Assembly (NCBI GenBank): GCA_002104905.1
Contig: MCFE01000055.1
Span: 62,001-126,000 of the forward strand
Source: Basidiobolus meristosporus CBS 931.73
Lineage: Eukaryota > Fungi > Basidiobolomycota
DNA length: 64,000 bases
Direction: 5' to 3'
Both the position numbers and the translations under genes were made by a program. Below the pieces are notes generated by a model. It saw only the letters and a list, made by a program, of their open reading frames with translations, was not told where the DNA came from and searched no databases. Below are positions 1 through 64,000 of this stretch, in pieces. The number at the start of each line of letters is the position of its first letter. Position 1 is the stretch's first letter.

Positions 1-812
1 TCCAGATAAGCATTACAACATGCGGCGCTATATTCAAAGCGTGTGCGCCGTCAGGGATGCCGTGCTCTTGTTTTACATTAGTTTCTTTATTGTATGGTTG
101 ATAAGTAGGCGAAGGCATCAATTCGCTTGTTTCCATATGAATGTCACTTTAACAATGCATATTTTATAGTTTCTTCCATAAAACAGCATGTAGCGATGGT
201 ATGGATTTAACTTAGAATTGATATGAAATAATGTCACTACTCTTTGTTATGCGCTGTTCATCAGAGAATAAGCTAACCTACGATATGAACCTGACTCCTA
301 TCTCTCTATAGAAGAATTTACAGTCCAAAGTGCCAATTAATGCATCTTAGCCTCCACATTCGATGGAATGTGCTTTGAATGTAACCATGATGCGTAGAAG
401 AACTCCACTTTCCAAGTAATTTAATTTTGGTTTTGATCTTGATTCGATGTTTCGAATTGAGCTGTTGCATCACCCCAAACAGGATTGTTAAAGTTTGGAT
501 CAATCTTTAATTGGCAGATGGCCTAATCCCTTTCCTTCGCATTAATTAAGAATTGAAGCTTATTTTCTACTTCATTGGCAAATGCCGCACGTTACTCCTA
601 ATTTTTCATTGACGACTGGCCCACTGAATCAATAACCACAAAATCATCAATAGTGCCAAGTACAACACTCATTCCAATTTCGGGTGCGCTATAGCGTGTG
701 CATGCAAGTTGAAAATCGTGGGCTTTCATATACCCCTCCTGGATTCCCAGCGTCTATAAAAGCCCATGAGTTCCTCCAAGCTATCACAAAATACCCAGCT
801 TCAATATCCATC

Positions 813-2135
813 ATGTCTTTGAAGGTTCGCTCTCAGTTGACCATTTGCTTTCCAGTATGTTTGATCTAATGGCTCCACTTTTCAATAGAAACTTTTTGCA
901 GCTGTTGCCATTTTGGCTGTTGGTGCCACCCAGATCAGTGCCATTTGCGAGAATTTCAAGGCCAATTGTCCTGCCGAAGCTCCCTGCTGTAAAGACGGGT
1001 GGTGTAGTAATGACCCACTCTTCTGCTCACCATCGAACTGTCGTCCGTTAGATAGTTTCTCCCCAGAAAGTTGCTACCCAAGAGCTTTGTGTGTAAATGC
1101 CCTTCATGAATTCGATAATACAAAGATTGCCGGTACAAACTTCACTGGGGATCCAGCAGTCGCTGATTGGACTTCTGATTTTACACCTTCCAACGTACGC
1201 GCTGAAAACGGACAGTTAGTTCTTTTTATGCCACTTGACAGTAAGGTGAACAGCTTCGGTAATACTCAAGGATTTGGTGCCACTGTCTCTGCAGTCAGGT
1301 AAAATGATGCATCTGTCGTACCCACTATAATGCACATTTCTCATCACTCTTATCCAGATGGTTCGATTATGGTAAGGTTTCTGCTAGAATCAAGAGTGCT
1401 TCTATCAGCAAGGGCGTTGTCTCCTCCTTCATTGTAAGATGTCAAGTCCTTCACTCATCCTCGATTCTTATTAAGTTTTATGCCACTTCGCAGGTGCGAA
1501 ACTTTGAAGGTGATGAGATTGACTTCGAGTGGGTTGGCGGATATCCTAATCGCGTCGAGTCCAACTACTATTACGGAAATGATCACGACTACTCCAACGG
1601 TGATAAACACGACGTTGGTGCAAATACTGCTGAAGATTTTCATACATACATGATTGAATGGCAACCGGACTTTATCACGTGGTCCGTCGATGACAAAGTC
1701 GTCCGTACCGTTAGCAAGGCTAACACATTGAACGCCACTACCAATGCTTACCTGTATCCTCAACGAATGGCTCGTGTCCAGTTAGGCCTCTGGGATGGTG
1801 GCCGTGGAAGCGAAGGAACCAAGGAATGGGCCGGAGGCGAAACTGATTGGTCTGACCCCAACCGCGTGTATAGCATGTATGTTGACTGGGTGAAAATTGA
1901 ATGCAAGTACGGGGGCAATGAAACTGTTGTGTGGACCACACCTACACACAGCCAAGCCACTGCTGTGACTACACTTGGTAGTGGTAATCCTCAAGCCACT
2001 AACAGTAACCCTGGCGATAGTCTAAACAACCACAGCAAAGATAAAACCGCTCCTGGTAAGAATACTGGCTCATTTGTATCCGTTGGATCTCTTCCGTTAA
2101 TCCTCGCTGCTGGTGTTGCCCATATTTTGAATTAA
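813..2135 (+). CDS. CRH2: Crh/Utr2-family GH16 chitin-glucan transglycosylase with N-terminal chitin-binding (CBM18-like) module, likely GPI-anchored
   Basis: Spliced model: ATG 813 (MSLK), intron 825-888, then signal peptide KLFAAVAILAVGATQISA. Cys-rich CPAEAPCCKDGWCS module follows. Two further GT-AG introns lie near 1299 and ~1435-1493. GH16 catalytic motif DEIDFEW, FHTY.IEW and the conserved LGLWDGG...EWAGG segment are present, followed by a S/T-rich linker and a hydrophobic C-terminal tail. Confidence 0.92.
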
Positions 2136-2974
2136 CTTTTGATCAGAATATTCCCTAATACTTATCGATTAGCATCTATTTTTTTTTCGATATATCGCAC
2201 CTTCATAATTATCAGTTTTGAGAACTGTCTATTACCATCTATTCATTAAATCAAAACTGCTTATCCATTGGGAAAATTTGCTCGGCTGATAGATTACCTA
2301 ATGTAGAGATGGTGAGTCAGTCTCTTTCATGTGCTACTGGCACCTACTGGCGGTTTTATGGCTTCCCTGCAGATGAGTCTGGACTGATATAGTATGTAGG
2401 GTGGAGATACCAAGATATGGGGAATGCTGATTATAGCCCAGTTTTCTCCTAAGGGTCAAAAAAGCCGTCCGCTAAAATGTGGCAGTCCCGTAGTCCTCCA
2501 AAAAGCGCTTCGCCAAACCCACATATTTTATTAATGTTGAGATGAAGTCAATATTTGCACTACTACACACACGCCTTAAAAGCCCCCTTCAACTGAAAAT
2601 AAACATGCGCATGATTTTGGCATGGACGATTGTTTTTGGTGAACTCTGATCGAGTAGCCAATTGTGAATAAATCTAGTCTCGAACTTGAATGGCTGTACA
2701 TCTTTATGGAGTATTATTAAATGTATATATAAATAGTGTGAAACTGGGCAGCTAGCCTCGAGCCGCATTTTATCTAGCATTCGTGTGTGAAATAACAACT
2801 GTGGCGTCATGAGGTGGGAGATATATTAATGTCGAATATTTATTTCTATTATGAAAATGAGTCGAAAACTAACAGAGTAATCGAAAGGTCACCAAAAAAA
2901 TACAATCACGTCGACAAAATAACGGAGAAATTTTAGATCAGCGAATTACATACTGTGATTTGTTTAAATGATAT

Positions 2975-5900
2975 TCATGATTCGTGTAAATCAATAGTGG
3001 CATTATAAGTTATATCTCTACGGGGTCTTAACTTTCGTCTCGACGTGGATGATTCCGAGTCGTCGGCTTCTTCATTTCGCGATCTTTTCAATCGGCTCTT
3101 TCTTGTTTGTCTAGTTACTGCCGAGTTTTCGTGTCTAGTAACAGGCTCCGGGTCTGTAGTGATATCGTTACTTTGTTGTGCTGCTCTACGAGAACGTAGC
3201 TTACGACTTCTCTCTGGCAAAGCTGAATTTTCGGAATATGGACTCTTGCGTGATTTATCTTCATCATTCGCACGGTCATCTTGAGCATATCTGTGGGTGC
3301 GACGAGTTGACTTTCTTTGTATCGCAATTTCATCTTCACTTTCACTGTTGTCAGCATCCTCCTTTGCAACTTTGTTACGGGACTTTCGATCCCGCAAATT
3401 AACAGCTCGATCTTGTTTCGTGACAGAGGTCTCTTGATGATCATCTTCGATCTCTTCCTCGTCTAACCCATAATTCTGAATATCCTTAATGCACATTTCA
3501 AGATTTACGTTGAGTGATGAAAAGGTTTTGATATTATCATCAAAGTCTTCCTGAAAGTTGGTAGTGCGCAGCCAACGAACGCGCTTCCTCGACTCTACCG
3601 GAAGTCTTGATAAACTGTGGTCATTAATGTTGTAAACGTACGAGAACAATAACTTGACATGTTCAAGATACTCTTCTACAGTCGAATTCAGGTCAATTTC
3701 GGGCAATTGCGTTTTCTTGATCAAGGAAAACAGTAAAGCGCCAAGTTGTTCTATTTGCTGATGAATCAAGTCTTTGAAATTCTGTATATAAAGGCTTGGC
3801 TCTACCACATTGTGACCCTTCTTCGAGGTTTCATTCGGGGGGCTATCTTCCGGTTTGTCACTTGACGTTTCAGGCGGAACGTTAACTTGAGATTCGTCCA
3901 CCTTCTCCGCAGCTGATTCATCATCTAAAGCAAGTCCTACGCCCATTGGCAACTGCTGGTCTTCAGTAGTCGCCTCGGTTGCTTCGGGAGCGGGAGACAC
4001 TTTGTTTCGAACATACGATGAACCAAGCTCTCTTTGAAGCCAGTTACGGAACCTCGCCAATGAGCTTATAAACATCGGTCTGATCGACGTTAACATTGAT
4101 CGAAGGTTCTTTTCACGTATCCCACGGTTGTTCAAAGGCCTTATTAAGAGGAGGAGCTGCCTGCTGTCGTCCATATAATACCATTTCGTTTTCGGTTTTC
4201 TATAGTCATCAATTACTCTGTGGTTGGCTCTGTTGACAGTTGAGGAGTCTTGACTTTCCTCAGCAGTTGAGCTTCCAGGATTCTCCGTCTTTGTAGGGTA
4301 TTCATGTTCTTCAATAATAATCCCACCAAGAGGCTTCCAATGCCAGTAGGCTCGGGCATAACGATCATACCCGATTAGCAAGATTTCCTGTGAAGTGGGC
4401 ATGGTGCCTCGACTAGGGATGACACCACCACGGTACTTGGAAGAGACGGCCTCAACTTGCGACTGATGTGTAATATCTTTAGAGCTGAGTTCCAATATAG
4501 ACTTCCTCTTACTCTCCCGTTGGCGTATCATTTTTTCGATATCTTTTGCTAGTTTAGTACACTTCCCCTTCAACGTGGCTACCAGTTTCTTTCTAGATTT
4601 TTCTTCGGCCAAGATTTTCTGGCGAGATGTCCGTTCATCTCGAGGCTGTTGTTTTTCTAGATTATCAACATTCCCTTCGTCGTGAGACATAGACTGCGCC
4701 TCGCTGCCTCCTTCAGAATCGTCCTCCACAATATCGTCACCTGATTCGTTATTCGATGCATGAAGTTTAGCTAAACGCATCATTTCCTCCTGTGCTTCAG
4801 CAACTCCTTTTTCGGCAGCCTGAATGTTTCTGGTCAAGTCAGAAATTTGAGTTTCAAGCTGACGTCTAGCCTCGGTACGTTCGCGCTTTTCTTTCTTTAG
4901 CTGAGCCATTCGTTCATCCACGCCAGCATGCAGATACTGGCTAAATTGGACAGTGTCCATGGCGAGATCTACGAGATAATTTAGGGCCTTTAGTCTTTCA
5001 CAAGGAGGAATGGCGGAAAACTCGGTAGTGGCGAAGACATTCGATTTGTCAGGAAGAATCTCGCTAATGTACCACTGAAAGTTTACTGGGTTAACAGGTG
5101 GTAACTGAGGGGAGTCCTGGTAATGCTCTTCAGACTCAATAAACTCTATCAAATTACAAATAAATTGGATGCCGTCTCTATTTATAGTGGCTGTGTTACA
5201 AATGAGATCTTCCAAAATCTCTGAAGAGCATAAAGTAAATCGGCATTAGTCGACAAACAACAGGCCATGTGCACAATTAAAATGTTTACCGTATGAGTAA
5301 TCTTCAGGTTTCATGTTCAAGATGTCTGCCGAAAACTTGTGGAAAAAATCATGAATTGTCATAAGCTGTGCCCACTCATCCATTGCCAGATGAAGTCCAT
5401 CATTAGAGACTCTGAATTCTTTGAAGGTTGGCAGCGGCGCACTGTATGGTAGTAGGATTGGATCTAAGTCATCGCTTATTGGTGGTAATTTCGGAACACC
5501 TGGCTGTAGATAATCGCGTAAATCTGTCTTCTTTCCAGGCGTGTTTTTTCCCTAATATATTTGATTATTAAGGCGCAATCGAATCTCTCAAGTAAAACCA
5601 TATCTACCATAGGGACTGGGGAAGACCGTGTGGAAGATGTCGACTTAATATGGCGCTCAGGTGCGGGTGAAGATTGTAGAGAATTTGTAGACGCGAGAGA
5701 GATAACCTAAGGAAGCAGAGGACAGCTAAATTATAATTTCTTAAATCTTAACACTAAAATCAGCGTACTTCGTCTTCGGAAGAATCTATGATCTGAATTA
5801 ACTGAGAGGCAGGAGGCAATGATATTTGCGGCTATATAATAAAAAGGATGTCAGTATGGTTCGCAAATTATTTTGCCACTAGAAAACGTGGCTATTAACC

Positions 5901-6226
5901 TTGCTATCTTCAACATTCTTTTTGGAAGAATTCTGTGCTTGAAAGTAATTGTGTAAAGAATTTTTCTGCGGTGTACTGGAATGGTTATCGACGCGCGTGC
6001 TTTTATGTTTACTTTTGCTGTTTGACTTTTTCCCACTAGAGCTTTCGGCATTTGGAAGGCATACAGTCTTCTCCGGATAACCATCGTCTTCTAGATCAAT
6101 CACAGTCACATCTCTGGAAGCTGCAGGAGTATTCATTTGGTAGAGAATAGTGCCTTCGGTTGGACGAATGGGTGGTAGTATTGGTAACGGAAGTTTTGTT
6201 AGGGGACGTAATGGAGAATCGGTCAT
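2975..6226 (-). CDS. DDT + WHIM/WSD domain ISWI chromatin-remodeller accessory subunit (Itc1/Ioc3/BAZ-like)
   Basis: Multi-exon gene. Exon ~5290-5550 translates to ...DEWAQLMTIHDFFHKFSADILNM... (DDT-like). The long last exon has RLKALNYLVDLAMDT (WHIM1-like), IGYDRYARAYWHW and WYYMDDSRQLLLLIRPLNNRGIREKNL (WSD/WHIM2-3). Internal exon boundaries are approximate. Confidence 0.8.
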
Positions 6227-6820
6227 GAATATATCTTGTTTGTTGCAAGTAACTCCAATTCTGAGCTAGCTTCCACCCCACTTAGGTTTGAAAAGTAATG
6301 AAGTAAAGCGCAACTCGTAAGTAATTGATTTGTATTTCAATCCTAATCTAATTGCACTGTTATGATGCATTCTTTCATTAATGGGTCATCTTCAGTAGTC
6401 CCTATTTTCGTGATTGGGCTTGACCAGATAAATGGATTTTTTTGTTATTGTTTGTTTATGAATTCATAAAACTGGCTGTTTTGCCCCCTCTATTATTAGA
6501 AATGGTAGTATAGCGTTCTTAAATCTGTCACGTGTTCGCCTCATCACGTATGAATGCAGACCAGGAAAGAAAAAAACAATACACAGGTACGTCTCTTTCA
6601 GAGCAAATCTCACACCGTAACTGGCCTTAAATGTCAACTCTGATTGTGGTATCAGTGTAAATTTGTGGTAAACTGTGAGTCAGATATCAACAATTTTATT
6701 ATTCTATGATGGTTCTAGGTCTATTAACAAGATGGGTTATGATGGTATATATTAGCGGATTTTGAATGACTGGATATATGTGAGGTATAAGTAATTTCTA
6801 AAATTGGGCGTCTGTCAGCT

Positions 6821-7324
6821 TCATAATGCATAGCAATAATTAGAGTCATGAGAGAGGCTCTTCATTAATTCGGCGAAGCTGGGTAGCGTGATGTGATTGT
6901 CTTGTGAAATACCACGATAGCTGTATGTTGTGTGCGAGCAAGTTGGGAACAATTGCGCATTGCTTTGGTTAAGGGAATGCTCTTTGATGGCATCGTCGGA
7001 ATCAGAGGAACATGAGGAGAGTGCTGGACTCAAAGAGGGGCTAGGCCCAAACTCGGATCTTACAGTCATGTATGTCATCTGAGAGGCAGGTGGAGTAGGT
7101 ACGAGATTGTTTAAACGTGGCTTCTTGGAAGCTTTGTTATGAATACGTTGATGTCTCACAAGTTCATCTGATCTTGAAAACCGTTTCCCGCAATCAGGAA
7201 CTGTGCATTGGTGGGGTTTTTCACCAGTATGTATCCGGATATGGCGGGTACGGTGCTCCAACCGATAAAATGCTTTTTCGCACATTGGACACTTATAGGG
7301 ACGATGGCTCTTTGACTTATCCAT
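6821..7324 (-). CDS. creA: CreA/Mig1-type C2H2 zinc-finger carbon catabolite repressor
   Basis: [55 protein letters not shown] matches the CreA/Mig1 double finger. A C-terminal LPSF motif is present. The start could be the upstream in-frame ATG at 7396. Confidence 0.88.
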
Positions 7325-8498
7325 AGCAGTAAAGTATTCGTGGCAATGTTCCTGAGCCTGAGGAAGAGTTTCAGAATGATAGTGAAGTAGTATCATTCTT
7401 ACAAATTACCCTGGCTTTATATTGAATTTTCTGGCCCGATAATATCAGGACAGATAGGGCCGCCAAATTTTCAAGCTTAAAATATCAGATTGGTAAAGCA
7501 TGACTGAGAATCTAGGTTGTCAGCAAGCTGGATCTTTCGAAAATTTCCTTTTTGATTGTGGAGTTCTAAGGGTAGATCTCTAGAAAGCGTACGCTCTACC
7601 TCTGATCATTTCTAGTTCTGGCCCTAGCTGGTCTAGAAGAAGCTAGGTAGCATTCTGATCTACGTAAAAGTTAGGATATGATGTCATATGCCATTTCCCC
7701 GCAGTCCTCTTACCAATGATCTATCTAGATTTACAATCGATAAATCCAGCAAAAAATCCTGGATTTGGAAGATAATAATTTGTCGTAATTTCGACCATAC
7801 AATTTTCACCTGAGCAAAAGTATGCGGAACCCCATTTCGCGCTGATTCCAGGTTCTTTTAAAACAGTTTTAGTCCCTTGGCATGTCAACGTAGGTTAATA
7901 TGATTCGATATGGTGCATCACGAATCAAGCTTATTTCGGGAAATAGTGATCAGTGTGGGATGGTATTGCCAAATTTGCCGGTATATTTATCGGCCTTCGA
8001 AGGAATTTTACCAAGATGAACGTTATCTAGGTCCAGTTCGTTCCAGTCTGCCCCAGTATTGAAGATAAATCCAAATTGGCTCGGTCCCGGTTGACTCGAG
8101 GAGCACCGTCGCTGTCTATTTCAGACTTCGGCCTAAATTCATTTGCTGAACTAAACTGATGATATCAACTAGCGGGGCTCTCGATAATTATTTTCAGGCT
8201 TGAGTTCTAGTCTGAAAAATGTTGATAAGAGATCAACGAACATCAAATCGATGGTAATGAAGGTTTTCCAAGTTGATTACAAATCATACATTTATTTTTT
8301 ATACTCAGCTATTAGTTGATTAAACAAGTAGCCTTTGTTGCCCCAACTTAGATGGGGAAGCTGGGGATAGTTCAATTATTTGGTGAATCCAATCTTAAGG
8401 TACACTCCATGCCAATTACTGTGCTTCACATCTAGCCACTTCTGACAGAAGAGTGTAATTTTGGTTACTGAGTTATCCAATTTAAAGTGTCATTAAAG

Positions 8499-9236
8499 AT
8501 GAATGTCTGCCGTCAAGTCATTACTCGTAGATTTACTACGTCGTTTCCCCGTTTGCAGGAGGCTAGCTCAAGTTTCACTGAGCGTGTAACTAGTCCAAAA
8601 ATTGTCGTCAAAAAGAGTGGTAGTTTCCGTGGAGGGTAAGAGCTTCGTTTTCGATCTCTCCGGCAGCATATGTATAGTTCATAACGCGCATGATTTTATA
8701 GACTTACGGGATTTCTCTTTGGATTGACTTGCGCAGGCGGTGTTGGATATTATTACCTCTTAGAGGAATATAAGAGTGCCACTGATTTATTACTTCACTC
8801 TGTTGATGAATTGCAAACTTCCACCGATAAGGTATAATCTAAGATTTCTTTGACCCTGTTGGCGAGCGACATCAGGCTCAATACAACGTATACCATTAGG
8901 TTAGAGAATACGCGCAGAAGATTAGCGATGTTGAGAGGGAGTTAAGGATTCTGAAAGGAGCTGCGGCTACTCATGATCAGCTCGAAAATACCAAATCGGA
9001 TCTTAAAAAGCTATTTGTAATTTTGTTCGTATATTCTCTTTACCAAAATGGTTACTGATCACTGTTGCATACGCACGTAGTCGACCATCCATTCTGAGCA
9101 CTTGACTATGAAGAAAAATGTTTCAGAAATTGGTGAGTTCATCATATCACGTTTTTTTACCCACATCAAGCACTAATTTGTCTATCTTTCTCTGATAGAA
9201 CATGATGTTCATGGACTCACTAATGTCAATGCTTAA
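8499..9236 (+). CDS. Small 5-exon conserved-looking fungal protein: mitochondrial-type presequence, one TM, coiled coil (not in ORF track)
   Basis: Exons 8499-8635, 8702-8831, 8900-~9016, ~9081-9132 and 9199-9236 join in phase through GT-AG introns. They give MNVCRQVITRRFTTSFPRLQ...KKSGSFRGGLTGFLFGLTCAGGVGYYYLLEEYKSATDLLLHSVDELQ...HGLTNVNA*. Confidence 0.82.
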
Positions 9237-9404
9237 ACGTTGCATATTCTCACATATTTGCATTGAAAAAAAGTTCACCAGACTGCTTATCTCATTAACT
9301 GGCTTTATTTCACAGCTTGTTCACGTCAGTAGAGGTAGGCAGGTAGTACATTAAATACATGAGGAAATGTAATGAAGTGACAATCGGTTTGACTGGAAAT
9401 TAAT

Positions 9405-10926
9405 TTACTGAATAAATAGCTCTGGTGTTAAGTCCTCCATCAAATTGGCCATCTTGTCAACATTTTGGCTCCATTCCACAAGACGTTGGCGCATTCCATC
9501 AATTTGGTTGATATCCATATAACGAGACTGAACCCAGGTGATATGCACTGATTGATCAACTTGATCAATAGACCCACGGATCAAATTGAGCGAAAGCCCC
9601 TTCATCACCAGATGCTCAACCTATGCGACAAAAGTCAGCGCTTCTTCGTTACAGCAATATATAGGATTGTTCGATCATACCTCATCAACTGGAAGTTTGG
9701 TTTCCGAGGCAATATCGGAGAAAGTGAGAAGCCTGTTGTCGGCAGAACGCTTAAAAATTGATTCTATGAGAGACATGAGACATATCTTCTGTCTGAGAAA
9801 GGCCGAGTAGCTTTGAAGAAGAGGCTGATAAAGTAAATTCAGTATAAGCAAGCTTTCCAGTAAACATTCTGAAGACCGCTTACCTGCTTGGTAAATTGTG
9901 CAGATAATGCCTCGAATTTACCAATATCGCCGCTATTGACGGCAAATAATAGTTTATACAGCCACTCGTGCTCGCCTGTTTTCAAAACTTCAAGGATAGG
10001 ATGCATGAGCTGTGCAAAAGCAATGTTCTTTAGCTGATATTCTCGGTAGTATTATTTCATAGCGTCGTACCAGCTCTCCGAAATTATAAATATTATCTCC
10101 TAAAAGTGCGGCCAGGGATAGATCATACGCACGCTCGATTTTTTCAACGTTGGCTAAGCTGTCGAGATTGACGCAGGCCAAAAAGAGAAGGGCATGCTTA
10201 TAGTACTTGACAAAGTCTGCTTTTGCCTATACAGATTTGCACATATTAGTTGAATATTGGAAAATCTATATCATATTGGGCAAGGTTACTTTGTAATACT
10301 GTGCAGAAACCCTATAGAAGCTGGCATGAATTATGGTTTCGACGCTATCAAATGTCTCGAGGATTTTTTCGCTTTCATCCATAGCCTCTTTTGTTCCATC
10401 CAAATCGTTGAGAAGTAGCTTAAAACTGGCAGTTTCCATTATGGCAAGAACATAAGCATCCTGAGTTTCGGGGGTGTTAACCTTTTCGGTTAGAGGTGAA
10501 AGAAATTGTATGGCCTCCTGGAAGTCTACGTGAAAAATGAGGTCTTCGTTTACATAAACAATGAATTAATTGAAGAAAATACCTTGGAATTGAGCAGCTG
10601 CGGACAATGCAAGCCCAACAAGTTTAAGCTTGTTCATTTTCTTGGCCCAATCAGAAATGAAGTGTTGATATAGAGGAATCAAGAATGGGCCAGACTCAGG
10701 TTGCGTGACGAACTCCTCTAAGCGAGAGGTAAGCTGATGCCATAATCTGACGGCGAAGCAATTAGCTTTGGAAAGAACTTGAGGAAATACACCAGTAGTT
10801 ATCATACTTGCGCTCATAAAGATCTTCAAAATTCACGAAATATTCTTGCAAATGTTTGGGAGCCTTTTTTCTCTCCTGTGCTAGGAATTCAGCGACAGGA
10901 ATATCGACCTCCATCTTTTCAGCCAT
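9405..10926 (-). CDS. RPN9: 26S proteasome regulatory subunit Rpn9/PSMD13 (PCI domain)
   Basis: Start MAEKMEVD at 10926. Motifs FEDLYERK|LWHQLT, HASFYRVSAQYYK, AYDLSLAALLGDNIYNFGEL|LMHP and the C-terminal MKGLSLNLIRGSIDQVDQSVHITWVQ are present across multiple GT-AG introns. Confidence 0.95.
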
Positions 10927-11022
10927 ATTGTATAGGTGTTGGATATATAGAGCTGCTTGGTGTTTCTACTTTGGGGTACGGTAGTTCGATAACAGAGGAG
11001 GCCTTATTCTCATATTAGTGTT

Positions 11023-11095
11023 GGTGGCATTCTTTTCTCAGCTCTGAGTTAGTGTGGCCCAGTACGTCAGCAACATCAATTTATCACGTGACTCA
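11023..11095. promoter_or_regulatory. Candidate PACE-like (GGTGGCA) and overlapping CACGTG/TGACTCA elements upstream of RPN9
   Basis: GGTGGCA at 11023-11029 lies ~100 bp upstream of the RPN9 ATG (yeast Rpn4 site is GGTGGCAAA). TCACGTGACTCA at 11084-11095 combines an E-box and an AP-1/Gcn4 core. Motif match only. Confidence 0.3.
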
Positions 11096-12193
11096 GATTA
11101 GCATATTGGTTTAGTTTTTTCTGCAGTGTTAGGATTCAAAAATGAAGTGAACGAATTTTTCGTCATGATGTAAAGCGAAGGACTTGGATTGGTATTGATT
11201 CATGAAAATGGATGATGCGCAAAAGATTTACGCATGTGCTTAGCAAGACAGTTTAATATATGTCAGCAATCAAGAATGCCTCCGGCTAAATAGTCTAGAT
11301 TGCCAGAAAATGGGAAACCGCTTCCCACACTTGTCATAGAAAATACAATTACTGAACGGAGTAAAAGATAACAATCTCACCTTGTAACACTTGATCCAAA
11401 AGCGTTATCTCCACTATAGCTGTGTATCTAGACAAATGTTGTAACTCGTAGTTGAATGAATCAAGGAAGGTGTCCAGAGGATATTCGCGTTACCAGTAAA
11501 ATAGCATATGACTGACGAGGGCTTCTTAATGTGGAGATAACCAAGCCAACAATGCCGTCACATCATTATGTTAAAGTGAATTGAATCCAAGATCTAGGCA
11601 ATTCTGTCAAAGTCAAAAACGATTTGAACAACCAACAGTATGAGACTTGAACTCAGTACGAAGAATGTAGCTTTTTTCTCATTATGCCAAGAACATTACG
11701 CAAACCCTTTCGGAGTATTTAAGGTAATTGGGTTGTTACCAAGGATACATAGTACTGATGCAGGTCCTGGGCCTTACAGAATCTAGACGTACGTTGCTGG
11801 GACCTTGATTCTGGCAATGGAAATACATGTATTGTGTTTAATGAAAATTACCAAACACGATTTGGCACTGAATGCCGTTGGTCCAATTCAGTTGTTCACA
11901 AACGAGTCTCGTCCATGTGCACGTATAGAAGTTCGCTGTCGTAGTCTTTACTTGACTAGAATCCATTGGCTAATATGATCTTGTCTTGGATGAATTATTG
12001 TAATGCACAAGCGATGTTTGATAAGTTTCATGCTACCAGGAAAGCTGTAAATGTTATATGATTTGCTAGTTCACTGGAGTTCTGATATATATTTACTTTG
12101 GTCTGGGTCTTATCATAAATGTCAGTAATAAAAGAAGATGGTTTGGCTCCTTCATTTTGCATCTCGTGTATTTCTAAAAGAGACTCGTCTAAC

Positions 12194-13271
12194 ATGGATA
12201 TTGTACTTTCAGTAGGTGACGAGTATCTCTTTGATAAAGTATATTCTGCTTTTACTTTGATTGGTTTGCCCTACCTCCCTCGTGATGTTTTCCTACGCCA
12301 GTTCAGCAGCTTGATGTTCATTGCCGCTTTCGGCGCTTACGCTATCTACATGATCTTCTCTACCATATCTTTCCACCTGTTCTTCGACAAGCGGCAAATG
12401 AATCATCCTCGCTTTCTTAAAAACCAAATCAATCAGGAGATCAAAATGGCAACTGATGCTATTCCACTTATGGCCCTGCTTACCGTTCCCTTCTTCTTGT
12501 TGGAAATTTACGGCTATTCCAAACTTTATGATGAAGTTGACGAATATGGTTGGGGTTATCTGGCCGGTAGTGTTTTGTTGTTCCTCTTGTTCACCGATTT
12601 CGGAATCTACTGGCTTCACCGTTGGTTACACCTTAAGTCTATCTACGCTATGCTTCATAAGGTACGTAATAGAAGTTCTCAGTTTGCTCGGATAACACTA
12701 AGGTATTTTCTATCTCACTCTGTAGCCTCACCACAAGTGGATTGGTAAATTCTATATGTATGAGGTATATTTTACTAGATTCTAAAGCGCACCTTCCTTT
12801 GTTTATAGTTCCAACTCCCTATGCTTCCATTGCCTTCCATCCTGTAGATGGTTGGGCACAATCGCTGCCTTACCATGTCTTCGTATTCATTTTCCCTATG
12901 CATAAGGTTCTTTACCTCTCTCTCTTTACCTTCGTTCAGATCTGGTCTATTTTGATCCATGATGGTGAGTTCATAGGTTACATTCCCTGGTGTGTTTCCT
13001 CACTAATCTAATCCTCTTTACCTTAGGTGAATACTTCACATACGATCCCGTTATCAACAGTGCCGCCCATCATACTGTCCATCATCTTTATTTCAACTAT
13101 AACTATGGACAATACCTTACACTTTGGGATCGTATTGGTGGATCATACCGTAAGCCTACTGATGAAATCTACAATACTGAGCTCCGTAGCACAAAATCCG
13201 TTTACATGAAGCAAGCGAAAGAAGTTGACAATACCATCTCAACTCTCGAAGATAAGCCAAAGCTCAAATAG
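12194..13271 (+). CDS. ERG3: Sterol C-5 desaturase (lathosterol oxidase), paralogue A
   Basis: Exons 12194-12661, 12726-12744, 12809-12964 and 13027-13271. Three His boxes (HRWLH, HK|PHH, HHTVHH) plus [16 protein letters not shown] and [17 protein letters not shown]. Confidence 0.95.
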
Positions 13272-14240
13272 ACTCCTAAATATCCTTAAGGCTCTTGATC
13301 CCCAGTAGTCAAGTAGTTTCTCGGCTGTTTATTTTGTATTTATTCATAAATTCAATTTTGGTTATTCCCTCAGAGCGAATATGAAGATTCGAGCAAAATA
13401 AATCATTTCGTTGACAGAATTGTTCCGTAATTTTGCTATTCGTTTTGCCAGATGCTTACGAAATGACAAGGGATTGACTTGCTTGGCATTTATGTCCACC
13501 TCCCGTGCTGTATGAATATGACAGGATCTAGAGCTTGAAGGCGTATTAGATACTCTACACTCGGAGTTAGATCGATGTATCATACTATGCGAACAGTACA
13601 AACCGTAGATCTAGACTTGCTATCACCATGACCGCCAAATTAGTCCTACAAAAACCCAGTCTCCTTTAAATGAGAGCAATCCTTGCAGGTGATTCGTTGG
13701 GAGTTAATGATTTTGCCTCAACCTGGTAATGGAATGCAGCACTCTGGTTTTACCATATATGGTAGCTCCTTGGCATTTTTCTTCGATATGAATAATCTTG
13801 TTATATGTAGCACAACGAAAGTCAATAGTCCCAAGGGTCATCATTCACGCGCATTTTAAGAGTTACACTTGGCATCAAGTAGAGTACTTCTAGATCAGCG
13901 TAGCGAAGCCCGGATTCATAGTGGAAATGATGTGCTTGCACTAATATCAAGTACTCAAGCCATTTTTGTTGATTTTGATTAGATACAATACGGCATGAGC
14001 GGGGACGCACACACTCAGTTTGTTAATATCTTAAAGATCCAGACACAAATTGATAGTTTCTCATTTTCAGCTTGGGCCTGGATTTGCAACTATTCCACAA
14101 CCGTCAATGGTCAAGTCATATGATTTTCTCATGTACGATATCTTGATAGTTTTTAAAGTGCTTGTGTGTGCTTCTCTTCGAGATTATTGACGCGTTCCGT
14201 TCGATACTCACCCCAAATCACCATCAAACAAGAATCTAGC

Positions 14241-16467
14241 ATGGTACTCTGTCTATGTTGATATATTCGACTGAATACGTACGGCTGACATTTCTTTACT
14301 CTACAGACTCAAACTCCAGAAGTTATCATTGTTGGTGCCGGTGTTATGGGCCCAGCTCTTGCATATGCTTTAGCTAATGATGGCAGAAAGGTCTTATTAA
14401 TAGGTAATATTATTGCTTTGAATTCTTCACAAGTACCCAAATGTACTTACTCTGTTAACTTATACCAGAGAAAAATTGGGAAGAGCCTGACAGAATTGTA
14501 GGCGAATTACTTCAACCTGGTGGGGTTGAAGCCTTGCAAGAATTAGGCTTAGTTGGTAAACACCGAATTTGTACGATATGCACGTATTCGGGACGTTTTC
14601 TCATTCCTTTTTATGATCAAGACTGTATTGAGGGAATTGATGGTATTCCAGTCGATGGCTATGGTGTATTGTACCAAGGAGAAGCCGTACAAATCCCTTA
14701 TCCTAAGAACAGCAAAGGCCAAACAATTAAGGGAAAAGCTTTCCACCATGGCCGCTTTGTCATGAAGCTTCGCGAGGCAGCCAAGAGTTGCCCTAAGTAG
14801 GTGTAGCACCCTTTTCCCGATTTAACATTAATTAATTAGATATCTCATAATATAGCGTGACTGCTATCGAAGCCACTGTAAACTCTCTGATCAAGGATAA
14901 AACTGGTCGCGTAACTGGTGTTTCCTGCACTCAAAAATACGATAATGAAGAAAGGGTCGTTGAGGTAGCTGATATTCATTTTTTTAACAGATCATACAGA
15001 TTCTAGAACTCAAGTGACGGTCAACGTAGTACTTTGCACCACTGACCTTCGTCGCCGATGGAATTTTCTCCAAATTCAGAAAGGAGTATCTTCCTGTACA
15101 ACCGAAACTAAGATCGCATTTTGTTGGGTAGATTTTCATTTTGATTTACCTGCCTCTTCCACTTTTGTAAATAAGCTTACCACACAACAGATTTGTCATG
15201 AAGAATACGACTTTGCCATATCCTCGGCATGGTCATGTTATTTTGGCTAAAGACACTCCTATCCTTATGTACCAAGTGTGTACTTTTCAAAAGACTTGAA
15301 ACCACTTTTACATTCTAGCTTATTTGATTACAGATTGGTGCTAATGAAGTTCGCGTCCTCATTGATTTTCGAGGGAAGCTGCCTAACATTCCCAATGGTG
15401 AAATGAAGGTACCGACGGCTTTGACAACTATCATCTGAATCTTACATATCTCATGCATTTCTTCAGCAATACTTGCTGGAACACATACTTCCTGAAGTTC
15501 CAAAAGAAGTTCAGGTACGTCGTATCATGATGTTATTACTTTCGTCTCTCGTATTAATAGTATAGCACAGTCAGGGTTCAAAGATGGAGTCGAGAACGAT
15601 CGAATTCGCTCAATGACCAACAGCTTCCTCCCTCCTACTCGTAACATTCATCGTGGAGTTATATTGATTGGTGATGCTATGAATATGAGACATCCTTTGA
15701 CCGGAGGTTAGTTTTCGTTGGTGCTTACGCTGTCATATACAGTTTATTCAATGATGTCTAGGTGGTATGACTGTCACATTTTGGGATGCCGTTCATGTTG
15801 CCAATCTGCTCTCCAAGGACACTGTACCTGACCTTAACGATACTGCTTTGGTTATACAGCAAATGAAGAAACACCACTGGAATCGTAAATCTCGTGCATC
15901 CATGATCAATATTCTTGCCATGGCTTTGTACTCGTTGTTCTCTGCTCCAGAAAACTGTAAGTCTCCTTTCATGATCATAGCTCATTTATTGGCTAAATTC
16001 TTACTTTGTGTCTGACCGTTTTAGCCGACAACTTGAGAATCCTCCAACTCTCATGCTTCAAATACTTTCAATTAGGTGGAATTGCAGTATCCGGTCCTAT
16101 TGGATTACTTGCTGGGTAAGGAAATACTATTCGTAACATACGTGTACCACCATTGATGCTAACGTTTGACTACCATGATAGTTTAATTCCAAATCCTCTT
16201 GTCTTAATGTTCCACTTTTATGCTGTTGCGTTCTACGGTATACTTTACCAGGTCCTTCTTGCTCCAATGCTCCCAGCTTCAGCTGCTCCTACATCAGGGC
16301 AATTCAAGCATGTCACTTCTGGATCGTGTTGCAGCCGCATGAATATCACTCCAGGAACTGTTGCTCTTACCGTGGCCTACCTCCCTTTGAATACTATCAA
16401 AGCTGTTAGCGTGTTGTACACTGCCTGTGTCGTGTTCCTTCCCTTGGTATGGAGTGAATTATGTTAG
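14241..16467 (+). CDS. ERG1: Squalene epoxidase (squalene monooxygenase)
   Basis: ATG-only first exon (14241-14243), intron to 14306, then TQTPEVIIVGAGVMG (FAD GxGxxG). Motifs PDRIVGELLQPGG, FHHGRF, APLTFVADG, IGDAMNMRHPLTGGGMTV and INILAMALYSLF follow, ending in C-terminal hydrophobic segments. About 11 GT-AG introns. Confidence 0.95.
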
Positions 16468-17444
16468 ACTGAAAGCAGCATTCCTAAAGAATCGATATGA
16501 TGTGGAGCATCTGATCATTCTTTACTTCCTTGCAGATTTAGAATATCACTGATTTGTATCAAAATTAGATTTCTAGACCTGAGTTCTCACCAATCCACCG
16601 AAATTTTGAATAATAATCAATATCTTTGAACTAAGGGTTCATTCATCGTATTAGATTACTTTGGGGATAATTCATTTAATAGGGATGAGGCTTGGCTCAA
16701 TGTGCATCTTCGCAATAATAATATTAACCTCTCTTACTATAATCCTATATACATCATTGCGATGTTTCCCTTAAGAAGCTTGATATTTGGAAAACTATCA
16801 GCTATGGTGCGCGTGAAATGACTGCTTCGTTTTCTACATTACATTCCCAGGTTTGTGACGAGGAATATTTTAGATATGCATTCTTATTATGCATTATTGG
16901 TTGTATATGGCATTTGGTACTACATAATATTGTAAGATTCAGGCCGAATAGCGCTTACCAAATAAAGGCGCATATTGTGGCACTTTCGCGTACGATATAT
17001 AGGTCTCTATCTGAATACTCCAGTACTGTATTATGAATATATATAAATAATGAGATTGTGCATGCTGAAAAGCCCCTATTACCAACAACTCAAGAAGAAT
17101 TACCCTCAGGATCATATGTTTGTTATTGCAGAAAGTAACATAGCTTCACATCGTTATGTTGATTGTTGGTAACATCGATTGACTAACAGTAGGTATGGCT
17201 TGAACAATCTTCGTGATTGACATTGAATCTCGACATCAGTGTATATCTTGTCATCACATTCCACCTCAGCCTTTCCTTCAGCTTACTATTCTGCGCATAA
17301 ATAGTCCATCATTTTCTATTAGCGATACTAAGGGGCCAGAAGCTGATACCCCTGAGGCTCTGCCGTCAGGGATATTTGAGCAGCGTCCGCATGCTTGGAA
17401 GGCCACAGTCAAGTAGTTGATTTTATATTTTCAAGCTGTCACAG

Positions 17445-18225
17445 AGGTTGAACAACAGAGTGCACGAAGTCATTCGAAAGCGTTCAATTCGCTACAAGTA
17501 CTATGCATTCTACGAGAAATATTATCCACCTCTAATCGACCCAGCACCTTGGAGATGACTATGGAGGCGGTCATAAAAAATATTGTTTTTTTGACTCCAT
17601 TGGGGCTCTTGCACGGATTCTTTCAGTCCAATCCAATATCTGGCTCACTCAAATACTCCATTTATTTACATAACAGTTTTTCAAGGGTTACGATGAAAGC
17701 AATCTAGCATTTGAGTTAGCTGAAAAAGGATCAGCTGGATTCTTTCATAGGACTGAGTATTCACACATTTTCAAATTCCCAACCAAAGAGAATTTGGATG
17801 ACTGGTGAAGCGCTATCAAGGAATTCACGAAGTCGACGGAGGAGACTCCATCCAGCAACAGCTCTCAAGTGGTTGCTCCAACCACCACGGCCACTGTAGA
17901 TCCGACGGACAACACCGAGCCTGCTGCACAGCAACCCAAAGCCGCCACAAAGGTGTTGGCAAATGCTGTTTAGCCTACACAAACACATGCAGCAGCTCAA
18001 GCTCAAACTACACCTACCTTATAACCCATTTCCTCCACACCTCCACAATCACATAGTTTAATGTCTAGTTCGCAGCAAAGCTCGTTACCACAAATGACGC
18101 CAAGTGAGAACGACCATAATAATCAGCTACAGAGCGTTTATTTCAGTGCCCTACAAGGCGTCCCCAATGTAGTAATCTTCGCAACTTGCATCCAGCAAAG
18201 AAAATACAGGACAATATATATCTAG
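17445..18225 (+). pseudogene. Probable pseudogene: PH-like domain followed by a P/T/Q-rich low-complexity tail
   Basis: The frame 17677-18225 reads FFKGYDESNLAFELAEK...YSHIFKFPTKENLDDW*SAIKEF...VLANAV*PTQTHAAAQAQTTPTL*PISSTPPQS. It has three internal stops (TGA 17806, TAG 17971, TAA 18022) and no frameshift. F.F..KE.LD.W.SAI resembles the PH beta7/C-terminal helix. Confidence 0.55.
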
Positions 18226-18487
18226 TTAATAGTAGAGTCCGGTATGCTTGATTAATATTGGATAAATGCTAATTTGATGGTCGAAAATCCAAATAAATCA
18301 CCAATGAAGTTGAGATTAAATTCGATATGTAGTAAAAATCAAATTTCAGTAGCAATTATTTCAAATCAACATTGTTGAATGTTTAAACTATTGATAGCTC
18401 TTAGCTTCTAATCGAACGCAAGGAACATCAACTTGATTGCCATCAATGAGTTCACAAGCCGCACAACTCTTACATCATAGACAGCAG

Positions 18488-20508
18488 ATGGCCAACTTAG
18501 GCAACGGCCAAGCTGACATGAATGCAATGAACCAAAAGGTATTTTCTTCAGTTGCAAACAAGCATCCGAGAGTCGTTGGTCCAAAGATTCATTAATCCTG
18601 TATTAGCAAAACAGCGTTAAGCGCCCTGGTGAGGCTACCGGTTCAACGTAGTTTTTCATTTGAGTTTTGATTCTGACTTGAACGAAAAATAACAATAGTT
18701 GCGTGTTTCACTCACCTCTAGTTACGTGAAGAGAAAACCAACGGATCGGAATTTACCATCAAAAGTAGTTTTCTTGTTTCTTGCTTCGTGATTGTGCTGA
18801 CACTAACATCCTCCCACCAGATCGAAAGCACCCTACCAGAGGCCAAACTATACGCTCAACTTCAAGCACAAGAAAGAAAGCTAGATGCTCTAGTAACACG
18901 TAAAAAACTCGATCTTCAAGATGCGCTTATGAAACCCTTCTACGTATGAATCCTGATTGCATTACCATGAGTACCTGTGACTAATCTATAAACACGAAAA
19001 GACAAAGAAAACTCTCAGGATATTCGTGTCAAATCTGGCGATTGACCAACCGAATATGGTTGACCAAGCGGCCAATTCTTCTGGGGTTCCTACTTGGATT
19101 TTAAAGATCGAAGGAAGAATTGTGGACGTATGTGCCGCTCGCGTTGTTGTTGGATTAATGCTGTTCGAGATTTATACTGACTATTTATTATTCATAAGAT
19201 TACCGGAAAGCCGATACCAGACCAGCCAAAATTTTCATCTTTAATTCAGTCAATGAACATTGAACTAGAGCGGGATCCTACACTCTATTCCGAAGGAAAT
19301 AAGATTGAGGTTTGCACTTTATTTTAGTTTCTTAGTTTTGCAGTAGTTAATGATGAACTTGAAGTGGAGCAAGCCTAGTTCAGGTCAAGAAACTGATGGC
19401 TTCGAAATCAAACGACGGGGTGATACTGATGTTCGAGCAAAGATTGAGCTGACTCTAAGCAACCCTGCGGAGCAATACAAGCTTTCCAAGGCACTTGCCC
19501 ACTTGCTAGGCTTTGAAACGGGTACGCAATCGGCTGTTATTATGGGATTGTGGCAATACATAAAGGTATGTCCTCAGCTTTTTGATTCATTTTCTATTGC
19601 TGAACTCTAACCATGTATGCGAATTAGTTCAACTCTTTGCAGGATCCCCAAGAAAAGCACTTCGTCAACAATGACGACAACTTACGAAATGTAGGTCAAA
19701 GATTGATTTTTTAGTCGCAGGCTTTTAACACTTTCTATTGTAAGATTTTCTATATGCCCAAGATGGCTTTTCCACAGATTCCTGATTTAGTTAAGCGACA
19801 TCTCTTTCCCTTAGACCCAATAATTATAGAGCATACGATCAGGTACTTTTATATGAAAGTGAGCATCTAATTTTTATTACCTACTTACCGTTTCAAATAC
19901 TCAGAGTGGATCTACCGGAGTTCAAACCAAACCAAGCTTATGATATCCAGGTCGATGTACCGGATGAATATAGAGTAAAACTGGAAAGCATGCTATCCAA
20001 TAACGACTCCCACCAAAAAGAAATTGCCGCTTTGGATGAAAAGGTTGCATCATTATCTTGCTGATTCTTTGAATATTCGAACTCTAACTTGAAATCTGAA
20101 AAGATTGTACAATATGTTCATGCACTTCATAACGCCACCATCAAACGAGACTTTTTCTTCGGATTCTCCTCCAAACCCACCCAATTCTTCCAATCATGGA
20201 TAGGCTCACAGACTAAAGACCTCGAGGTAACTCCTACATAACATGGCTTTTGTTTTCATCAATGACTGGACTGATTTCGACCTCGCAGACAATATTGGGT
20301 GACTCGTATTCGTTGGACCTGGATGATCCACGGAAGGCAGACTTATTCGGTCAGCCTTGGGTTGATGAAGCAGTGTTCCATTACTTGAGTGCCAAAGTAG
20401 GTTAATCGAGGATACAGATTTCTTCTCTGCTCTTCTCTTCTTGTACTAACACCTCATCACCAGAGTCAACATCAGTATACTGACCCAACAAGATCTGGTG
20501 GCTTTTAA
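18488..20508 (+). CDS. SNF12: SWI/SNF-RSC subunit SMARCD/BAF60/Snf12 (SWIB domain)
   Basis: Motifs KRKPTDRNLP, LPEAKLYAQLQAQERKLDAL, WILKIEGR, DGFEIKRRGD, YKLSKALAHLLG...VIMGLWQYIK and FIQSWIGSQTKDLE are spread over many short GT-AG introns. Confidence 0.92.
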
Positions 20509-21556
20509 GTTGTCATAAAATATCACTTCAAAAACTGATGGAAACACAAATTCGATATTTATTCATCAGAGTTTTCTTGATACTTAGTGTAGTACATTAC
20601 ACATCTGCGCCTTGATTTATTTATTTTGATATGAAGCAAGAATAAATAGAAACGATTATTGAACACATAGCCATTTCATTACACTTGCTCCATTATGAGG
20701 CATTTCAGCTACCGCTTAGTTCGATGTAAGCTGTCCTACTTATTCTTGGCGCGTTAGCATCAAAAAAACCATTCGCCAAAGTCTGGAACTTACCGCGAGT
20801 GTGGGTATTAATATTAAGTATGGATGGTGAAGTCTTTTGTAGGCTGGGCTTTGCTGATTCGTACATTCATCAAGCCTTTAAGTCAATTCTTGATAGTTCC
20901 AATATTTCTTCAAATATATCCACTACATATGGCACTTGGCCAGGGTGGAGCTTACAAGATGCTGCTTGAAATGAATTTGGGGAACGAATGGTTTTTCTAA
21001 CGTTTTCCCATAACAGTAGTCTGCTTCCACCAGTATGTTTATTGACGTGGTAGAAATATGGATATCTACTAATATTAACGATTTTTGGCATCATCAGAAT
21101 AGCCGTATATTCTCATGGTTAATGAACAGCGAATATTAGGTATTCGTTGGGAAAAAGGACCAAGATGTACATTGGACTGGAGGGACCTATCAAATTCACT
21201 CTTTCGGCAGCTCCTGAATTATAATATTTCACCTGACGCATCTGTTGAGAATCCGCACCATGCATGGTTCTCACGAATGGAGCTACGTCCTTCTAATTGA
21301 CCCTCTTTTGCCTCTATCAACATACCGTGGCAAAATCTTGATTGTTAGTTTAATCAAGGGTTATCAGTGACCGCTCATCCCTCCAATCAGCTATAGTTCT
21401 TGTCAAATATTCGCACGGTGGGATCCCACAATGGTATATATAGTGACACAATGTACAATACCTAATCCACTTTGTCACAGGATATCCTACAAGTATTCCC
21501 CACATATAAACATATCATAGCCTTCCGCCACTTCACTGCCATCCCACATCACGATC

Positions 21557-23062
21557 ATGTCTCTCAGAATCACTACCACTCGTGCCGCCGGACTTCTGAA
21601 CCAAATTGTACACCGTATTTCTTTCCTTCCTTTTCAAGACTCTCCTTATTGACGTTGTACGTTTCGCATTTTAGACCCGTGGCTCTGTAACTTCCGTACC
21701 AAGAAGATTTATTTCTAATGATACATACAACACCCACGTATCAGGTTTGTCAGAGGACCAGGCCCACGTAATGAAATTTCTATGAATAATCGTTGACTAT
21801 TGAAGACTCTAACATCATTCATATCCAGTTCAGACAAAGCGTTCATGATTTTGCCCAAAAGGAACTTGCTCCTCGGGCCGCTGATATCGACAGAGATAAC
21901 GAATTCCCATCAGTAAGCTTGCTCTTCTGACTCCCGTGCTTCTTATGGCTATTGCTAACTTCATGAAATAGGATATGTGGAAGAAGTTTGGTGATATGGG
22001 GCTGCTTGGTATAACTGCGCCAGAGAAATATGGCGGCCTTGGTCTAGGATACCTTGAGCATACCCTTGTTATGGAAGAATTGAGCAGAGCTTCTGGCTCC
22101 GTTGCACTTAGCTACGGTGCTCACTCAAACTTGTGTGTCAACCAGATTGTGAGGAATGGTAACGAGGCCCAAAAATCGAAATATTTACCCAAGGTACGAT
22201 CGTAATGACCAGCTATTCCAAGATATTGTCGAACTAATCTCTTTCACAGTTGATCAGCGGTGAGCACGTAGGCGCATTGGCCATGAGTGAGCCTGGGGCT
22301 GGGTCTGATGTCGTATCCATGCGTCTCCGCGCAGAAAAGAAGGGAGATCGGTACATCTTGAACGGTTCTAAGATGTGGATCACCAACGGCCCCGATGCCG
22401 ATACATTGGTTGTATACGCTAAAACCAATCCAGAAGCTGGTGCTCATGGCATTACTGCTTTCTTGATTGAAAAAGGATTCAAGGGATTCAGCATTGCCCA
22501 GAAGCTTGACAAACTTGGCATGCGAGGCTCAAACACAGGTGAGCTTGTTTTCGAAGACTGTGAAGTACCTGTAGAGAATGTGCTCGGTGAAGAAGGAAAA
22601 GGGGTTTACGTCTTGATGAGTGGTTTGGATTACGAGAGACTAGTTCTCTCAGGTGGCCCATTGGGTTTGATGCAAGCCGCTTTGGATGTTACCATACCCT
22701 ATGTCCATACTAGAAAGCAATTCAACAAGGCAATTGGTGAATTCCAACTCCTCCAAGGCAAAATTGCTGATATGTATACCAAATTAATGGCCAGTCGCTC
22801 CTACGTTTATTCTGTTGCCAGGGCTTGTGACAATGGTCACTCCAGCAACAAAGACTGTGCTGGTGTTATCCTCTATACCGCCGAACGAGCCACTGAAGTT
22901 GCTCTCGATGCTATCCAATGTTTGGGAGGTAATGGATATATCAATGAGTACCCAACTGGAAGAATCCTGCGAGATGCCAAATTATATGAAATTGGTGCTG
23001 GAACCAGCGAGATCCGTAGAATGCTTATTGGTCGTGAATTTAATAAGGAGTTCAAAGAGTAG
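21557..23062 (+). CDS. IVD: Isovaleryl-CoA dehydrogenase, mitochondrial
   Basis: Arg-rich presequence [12 protein letters not shown]. Motifs [62 protein letters not shown] and [21 protein letters not shown] are present. Confidence 0.96.
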
Positions 23063-24242
23063 TCAAGAAGTCTGTTTAACTGACTCTGGCATTTAAGCAT
23101 GTATGTAAAAAACAATAAAATCGTTAACAACTAGTCATAATATGCAGTCCATCCATTTTTGGTGCTGGTACCAATTCTTGGCTCCATATAATCGACATAT
23201 CGCATGCTACTGATTGTCTACACTGTGGCACATACATTGAAATTGCTTTTTTAACTGCTATTGCGACAGTAATCATCGCAATCGCCAGTGATGGCAATGC
23301 CATCAAAGCGGTGAAGGCCGAACGGTTCTCTCGAACCTGTGATGCGCTGCGTGAGCAAATAGGCTAGTTTCAGATCTTGGATGTGATGCCAAGTTCAAAT
23401 ACTAATAACCAGCACTTCTCTATTTTGTGAATGTATTGATTCATCTATAATTTGGGGCACTTATGAATAATGCTATTGGGACACACCAGCTATGCAGCCC
23501 ATATGTTACCTATTTCTTGTTCGTCTGTCCGTATGGCCAAGCTTACATTTAAAATCTAATGGTGTAGCCCATTATTGTTGAAATTGGATCAGGTTCCTCC
23601 ATGTATATGTCTACAAGTTGCCTAGGTTTGAGAAAGTTTTTTGCGGGCGCCCTATTACCAAAGAATACCTTTGGTGAAACTCAACACATGAATTGTATGG
23701 TAATTGATCGGCCCACCGGCCTTGGCTTCGGAATTGCCTGAATCGCCTTCAAGAATATTAGCTAAAAATGCGTCCAAGCTGGAGTATGCGCACAGGCAGA
23801 GTGTTCGGCTAACCAGCCATGATGCCTCTTACTGGAGAAACCAAATAGCCGCAAGATCAAAAATTCAGTGACTATCTTCACCTATTAATGCTAATCTACT
23901 GATTTTCAACACGATGCATTTAGGATAAAGTGAAGCTTCTTGTATTTCGTATTCTGCTTTGTAATTGACCTCAACTGTACCAGGTCCACTTTGGACATAA
24001 CCCTCTATATTTTAAATCAAGTTCCACTCATTATCAGATTAAAACAGGTATTTCTTATCTGATGCCTCCTTTTGACATAACTTTTCATTGATCCTGAATA
24101 TCTGTGCAAAGCTTCTTAGTGATACAAAGAATTTTGGACGAAGCTCTGTGTCGACTGATGTTCGCATATTTACGGCGTGTGCTACAATGAACTTGGTACA
24201 AAAGGTCCGAGCTCCCTTCACTACCGATTCAATCGATCCAAC

Positions 24243-25305
24243 ATGGACTATATTCTGTGGTTTGCTGACGAGTACGCTTTGGACGTAGTTTATGACAGCC
24301 TCGGCCACCTCGGTCTTCCTGTACTTGAACGTAACCAGATACTCCGCCAGTTCTGTAGTCTGACTTGCCTCAGTGCCTTTGGAACGTACTCTCTCTACAT
24401 GTTATTCTCAACACTTTCGTTCTACCTATTTTTCGATAAGAGGCAGATGAATCACCCGCGTTTCCTGAAAAACCAAATTCAACAGGAGGTCAAGATGTCT
24501 ACCGATGCTATTCCATTCATGGGATTACTGGTTTCACCCATCTTCATCCTTGAAGTCCGCGGACACTCTCTGCTCTACGAAAATGTAGATGAGTATGGGT
24601 GGATTTACTGGGTTTTCAGTGTATTCTTGTTCCTCTTTGCCACTGATTTTGGAATCTACTGGATCCACCGAGGATTGCATCACAAATCTGTCTACGCCAC
24701 TATTCACAAGGTATTTCTAGTTAGATATATGGCTTGCTTGGACCATTCATTGACTCTAGCATTCCTCAATGCCACAGCCCCATCATAAATGGATTGGTAT
24801 GTACAGCATATGTATGATAACCCCCGGTGGTTAACTTACCTCTTTTTAGTTCCCACCCCATACGCTTCTATCGCATTCCACCCAATTGATGGTTGGCTCC
24901 AATCCCTTCCTTATCATATCTGTATTTTCCTGTTCCCAATGCACAAATTCCTTTATCTTGCGCTGTTTAGTATTGTCCAAATCTGGTCGGTTCTGATCCA
25001 TGACGGTAAGTCGCTCGCCAGCTAGAGTTTTCCGAGTACAGCCCAGCTTAACCATCCTTGTAGGAGAGTATTTTACGCACGATCCGCTTATCAATAGTGC
25101 TGCTCATCACACCGTGCATCATTTGTATTTCAACTACAACTATGGGCAATATTTCACTTTATGGGACCGTATTGGTGGCTCTTACAGAAAGCCAGACGAG
25201 GAAGTCTACAACGTGGAGCTTCGAAGCACCAAAAAGGTATACGCCAAGCAAGCCCAGGAGATTGACGCCATAACGGCCACTCTGCAGAGTAAGGCCAAGC
25301 ATTGA
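24243..25305 (+). CDS. ERG3: Sterol C-5 desaturase, paralogue B
   Basis: Exons 24243-24710, 24778-24796, 24850-25005 and 25064-25305. His boxes HRGLH, HK|PHH and HHTVHH are intact. Intron positions are the same as in paralogue A. Confidence 0.95.
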
Positions 25306-25515
25306 TGAGCGTCCGGCAGCCTGTGGCGTAACGTCAAAGATCTATATCCTCTTTCATTGTTCCTGACATGGAATATTCCACAGTAGTCCATTTTGATGTA
25401 ACACTAAAGATATAAATGCAACCACTAATACCGAGAAACTCAATGTTTTATAGCAACATTGTGGGGGAGGAGAATTTTATTTACAACCAAGATCTGGCAT
25501 TGGATGACTTCTCTT

Positions 25516-26112
25516 TCATGCGTTGGGTTGAGGTAACTCCACTGGGGCCGGCTGGTTTGCACTGGCCGCCCTAAGGGATAACTTATAAATGATAAAGAAT
25601 ATCATTACTATAGCTAGAATCAGATAACACATGTGCCGTTTGTGTGGGACCGATATCATCCGAGTTAAGCGTTGCGTGGTTCCTCGAAAACGGGTTCCAA
25701 ACGAGTTGAAGGAGTTTCCCTAAAGACGCGGAGATTCGTTATAAGAATTCTATTCTATGGAAGGTGAATGATAGACGAATACGCACCGTCTCATCCACGA
25801 GCAAATTTTGTCCTTCCACCTCGTCATAAATGTTGGTAGTGATCTGGAGGGTGTTGGTTAGCTTTAGTAGGTCCTAGCTTCACATTAGAGTGGAACATCT
25901 ATTTACTCGGTGTAATGCGGATACTTTGGAGGAGAGTTCTTGAAGTCTCACATCGTTTTGTTGTTCGACCAGATGTGCCTCAGCTTGTTTTCGGCCATCC
26001 TCAGTATCACCGAACAGATTTCTCCTCGAGTTACTGCTGCTTCCCCTGGCGTTTATAAACTTAGCATGTTGGACGAGTCGACAGCTGAATGGGGCTCTTA
26101 CCAGTTTGACAT
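25516..26112 (-). CDS. BET1: Bet1/Sft1-type Qc-SNARE
   Basis: Four exons: MSNW|GSSS...EQQNDVRLQELSSKVSALHR|ITTNIYDEVEGQNLLVDET|GNSFNSFGTRFRGTTQRLTRM, then a C-terminal TM (LILAIVMIFFIIY). Confidence 0.85.
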
Positions 26113-26449
26113 TGCGAAGCTGTGTTGGTTGCGTTGTGATAAATAAGAATAATATGTAGGCGTGGGGGGAATATTTGGTAATCCAGGATAAGATTGTACA
26201 ATCGTAGGGGACGCTTGAAATCCGATCATTTTTGAACCACGAATCTCGTAGCAGCAATTAGGTTGCATCAGCACGATTGTCAAAGATAGGAAATTTAATT
26301 CATTAATCCATAAATGTTGGCATAATTATTCATTACAGGAAAGAGAATGAGATGAAGGTGAGGGGTTGTATGATCTCTCTGGGATATTTTCGGAGGGTGA
26401 TAAGAGTAGGTAAGCCGGTCACTAGAAAAAGCCGGTATGGAATTGGTCT

Positions 26450-29400
26450 TCATTGCCGGTTGACAAGGACAGTATGGCCGTTGGTATAAGTGATATTTAT
26501 CTCTTTTATCGTTTCACTCTTGGCCTGATTCCGTAGTGCTTGTGCCTCTTCATGTTCCATCTGTTTCTCCTTCTCCTTGATCTGAGAGTCAGGCAAATGT
26601 GATAGCTCAGCATTCTCCTCTACGTTGGGCACAATTTGTTCTTCGTTCAGAGTGTGTGGGCTTCCTTGATTATGAAGTAGTAGATGTGAGTGTGTTTGTT
26701 GTTGAATTGCAGGGTCCACTAAAAAGTCTGGGTGAGATTGCTGTTCGTCTTCGGGACTGGCTGCACTATGAGGATCTTCTATTATCGGCACGGCACTATT
26801 TGCCTGGCCATCTATATGGTTATCAAGTAGCGCGCTAGCCTCATTATTAATCATTGCCCTATATTTTTCCCGTAGAGTTGGATGGGACTCGTCGTTGTCT
26901 GACGAATGAGTTTGTGTCGAATCCGCTCCTTCGTTTCGAGAGTGCGGAGCAATCGATGGCTCACTAAATTTGATAGATCTTTTATCCTGAGCGTGCGCTT
27001 CTGTTTCCTCAACCTCCTTCGCCACCTCGGCTTGCCCTCTTCCTGAAGCATCCTCAGCAATGGTATCAGTACAATCAACAGAATTGCCGCTATTTGCAGT
27101 CAATTTCCTTGCGGGAGCTTGTTGAGTCATTTTTTCCATATTTCGGATGCAAGTACTCAATATATCTCGAGACAGCTCCGCTAGCTCAGGATCATCCGGC
27201 TGATCAAACAACTTATTAGATCAATGCATCCCGTACAGGCGGGAGAGAAGGGACTTACCGCGACGCTAACATCCAGGCAAACGATACTCCAATTCATACG
27301 TAAACTGACCGAAAGGGCAAGAACCCCTGCGATATCGATTTCTGGGTTGGAGGATAGATCGAGATTCTTCAAGCACTTGGTTTCGGGTAGAAACTCAGCC
27401 AACGCAATAGCACCTACAGATCATGCTGATTAAACCAGAGTACTTTCCATGATCTATAATAGCAATATCTTACCTTCAGAGTTGATACGCGTCTCAGATA
27501 GTACCAAGGTTTCAAGGGTGTCGTTGGAAGCTAGAGCAGACCGCACGGCAATGATCTGATTTACACGTTAGTTTCTCCAGCCCAGCGAGTAACAAAAATG
27601 TAGTGTGCATACCCCATCAGTAGACATACCACATGGATTCCGACTTAAATCAAACAACTTGAGATTCTTGTTGAGAGCCTAACAAGGAACTGATTACTAA
27701 GGGCATCATTAGAAGGTCTCGATTCCAATTTACCAAACTGTCCGCCAACTGGGTCATTCCGCGGGTATCGATCCCGTTCTGGGTAAGAATCAGCTCTCTT
27801 AACATCAGGTTCCGCTTCAGACTCTGAGCAACGTATTGAATACCGCCCTAGTAGTGAGAGTGATCAGAGGTTATAATTTACACAGCAATCTTCCAGCCTT
27901 ACATACCTTGATCTCGTTCATGCTTACGTCTAATCGCTCGAGTCCAACCTTCCAACCGAATACTGGCGGAGGGCAAGGGCGTGCCCGCGAGTACATAATA
28001 TCCGGAGCAACATCATCTTCGTAATCTCTCAATAAAACACCAATCCAAAGTGCCCCTACATGATTAATTTGGTTTTTGCGTAGACTAAGGCTACGGATTG
28101 AGGAGCGTCGGAGAGATGGAACTACAAACCGAGTCAGTAAATCTGTTAAGGAAAATACTCGTAGAAATCCAATACCTATGAATTCTAAGATATTGCTCTT
28201 TAAACCACACTCATCTAACTTCAGACTCTGCAACCCATTCTTCTGTCGAGAAGCGAAGTAAGGGCCGATCTGACGTGCGGATTTCTTGTCCAACGGGATT
28301 CCTGATAGGTCCAAGTGCTTGAGGTGTTGCGACTATTTTTTGGGATGAGTTAGCACATGAATCTCACCCTTAGGTTTCCTGAACAACCTTTTTAATGAAT
28401 AAGCCAATGTATCGGAGTCCACCATGCTTAATCTTTCTGTTGCGAGCTAGACTGAGCTCGGATATCTGACATGTGAAGATTAGGCTATGTATCAGGGTTT
28501 TCAAAAGCTACAAGTGGATATGAAGCTTAGTAGAGATCAATAGACAAGGCCAGAATAGCCCTTACATCATCGTCGAGGCCACAGTTCTCAAGTGTCAACT
28601 TCGTGAGGCCAAATGGTAGGTCGAGGGAATCCGTGAAGGTAAGCATGGATTCACGGGTAAAAGGGGCACTTTGAAGCTCGATGTGGGTTAGAGTATGCTT
28701 ACGTTGCTCAGCACGCTGTAGATTTAACAAGTTACGGAAAAGAACTAGGTTTAATGTAGAATATGAGACTACCTTGAATGTAGAAACAAGCTGCCCTATC
28801 ACCGGTACTTCTCGGGTGCGGCAGGTCGCCTCGTAATGCTCCAGTACCTGACCTGGGGTGTATTTTTCTTCCGTGCGAGGCTTCTGCTCTTCAACGTCTT
28901 TGATTACTTCAGATTCTTCGCTCACCGTATCTGGAGTGGCTGACCACTCAATGGGCGAAGGAGGAACCTCCAAGTGCAAGTCCGTACAAAACCGAACTTT
29001 CTTGACTTCTTTCTCCACCGGCGCTGATATATCCTCATCCTCGTCATCCAATAAGACGGATGGTTCGTTGTGGTGTGCATTACCTTTGTATTTTAGTAAG
29101 GTGTTTCGCATGAAATTCGAAGCGTTAACCTTTGTGTTCGTATAGGTTGCTGCTTTCGGTCCTCCGAAGATCCACTCTCGGATCCGGGATTTCGAAGAGT
29201 GGTTTGATAGACCTTGATATGCGGAGGTTGTCTTCAGAATAGATTTGTGAGGCTTGGTTGTGGAGGGTGGCGGGACTTTTTTCTGTATACGGATATCTAG
29301 CAGTTCAAATTAAAAGAATGGGTCAGCTTAGCAAAGGTGTGCAAGTGACAATATGGAAAGAGTTGAAAGGAGTGCCAGTACCATCGTCAGTTTCTACATA

Positions 29401-29703
29401 TAAATCTGAGGTATCTTCATCCTCAGAAGGAGCATCTTTAACCTCAGGTTCTTCTTCGGGGACTGGCTCATGACTATCCAGTAACCAAGCTAAAGCTCTG
29501 TCCAGATTACCTCCTCCACTCTCAAAGATGGCTGTTTCAGCCATTGGAGGTGAAAACCCCATGGATATGAGTTGAGCAAGTATGTCACTGGGATGTTGCA
29601 TTGAGTGTCCAAAGGTATCTCGTTTCACCAGAGGTGGGGGTTGAGGATGTGAGCTATTTGTTTCATCAACGCCGGGTGTTTGGTCTTCAGACTGTTCAGC
29701 CAT
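26450..29703 (-). CDS. UBA + RNI-like LRR protein with PP1-docking motifs (PPP1R37/Gip3/Mhp1-like)
   Basis: N-terminal LAQLISMGFSPPMAETAIFESGGGNLDRALAWLL is a UBA signature. KSILK (29232-29243) and KKVRF (28989-29000) are PP1 motifs. LEHYEATCRTRE precedes ~8-10 RNI-like repeats (LTKLTLENCGL, LQSLKLDECGL, LERLDVSMNEI, LKNLDLSSNPEI), and the C-terminus is acidic. Confidence 0.8.
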
Positions 29704-31169
29704 ATTGTTTAGTAATTTAAATTTGGGGAATTTAAAGGAAAAGTGCTTGGTTCGTTTTCAAGTCTTCTGAACCTCTTTTGCTACTTTTGACGATGGGGAA
29801 AAGAACTGTTGCTGCTGTGGCCGATTCTTCTACCAGGGGATATAAGAAGTAATTAGTTTATTAAAGCACCTAGACAACCCTTTACGCTCCAGGTGAAACC
29901 AATGCAAAAGGGTGAAGTAGATTATTACGGTAGAATAGAGTAGCTTTTGTTGGTTTAAGTGCGCACTAAATCGGAGTCTCCTAATCACAGGTGATATATG
30001 TTGTCAAGCTGATTGAAAATACCGGAGATTGGGAAAATGGACTACTGGATTGGGCTGGATTCTATTTATAATCATTTTACGATAAATCATTTGATACCAA
30101 CCGTTTCCTTGAATTTTACGATGGAATCAATCCATGTCACATGTCTGTACCATGAATCTAAACACCCATAGCTCCAAGTGGAGGTGAGATGCAAGCATAT
30201 CTAATCGAGATCCTGTACATGAAGTTGAGACCAAATGAGTAGTGATTAGATCCTTCCCCCTTTGCAAACCGTTAGAACCTTTGAACATATGCTCCCTTGC
30301 TGGTGGAATTCTTGAACTAACTATTGTTTAGGAGGAGAGAAGTAATCGAGAACGAAGTAATAAGAGCCGAGTTTCCGTTGTGATAGCAAAAACTGGACCC
30401 TACAAAAAAGATCATATAGCGATATTTACATATGAGAATATCGCGTTTTCAAATCATTGTATGAGGCAGGTAATCATTATAGGATATTTGGTGCAATACC
30501 AAATTTCCAAGGAGTATGGTTCTATCAAGTATACTTGATTGTGACCAGGATTCGTATAGGTTGGTCACTCGTATCTTGTGTTCCACATACACAACGATCC
30601 ATACCAGAATACTAGACAAATCACCCATTTAAGCAATTCGATTCCTCTCAAAATTTTCGAGCTTAAATAGGCCAAATATGAATGTATACTAGCCCAGGAA
30701 GGGCCCTTGTACGCCCTTTGAAAATATGAACACCGCTTGTCGGTTCTTATCTTTGTATATGTACATCAATTCTTCCGGTCTATCAATGTTAACGAAACTG
30801 CCCATTCCTTTCCGTTTCATGTGTAGAGCATACCAGGGGTGTACCAAGCTTGCCCAAGGAGTGGCTGTTCTTAAAAATCAATTTCGGGAAGACGTAACTG
30901 GGATTAGGCTTTCAAGAAGTCGCAGGGGTTAGCTACGTATCCAAACTGCGAATTCTAGCATATATGCCGAACCCCCTTTGGTGTTAAGTCCACATTCAAT
31001 TAGTTTGGACGGTGCTTGACTAAGCTTCAGCGTCCCGCTATGGTCGACCTGTTTGACCGACTCTAGGTTTCCGTAGAGAACGTGGTAGTCTTTCAATAAG
31101 GTGAAATCCTATAGAAAAATGGGATGGTTAATCTAACAATCGACAAAGAATATAGGTGAGAATAAATTG

Positions 31170-31663
31170 TACCTGCGAAACCAATTCGAGCTCCTTGAAG
31201 AGCGGGAGCAACTCGACTTACCTGTGTGTTCTTGAGGTGTAACGCTCTGCAAAGAAATTAAAATTTTTGATCATGATCCCTCAAATATTATATATTAGGA
31301 GAATACCTAGCGTATGAGAGGGCTCCATCAAGATACCGGCAGTAATTGTTGGCAATATGGATCCATCGGAATGTTGTGGGTAATCGTTATTTGCAATGTA
31401 AAATTATATGTTAGGCGAAACCCCTAAGCCTGAAGTATGATAGTTTTCTTTTTGGCGAGGACAACTGTGGTTACTCTTGGGTAGATATTCGGGGCTTGGT
31501 TGATAACCAGTGTTTTGTCAAAGCAGATGATCTGATTTCTGTTCAGGTAATTGGCGTGTTGTGAAGGGTAGTTAGAATACACAGAACTAGGCTGCTCAGA
31601 AGAACCAATTGGATTGTTATTGAGAAAGATATGAATTAGATTTGTTGGCCTTAGACCAGTCAA
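31170..31663 (-). pseudogene. Degenerate leucine-rich-repeat gene relic
   Basis: Successive LRR-like units NLIHIFLNNNPI, NYLNRNQI, FRWIHIANNY and ALHLKNTQV lie in broken frames that I could not join with clean GT-AG introns. Confidence 0.45.
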
Positions 31664-32128
31664 ACCCTAGTTAGTCTTGTGGAGCTCGCTATTCCACACC
31701 TTTCCATGTAAACGGACAGGTGGATATTTGAGATATGAAAGCAGTTAATCGGATTATCCGGTTATCTTGACCAGGTTAAAGCATTACGAAGGTATGAAGT
31801 ATTAATCCATCTAAATGACATTATCACCGATAAGCCCGTTCCTGAAATAGCTCAGATTCGTTCATAATACATAGCCCATAGCCCATCACCTTAATTGGAT
31901 CGATTATACGTAAATACAAGTCTACTAAACAAAATAAATACTCCCAAAATAGATACAGACGGTTAGAGCACAGATCATCTTGACGTCAAATCAACCTTTT
32001 CACACATGGCATCCGTACCTGGTGCCGTCTTGAAACGGCTCAACGACAAAAACCCAACGTATAAAAGCCTGCCGAGTCGGCGGCTAAATGATTAAATTAC
32101 TACGCTTTTTCTACAAAACACTTCCAAA

Positions 32129-33331
32129 ATGGTTCACGAAGAGATTCCGATTTCCGATAGAAAACTGACAATCGTCCTAAAGCTTGGTACCTCCTCGATA
32201 TGCGACGAAATCACTCATTTCCCACTTCTGGCAAATCTCTCCCATATCGTCGAGACCATTGTAAAATTAAAGAATATGGGACATCGGGTCGTATTGACCA
32301 CTAGCGGGGCTGTGGGTGTTGGGATGCGAGCACTTGACATGGATTCAAAGCCCGATGAGCTAGCGAAGAAGCAAGCATTAGCTGCTACTGGACAAGGCAA
32401 GCTCATGAGCTTGTACGAATCCCTTTTCGAGCAATTCAAACTTCCTACAGCTCAAATTCTATTGACGAAAGGTGATCTTGCTGATCATACCCGATATAAG
32501 AATGCTAGAAACGCCATAGAGGAGCTCTTCATTTCTGGTGTTGTTCCGATCGTGAATGAAAATGACACTATTAGTGTGAACGAGATTCGCTTCGGTGACA
32601 ATGACACCTTGAGTGCAATCACCGCTGGTATAGTTCAAGCCAACTATCTTTTCCTATTGACGGATGTCGATTGTTTATACACCGACAACCCCCGTAGCAA
32701 CCCAGAGGCCAGGGTGGTTTCTAAGGTTACTGATATTGGGGAATTGAAGGCAACAATCAATGTTACATCTCCAGGGAGTGCAGTAGGAACTGGGGGAATG
32801 GTTACCAAGTTGATTGCCGCGGAGCTAGCCACAGCCGCCGGCGTCAACACCATTATTACCCGCGGCTCTGAGCCAGAGCGTGTATTCGACATCATTCGCT
32901 ATTACGAAGGAGGAGAGATATCTCAGGGCTCGGTTCCGCTGCATACTTGCTTCGTTGCCCACACCACTCCCATGTTGGACCGAAAATGGTGGATCTTGCA
33001 TGGTATCAATACAGTGGGCACAATTGTTGTCGATGACCAGGTGGAGGAAACTTTGGCTCAAAGCACGGCAGATAACCCATGTCCCATCTGCAGCGATCAA
33101 ATAGTACGTATCGAGGGTGATTTTCAACCTAACCAAGGTGTGGTCGTTGCAGTAGAGAAACCCATGAACGCTAACGGAGAACTTGGCACAGTTGTCATCG
33201 CCAAAGGTTTAGTGAACTACTCAAGTAAGGAGTTGAATCGTATCAAAAGAGTCACAGATGTTACACCGGTTCTTGGGTATGGTGATTCCAATCGTGCTAT
33301 AGAATATGAAAATCTAGTTCCACTTGTATAA
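32129..33331 (+). CDS. PRO1: Glutamate 5-kinase with C-terminal PUA-like domain
   Basis: Intronless 400 aa ORF with IVLKLGTSS, TSGAVGVG, ATGQG.L, PIVNENDT, FGDNDTLSA, LLTDVDCLY.DNP and GTGGM.TKL.AA. Confidence 0.96.
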   Translation: MVHEEIPISDRKLTIVLKLGTSSICDEITHFPLLANLSHIVETIVKLKNMGHRVVLTTSGAVGVGMRALDMDSKPDELAKKQALAATGQGKLMSLYESLFEQFKLPTAQILLTKGDLADHTRYKNARNAIEELFISGVVPIVNENDTISVNEIRFGDNDTLSAITAGIVQANYLFLLTDVDCLYTDNPRSNPEARVVSKVTDIGELKATINVTSPGSAVGTGGMVTKLIAAELATAAGVNTIITRGSEPERVFDIIRYYEGGEISQGSVPLHTCFVAHTTPMLDRKWWILHGINTVGTIVVDDQVEETLAQSTADNPCPICSDQIVRIEGDFQPNQGVVVAVEKPMNANGELGTVVIAKGLVNYSSKELNRIKRVTDVTPVLGYGDSNRAIEYENLVPLV

Positions 33332-34338
33332 ATATCACCTCAATCATATGAACATAATAAATGTGGTCTCTTTTAAATGATATTAAAGTTGCGCACTAAG
33401 CCACCTTTCTGGCCTGTGCCCTTTGGTTTTCCAGAGAACTTTTTCCACATGTTTGTTGTCATACTTGAGGTGTCTCGTATTCACATGATCCCTTACTAGC
33501 AATCCATTCAGTATTGTTTCTTGTGGGCATTCAAGGTTTTCAGCTTGTGTTTTTTTATAGCGTTGCCTAGCTCTTACCTCGGGGAATGTAACAGTGGTAA
33601 CATCTCGCCCATTCATCACGATTCAACTAGTATCCAGTCCAAGATGATTTTTGTTCTGACCCATTGCTCTGTTATTCATGAGCAGTGTAGTACGTACCCC
33701 ATGATTCATAGCAACTCCGCCGATGTTACAAGTGATTTCTGAAGTTCGAGCCAAGTTACTGATATCTATACTATCCATAAATATATGTGTTCAGTAAAGC
33801 ATCCAGTAACGCTTTAGGTTGTCTTGAATGAACCCATAGATAGGTTGTCAGCACTGGAATATGCAAATTATAAGGTAAAGGTATTTCAGATTTCAGCCAA
33901 TGTTTTGGACTAATGGCTACTCTTCTAGAAAACTCGAGATACACAAATGGCAGATCAGTCTGAATCTTGAGAAATCATGGACGGTGTATATCATCGTCAG
34001 AATAGTAAGCATGCATAGACACAAGAAAATCAGAGAATCGTATGAGAGTTAACTTTCCAAAAGAAATACTAGTTACACTTACCATATTTACACTGTAAAG
34101 GTGGAAATGAGTGTTGATTAACATTTGAATACCATCCCAAGATTTATATCGAATTGATCCAGAAGACCTTACTTGATCAGAGTAGACATCCAAACAATAA
34201 AAGAATGTTACACCGCCGTTTTCAAGGAAATGTTGGTTTATATAAGTAATTTTATGGCCACTGGAAGATTGGGATGTGTAGTGTTTTCAAAGCGATGAGT
34301 TAAGAGTCTGACGTAGAGTATATCAAGAGCGGTAGAAT

Positions 34339-35986
<1,648 letters not shown>

Positions 35987-37408
35987 TAGGGAGTTACGGA
36001 CGTGACTTGGAGTTTAGGCACCTTAAAGGGCAAATATCAAACTTCTCAACTATGGGGCCTGGAAGTATTCATATTACGAACTGCTTCTTACTATTCAAGG
36101 AAATTGGTTTGTCCATTTTTGGTTGCATCCTTGAGGAAATTTACATATTTGATAAGCGATCAATTCAATAGTGGCAAATTGAATTAATTAAATGCCACTT
36201 GATATTGGTTAAATTTTTAAACTTGGAGTGATAATTTAAATCAAAGACCTGGACCCAAGAGACTTGTCTACAGATGAGAATTGACAGCAAGGTTCGAAAA
36301 GATCGCCAAATATTGTAAAAACCTCAACCCCAACATATATGAATATAGAAGGCCAAGCGTTTTTACTCTACTTATCAGTAATTTCACCATGTTCAGTGTT
36401 ATGGCAATTGTTTCTTACGTGAAAAGTGTAACGCTAACGGATATTACACCTTCTGCATTGAGAGCTACCAACCTCTTCAACTTCACGCGTGAGATGACTA
36501 GCATTATTATTGGTGACTAAAACCAAGCCATTTTCCAATTGGTGAAGAGTATACAATTTGCAAATGAATCAGATGTGCCTGCGTTAACTATGCTTACCAG
36601 CCGAGCGATACAAGTACTCTAATAACCAAATCTTAGTGATATGATATAATTCAAAATTGTCAATAACGTGGTTAACAAATATTTTAATCTTGTAAACGCG
36701 ATTGCTCCTATGATATCAGTAACATCTGTACCTCTACATCTGGTATCATATAGTTAAGGTAATCACGATGATCCCAGACTTGGCATGACTGTTACTCAGT
36801 ACAGAAATATCAGTACCACGTAAATACCATTAATACCATGATTGCCTACAATATATATTGAAACACAATAACGCGTTTGGTAACAAGAAATTATGCGTTA
36901 GGCATACATTTAACTCTGAAATTACCATTGGCATCTTTGATATATTATCGTAATTTCCTCAACGCATACCATTATATTCTACGAAACATCAAGTGACACT
37001 TGGGACAGACGCCTCTCCACTTTGTGTCCCAAAATCTCGTCTAATTCGCTAATAGATCGTTCTGTATAACAATGAACAAGAATAGGCAGGCATGGGGTGA
37101 CGTTAGTGAACCAACAAATCAGTATTGCACTAACCATATATACACTCTTGGGAAGAAATATGTAACAAAGGCCATCGTTAACTGCGGGATTCTTCATAAC
37201 CAGTAAATAGATAGGGACATACACTTTTGGTTCATGGCCTCCATGATGATTATCCATGAAATGACCACAAGGACCCGGAGTTAGGTTAGCCAAATTTAGA
37301 AGAGAGACTCATGACCTAAAGCCAATCGTTGATGCCAAGCTGTAAACTTTATTTTGTCAAGGCCTAGACGTCATTCGTTCCAGACTACAAGATTTTATCT
37401 ATGACGTC

Positions 37409-37705
37409 CTAAAAGGATCGAATATCTGATACCACAGCACTATCAGATTTACAAGATGTCAAATTGATTACGGTTTTTTGTGTGCAAAGTCCCACAACGC
37501 AAACCAGATGACAAACACCAAGAAAAACATCACACATCCTGGACTCAGCATTTGAATAATACGTGATGAAATAAGAAAATCCGGCACTTGAATTTTTTAT
37601 AAGATTAAAGCAATGCAGGCAAGGCAATACTTTTATCTTATAGCATTGTTCATCCAAATGAATATCATTAATTCGAATTTTCTGTTCGATATAGAGGGAT
37701 TTCAT
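37409..37705 (-). pseudogene. Possible RING-H2 finger relic
   Basis: HLDEQCYKIKVLPCLHCF resembles the CLDEY...KIRVLPCxHxF core of RING-H2 E3 ligases, but the flanking Cys/Trp ligands are missing. Confidence 0.3.
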
Positions 37706-39008
37706 TGGTAATCATGGGCGTCGTATTATGCCCACGCCTCAGATTCCTCCAAGGATAAAGCAGACATGTTAGCAAAGGGTCTTTCCTAGTATATACAAAT
37801 CTTCTATACTCATCACATTGATTTCCTTATGAGTAAGCGCTAGAGATGGGAAGTTATTTTCTGAGGGAGCGACGTGTACCAAATTGATGTCGAAATCCTC
37901 CAACCCTAATTTTAATCTAGTAACTAATAGCTAACCATGGAAATCAGACGATCTTCTAATAGAACATCCAATATATGTTGTTGCCCGTCACCTGGAATGC
38001 CAAAATAATCTGGGTATCCTTTTTGCGCAGAAGTGATTATCGATGTATAGTTTTTCTGTATATTTTTGACTCTGATTTCAAAGCTATACTGCTACTTTTC
38101 TGTTTTGACTTCGAATGATGGTGTTAGATTTTCTCGCTACAAGGTTTGTATAATACAAAAAATCGGATAAACCCATAAGTACCTCATTTTCTAAAAAAAC
38201 TGGATGTTTCCAAGATATTATCTGGTTTCATAAATACCGAGGATGGTGAGTATCTGGATGATCCAATGATCGATTATCACCCTTCCTCAGCTCTTGATAA
38301 ACCCGGCTATTATCGAATTCTGATTGCCCGGCTTCATAATTGGACGCCTCTTTATTGATGGCCTCGACTCACGATTGAGGTTTGACGTACCAAAACGTGG
38401 TTTTTGTAGAATATATTTTTTCACTCGTGTAGGCGTGGCTTTGAAGTTGGGCATCATGTACATGGAGTTCACCTAGAGTCTTGTATATTTTGATGTGAAG
38501 AGGATAAATATAAACTCCCTGTTATACTACATAGAGCAGTATCATATTCCTGTAGATATAAGAAACACTATTTGTCACGAGGGCAATCGGGATAAGCACA
38601 CGCAACCATACCTACACGAGGCTGGTAGAACTTCGGAATGATTACAACTAGACGGTATTTCCATCATCAGATTATAATAAATATATACGATTCCTATTTC
38701 AGTCGCGTTGTGTTTCTTGAAAAGTCAAGTGGAATCAGTGCATCCTATTAGGAAGATTCTGGTGATTTTAATGGTACAACTATAGACGAGTGTCTTGATC
38801 AATAAGAGTACCCTATTTGATTTTGTAAAATTGAGAACTCGGTATTAAATTTATCAGCGTTTCTTCAACGCTTAGTCTGCCGTCAAACCTCTCCAATAAT
38901 TTGTAACAAGCAAACACTAGTTTTCACTTAAATAGAACACTGATTTCCTGGATTTGATTGAATCATTTCCTGAGTTGAGGCTATTTACTTTTCTCACATT
39001 TCTCACAC

Positions 39009-40382
39009 ATGAAGCTCAATATTTATTCTACTACTTTGCCATCCGATAGCACTAGTTTTATTCCACAACCTATATATTCACCAAATACACCCACACTTCA
39101 CAAACAAGAGAGCAGGCACGCTATGAATGTAAAAGATCCTGCTGAAGTAAAGAGAACAGTTATGCTTGACCACCTAAGCTCAGACGGATCCGAAGAATGG
39201 TCCGCTAATTGTGATAAAAAGTCTAAATTTGCACCTCCTTCTAAGAAACCTTGTCGACGTCAAAAATCCGCTACTCCAGGATCTGAGACATCTGAGGGAC
39301 TACGGTGCTCAAATTGTCAAACTACCACTACTCCTCTCTGGCGTCGCAATCCCCAAGATGGAGAGCCGTTGTGCAATGCATGTGGCTTATTCCTGAAACT
39401 GCACGGCATCGTTCGTCCTCTCAGCTTGAAAAGTAATGTGATTAAGAAAAGAAACAGGAACCCCATTGGAACAATGGCAAAGTTTGGTCGTCATACTGGT
39501 TTGGTATTTGGTACAGTTGCTAGTAACCGAGGCGCTGGTTGTGAAGGTGTTTTATTGTTTGAGCCATTCGATAAATCAGCGGAAGCAAATCCCAAAATGT
39601 TACGGAAACTCCCAAATAGCTTGGCTGGCTCTGATATGTTGTCTGCGAACCCGACAGTACCGTCCTCGCCATTGAAGTTCATATCCCATTCAACTGTCAA
39701 ATATCCCAGCTCGAAGATTGAGAAGAATTCAAGTTTGGCGGACAAAAGGAGTCGCGAATCATCGGATTCATCTTCAGAGTTCTACCAAGAAAACTTAGAA
39801 AGTCTGCCGCTATCTCAAAGTATGCATTCAAGCCCATACGGGAGTGCATCAGCTCAAAATTCGGAACCGTATAGTACCTCGTATACAATCCCAACGAACC
39901 ACATGACAGATGTGATTGGCTCTACTTCCAACTCCAAACCTGGATATCCAAGTACCTCCCAAAGCCTGGTGGATCCGTTTAGCTGGCTATCCAACCCAGC
40001 TGATCATGTTACAAGTATGTCTTTACCCAACGATCACCACCTTGCTCACTGCGAATCAGAACCATTGCCAAGCTACTCTTGTACAAATATTCCTATGACA
40101 TATTCACCTGTCGCGTTTAATACTCTACTTCCCATGGTGCCCATGAATCAAGTGGACTCACAGCCAAGTATTCAAACCAGTATCCGGGATTTTGAACTCG
40201 ATCACAGCAACCAAGGCAGCCCAGAGAGTTTTTCCTCGCCAGAATTTCCAGGGCCCAACCCGCCAGCCAACTATATGTATTCGCTAAATCAAACTTGGCA
40301 GTCTTGGAATATTGACAGAAATCAACTTCCATCTTTTCCGGTTGAGTCTACCTCGGCACCCGAATACCCGTCTACCTCATAG
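39009..40382 (+). CDS. GATA zinc-finger transcription factor with AreA-type finger (intronless, no recognisable AreA N-terminal motif)
   Basis: [51 protein letters not shown] at 39306 onward; the remainder is S/P-rich. Confidence 0.9.
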
Positions 40383-41440
40383 ATATCTCTGTATACTCCG
40401 CCTTTCTCATACTACTCAATGGACATAATTTAGATTTTTTTGCACATACTTAATATAGAATGAAGCACCTTTTGGCTTCACCTCTTTTCACTCCAATTTG
40501 ACCTTGAAAGTTATCTGATGTTGTTAGTAATGAAATCCGGGCAGATGTATTTTTACTCGTCATTTCCTTTGTGCTCAAAGGTTCATGAATAACTTTATTC
40601 TGGAAGGCCTGTTTACAAATGATATTGGCGAAGGGCGTGATATCGTCATTTTAGTGCTTCATGCATATATCTAGCACCGGCATGATAGGCAAACAAAAAT
40701 GGGGTAGCAGTCGGAATACATATACTTAGAACGGGGCATGCTTCATTAGAAACTTGAGGAACAATTATCAACCTTTTTCAATGGAATGTAAAGTAAGATA
40801 TTTGAAAGATGAGCCAATTTGGAGATATTTGTGGCTTGTCTCAACGTGGAACCCACTTTTTAGTACTCTATTGATTGTTCGACGTTAAGCTATTTTACTT
40901 TATACAGTACATAAATGACAACGTTTTCCCGATTATCCCAAGTCAAAGCACCATGTTATCTGGCTCCACTCAACTCAACCCTAAGCACAATCACGTCTGA
41001 TTTTGGGTTCACCAATCATACTTGCTTGTTGACAATGCGTCAACCTCGGAGTTGAAATTTACCAAGGATTTCCGACACCCAATTTGGCTCTTGTTTCCGA
41101 AAATATACGATGTGGTGCACCGCGACTAAAGTTCTCTACCAATGGTCACCAGCAGATCAAACTGATCCTGGAGGTCTTGATTTGCCAGAATACTTTACCT
41201 AATCCAATAAATATTTTGGAATTCAAAAAAGAATTTCCAGGATCATGCAGAAAATTGTAGTTATCAGGAGTGGAGTTCAAGTGATAATCATGGCTAACTC
41301 CCTTTCCATATTCCGTATGCACAACTACGGAACGGACAGATGCCTTCAATAGAATCAGGGGTATAGCACACCCGTAAATCTTAGAATAGCTATTGAAATG
41401 GAGAAAGTGAACGGTACATTTCTAAAGTTAGGTGATATGA

Positions 41441-41773
41441 TCATGGGATTTCCTTTGGAACGTATTCCAGGCCTATGCTCAGACTTCCTAAGACTCCATG
41501 AGTATCTCGATATCGGAGATTAAATCAACGCGCTGATGAAAAATTCAAGTTTCCTTCAATAAGGAACCCGCGATTCCCGGTTCCTGGATCTTTGGCCCAA
41601 AGGAATTCATACAAAACATCACAATCCCTTTACTCAAGTAAGGGGTGTTCGAGGTGAATGTATGTGATATGAGTATTACCTTCCCATGCGAATATATCGC
41701 TGAGCAACAGCTTCCTATACTGGTGGCATGAAATAATATCACTATAGACCCCGCGCATATATATCCTTGAAAT
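41441..41773 (-). pseudogene. C2-domain-like relic
   Basis: A 111-codon frame with two internal stops (TAA 41630-41632, TGA 41525-41527): HITYIHLEHPLLE*RDCDVLYEFLWAKDPGTGNRGFLIEGNLNF...GSLSIGLEYVP. It parallels the C2 pattern P.W.E.F...L...VWDKD....FLG...L...G.L.L.L.Y.P. Confidence 0.45.
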
Positions 41774-42796
41774 GCGCATTTATATATTAGTAGTTTATCA
41801 GGGCCAAGTGACATTTACGCATATTGTATTCCTTCAACAAGAGATTGTCCTATAGGGGACGAATATCTCGAAATCTTCACATTTGATTGTCATGTATAAA
41901 CTTATAAAATTTTCGATGCCAGGTGAGATATATTATAATCGCTAACAGCATGAGCTATTTACCATTACGTCATTTAGAAACAGATACCTGATCAAGTAAC
42001 TCACCACCATATTATATATTGAAAATTACGTGTCAATTTAGTTATTGCTAGCACATTTGTTTAGATCAAAACAGTGATCAAGCGAATCCCGATTTCTCAA
42101 TCGGTCATCAATCCTTTGCTGATTATTAGGTTCCAAGAGCACTTATAAGTACGAGAAACATGCTAGTAGATATTAAAAGCCAAATTTTAATTGAATACAC
42201 GTATATTTGGTATACATAGCGACCAAGAATTTGAAAGCATGTTTGTAGGTCGAGTTGGAAGAGAACGTTAGTTATTCATTGAACTCAACATAGGGCCTGC
42301 TTTAGAAAAGGATGCTGTATATGATTATCATTGTGCTCAATATTAAGAGCTAACATATGCGTTAAGGGAAGGCAGACCAAGAGACCCTCAGAGATTGAGG
42401 AAAGATGGGTTATTGAGCGTATTAAACAGAATACAGCCAGTAAGCAGAATGTATATCAAATTGCTCTAACACCTGTCTAATGTGAAAATGGCATGGTTCG
42501 GGTGACAGCATATTCCTGGGCATATTGAACGATATAGATAATTGTTTGATCTTTAATCGAAATACAATTTCAACTGAATTCATTCATGAAGATCTGTAAC
42601 ATACATAACTCTCCTGTAATACGTATATTTAGTTGACTAAATCAAAGTGAAAAATAAGATCAAAAAATGGAACCAATCAGGGAGTGTGAAATTTTTCAAC
42701 TGGCTGCATGGGCTCTGTTAAAATCATCCCCATTGCTTTTTGTCGAACTCCTTCTCTCTCGCTCCCTTTGCGGTCGTTTAATAGTAATCATTAATC

Positions 42797-43286
42797 ATGG
42801 TATGTATGCAACCACAGTACTCTGCGATAATCTTATTCTAGACTACCACATCAAATTCAGTTTTACGAATAAGAGGCTCATTGACGGATGGATCAACTCA
42901 TAAGTATGGATATGCTTATACGAGACTGAGCCTTTGTCGCAATATTCAAGTTTTCATCAATCATTTATGCTTGCGGTTTAGTAACAAAATTTAAAATATA
43001 ACAGACTAAGGGTACTCAAAGTTTCGGTAAGCGTCACACCAAATCCCACACTCTTTGCCGTCGTTGCGGTAAGCGTTCCTTCCACAACCAAAAGAAGACT
43101 TGCGCTAGCTGCGGTTACCCAGCTGCTAAGATCAGAAGCTTCAACTGGGGTCAGAAGGCTAAGCGCAGAAAGACTACTGGCACTGGTCGTATGAGATACC
43201 TCAAGGATGTTTCCCGTCGCTTCAAGAACGGTTTCCGTGAAGGTACTCAAGCTCAAAAGCAAGCTCCCAAGACTGCTTCTGCTTAA
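42797..43286 (+). CDS. RPL37: 60S ribosomal protein L37 (eL37)
   Basis: ATG 42797-42799, intron 42800-43004, then [39 protein letters not shown]...[14 protein letters not shown]. Codon usage is strongly biased. Confidence 0.98.
42871..42935 (+). ncRNA. Candidate intronic box C/D snoRNA or structured RNA element in the RPL37 intron
   Basis: Terminal stem AGAGGCTC/GAGCCTTT encloses a C-like box TTGACGG (42881-42887) and a perfect D box CTGA (42926-42929). There is an internal hairpin ATAAGTAT-GGAT-ATGCTTAT. The host intron (205 nt) is much longer than the others in the window. Confidence 0.45.
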
Positions 43287-43627
43287 ACTTGACTGAATTG
43301 ACTGTATGCCACGATTGTCTACTCAATTCCTAATAAAGCCTAACGTTAGTTATACTTGATGTTCCGATAATCAACCATCTAAATATTGAATTGATGACTT
43401 GGTAGACAGCACAATCTGATTTGAAATCATGATGCAATCACTAAGAAGACCATGAAATTATACAGTCACTGTAATTTAATCGATGGTCAATGATTGTTTG
43501 ACAGTCTAGTCTTCTATATTAACCAGTTCAACACCATAGTCGTTTTCTTTAATATCTTGTGAAAATTTGGGTCTTAAAGCGCATATTCTCTTGTAGATTC
43601 TATTACCACTTTTAATAGCTGTACAAA

Positions 43628-45820
43628 ATGATCCCTACAATTGGTTTTGGTTCTGGGTCTACTGTATACAAGCATAATACTAGCCAGGCAGCACCTGATG
43701 AAATATTGGCTGCCCGAGAGCTGAATCTAAACACATCTCCGTATTATTTCCGGCGCAAGATTTACGGAAACGTCAACTTGACAACTAGGTTGAAGTTGCA
43801 TAAGAAGCTTGAAGGTCATGACGGCTGCGTAAACACCGTCGCTTGGAACAGAAAGGGGGATTTGATCCTCTCAGGCTCAGGTAGAGCTTAGATTTCCCAA
43901 TTTTAAAGGGTATTTTGCTCATGTAGAGTTGTACATAGATGACTGTCGCTTGAACATTTGGAATCCGTGGCTCTCTTCCCCATTGATTACCTCCATCCCG
44001 TCAGGTCATCAGCGGAATATCTTTTCTGCTCAGTTCTTAGTCAATTCAAACGACAGAAAGATCGTTTCGTGTGCAATGGATGGAGTAACTCGGCTCACTG
44101 ATTTGGACTTGTATGAAAGAAGACGTGATACGGACTCCTGGGATCCTTCTCCTGCATTCCACTGCCATAGTGACCTGACCTATGAGGTTGCACCTGACCC
44201 TGTTGATCCAAATATATTTTTCGACTGCTCTGATGATGGCAAAGTCAACTCATACGACTTGAGAATTCGCACTAGCTGCAACTGCCAACATGGTTGTGAC
44301 CGTCATACGCTTTTGAATATCAATCCTGAGGATGCAGTCATCTCGTTATGGGGCAGTAATATGAAAGGTGTTTCACCTCTTTCTATTGACCAGTAACATA
44401 CTAATCCGGGCTTTTACATGTCTCTAGAAATTAGAGGGATCAGCATTCGTCCAGATAACCCGGTATATTTTGGAATCGCTTGTTCGGATGACAGTGTTCG
44501 TATTTACGACCGCAGGTTCATCTCTCACATCCAGCGACCACCCTCGCATGTATATGGCTTTATCCCTGATCATTTACGAGAAAAACATGTGAATCGTACC
44601 GCTCGCTCATGGAGGTTGAGCGACGCCAACCGAATCACTTCATTAAGATTTGATCCTTCAGGAACTGGCCAGTTGTTAATAAGCTACAGTAGAGATAAAA
44701 TCTATTTGATAAATCCCTTACTAGGAAGTGCAGACAACATCAATACAAACAAGCGAGAACAAAAAGAATCAACATTCTTGTCAAGCCCAAGGAAGAAGAA
44801 CAAAGATGATGGCCAGTTTGATTCTTCAGAAGTAGGAGGGAGCAAGGGCGTTGGCTCAGGTAGGGATATTATTCCTGAATTTAGAGACTGCTTTCTAATG
44901 TAGATATATGGTCCTTGATATCTCAGGTGTAGGTACCCCAATGGAGGTTTCTTCTGGTGCTGGATCAGATATCGAAGTTGGAATTGATCAACACATATTT
45001 CCTGAAAAAGATTTGGCCAAGCCCGATGAAGCTCTGCCGGGATATTCCGAGATTTCTGAACCAGGCACATCTATTGTTAGTCTTGTTTGAATTTTATTTT
45101 CTGAAATTCCCTCTAATGTAACCATGTGTAGTCGGCTGATCATCAAGAGGCCGTCACTCAGGAATACAACGATGGATGTCTAGACCTGGATGAAGACGAG
45201 AGTGACGACAGTGTTTCTGGGGACACTGCTGGCGATTTGGAGACAGTTCTTGGGGGACAGAAAGATATTGTTCAAACTTACGATGGACATCGCAATTGGG
45301 AAACTATGGTAAGTAGAATTTGGAGTACAGTTGTAGCTAGGTGTGTCATTAATTACATGCTTTGTTTTTATAAGATTAAAGAAGTCAACTTCTATGGGCC
45401 AAACTCTGAATATATAGTGTCCGGCTCTGATGATGGAAGGATATTCATCTGGGAGAAAAACGGTGGAGAAATCAAGCATTTATTGAAAGGAGACTCAGTA
45501 AGCATTACATTCGCTTTGTTGCTCTCATAATCTAACCAACACATTGGCAGCGAGTGGTGAATTGTGTTCAGCCTCACCCGCATGACCCTATTCTGATGAG
45601 CTCTGGGATCGATAATGACATCAAACTATGGCATCCAGACGGATCCTCTAGACATGACCAAGCGTACATAAGAAACATTGTTCAACAGAACAAAGAGATC
45701 TCTGAGAGAGATCATGAAGAGGATGATTCAAGAATGATTGTACTGCCTTCTGGGATGATTCTGCACATGATTGCTGCGTTTAGCGAGCGCGGCGGAAGGG
45801 ATTTATTTAACTTCGATTAG
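43628..45820 (+). CDS. DCAF8/DCAF6-like WD40 protein (CRL4 substrate receptor family)
   Basis: Motifs LEGHDGCVNTVAWN.KG.LILSGSDD, GHQRNIFSAQF, GHRNWETM|IKEVNF.GPNSEYIVSGSDDGRIFIW and VVNCVQPHP.DPILMSSGIDNDIKLW, with an acidic insert. Confidence 0.88.
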
Positions 45821-46344
45821 TGTGCTCCATATCAGATATCTACAAGATTCCCCGTTGAAAGTTTACCAGAGGATTACATCTTCTGACTCTACAGCATAGA
45901 TTTGTCTCGAAATATATACATCGACTAGCTAGTTGCGTAGAAGTCTATTCATCAAAGATTACCGCTTGTTTTTTGGATAACACCATTGGTCATCACGGAG
46001 TTGTTCCGATACCAACTCCTGACATTATTTTACCTTTTTTCCATCTTCCAATTGGACAGGCGGAGGCACTATTTCACGAAAGCTTTGTGTTAAAGCCTTG
46101 TCTCGTTGATTAAATTATGTTGATATCACTACATTGCAGTCTTTCAAGGAGAGCTCTCGCTATTTATTGGATACACAACGGTGTTATTTCAGTAAGCCGA
46201 AGTGCTGAATAGGAGCCTTTTGAATTTTTGAGACAGCAGGAGGAAGCTTCCTTTGCTTAAATACTACTAGTGCCAATTTTATCCAGATCAATATTTGGAT
46301 TTTGACACACGATGATTGTGCTGTGTATGGTACAGCAGAATTTA

Positions 46345-46620
46345 TACTGCGAGAACATGAGTTGGATAAATAGTAGAGTAAATTGGTTCGTAGTCATTGG
46401 TGTACTATTGCTGTTTGTCATGAATACTTGGATGTAGATCCATTCTCTAACAATTTGGCTTGACAATACTCCGTATTGGTAAGATAAACAATATTCTCTA
46501 TCCTGGTATCACATCCCACTATTCCTGCCAGATAACATTACACAGGGCTCGGAAACCGAATGCTGTATCAGTCAAGGTGGAGTTCATATTAATGAAGCGA
46601 TTATTCAACCATAACACTTT
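46345..46620 (+). pseudogene. Possible 7TM/GPCR-like membrane protein relic
   Basis: A single frame reads CENMSWINSRVNWFVVIGVLLLFVMNTWM*IHSLTIWLDNTPYW*DKQYSLSWYHIPLFL, with two stops. The TM-like segments recall TM5-TM6 of fungal 7TM receptors. Weak evidence. Confidence 0.25.
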
Positions 46621-47117
46621 AAGAACAAAATATCTTGAAAGAGTCTTGGAACAAATCTGAAGGCTGGAAAGCAGAGAGAGGCCTCCCGTGTACTCCATCG
46701 CTGATTCTAATGTCTACTTTTCTTTGCAAACAAAATTATATTCTTGATTGATGATTATCATGTTTTGTCAAAGTAACCTCTATTCATCAAGTTAAATGGG
46801 GTGTATTAGTTCAATATCAAAATCCATAGAATTCTATCCAAGAATTGGTAGTAAGTTCTGTGCTGAAGAAATGCGAACTGGGGTTGGACAAGATTCATAA
46901 TAACCTTTACATGTCAAAATAAAAATATGATATTGATCGAAGTCTATTATTGTGACAAACATTGTAAGATCTGATAGTTTGAGGATGACCTAGTTTAACG
47001 CATGGATATGACGGTGGGGTGGGCCAATTTCATTGGACAATTCTGGGAGTTATGTTAAAATATATTTTGGTGAAAATCAAATTCAATAGAATAACTTCTG
47101 CAGAAGACAAATTGAGT

Positions 47118-48478
47118 ATGGAAGTTAATAGAGACGAGGCATTGAGGTGTCTGGAGATTGCCAAAAAACACTTCACAGGCAACAACCGTGCTAGCGCGTT
47201 GAAGTTTGCCAAGAAATCTATAGCACTGTATCCTACGTCTGAAGCGGAGAAGTTTCTATTAAAGGTAGAAGAATCTCCTGATGAACCTTCTGATCCCCCA
47301 CCTGCTTACGAAGCCTCTACCACTCCCGAAGCCTCCACCACATCATCCAAGCCCAAAATTACTGAACACAATCCTGGCCGGCAAAATAAGTCATATACAA
47401 AAGAGCAAGTAGAGGCAGTCAAGAAAATCAAAACTTGCAACCCTAATGATTTTTACGCAATCTTGGGAGTCGAAAAATCTGCCAGTGAAGTACAGATAAA
47501 GAAAGCCTATAGAAAAGTAAATTATTACTTTCGGCACAAACTGGAACCAGCCATGGGTTAACATCTCCATTTATTCCTGCACTATAATAGCTAGCACTGC
47601 AATTTCATCCTGACAAAAACTCCGCCCCTGGGGCTGACGAGGCCTTTAAACGTAAGTTTATGCATACATCTTCCTAAATCATTCAGTATTTTTAATTGTG
47701 TTCTCCTTGGCAGTTATTAGTAAAGCTTTCTCCATTCTAAGTGATAGCGACAAGAAAGAGCAATTCGATCGATTTGGCTCCGACCCAGACTCCCGAAGCT
47801 CTGGTATGAACGGGTTTTCTGGAAACGCACGCGGCTTTCAGTTCGAAGATGAAATCAATCCTGAACAATTGTTTAATATGTTCTTTGGTGATTTTGGTGG
47901 TAAGTGGCTTTGTGGCTCGTCGAGATTTTGAAGATAATGCTGAAGGTTACAAAACCATAGGATTCCAGGCCGCCACCTTTGCAGGCCCTAATGGGGTTCG
48001 CTATCGTCGGTACTATCAGGCAGGCCAAGGAGCTCGTCGCGGTCCAGCTGAATCGGATACATTTACATGTCTCAAGTTGCTGCCGTTCATCCTTCTTTTC
48101 TTGTTCTCAATCTTTTCATCATTATTCAGTGGTATAAGCTCAAATCCGAGTTATTCTTTTGAATCGACGGGGCAGCTGAACCATCGTCGTGAGACCCCTA
48201 GGCGCCATGTTGAATACTTTGTTGATCATCAGGAGTTCAACGACTATTTTTCAAACACTGCGTCTAAATCCAAGTTGAAGCAGTATGAAGATAACGTGGA
48301 GAGCCAATATTATCGATACTTAGTGCAGCTTTGTAATCGTGAGGAGCAGCTAAAACACCATGCTATAGTGCGGGCTCAAGGATGGAACCCCTTTACGACT
48401 GATAAAGAAAAACTTAAAAAAGCCCAAGAAATGCGGTTGCCTCATTGTGAAAAAGCTCAAGCCTTCCTAGTATGGTGA
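47118..48478 (+). CDS. HLJ1: ER membrane J-protein DNAJB12/14-Hlj1 type (J domain, TM, DUF1977-like luminal domain)
   Basis: MEVNRDEALRCLEIAK N-terminus and J domain DFYAILGV...IKKAYRK|LALQFHPDKNSAPGADEAFK. Then FEDEINPEQLFNMFFG, a TM (LLPFILLFLFSIFSSLF) and a C-terminal VEYFVD...C...C region. Confidence 0.92.
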
Positions 48479-48872
48479 AGGTGAAGGTTATCACTTTTTC
48501 CAAAGCTGTCTCAAGTATATGTAGAGAACTATGTGATGCTCGATGTTTTGTTTCGCATGTGTCCCTACTCCTTATATTCGTCAAGTTCACTTCTCGGCGC
48601 TCTCAATCTCCTTCGTTCGAACTCTGTAATCAGCCACATCCTTCGACATTCACATTTTACTCGTACTTATATTCTCCTCCGACCTAGTACACTGTTACAT
48701 CAAACGATAAATAAAAGTCATTCTTCGTAGCATGGGATTTATATATTTGATCTTTCAGATCACCAAATTAGCGCATTGACAGTCAACTCGGAATTTTTTT
48801 ACCAGCCTGTTATAAATCGAAACAAGTTGGATATGCTGCTGAAGAAAATTGAACCAAGTGGACGGGCCAACG

Positions 48873-50507
48873 ATGAGCTTCGCATTTCTAGATTCCAAAG
48901 AATACTTGCCTAGTCGACAAACTACTGCGCATATATATCTCGATGAATTGGCAAAACTCATCAATGAATATCGCTGGTTTCTTCAGCTTCACGTTGTCGA
49001 CTTTTTTACCCAAAATCACTGGGAAGACTCCAGAATTCCTAATTCTTGGAAACATTTGGAGGAATTCATCTCGGAGGACTATAGTGAACTTATCGATTTA
49101 GCGGCTAAAAACCAAGTACAAGTAGGTTACAGTTTCATCCAACTTTAGCAGATACAAGCGCAAAATGCTTACGCATCTCTGGTTGAAGGAAAATTGGCCG
49201 ACCGAGATAAGCGAGCTCCTAAATACGATTGACGCCTTGAAACTGAATCGTCAACCCACAAAAGATTTAAACTTCCTGAGAAGCGAATTTAGAGGTAGTT
49301 TTTGGATAGCACCACCATATTACAAGATAGAGCGGTGTTTTGACGTACTGTTTGATGATATCCGTAGATGGCACTTGGTTCAATGGGATGACTCCGAAGA
49401 AAAAGCACGAGGTCCCACAAAAAACTATATCTGGTTTTTACACGAAACTAAACTTCTCGGAATTTTAGGTCCCTTTGCTTACAGGATTTGTAGAAACCAT
49501 TGCAAAACAACACTCGATAAACAAGGTAGTCGATGTTGGAGCAGGCCAAGGGTATTTGTCTTGCATGTTAGCGTGCGAGTGTAATTTTGATGTGATTGCT
49601 GTTGACAATGATGAGATCCAGACATGTGGTGCAAAGAAGAGAGTCAACGACATCACGAAACGAATCGACTTTGCGCACAAAAAAGGAGAGGCAACCTCAA
49701 ATGAAATAGGAAAATTCACAGTAGTCAACGAACATGTCAGCATCGAATCATTCAACAGCGTTGTTCACCAGTTTGTAGAAGAGAATGCACCATGGCTAAT
49801 GTGCTCCCTGCATGCTTGCGGTGATCTGTCTGCCACCATGGCCCACATGTTCGTACAATCGGATTCTCGTCTCCTGATTAACATCGGATGTTGCTACAAT
49901 CTTCTGAGCGAGAAATCAGTCAAGCATTCAGATTTTGTGGGCTTTCCACTGAGTAGCAAAATGAAATCAGACAACTATTTTCTAGGGAGAACTCTCCGGA
50001 TGTTAGCTTGCCAAGCCCCACAAAGGTGGTCAAACCAGGAGAATAACGTGGAGTTTTTCAAGCACAATTTCTATAGAGCACTTCTTCAGGTACTTTTACG
50101 CAATATTGCTACTCTAGTTCGTAGTTTAATATCTCTGTTTCTAGTTGATAATGGTCAAAGAAGGATTAGTTAAAGCAACCGACCCACCACCCAAGATTGG
50201 CAAATTACGGAAACATTGCTTTGTTGATTTTGAGGTATATTGCCAGTCGGCTTTAACCAGATTAAACTACCCGTCCGATATCGTATCCGGTGAAACAATA
50301 CTTAAATACTACCAAGAGTACCGACCATTCCATAAACGACTAGCTATTTTCTGGACTATCCGAAGTCTGTTGGCGCCTCTACTCGAAGCACTGGTCCTCA
50401 TGGATCGTGTTTGCTATCTCCTTGAGAATAATTGCGAGGTCGACTTGCTTCCTATATTTGATCCAGTAGAAAGTCCTAGAAATATGGTTGTTCTAGCTCG
50501 CAAATAA
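48873..50507 (+). CDS. METTL25: METTL25/RRNAD1-like class I methyltransferase
   Basis: Motifs HVVDFFT, MTPKKKHE|V, VVDVGAGQGYLS (SAM motif I), SLHACGDLS, IGCCYNLL, RMLACQA, FYRALLQ and LFDP..SPRN are present. Confidence 0.88.
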
Positions 50508-53269
50508 TGGTCATAACCCTTTTTAATGGTAAAATAGACTAATTTTAGAGCTTCTTTATTCAAGCTGGTAGTGCTTATATAATTCTTCACATTTGTGCTG
50601 CCTACCTTGTATAAAATCGAATCAATTGTCCATTCAAATACAATGATAAATTCTAGTATAATATATAAAACTGTTCGCACTTCAAACCAAGCACCACGAG
50701 TCCTTGTATCCTGTAGAGTGTTTGAATTTAGTCTACTTGCGCATTAACACAACCGACCTAAGGGATAAGGTCTGTTGCTCTTGGAAGTTAATCCATTAAA
50801 TATGCTAATTTTGAAACCCGAACTCGTGTAGAACTTTATGAGAAACAAACAAGCATATCCACCTAGAGCTTAGTCTAGGTAAGTGATATGTGTCGACTAT
50901 TTGATACTTGGCGATAATGTTACAGCGACTTTTCATCAGACACTCAAATATGGAACACAATGCCTATTCTCAATCCCACAGAGGAGGAAGATCTTGACGT
51001 ACCTAGACATTTGTCTACTATAGGCTTACATAACAGCACTCAAATGTTGTTCTATTAACCGATTTTTCATTGCAAATTCTCAACGAATTGCTTCTATCTT
51101 TTAGGTACCAGTTTATGAATGGCAGAAGCTGTTATCCAGCTTTTGGCTCTGGTGACATTATTTTCAAAAGGGATTGGTAAACATATTTCAAATACATCAC
51201 CACAAGTGAGAAGAATAACAAGTAATATACCTGGTGACGACATATTTTCATATCTTCATTAATCTTCTTGAGGACCAATTCATCACATGAGTTGCTGGCC
51301 TTTCACGGTCCACGTGGTTTAGACATTGTATGATCATTTGGGGGCTCTACACCATTTAGCAAGTACTATATAAGATATGTTTACTCATGGATTTCAACAC
51401 CTAATTTGAAGTTATAAAAAGTCACGAAAATATATTAGCATTGTGAGATTAGGGAAGGCGTTTTCTGGAATCCAGTCGGAGAACATTGTAAATGATGAAA
51501 AAAGTTCAAAATTCACCAGTGTGTCATACTCACAAAATGATCCATAAAAGAGTAACAATACGACTCAAGTATTTGGAGTAAAGAAATGCGATCTTCAAAC
51601 AAAGATTTCGAGTGCCACAAAGTAGTGAGGAAAAGATAAATCTTTATGGAATTTGTCTGAAATTATGGATGTTTTACTGGCCAAGTATTGTGGAATGCCC
51701 AAAAAAATATCATTATGAATTAGTATCAGGCCTCCAAACGTATTACTGATCTTATGAGCGGTGATTATTCAAAGCTGATATCAATTGCTAATGGAGCCGT
51801 TGAACTACTCTCAACCTAAAACTGACCAAAATCATAATTATGGCCTTTGAAAAACCTACCCTGTATAACTATCATTGTGGCATGGAGATACGAATCCGAG
51901 TTAAGTTTCTAGACATATGTATACCAGATCGACCGGTTTTGACAGAATGTAATCAAGCACCCGAGTATATCAGTGTGTACCTATGTTTCTTCTGTTTGTT
52001 GGATTGCTTTTAAGCATTTCACCCACGAGATTAGGGGGTCTCTAAGTATAATTCCCAGCAACTGCACCCGTTTTAACATTACTTGTGAATATGAGTGTTA
52101 GTAGTAGAGCAAACATGTGGAAGCGAGTTAACATCTAACAACTCGTGATACTATCATGAAAAATAGACATTATGATCTGATGCACAATCTTGAAATGTGT
52201 AGCCAATTCATCTCCTTGTACACAAAGCTGAGGTTTTTAATGGCCATTTGTAGATATTTCGAAAAAAAGACCTTTGACTGTTTGTACCTCAATACCTTTT
52301 GTTGAAATTTGGCGGAGGGATTTCTTTGTAATTAAAATGTTCGAATCTCTATCTGTAGATAGTTTATACCAATGAGTTTGCATCTGTCTATCAACCAGTA
52401 TCTAGCCTCATTGTCATCCTAATTACTTTGAAACATGATTGATTTAAGTTCCGTGTTTTGTCAATGCTTTCAGTCTGGTAACTAAAATTCCACATGACTG
52501 TCATGATACGAGATATGCAACACCATTTTACTTTGTTGTATTCTAATCAGTGTATGTGTCCTATTCCATAGCACCACATAACTCCAACAAATTATATAGA
52601 CATTATTAGTTCGTTGCTGAATCACAAATATCCTTTTGGTCGTTTCGTAGTTTCCGAAAATAAATGCACTTATATATTACCTCCACAGCTTAACGTACAT
52701 AATGATGTGAATTAAAGCAAGACTTCACCAATCAGAACATAGATGAGGTGCACTAGTAAGAAGGTAACGAGGCTGTCGCCAACTGTCTTTTAAGATACTC
52801 AAATGCATTATCCAGCTTTAGGTTATATTCGTTGAAAGCTTACCTCAATTAGGGATAAGCTTCTTAATTCAACCATCAAAGTTGCAAATATATAGCTAAA
52901 CTGGATGAATTCCGTTTGTTTTTTACGTGCATATAAGCAGGGTTTCATGCATTCCTTTATTAAAATACACATTTCTCCTTCCTTGATGAAATCTATTTTC
53001 GTAAAACTTTTTTACACCTTTCCTTCCTGTCCTCATTCGACTAGAGGATAATCTACTGTGACTTGACATCAGTTATCCAAGATTTCTAGATTACTATATA
53101 TTTCTTCTTTGAGACTGTTTCTTTAGAACTCTCGTGAAATTCAGTGATATCTTTATTCCTCCATAACCCATCATAGGTGTAAGTAATTTTAGACTACATT
53201 CATAGTCGAGATAGGATCCACTTTATCATTTTTTTCGCTCACACACCAACCGCGTTCAACTCTCCAACT

Positions 53270-54252
53270 ATGAAATTTCACCTACAGTCGCTGTTAGCCG
53301 CAACTCTGGTGTCAATCACTGAGATTCCAACAATATTAGCAGCAAATCCTACAGTGCGGTTTTCTGAATGTGCATCTAGCTACCTTTACAAAGGAGTAGA
53401 ATACCAGGGATGCACAGAGGCAGACAATCAAGGAAAGCCATGGTGTTTTTTAAGTCGACCTACTATGCAAGACAATTGGGGATACTGTCAGACAGATACA
53501 ATTCCACTTCGAATTGGAAGTTTCAATAGACATCAAGTTGATTGTGACGCTACCTCCGATGTTGGAAACGGCACCCTAGTTCACGGCTGTTTCTCTACAT
53601 TCTCTGGAGATGATAGGGCTTTTTCTTGTTATTCGTCTAAGGTCAATGCCTTAGTAGCATGCACTAGCAACAAACTAGGTAACGTGTTGGTTGACGAAGC
53701 ATAAATATGGGAGAATATGTTGATATTAATTATTATTTGGTATATTTAGATCCATCATTGCCTAAAAAACCACTTTCTGCTAATCCTTCGGATTCATCCG
53801 TCTCTAGTGAAATGTCAAGAGAAAAAGCCAATGCTAGAGAGAATTCTACTAATAGGATCTCGGCAGGGGTGATTGGAGGAGTAGTTGTTGTAGTTGTTGT
53901 AGGGGTTGCTGGCCTCGCCATGTTGATGTATCGTCGAAATCAGTTGAAAAGGAAAGCAATCATGCAACTTTCCCGTAGTCATGGGATCGGCTTAGAACTC
54001 AACATGTTGGAAGAAACTAAATTACCACTGCCTCATATACAGAAAACCTACACTGTAGTTAGCACCTATACGCCGACACTTGGTGATGAACTGGAAATAT
54101 ATCCAGGAGACAAAGTCACTGTGATAGTCGAGTACGATGATGGCTGGATACAAGGAATTAATGAGACTCGTGGGCGTGTGAAAGGAGTGCTCCCGAAGCA
54201 TTGTGTGGATATGATTTCCAGGAGCACTTCCCCAGATCCGGCAAATCCTTAG
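53270..54252 (+). CDS. Single-pass surface protein: signal peptide, fibronectin type II-like domain(s), S-rich stalk, TM, cytoplasmic SH3
   Basis: Exons 53270-53678 and 53750-54252 join in phase. FN2-like CASSYLYKGVEYQGCTEADNQGKPWCFLSRPTMQDNWGYC, TM VIGGVVVVVVVGVAGLAMLMY followed by RRNQLKRK, and SH3 YTVVSTYTPTLGDELEIYPGDKVTVIVEYDDGWIQG...GVLPKHCV. Confidence 0.88.
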
Positions 54253-55001
54253 GAAGAACCTCAAACCTTCCTTATAACGAGATATGTTTGATCAATCGAT
54301 ATTCTCGAGTCTATCAGACCAGCCGACGGCTACGCTTGAATTTCTACATTTGGTCCGTCGCGCCCTTCCTTTGCTACTATCGTAGCATAATGTTATATTC
54401 TCCTAGTTTAGTCGTAGATGGAGGCCCGGAGAAATCCCCTCAAGATTAAGTTTTAATATTTCCAAATCGAAGAAGTCACCTTCATTTGATTCAAATGTAC
54501 ATCAAGAAACCAACGCACAAAAGCTTTTAGAGTATTGTATAATAATTTGATTTGACGAAAGTCACAGTAAATAGTATGAAATAAGGCTTCGCATCATACC
54601 TCATTTTAGTTGGACAAAGGATTTGGGAAAGCCACAAGGTGATCCATTGGTCAAGGGCCAGGAATTTAGATACGGCTCAGGATACCTACTACTAGAGAGA
54701 GTTGGTGTTATGTATTGGGTGGAGGACGCTAGTGCTAAAAAAAATGTCAAGTAGTATCAATCGTGGTAGCCTTTTAGGGCTATCTACACCATCTTGTAAC
54801 AGTAGCAAAAGGAATGACCGCCTGTTTATGTGTTAGCATGAACAGAACTAGCTCCACAATAACTCAATGAGGAACTCTGTGGAATACCTACTTTGACCAT
54901 TTTTTTATGCACGCCCAAGCCTGGCAGTAGAATAGGGTCATGAGTGAAGGGTGTGGCTTCAGCCTAATAATTTCATCGAGATGCTTGCGCCTTCTTGTCA
55001 T

Positions 55002-55616
55002 AAAAACAAATATATTGATCCGAATATCAAGGAAATATTCATACTCTTCTATTCTATCAGATAAATTTCAGTTGCATTAAAATAGAAAGGTAAATGGGCG
55101 CAAATCACGAATGTAACGCCCAGCGAATATACGATACAGTAAATATTATTCCAACTCCCCGAACTTTGAATCGCGACCTTGGATAATAGTTCAGTGAGTG
55201 GCTCAAAGTTTCAAGAACATTAGTTAATTGTGCAACATCCTCCTTTAAGGACACACCGCGATCTTCCATAAATTGCAAGATTTTGGAGGAGCCAGTGTAT
55301 CCGGGAGAATCGATATAATAGAACTTACAGTGATATTTGATGCTGGTTTCTAACGTTGTTGACTTGTCTGTCGATGCATTCTGCCGTAGGAAAGCCATTG
55401 AGCAGTAGTCGCTAAATTTAGGATCCTCGGTGTAAGCTTGTATTGTGGCGAGTGGTAAAAGGTTTGATTAAACCCCTCTTCGTTATTTAAGATTGTCACA
55501 GGCCCGCTTGCAAAGTAGTTCAGTGGATACAGCGTCCATTGAAGGCTTCAACGAGGGATATTCCACCAGGAATTTATCCAACACAAGTCTCCGAGCACAT
55601 AAAGATCGTATTGAAG
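55002..55616 (-). pseudogene. Septin-like P-loop GTPase relic
   Basis: Ordered, frameshifted motifs: YDLYVLGD.CVG*(K) (G1-like, 55571-55616), FYYIDSPGY (G3-like, 55297-55320) and DIRINIFVF (akin to septin DxRVH.CLYF, 55002-55028). Confidence 0.4.
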
Positions 55617-57227
55617 ACCAAAATATTTGGGGTAGGTCATGGATTTAGACCATTCATGACGAGGGCATTCTCAGTCCATGAATTAATTCGTGAATAACCA
55701 CAAACAATAAATCACTCTGACCCCGTGACGCTAACTCATCTAAATTTGCCATTTACAAATTAGCGATATGGGTAGGGAGATCGCCTGATTTGGCATATTA
55801 ACCTTAAACCAGAAATCCACGTCAGAATTAAATGAGGCAATGATGTCAGTTGTACCGAATTTTGGATTCTTTTTATATCCTCTTGAATGAAGTAATGATT
55901 GTTTGAGCAGGCCCGGCGCCCCCTTTTGTAAATTTATTAATATATTAGAATTAAATCGACCTGATCTGGATGAGTATTATACCTAGAATACAAAAGTTGT
56001 TGTTGCATCCTCGAAACTCTTTGTGAATGGAAATAAATGAGGCGTTGATCACCCCGCGAAATACCGCAACATTCGAAATGATTTGAAAAGTAGCGCCAAA
56101 AACAGCTTTCACTGTTTCCATTTCTGGGGTTTGGCGTTGTATTGGAGCTAGCGCTTCACGGTTGGTTCGCCAGGATACAAAACAAGTTCGTCATTTTCTT
56201 ACCAGTATACTTTAGTTTGCATTCCACGCGAACCTTATGGCCTTTCTACCAAGTCTTGAGTGGTTATGGCATGTTTGTAAAAACTTGAGGCGTGTTGTGT
56301 AATTCAGTCTACAACAAACCCGGCGAAGGATAGAAAAGCGAATGCCGATAGCAAATCGGAGAATATCGTGCGCACCAATAGAGAGGCAATTGAACTTTAC
56401 AAATGCAACTGGACTTTTACTTGTTGCAAACGTAGGGAAGGAACTGTGGTGGAACGAATTATTTATAAGTAACGTTCACAGCACAGATCTCATTCAGGGC
56501 GATCACTCACGGTATTACTGGACTCTTTCACTTTGGGTATTTTCTGGATACTATTTTGCGGTAAACAGTAGAGCTAGTGGATGCAAAGTCAGCCTCACAC
56601 CTGATAGGATTGAGCTATCGAACCGAAACTATATGACAATAGGCCTCCATATTTTAAATAACTAGTCCATTGGCCAGGACTTTCTGGAGGTTGTATGGCC
56701 TGGTAGTGGAACCATATCTTGAACATAGCAGATACTCGTAATTGTGGATGGTTGTCAAGAGGCCTCCATCAGTTATCTTGTGTAACTATCCATGTTTACT
56801 CCTTTACTGTTGGTGCAATCCATATTTGCACGATGCTAAATATAACGAGCAGGGAACTATTTCAGCAAATGCTAAAAATATGTTTCGGGATACCCGAAGT
56901 GGAATTATTGAATAAGAATCTCATTAAGAGTTTGGCGTTTGAGTGTTACCTAATGACCAACAATTAACCAGAATTTTCTCATTCAAGTTTTAGGATCTTT
57001 TACAGTTCTTGGATCTCCTTCAATTAATCACTCCTTACGTGCCAATCAATCAGCTATTCTTAAATTAATAGAATGGAGTATACTTTCTTAAGGACATGTA
57101 AGAGGCCTTTCTCCGGTACCTACTTAAATCGGATTTGTTCTAATTTTGGGTCCTATTCCGTAACCAAGCACTGTTTTTTTATAAACCTCCAGGACGACAC
57201 TCAAATCCGTCTTGTCTTCACCTAACC

Positions 57228-58254
57228 ATGTCAAATTATTTTAATGAGCCACTGCTAACTTCTGAAGAGGGCTCTTTCAAAGCGCAAAAAACTAGGAGCC
57301 CTCGTTCCCCAAGATTTCTCTTCGTCCTACTCATAGTGTTATTTACCTGTGGTGTATTCTATATCGGCTTTTACCACACAAAAGGGGTAAGTCCGCAGTT
57401 GGCTTTTCTTGCTGGTAAGCATTTTATGTTTCATTTTTGGAGATTTAAACCGACCCACTAAATCTATACTAGAAACCACTGAATATCAGTACACCATTGT
57501 GACTGCAGCCAGCGCAAATCACTTTTGCCCCCTTCAAAGTTATCTCTATACTCTTCAAGACACTCTTCGGTTCATGCCGTTATCACAGCAGCCAAGGATT
57601 GTTGTGTATGACTTGGGAATAGGCGACGGGCAGAGAGTGACGCTCAAAGAATTCCAGAAGCAAGGTTATTTCCACGAGCTGATTCCTTTTGACTACACCG
57701 AGTATCCATCTTTCTGGAATGTTCATATCAACAGAGGTGAATATGGTTGGAAAACCGGAATCATATATGAAGCGGCGCAGCGTTATCCTGGTGTAATCCT
57801 CTGGATGGATTCTGGTGATCGTGCCTTCCCCCACTTCCTCTTGGATGTAGTGAACTATGTGAAGAAGTTCGGTGTCTTCAGTCCACCCAGTAAAGGAACC
57901 ATTCCTGACTTTACCCATCCTGGGATGATAGAGTATTTCTCGGACTCTATGGAGCATTACACCAAGTTTGTCAACTGCAATGGTGCCTTTATTGCTTTCG
58001 ACTCGGAGAATTCAACCGTTATGAATAACGTTATCCGACCATGGGCTCAGTGTGGCCTTATTAAAGACTGTATCGCCCCAGTTGGCTCTAGTAGGGCCAA
58101 CCATCGACAAGACCAGGCAGTATTCACCTATCTCATGGCAAAGAGCGGATTCCAATGTCGTTTCGACGGACTCACAGGGTTGTTGACCCATCTTGATAAG
58201 GACTGCAAAATTCAAATTGAGAACCATTTGAAGCGAAAACAACAGACGTATTGA
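57228..58254 (+). CDS. Type II membrane protein with DUF1647-like / glycosyltransferase-like luminal domain
   Basis: N-terminal signal-anchor FLFVLLIVLFTCGVFYIGFY and one intron (~57388-57472). Motifs TIVTAASANHF, IVVYDLGI, FDYTEYP.F, YGWK..II, ILWMDSG, C....CIAP.GS and HRQDQAV follow. Confidence 0.75.
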
Positions 58255-58640
58255 GTACTTCACCCATCCGCCGCACCAATGAATTCTCTGTAAATAGCAC
58301 TAATTTAAGTGAGCCCTCTTGCCCTTCAACCACACCTCGTTTAGATAACTTTTTCTTTACAACCTTCACTACTGCATCTTATTGTAGCTTAATTATAACT
58401 TGAAATATACATCAGTTTAGATGAAACTCCCAAATCAACATTGTGGCTTCATTTGAGTGTTTGAGATAGCATCACACATTATATATATGTCTATTAAGTA
58501 ATCTAATCAAATGAATGCAAACCTGATGGATATCAATGACCAATACATGGTGGAAAAGAGGAAACCAATGATCTAGAATATAGTTGTGATGGATCAAGTT
58601 GTGTAGAAAGGAAAGACGAAGTTCAGGATTGGTCAAGGCC

Positions 58641-60310
58641 TCATTGCTCCTCTACTTGTGCGCGCATTGTTTTCATCTCTCCAGCAGAGATATCTAGTAT
58701 TCCTGCCATTTCAAGGATTTGACGGCTCTGGTTTTTGTTTGCGAGATTTACATCTCCACGTCGATTCGCTTCCTTCTCCTCAAATTGCCATTCTCTATTT
58801 TGCTGTCTCTTTGCCTGTTCTCCACCTAGACCTATGACCTCTACTTCGAGTATGTCGAACTCCACTTGGAAGTCGGGCCGGGAGTATGATATGGCGTATG
58901 TCATGTTTTCCAAAAGTGGATCATTTACGAGCCTTCCTGTTTGGAAGGTGTTGTCAAGGTAAAGCTGATGCTGCCCAATTTTGCCTCCAAATCCAATACC
59001 GTGTGATGGACTACAGTGCACGTGCGAATTATTGGAGTGGTTCGAGGGAAATACTTCAAACTGCGGAGACAGTTCAAAGAGCTGACACTCGCTCGTACCC
59101 CAAAATTGCCTCGAGAAACGCCATGGCTCATCTACGTAAGCACCGAGTATCATTTCATCACCCTTGTTGATATCGACTTTGAATGATCCCTGTATCTTCG
59201 TCACAATAACCTTCACTAGTAGAAGGGTTGGGCCGGGATATTTGAACACCTTTGTCTCGAAGCGGTTCATACTGTATCCGTGTTCTGACCCATTGTATAG
59301 AGTATGCCAACCGGCTCCATGAACCACTGACGAAGGAAGGAAGGACGTGAGTATACAGGCATTTCCGAGCCTCAGAATCTCCGATGAGAAGTTGAAGTTG
59401 GGTAGGATCTCCTTATCCCCAAATATGTGGCGTCCAACTCTAGGCCCTTCAGCCTCACCAAGGTAAAATTTGGCGTAGATGTACGCTCTCCATACCATCA
59501 AAATCCTTGGGATGTTCCGTTTCACAAAATACTGAAATACAGCTAGGCTGATCATTTCATCCGAGGAAAACCCATTGAAATTGTTGTTGTCGCCATTTGC
59601 TTTTCGCTGGTAAATAGCCATTTGCGTCAATATCAGATCTAATACTGGTTCGTTTGGTGGAACAGCGACTGGTGGATGGGGTTGGTCTCCAGAGAGCATG
59701 TCTTGTAGCAAATTGGCGAAATAAGTTTTCATCACCCAAAAGGTACCTGCGAAAACATCATAGATTTTCCCACAAGAAACCTGAATCTCTTCTCCCGCTG
59801 AAGGCTCTGCTAAAGACTCGAAAAACACCTTCATTCTTTCGCTACATCCACTGAAAAACATCGGGTTTTGCTCACAGTAAAATACTGTCGAGGTTTTCAA
59901 ACACTCGTATGTCAACCCAGGAGTATCTTGCAGCTGTTTACCGTTTATGATTCTTGGAAGCCTACAGAAAGGGCCGTACAATATATGGGGCAGATTCAAT
60001 TCCTTAGGTAGGCCGACGTACACCTAATTTGGGAGGATAAGCAAGGTAAAAAGGTTGCCTTGAAAACTGCCGATAAAGACGTCAAGGTTCGTTGACTTTC
60101 GCTTACCTGGAAAGTTTCTTCGGGTATGATGTCAACATTATTCACGTTCTTCTTCAAACTTTGAAAAACTTTCGTTAGGGTCTCAAGTTCGATTGGAGTT
60201 AAGGTGTCACCAGAAGTGCAAGCTAATCTGCCACATTGGTTAGATGATTGACACTCAGGAAGCTTCTTCTTCGAGCGCTTATTGCTTTTTGAGGAATGAC
60301 TATTTCCCAT
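58641..60310 (-). CDS. RTC5: Rtc5/MEAK7-like TLDc-domain protein, probably N-myristoylated
   Basis: Starts MGNSHS with one intron (~60027-60108). TLDc motifs WHTLYNGSEHGYSMNRFE.KVFKYPGPTLLLV, GAYVDEPW, FWGT.ECQLFELSP, GIGFG, LYLDN and F.I.EVEVIGLGG are present. Confidence 0.92.
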
Positions 60311-60632
60311 GCCAGATGACCCAGTTTACAAACGAAAGTAGTTGAAATATAGCAGTGCAGGTTCATGGCAGTAAACAATATGACCCAGAAGTGTATACAT
60401 ATATATGGATCTGTACATTTACAAACCCAGCTACCAAACTTGGTCTATCTTGATCATTTTGGCTAAAGGTAGACAATTGCGTAATCTATCGTATGATAGC
60501 TTGAGGATGTCGATCATTTATTATTGAAAAAACTACTCTATACAACACTACACATGGGGTATCGAGAAACATAACTTCAAAAGCAGTCAGGATATTTACA
60601 CACTTGACAAACAAAAGTCATTGACTGTCACA

Positions 60633-62961
60633 TCACTTGAACCATATTGACCCAGATCCCAATATATTAGTGTCCTCTTCGTATTCATAGCGATAGGTGA
60701 ATATCTCGTTGTTCACTGACTCTCGTTCCGTTGCTCCTGTCCATAGGGCACCTTCACCAAAGTAATCACTCACGTCTATATCGTTGCCAAAATTCGATGG
60801 TGCACCATTATTAGAGACGGGTATGAGATTAAAGTTTGTAGTGTTTAGCTCAGTAGTTGCTCCAATTAAATCGGTATTGGGTGAAAGCGAAGAAATGGCT
60901 GGTGTATGAAATGGAAGCATATCAGGCGATACGACAAATGAGGAGATGGTCTCTGGTGAAGCTACAAGGTTGCTTGAAGAGTTGGTATACTGTAATGAGT
61001 CTAATTGTCGAATTATTTGCGAATTAAATGTATTGTAATGAATATCGGGATTTTCAACAAGAGGGATTGTAGCGAAATCAATTATATTCGTACTCGCGGT
61101 AGTGACATCCGGAAAAGATGGCTTCGGGTTTGCTTGAGTTAGTATTGGTTGAAGACCTTGAAACTGCTGAAGGTCAATTGGGCTTGGGGTTGATGCGGCT
61201 GTTGCACTCTTCAACTCCGTCATCCGATTCAATATATAAAGTGACTGTGAACCACAAGATGTATCGTGGCGGTAACTGAGGTCATTTCCATTGATATCAT
61301 TAGAAGGTCGACGAGGCCGTTTGTTTGAGAGGGTTTGGCCAAATGAAGATTGACTTGGTTTGTTAGCACTTTCCACTTCAAACACATTTGGAGCTAGATT
61401 TGGCCTTAATTCGTAAGTGTTGTCCGTAACTGATGTCTTGCTATTTCCAGATTCAATATCCTTGACACTGTTGTTATCCTGGGTTCTTGATGTGCTTTCA
61501 CTTGTTGGATTTCCCTTATTCTCTTTGATTGGGTTACGGTTTCGTTTTTTAATCACATCCTTTTTCAGGCTAAGAGGTCGAACAATCCCATGAAGTTTCA
61601 GGAATAAGCCACACGCATTACATAGCGGCTGTCCTCCTTGAGGGTTGCGTCTCCACAGAGGAGTTTTAGTTGTTTTACAGTTAGAACAGCTTGGAATTTC
61701 ACCGCTATTTAATTGTAAACCATTCCGCTTTGGCTTGCTATCTGCTTTTGCAACTGAATTGTTAAGTCCGCATGTAAGAGTCTGTTGGTCATGCACTGTG
61801 CTTCTTGGTGGCTCTAGAGGGTCTTCAGCTATTTGAATGGAGGGAAACGCTCTTACCACCTGAACGGACGAAGTGTTCGCATTCGTGTTAGACTCAAAGG
61901 TGAAACCTTTCAAACCTGAGAGGCCTTGTGAGCAGGGATGCATGTGAGAAGATTTCTGATGGTTGTCTAGGCGTTGAGTACTGCCAAATGTGTCTGCCTC
62001 CATAGCATTCAAAAACTCAAAGTCTGCCTGGCTATTGAGTCCAATATAGTATGATGTTGTAGGTCCGGGTGCAGAGCTCAGACCGTGGGTTGTAAAGTTC
62101 AAATCTTCGACGATTGATGGTGTAGCATTGCAACCAACCATATTTGCTATTGACGATGTGCTACCCTCAGAGACTACAGAAGCAGCGTTTGAAGTTCCTA
62201 TATCAGAAGTGTCTTTCATAAAGTTGACATTCCAAGGATTATTTTGGGCTTTGGTAGAGGTAGCTACAGGGGTGCTCTTTGGTTCAGGCTTCGTGAGGTT
62301 CTGTTCATAGCACATGGCAGAGTGTTAAATCGAATTGTGGATAGTATTTGAATGGAAATTATCATACCAAGATGCCTTTGCTTGTCAATTGACTGTGCTT
62401 ACTTGTAGTTGTATTGGAATCCAGAGTAATTACTGTTGAATTAGCCAGTTCGTCGAGGTGTTTAATTTGTATATAGTCATTCGATGGATACTCCTCTAGT
62501 TTAATGTCTGGTGTCGTTTTATCTCCAATGGGGTCATTATCAGGTGCTATGAAAAGGGAGTCTGTAGATTCTTGTGGGGTAATGTACATCTTTTTCATTT
62601 CGGTAGAATGCGGGGTAGCGGATCTGCTTCTTGGTGTCTCGTCCTTCTGATTTTTCAAAGTCATGGCCATCATTCTCCAAGTGATATTTTCTAAGCGTTC
62701 ACCATGCTCCAAGTTATCTTTGGCTTTCGAATATAACCTCCATATCTCAGTTGCAAACGGATATTTTCCGTGTTTCTCATCAGGTTCTTCTCTTGTGGCG
62801 GCTGAGTCTCTTGGTAGGAATAGGGTTGTTGATAATATCGAGGAATGGATACCTGAAATCGAAGGAGTACCTCCACGAGTTTGTGGAGGACTCTCAGGTG
62901 GAGAATGCAATTCCAAACTCCCCGACATTGCGTAAAAGGCGTTCTGGGCTTTGGGGGACAA
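60633..62961 (-). CDS. areA: AreA/Gat1-like nitrogen regulatory GATA factor (DUF1752-type N-terminal motif + GATA finger)
   Basis: Exon 1 has [34 protein letters not shown]. An in-phase intron spans ~62367-62301. The finger is [51 protein letters not shown]. Confidence 0.9.
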
Positions 62962-63489
62962 ATAAGCAAGTCGTCGTTAGAATAGCAGTTGCGAAAAATA
63001 GTAATCCAGAATGAGAAGCCTTGAAAGATAGACCTAATATGAGGCAAATAAAGTATTTATTTGTCAAATGATACCATTGATGTCGAGTACTGAATCAATG
63101 GTTCTAAAATAATTAGAAGTATAATAGACAAAAATTAACCGAAAAATTTCATGATTAACTGATATGCTCACCCATGTGACAGTCCGAATATCTTGACTGG
63201 ATAGCACTAGATATTTACGTTAGGCTATTTGGTCTCAGGACTCCCGTGTCACGACGAAGAATAGATGAAGAGTGTTTATGTCTAAGTGGATGACTTGGAA
63301 TAATAGCATCAGGCCTTTGAAATTAAGCCACCACTATGGCAAATGAGTTTGATTCCTATTTCTAGATTGAATGGTCATAGGCATATGTTCAAAACCCTGT
63401 ATTTAGATGAACAAGGCGATCTTGTGATCCGAAGTATCTTAGTAAATCTTGTACCATGAATGTTTATCATGAGTGCGTGAAGTAGTCAA

Positions 63490-63876
63490 ATGCTCAACGC
63501 TCCAATATTGTTGGCTGTTTCCCACAAAGCCTTACAACTATGTCAAAGAGGTGGACTTCCATTACAGAGTGCCATTTCGACTGATCATAGCTACCATTAT
63601 GACTTCAGCTACAGTGGTATCTATTGCAACCCTGCCGGGACCTGCTTGGGAACAGTGGAAGTAGTCAAGGCAGAATCTGCATACATTCTTTGCCTGGAGC
63701 TCAGAAAAGGCCTAGGCAGCACTGAACTGGAGATTCTAGAAAAACTGGTTCCTGCCAACGTATTAGACAAAATTGGGTTGGTGGGAACCTCAGCCAGGAG
63801 ATTAGGAAAGGTCCAAAGCCGTTCCGGCTCTAAAGATGTGATGGTCGGGCTACAAGAGTTGCTAGTCTTTGAATAA
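63490..63876 (+). CDS. Hypothetical 128-aa ORF, no recognised domain
   Basis: An ATG-initiated ORF in an otherwise gene-free end of the window. No motif recognised; it could be a relic or non-coding. Confidence 0.2.
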   Translation: MLNAPILLAVSHKALQLCQRGGLPLQSAISTDHSYHYDFSYSGIYCNPAGTCLGTVEVVKAESAYILCLELRKGLGSTELEILEKLVPANVLDKIGLVGTSARRLGKVQSRSGSKDVMVGLQELLVFE

Positions 63877-64000
63877 TCTCGCTTTCAATGTAGAAATATT
63901 CAACTTCCATTTTTCCAGCTGCTGTACTATTTTTTTAGAGTAAGCGAATCAGTGCATTTTGGTATCTTCACTGATTCATTCCATGGATATTTGATTATTT

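Follow-up and report, generated by a model that had tools for sequence, protein, structure and literature searches.

Gene structure and public annotation

The window analysed here is a stretch of 64,000 nucleotides from Basidiobolus meristosporus CBS 931.73, identical to GCA_002104905.1 MCFE01000055.1, and it carries the two-exon gene of this study on its plus strand. The list of open reading frames contains two adjacent plus-strand frames, 53270-53704 and 53707-54252, which lie in different reading frames, the first ending with a stop codon at 53702-53704. This interruption of the reading frame is absent from the preliminary description of the locus. When a 71-nt GT..AG intron in phase 1 (53679..53749, plus strand) is removed, the two frames come together in phase 1, with a product of 303 amino acids and a single stop. 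Exon 1, taken from the list of open reading frames (53270..53678, plus strand, 409 nt, phase-1 end), encodes the signal peptide and the whole disulfide-rich head of the ectodomain, and exon 2 (53750..54252, plus strand) encodes the protein from the stalk onward, including the transmembrane (TM) helix and the SH3 domain. A tblastn search with the paralogues P0001 and P0004 gave exactly two blocks, 53270-53674 and 53749-54246, and in the gene annotated for the paralogue P0001 the homologous codon is interrupted by an intron of 68 nt, likewise in phase 1. The splice model of the predicted 303-aa protein is therefore based on homology. The exons were searched separately and the joined protein was used for the checks of frame, length, cysteine positions and hydropathy.

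The public annotation at this site, K493DRAFT_346613 (P0006), is a protein of 101 amino acids which starts at 53920, inside the TM helix. This model loses the final SH3 strand through a 3' intron and gains 12 unrelated residues instead, its exon ending at 54456. Since every relative keeps the unspliced ending 'FPKHCV', we regard the public model as truncated; judged by this conservation, all relatives support the longer 303-aa model, which corrects the annotation. The neighbours, a Methyltransf_32 gene upstream and an unknown open reading frame downstream, gave no hint of function. The upstream neighbour (49475-50507, plus strand) contains the Methyltransf_32 domain (E 5e-19) and is probably a multi-exon gene, with no visible connection to the receptor gene. 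The stretches flanking the gene, 50510-53260 and 54260-57400, contain no open reading frame of at least 90 amino acids apart from two short ones.

Domain organization of the predicted protein

The order of elements along the 303 residues is signal peptide, fibronectin type II (FN2) module, second four-cysteine module, Ser-rich stalk, TM helix, stop-transfer and SH3 domain. The signal-peptide-like N-terminus (53270..53344, plus strand, as are all features below; residues 1-25) has a hydrophobic core, small residues before NPTV and a hydropathy of 1.65. The same layout of the start, read from sequence and hydropathy, is found across all relatives. Module 1 (C34-C73; 53369..53488) has cysteines C34, C48, C59 and C73 and is followed by module 2 (C92-C131; 53543..53662), a degenerate module predicted to have the FN2 fold, with C92, C107, C120 and C131. 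The extracellular Ser-rich stalk (53750..53862, residues 137-174) is about 38 residues long, with 27% Ser plus Thr and one NST sequon. It leads into a single Val/Gly-rich TM helix (53863..53931, approximately residues 175-197), where the Kyte-Doolittle profile peaks at 2.83 at residue 177, and one such peak is present in every relative. The basic stop-transfer RRNQLKRK (53932..53955) was read from the sequence. The cytosolic SH3 domain (54049..54210, approximately residues 240-290) carries the signature STYTPTL.DEL ... EYDDGW ... PKHC, and a C-terminal tail of 13 residues without a KR.SS motif, together with the stop codon, completes the gene (54211..54252). From the signal peptide, the one TM helix and its basic flank, a type I topology is expected for the protein. 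The signal peptide, Ser-rich stalk, TM helix and basic stop-transfer of the preliminary description were thus all recovered at their positions by sequence and hydropathy.

Module 1 is a fibronectin type II module

The four-cysteine module at 53369-53488 had been proposed to be FN2, and its sequence, the family profile and the predicted fold agree on this. Against Pfam fn2 (PF00040) module 1 scores 24.3 bits, above the cut-off of 22.2, with E 3e-05. A module-1 family profile built from 22 fungal copies matches the FN2 modules of MMP-9, MMP-2 and fibronectin with E values from 4.8e-21 to 7e-12; per module the i-E against animal FN2 is about 2e-6, and the span from C1 to C4 aligns with one gap of a single residue. 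The AlphaFold model of the ectodomain, made with an alignment of 12 sequences, has a pLDDT of 90.8 and a pTM of 0.79. When it was compared with 48,161 PDB representatives, 19 chains reached Z>=2 and all of them contain FN2: 7 align on model residues 1-54, 11 on residues 54-111, and fibronectin 1-2FnII extends across both halves. PDC-109 matches with Z 3.7 and an rmsd of 2.5 A over 42 residues, the absolute Z being low because the module is small. Foldseek searches with the models of the ectodomain and of module 2 gave no match at E<=0.001, with FN2 entries heading the meaningful rows. We conclude from sequence and predicted fold that module 1 is a genuine FN2 module.

How much of the ligand pocket has been kept? 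The window copy retains five of the seven aromatic core and pocket positions (FPF, Y.G, Y..C, WC, loop Y, W.[FY]C). It has other residues in place of the first 'FPF' Phe and of the loop Tyr, and its pocket is not fully canonical. The full 'CKFPF.YN' start is kept in the relatives from Zoopagales.

The possibility that module 1 folds in another way, like a kringle or a WSC domain, had been raised beforehand. It is neither: the module passes the fn2 cut-off and the chains that it matches are FN2 chains. Kringle (PF00051) reaches 16.6 bits against a cut-off of 34.3 and aligns with the C-terminal half only; kringle structures rank below FN2, and in the search with the module-1 profile kringles appeared only as partial matches. 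The Pfam search returned no WSC domain at E<=1.

Module 2 and the disulfide pattern

Module 2 is a different case, in which fold and sequence do not give the same answer. By hhalign its match to module 1 has a probability of 1.5% and its match to the module 2 of bacteria one of 11.6%; no Pfam match was found in 22 family members, nor any match among PDB sequences. Folded alone, it gave a model with a pLDDT of 85.9. In the comparison of this model with the 48,161 chains, 40 reached Z>=2, of which the top 19 are FN2 and the other 21 are kringles, with nothing else in the list. The FN2 matches have Z from 3.6 to 4.9 and rmsd from 2.3 to 3.1 A over 44-50 of the 54 residues (38 for PDC-109); such low absolute Z values are to be expected with a module of 50 residues, and what counts is that no other fold appears among the matches. 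A second line of argument is positional. The bacterial module which occupies the same place as fungal module 2 does match Pfam fn2, and it matches fungal module 1 at 95% by hhalign. As this counterpart can be recognized as FN2 by its sequence, it connects fungal module 2 with FN2 through its position. On the structure models, module 2 is an FN2 fold without the FN2 sequence signature, and therefore the head of the ectodomain is predicted to be a tandem FN2 pair. The degenerate four-cysteine module described earlier is indeed present, with C92, C107, C120 and C131, although it now appears by modelling to be an FN2 fold itself.

The cysteines accord with this picture. All eight are invariant in 12 relatives. 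In a set of 21 units, taken from fungi and a single bacterium, six cysteines do not vary, and C2 and C4 are absent together in the Piptocephalis protein P0184 and in the bacterial unit. Their joint absence is repeated in 12 further bacterial units, and never is one of them missing alone. This constancy, together with the matches of the module-1 profile to animal FN2 modules, exceeds what chance would produce. The paired loss of C2 and C4 matches what the 1-3/2-4 disulfide map of FN2 would predict. Taken with the models, this suggests that the head is compact, with four disulfides, and consists of a canonical FN2 module followed by a degenerate one.

The SH3 domain

The C-terminal SH3 domain noted in the preliminary description is well supported, with 38.4 bits for SH3_9 (cut-off 30) and 25.6 bits for SH3_1 (cut-off 22.9). 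It contains 20 columns that are invariant in 17 zygomycete relatives from both phyla. The peptide-binding groove retains the central Trp and the Pro, both invariant across the family, as well as the second Tyr of ALYDY. Ser takes the place of the first ALYDY Tyr, and an invariant Cys that of the 'SNY' Tyr. Since Ser and Cys stand in place of groove tyrosines, the peptide preference of this domain may be unusual, as is that of Fus1p. The window copy has a Leu at an SH3 position where Phe is nearly invariant. The best PDB relatives of the domain (p47phox, vinexin and sorbin) are generic, and so we assign it to no pathway.

Two short motifs were observed near the domain. Just upstream of it, at 54016-54033, the Basidiobolus paralogues have 'KLPPPH' and the window copy has 'KLPLPH'. 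Judged by its spacing, this proline motif is too close to the SH3 domain for binding in cis, and could be a ligand in trans. At the C-terminus, a KR.SS motif followed by an aromatic residue or Met is conserved in the relatives from Mucoromycota and Entomophthorales and is absent from the copies of Basidiobolus and Zoopagales; its sequence looks like a kinase site.

Distribution of the family in fungi

A word search with exon 2 recovered the B. meristosporus paralogues P0001 (80%) and P0004 and the B. ranarum proteins P0002, P0003 and P0005, as well as metatranscriptome proteins of about 300 amino acids with fn2 and SH3. The count of paralogues called for in the preliminary description thus gives several in the B. 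meristosporus genome. A further divergent two-module copy from the same species, P0141 (K493DRAFT_75840, 171 aa), is annotated without a TM helix or SH3 domain and could represent either a secreted protein or one more truncated gene model.

With the head profile, 993 representatives were found at E<=0.001, most of them animal proteins with multiple FN2 modules. Few matches span the whole two-module unit, and those listed are proteins of Entomophthorales, Basidiobolus and chytrids and a bacterial PhoD protein. Entomophthora muscae, Neoconidiobolus thromboides and Conidiobolus coronatus have the FN2 pair together with TM and SH3. The FN2-TM-SH3 arrangement is also present in the Zoopagales Syncephalis plumigaleata and Piptocephalis, with which the metatranscriptome clade groups. 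The chytrids Cladochytrium replicatum (P0098) and Nowakowskiella sp. (P0113) have another arrangement, in which three tandem eight-cysteine units precede one TM helix, and the short tail has no SH3. In the tree each unit groups with the one at the same position in the other species, which argues that the triplication is older than the Cladochytrium/Nowakowskiella split.

The search restricted to the SH3 domain gave 60 proteins. Their sources are without exception fungi of zygomycete grade (Mucorales, Umbelopsis, Endogonales, Zoopagales, Entomophthorales and Basidiobolus), with none from Dikarya. All 60 are named hypothetical or 'SH3 domain-containing'; the databases also have automatic fn2 labels for some members of the family. 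Identity to the SH3 core of the window copy is 51-87% across zygomycete fungi and 51-68% in Mucoromycota. Pfam fn2 occurs in the members from Zoopagomycota only; the ectodomains of the Mucoromycota members are mucin-like or weakly VSP-like and Cys-rich. Because the SH3 domain is kept while the ectodomains differ, we regard TM-SH3 as the conserved core of the family and the FN2 pair as one of several heads. As far as seen in these sequence searches, the family is confined to zygomycete-grade fungi, in which it would represent a widespread, uncharacterised TM-SH3 signalling core with interchangeable ectodomains.

Is this architecture new? Our literature searches found no description of a fungal FN2 domain or of an FN2-TM-SH3 family, and no characterised member. 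The earlier statement that no fungal FN2-TM-SH3 protein had been described therefore holds for the literature, although the architecture is conserved in Zoopagomycota and its members are already in the databases as hypothetical proteins. The family is widespread in fungi, as the preliminary description had considered possible, but it is not characterised. What we have here is a set of known domains in an undescribed, conserved architecture.

The two-module unit in bacteria

A shape search of the ESM Atlas with the ectodomain led to a cluster of Pseudomonadota proteins with PhoD and fn2 (TM 0.80 over 101 residues, rmsd 2.1 A). When the fungal profile was compared with the bacterial protein P0118, which lies on a bacterial contig, the whole unit was matched with E 6e-17. 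In a genome scan with the full PhoD protein, approximately 40 species representatives showed the two-module unit, then PhoD, then a third FN2 module; an example is the locus L009:1546-1848, one of the set L004-L048. The carriers are marine and belong mostly to Pseudoalteromonas, with others in Thalassomonas, Microbulbifer, Bermanella and Alteromonadaceae. A genome scan with the bacterial two-module unit alone as query found no locus. The bacterial PhoD phosphatases share with the fungal head the two-module unit, its 'PxV.Y..C' start and its cysteine pattern, but in them the unit is fused to an enzyme, whereas in fungi it is fused to TM-SH3. The state of the two modules is also reversed: in bacteria module 1 is without C2 and C4 and module 2 is canonical.

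In an unrooted tree of 39 two-module units, the bacteria (100/100), the chytrids and the Zoopagales were recovered as groups. The bacterial branch, with a length of 2.17, stands beside Basidiobolus (split 96/87). Since this branch is long and the tree has no root, we infer neither a donor nor a direction, and the position of the bacterial units beside Basidiobolus could reflect gene transfer or long-branch attraction.

FN2 is usually treated as an animal module. The present data place it in fungi and bacteria as well, as the head of a receptor-like family in Zoopagomycota, as a repeat in chytrids and as a fusion partner of PhoD. A study of domain origins puts Fn2 at the chordate node (PMC1654190). 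The proteins described here offer a concrete family in which the origin of the FN2 and kringle folds can be traced.

Proposed function and alternative explanations

We favour, as the probable reading of the whole, a 303-aa type I plasma-membrane protein with an FN2 pair, a TM helix and an SH3 domain which acts as a surface receptor or adaptor. The role of cell-surface receptor or adaptor would be divided between the two ends of the protein. Outside, the FN2 pair would bind an extracellular ligand by means of the aromatic pocket still largely present in module 1. Inside, the SH3 domain would hold one conserved cortical partner at the membrane. Contact at the surface might in this way be coupled to polarity, actin or kinase scaffolds, like in the single-pass fungal sensors and Fus1p. 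Such a protein would be a candidate surface sensor in fungi which live in animal guts or kill insects.

Could the protein instead watch over the fungus's own wall? In a sensor of wall or surface stress like Wsc1 or Mid2, a glycosylated stalk would carry a Cys-rich head that probes the wall, and the tail would recruit signalling proteins. The Cys-rich head, Ser-rich stalk, one TM helix and cytosolic tail mirror type I sensors such as Mid2p (PMC2063912), and the Mucoromycota orthologues have mucin-like ectodomains of the kind typical for wall sensors. However, the protein lacks a WSC domain, its stalk is short, at about 38 residues with 27% Ser plus Thr, binding of wall polysaccharides is not known for FN2 modules, and the tail is an SH3 domain and not one that binds Rom2. 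We consider this role rather unlikely.

The bacterial proteins suggest another reading, in which FN2 followed by a degenerate FN2 is an ancient microbial module that passed between marine Alteromonadales and early fungi, and the fungal receptors sense a ligand of the phosphoester or choline type and not the animal matrix. We propose this ligand as an alternative because the bacterial unit adjoins an enzyme of the phosphodiesterase type; for the FN2 pair it is an analogy to be used as a lead only. The reading as a whole seems rather improbable to us. If it were true, animals would not be the inventors of FN2, and the fungi would have a new receptor class with a defined ligand chemistry.

Next comes a sensor or adhesin for the host matrix, whose FN2 head would bind animal collagen, gelatin or phosphocholine lipids during colonisation of the gut or of insects and would signal through the SH3 domain. 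This is the idea of the preliminary description, where such a sensor was coupled to polarity or MAPK machinery. Module 1 is a true FN2 module, its nearest structures are those of the gelatin-binding MMP-2, MMP-9 and fibronectin and of the phosphocholine-binding PDC-109, and many carriers (Basidiobolus, Entomophthora, Conidiobolus) are associated with animals. However, FN2-TM-SH3 is found also in the mycoparasites Syncephalis and Piptocephalis, and the two-module unit in the saprobic chytrids Cladochytrium and Nowakowskiella and in the PhoD proteins of marine bacteria. These mycoparasitic, saprobic and bacterial carriers weaken the case for a ligand specific to animals. The Mucoromycota orthologues, moreover, keep the SH3 domain without any FN2, and two of the pocket aromatics are replaced in the window copy. 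We judge a host-matrix sensor to be unlikely.

A factor in fusion or polarity like Fus1, which its cytosolic part would keep at a polarised site and which would act in gametangial or hyphal fusion, appears distinctly unlikely. The overall plan is that of Fus1p, a type I protein with an O-glycosylated ectodomain and an SH3 domain near the C-terminus (PMC2063912), and the SH3 domains of both depart from the canonical groove (PMC2756588). Among the look-alikes of the language model (Atlas) there is also a cluster of Ascomycota SH3 proteins of about 510 amino acids, at 0.86 and so below 0.9, which is a lead only. Against this, no relative was found in Dikarya, and the cytosolic part has about 105 amino acids compared with 416 in Fus1p.

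Finally, that the window copy is a decaying or unexpressed redundant paralogue with no function of its own is very improbable: the genome does contain several paralogues, the public annotation here is only a 101-aa fragment and Leu stands at the SH3 position where Phe is nearly invariant, but the reading frame is open in the two exons, which are joined by canonical splice sites in a conserved phase, and the copy retains 8 of 8 cysteines and all 20 of the invariant SH3 columns.

Comparison with known systems

Our preferred reading of a surface receptor or adaptor can be set beside several families of known proteins. The animal proteins PDC-109/BSP, fibronectin (1-2FnII) and MMP-2/9 have modules that are like module 1 in sequence and fold, and in PDC-109 and fibronectin the FN2 modules are also in tandem, as in the fungal head. 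These animal tandem proteins are secreted, whereas the fungal protein would be anchored in the membrane and carries SH3, and its module 2 is without their FN2 sequence signature. In contrast to animal FN2, the type found in fungi and bacteria has 'GCT' and 'PWC' motifs which lean towards kringles.

The members of the mannose-receptor family (Endo180/uPARAP, PLA2R, DEC-205 and MR) are likewise type I receptors with FN2 near the N-terminus, and the FN2 module of Endo180 is among the best fold matches of fungal module 2. However, these receptors have very large multi-lectin ectodomains, endocytic tails and a single FN2 module, are without SH3 and occur in animals only. The Wsc1/Mid2 sensors are alike in their Cys-rich or glycosylated ectodomain, one TM helix and short signalling tail, and the functional analogy is plausible; they differ in the WSC domain, which is absent here, and in the tail, which here is a folded SH3 domain.

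The preliminary description placed TM plus SH3 with the fungal adaptors Sho1 and Fus1. For Sho1, four TM segments would be expected before the SH3 domain, and here there is one hydrophobic helix besides the signal peptide, so that this half of the comparison falls away. The type I plan of Fus1p fits better. Fus1p of S. cerevisiae is a type I membrane protein with an SH3 domain near its C-terminus (PMC2063912), and this SH3 domain has a proline-free specificity profile (PMC2756588). It has no folded Cys-rich head and its cytosolic part extends over 416 amino acids. Compared by layout, it shares with the predicted protein a single-pass type I arrangement, a Ser/Thr-rich extracellular part and a cytosolic C-terminal SH3 domain, and by this analogy Fus1p is the nearest described layout.
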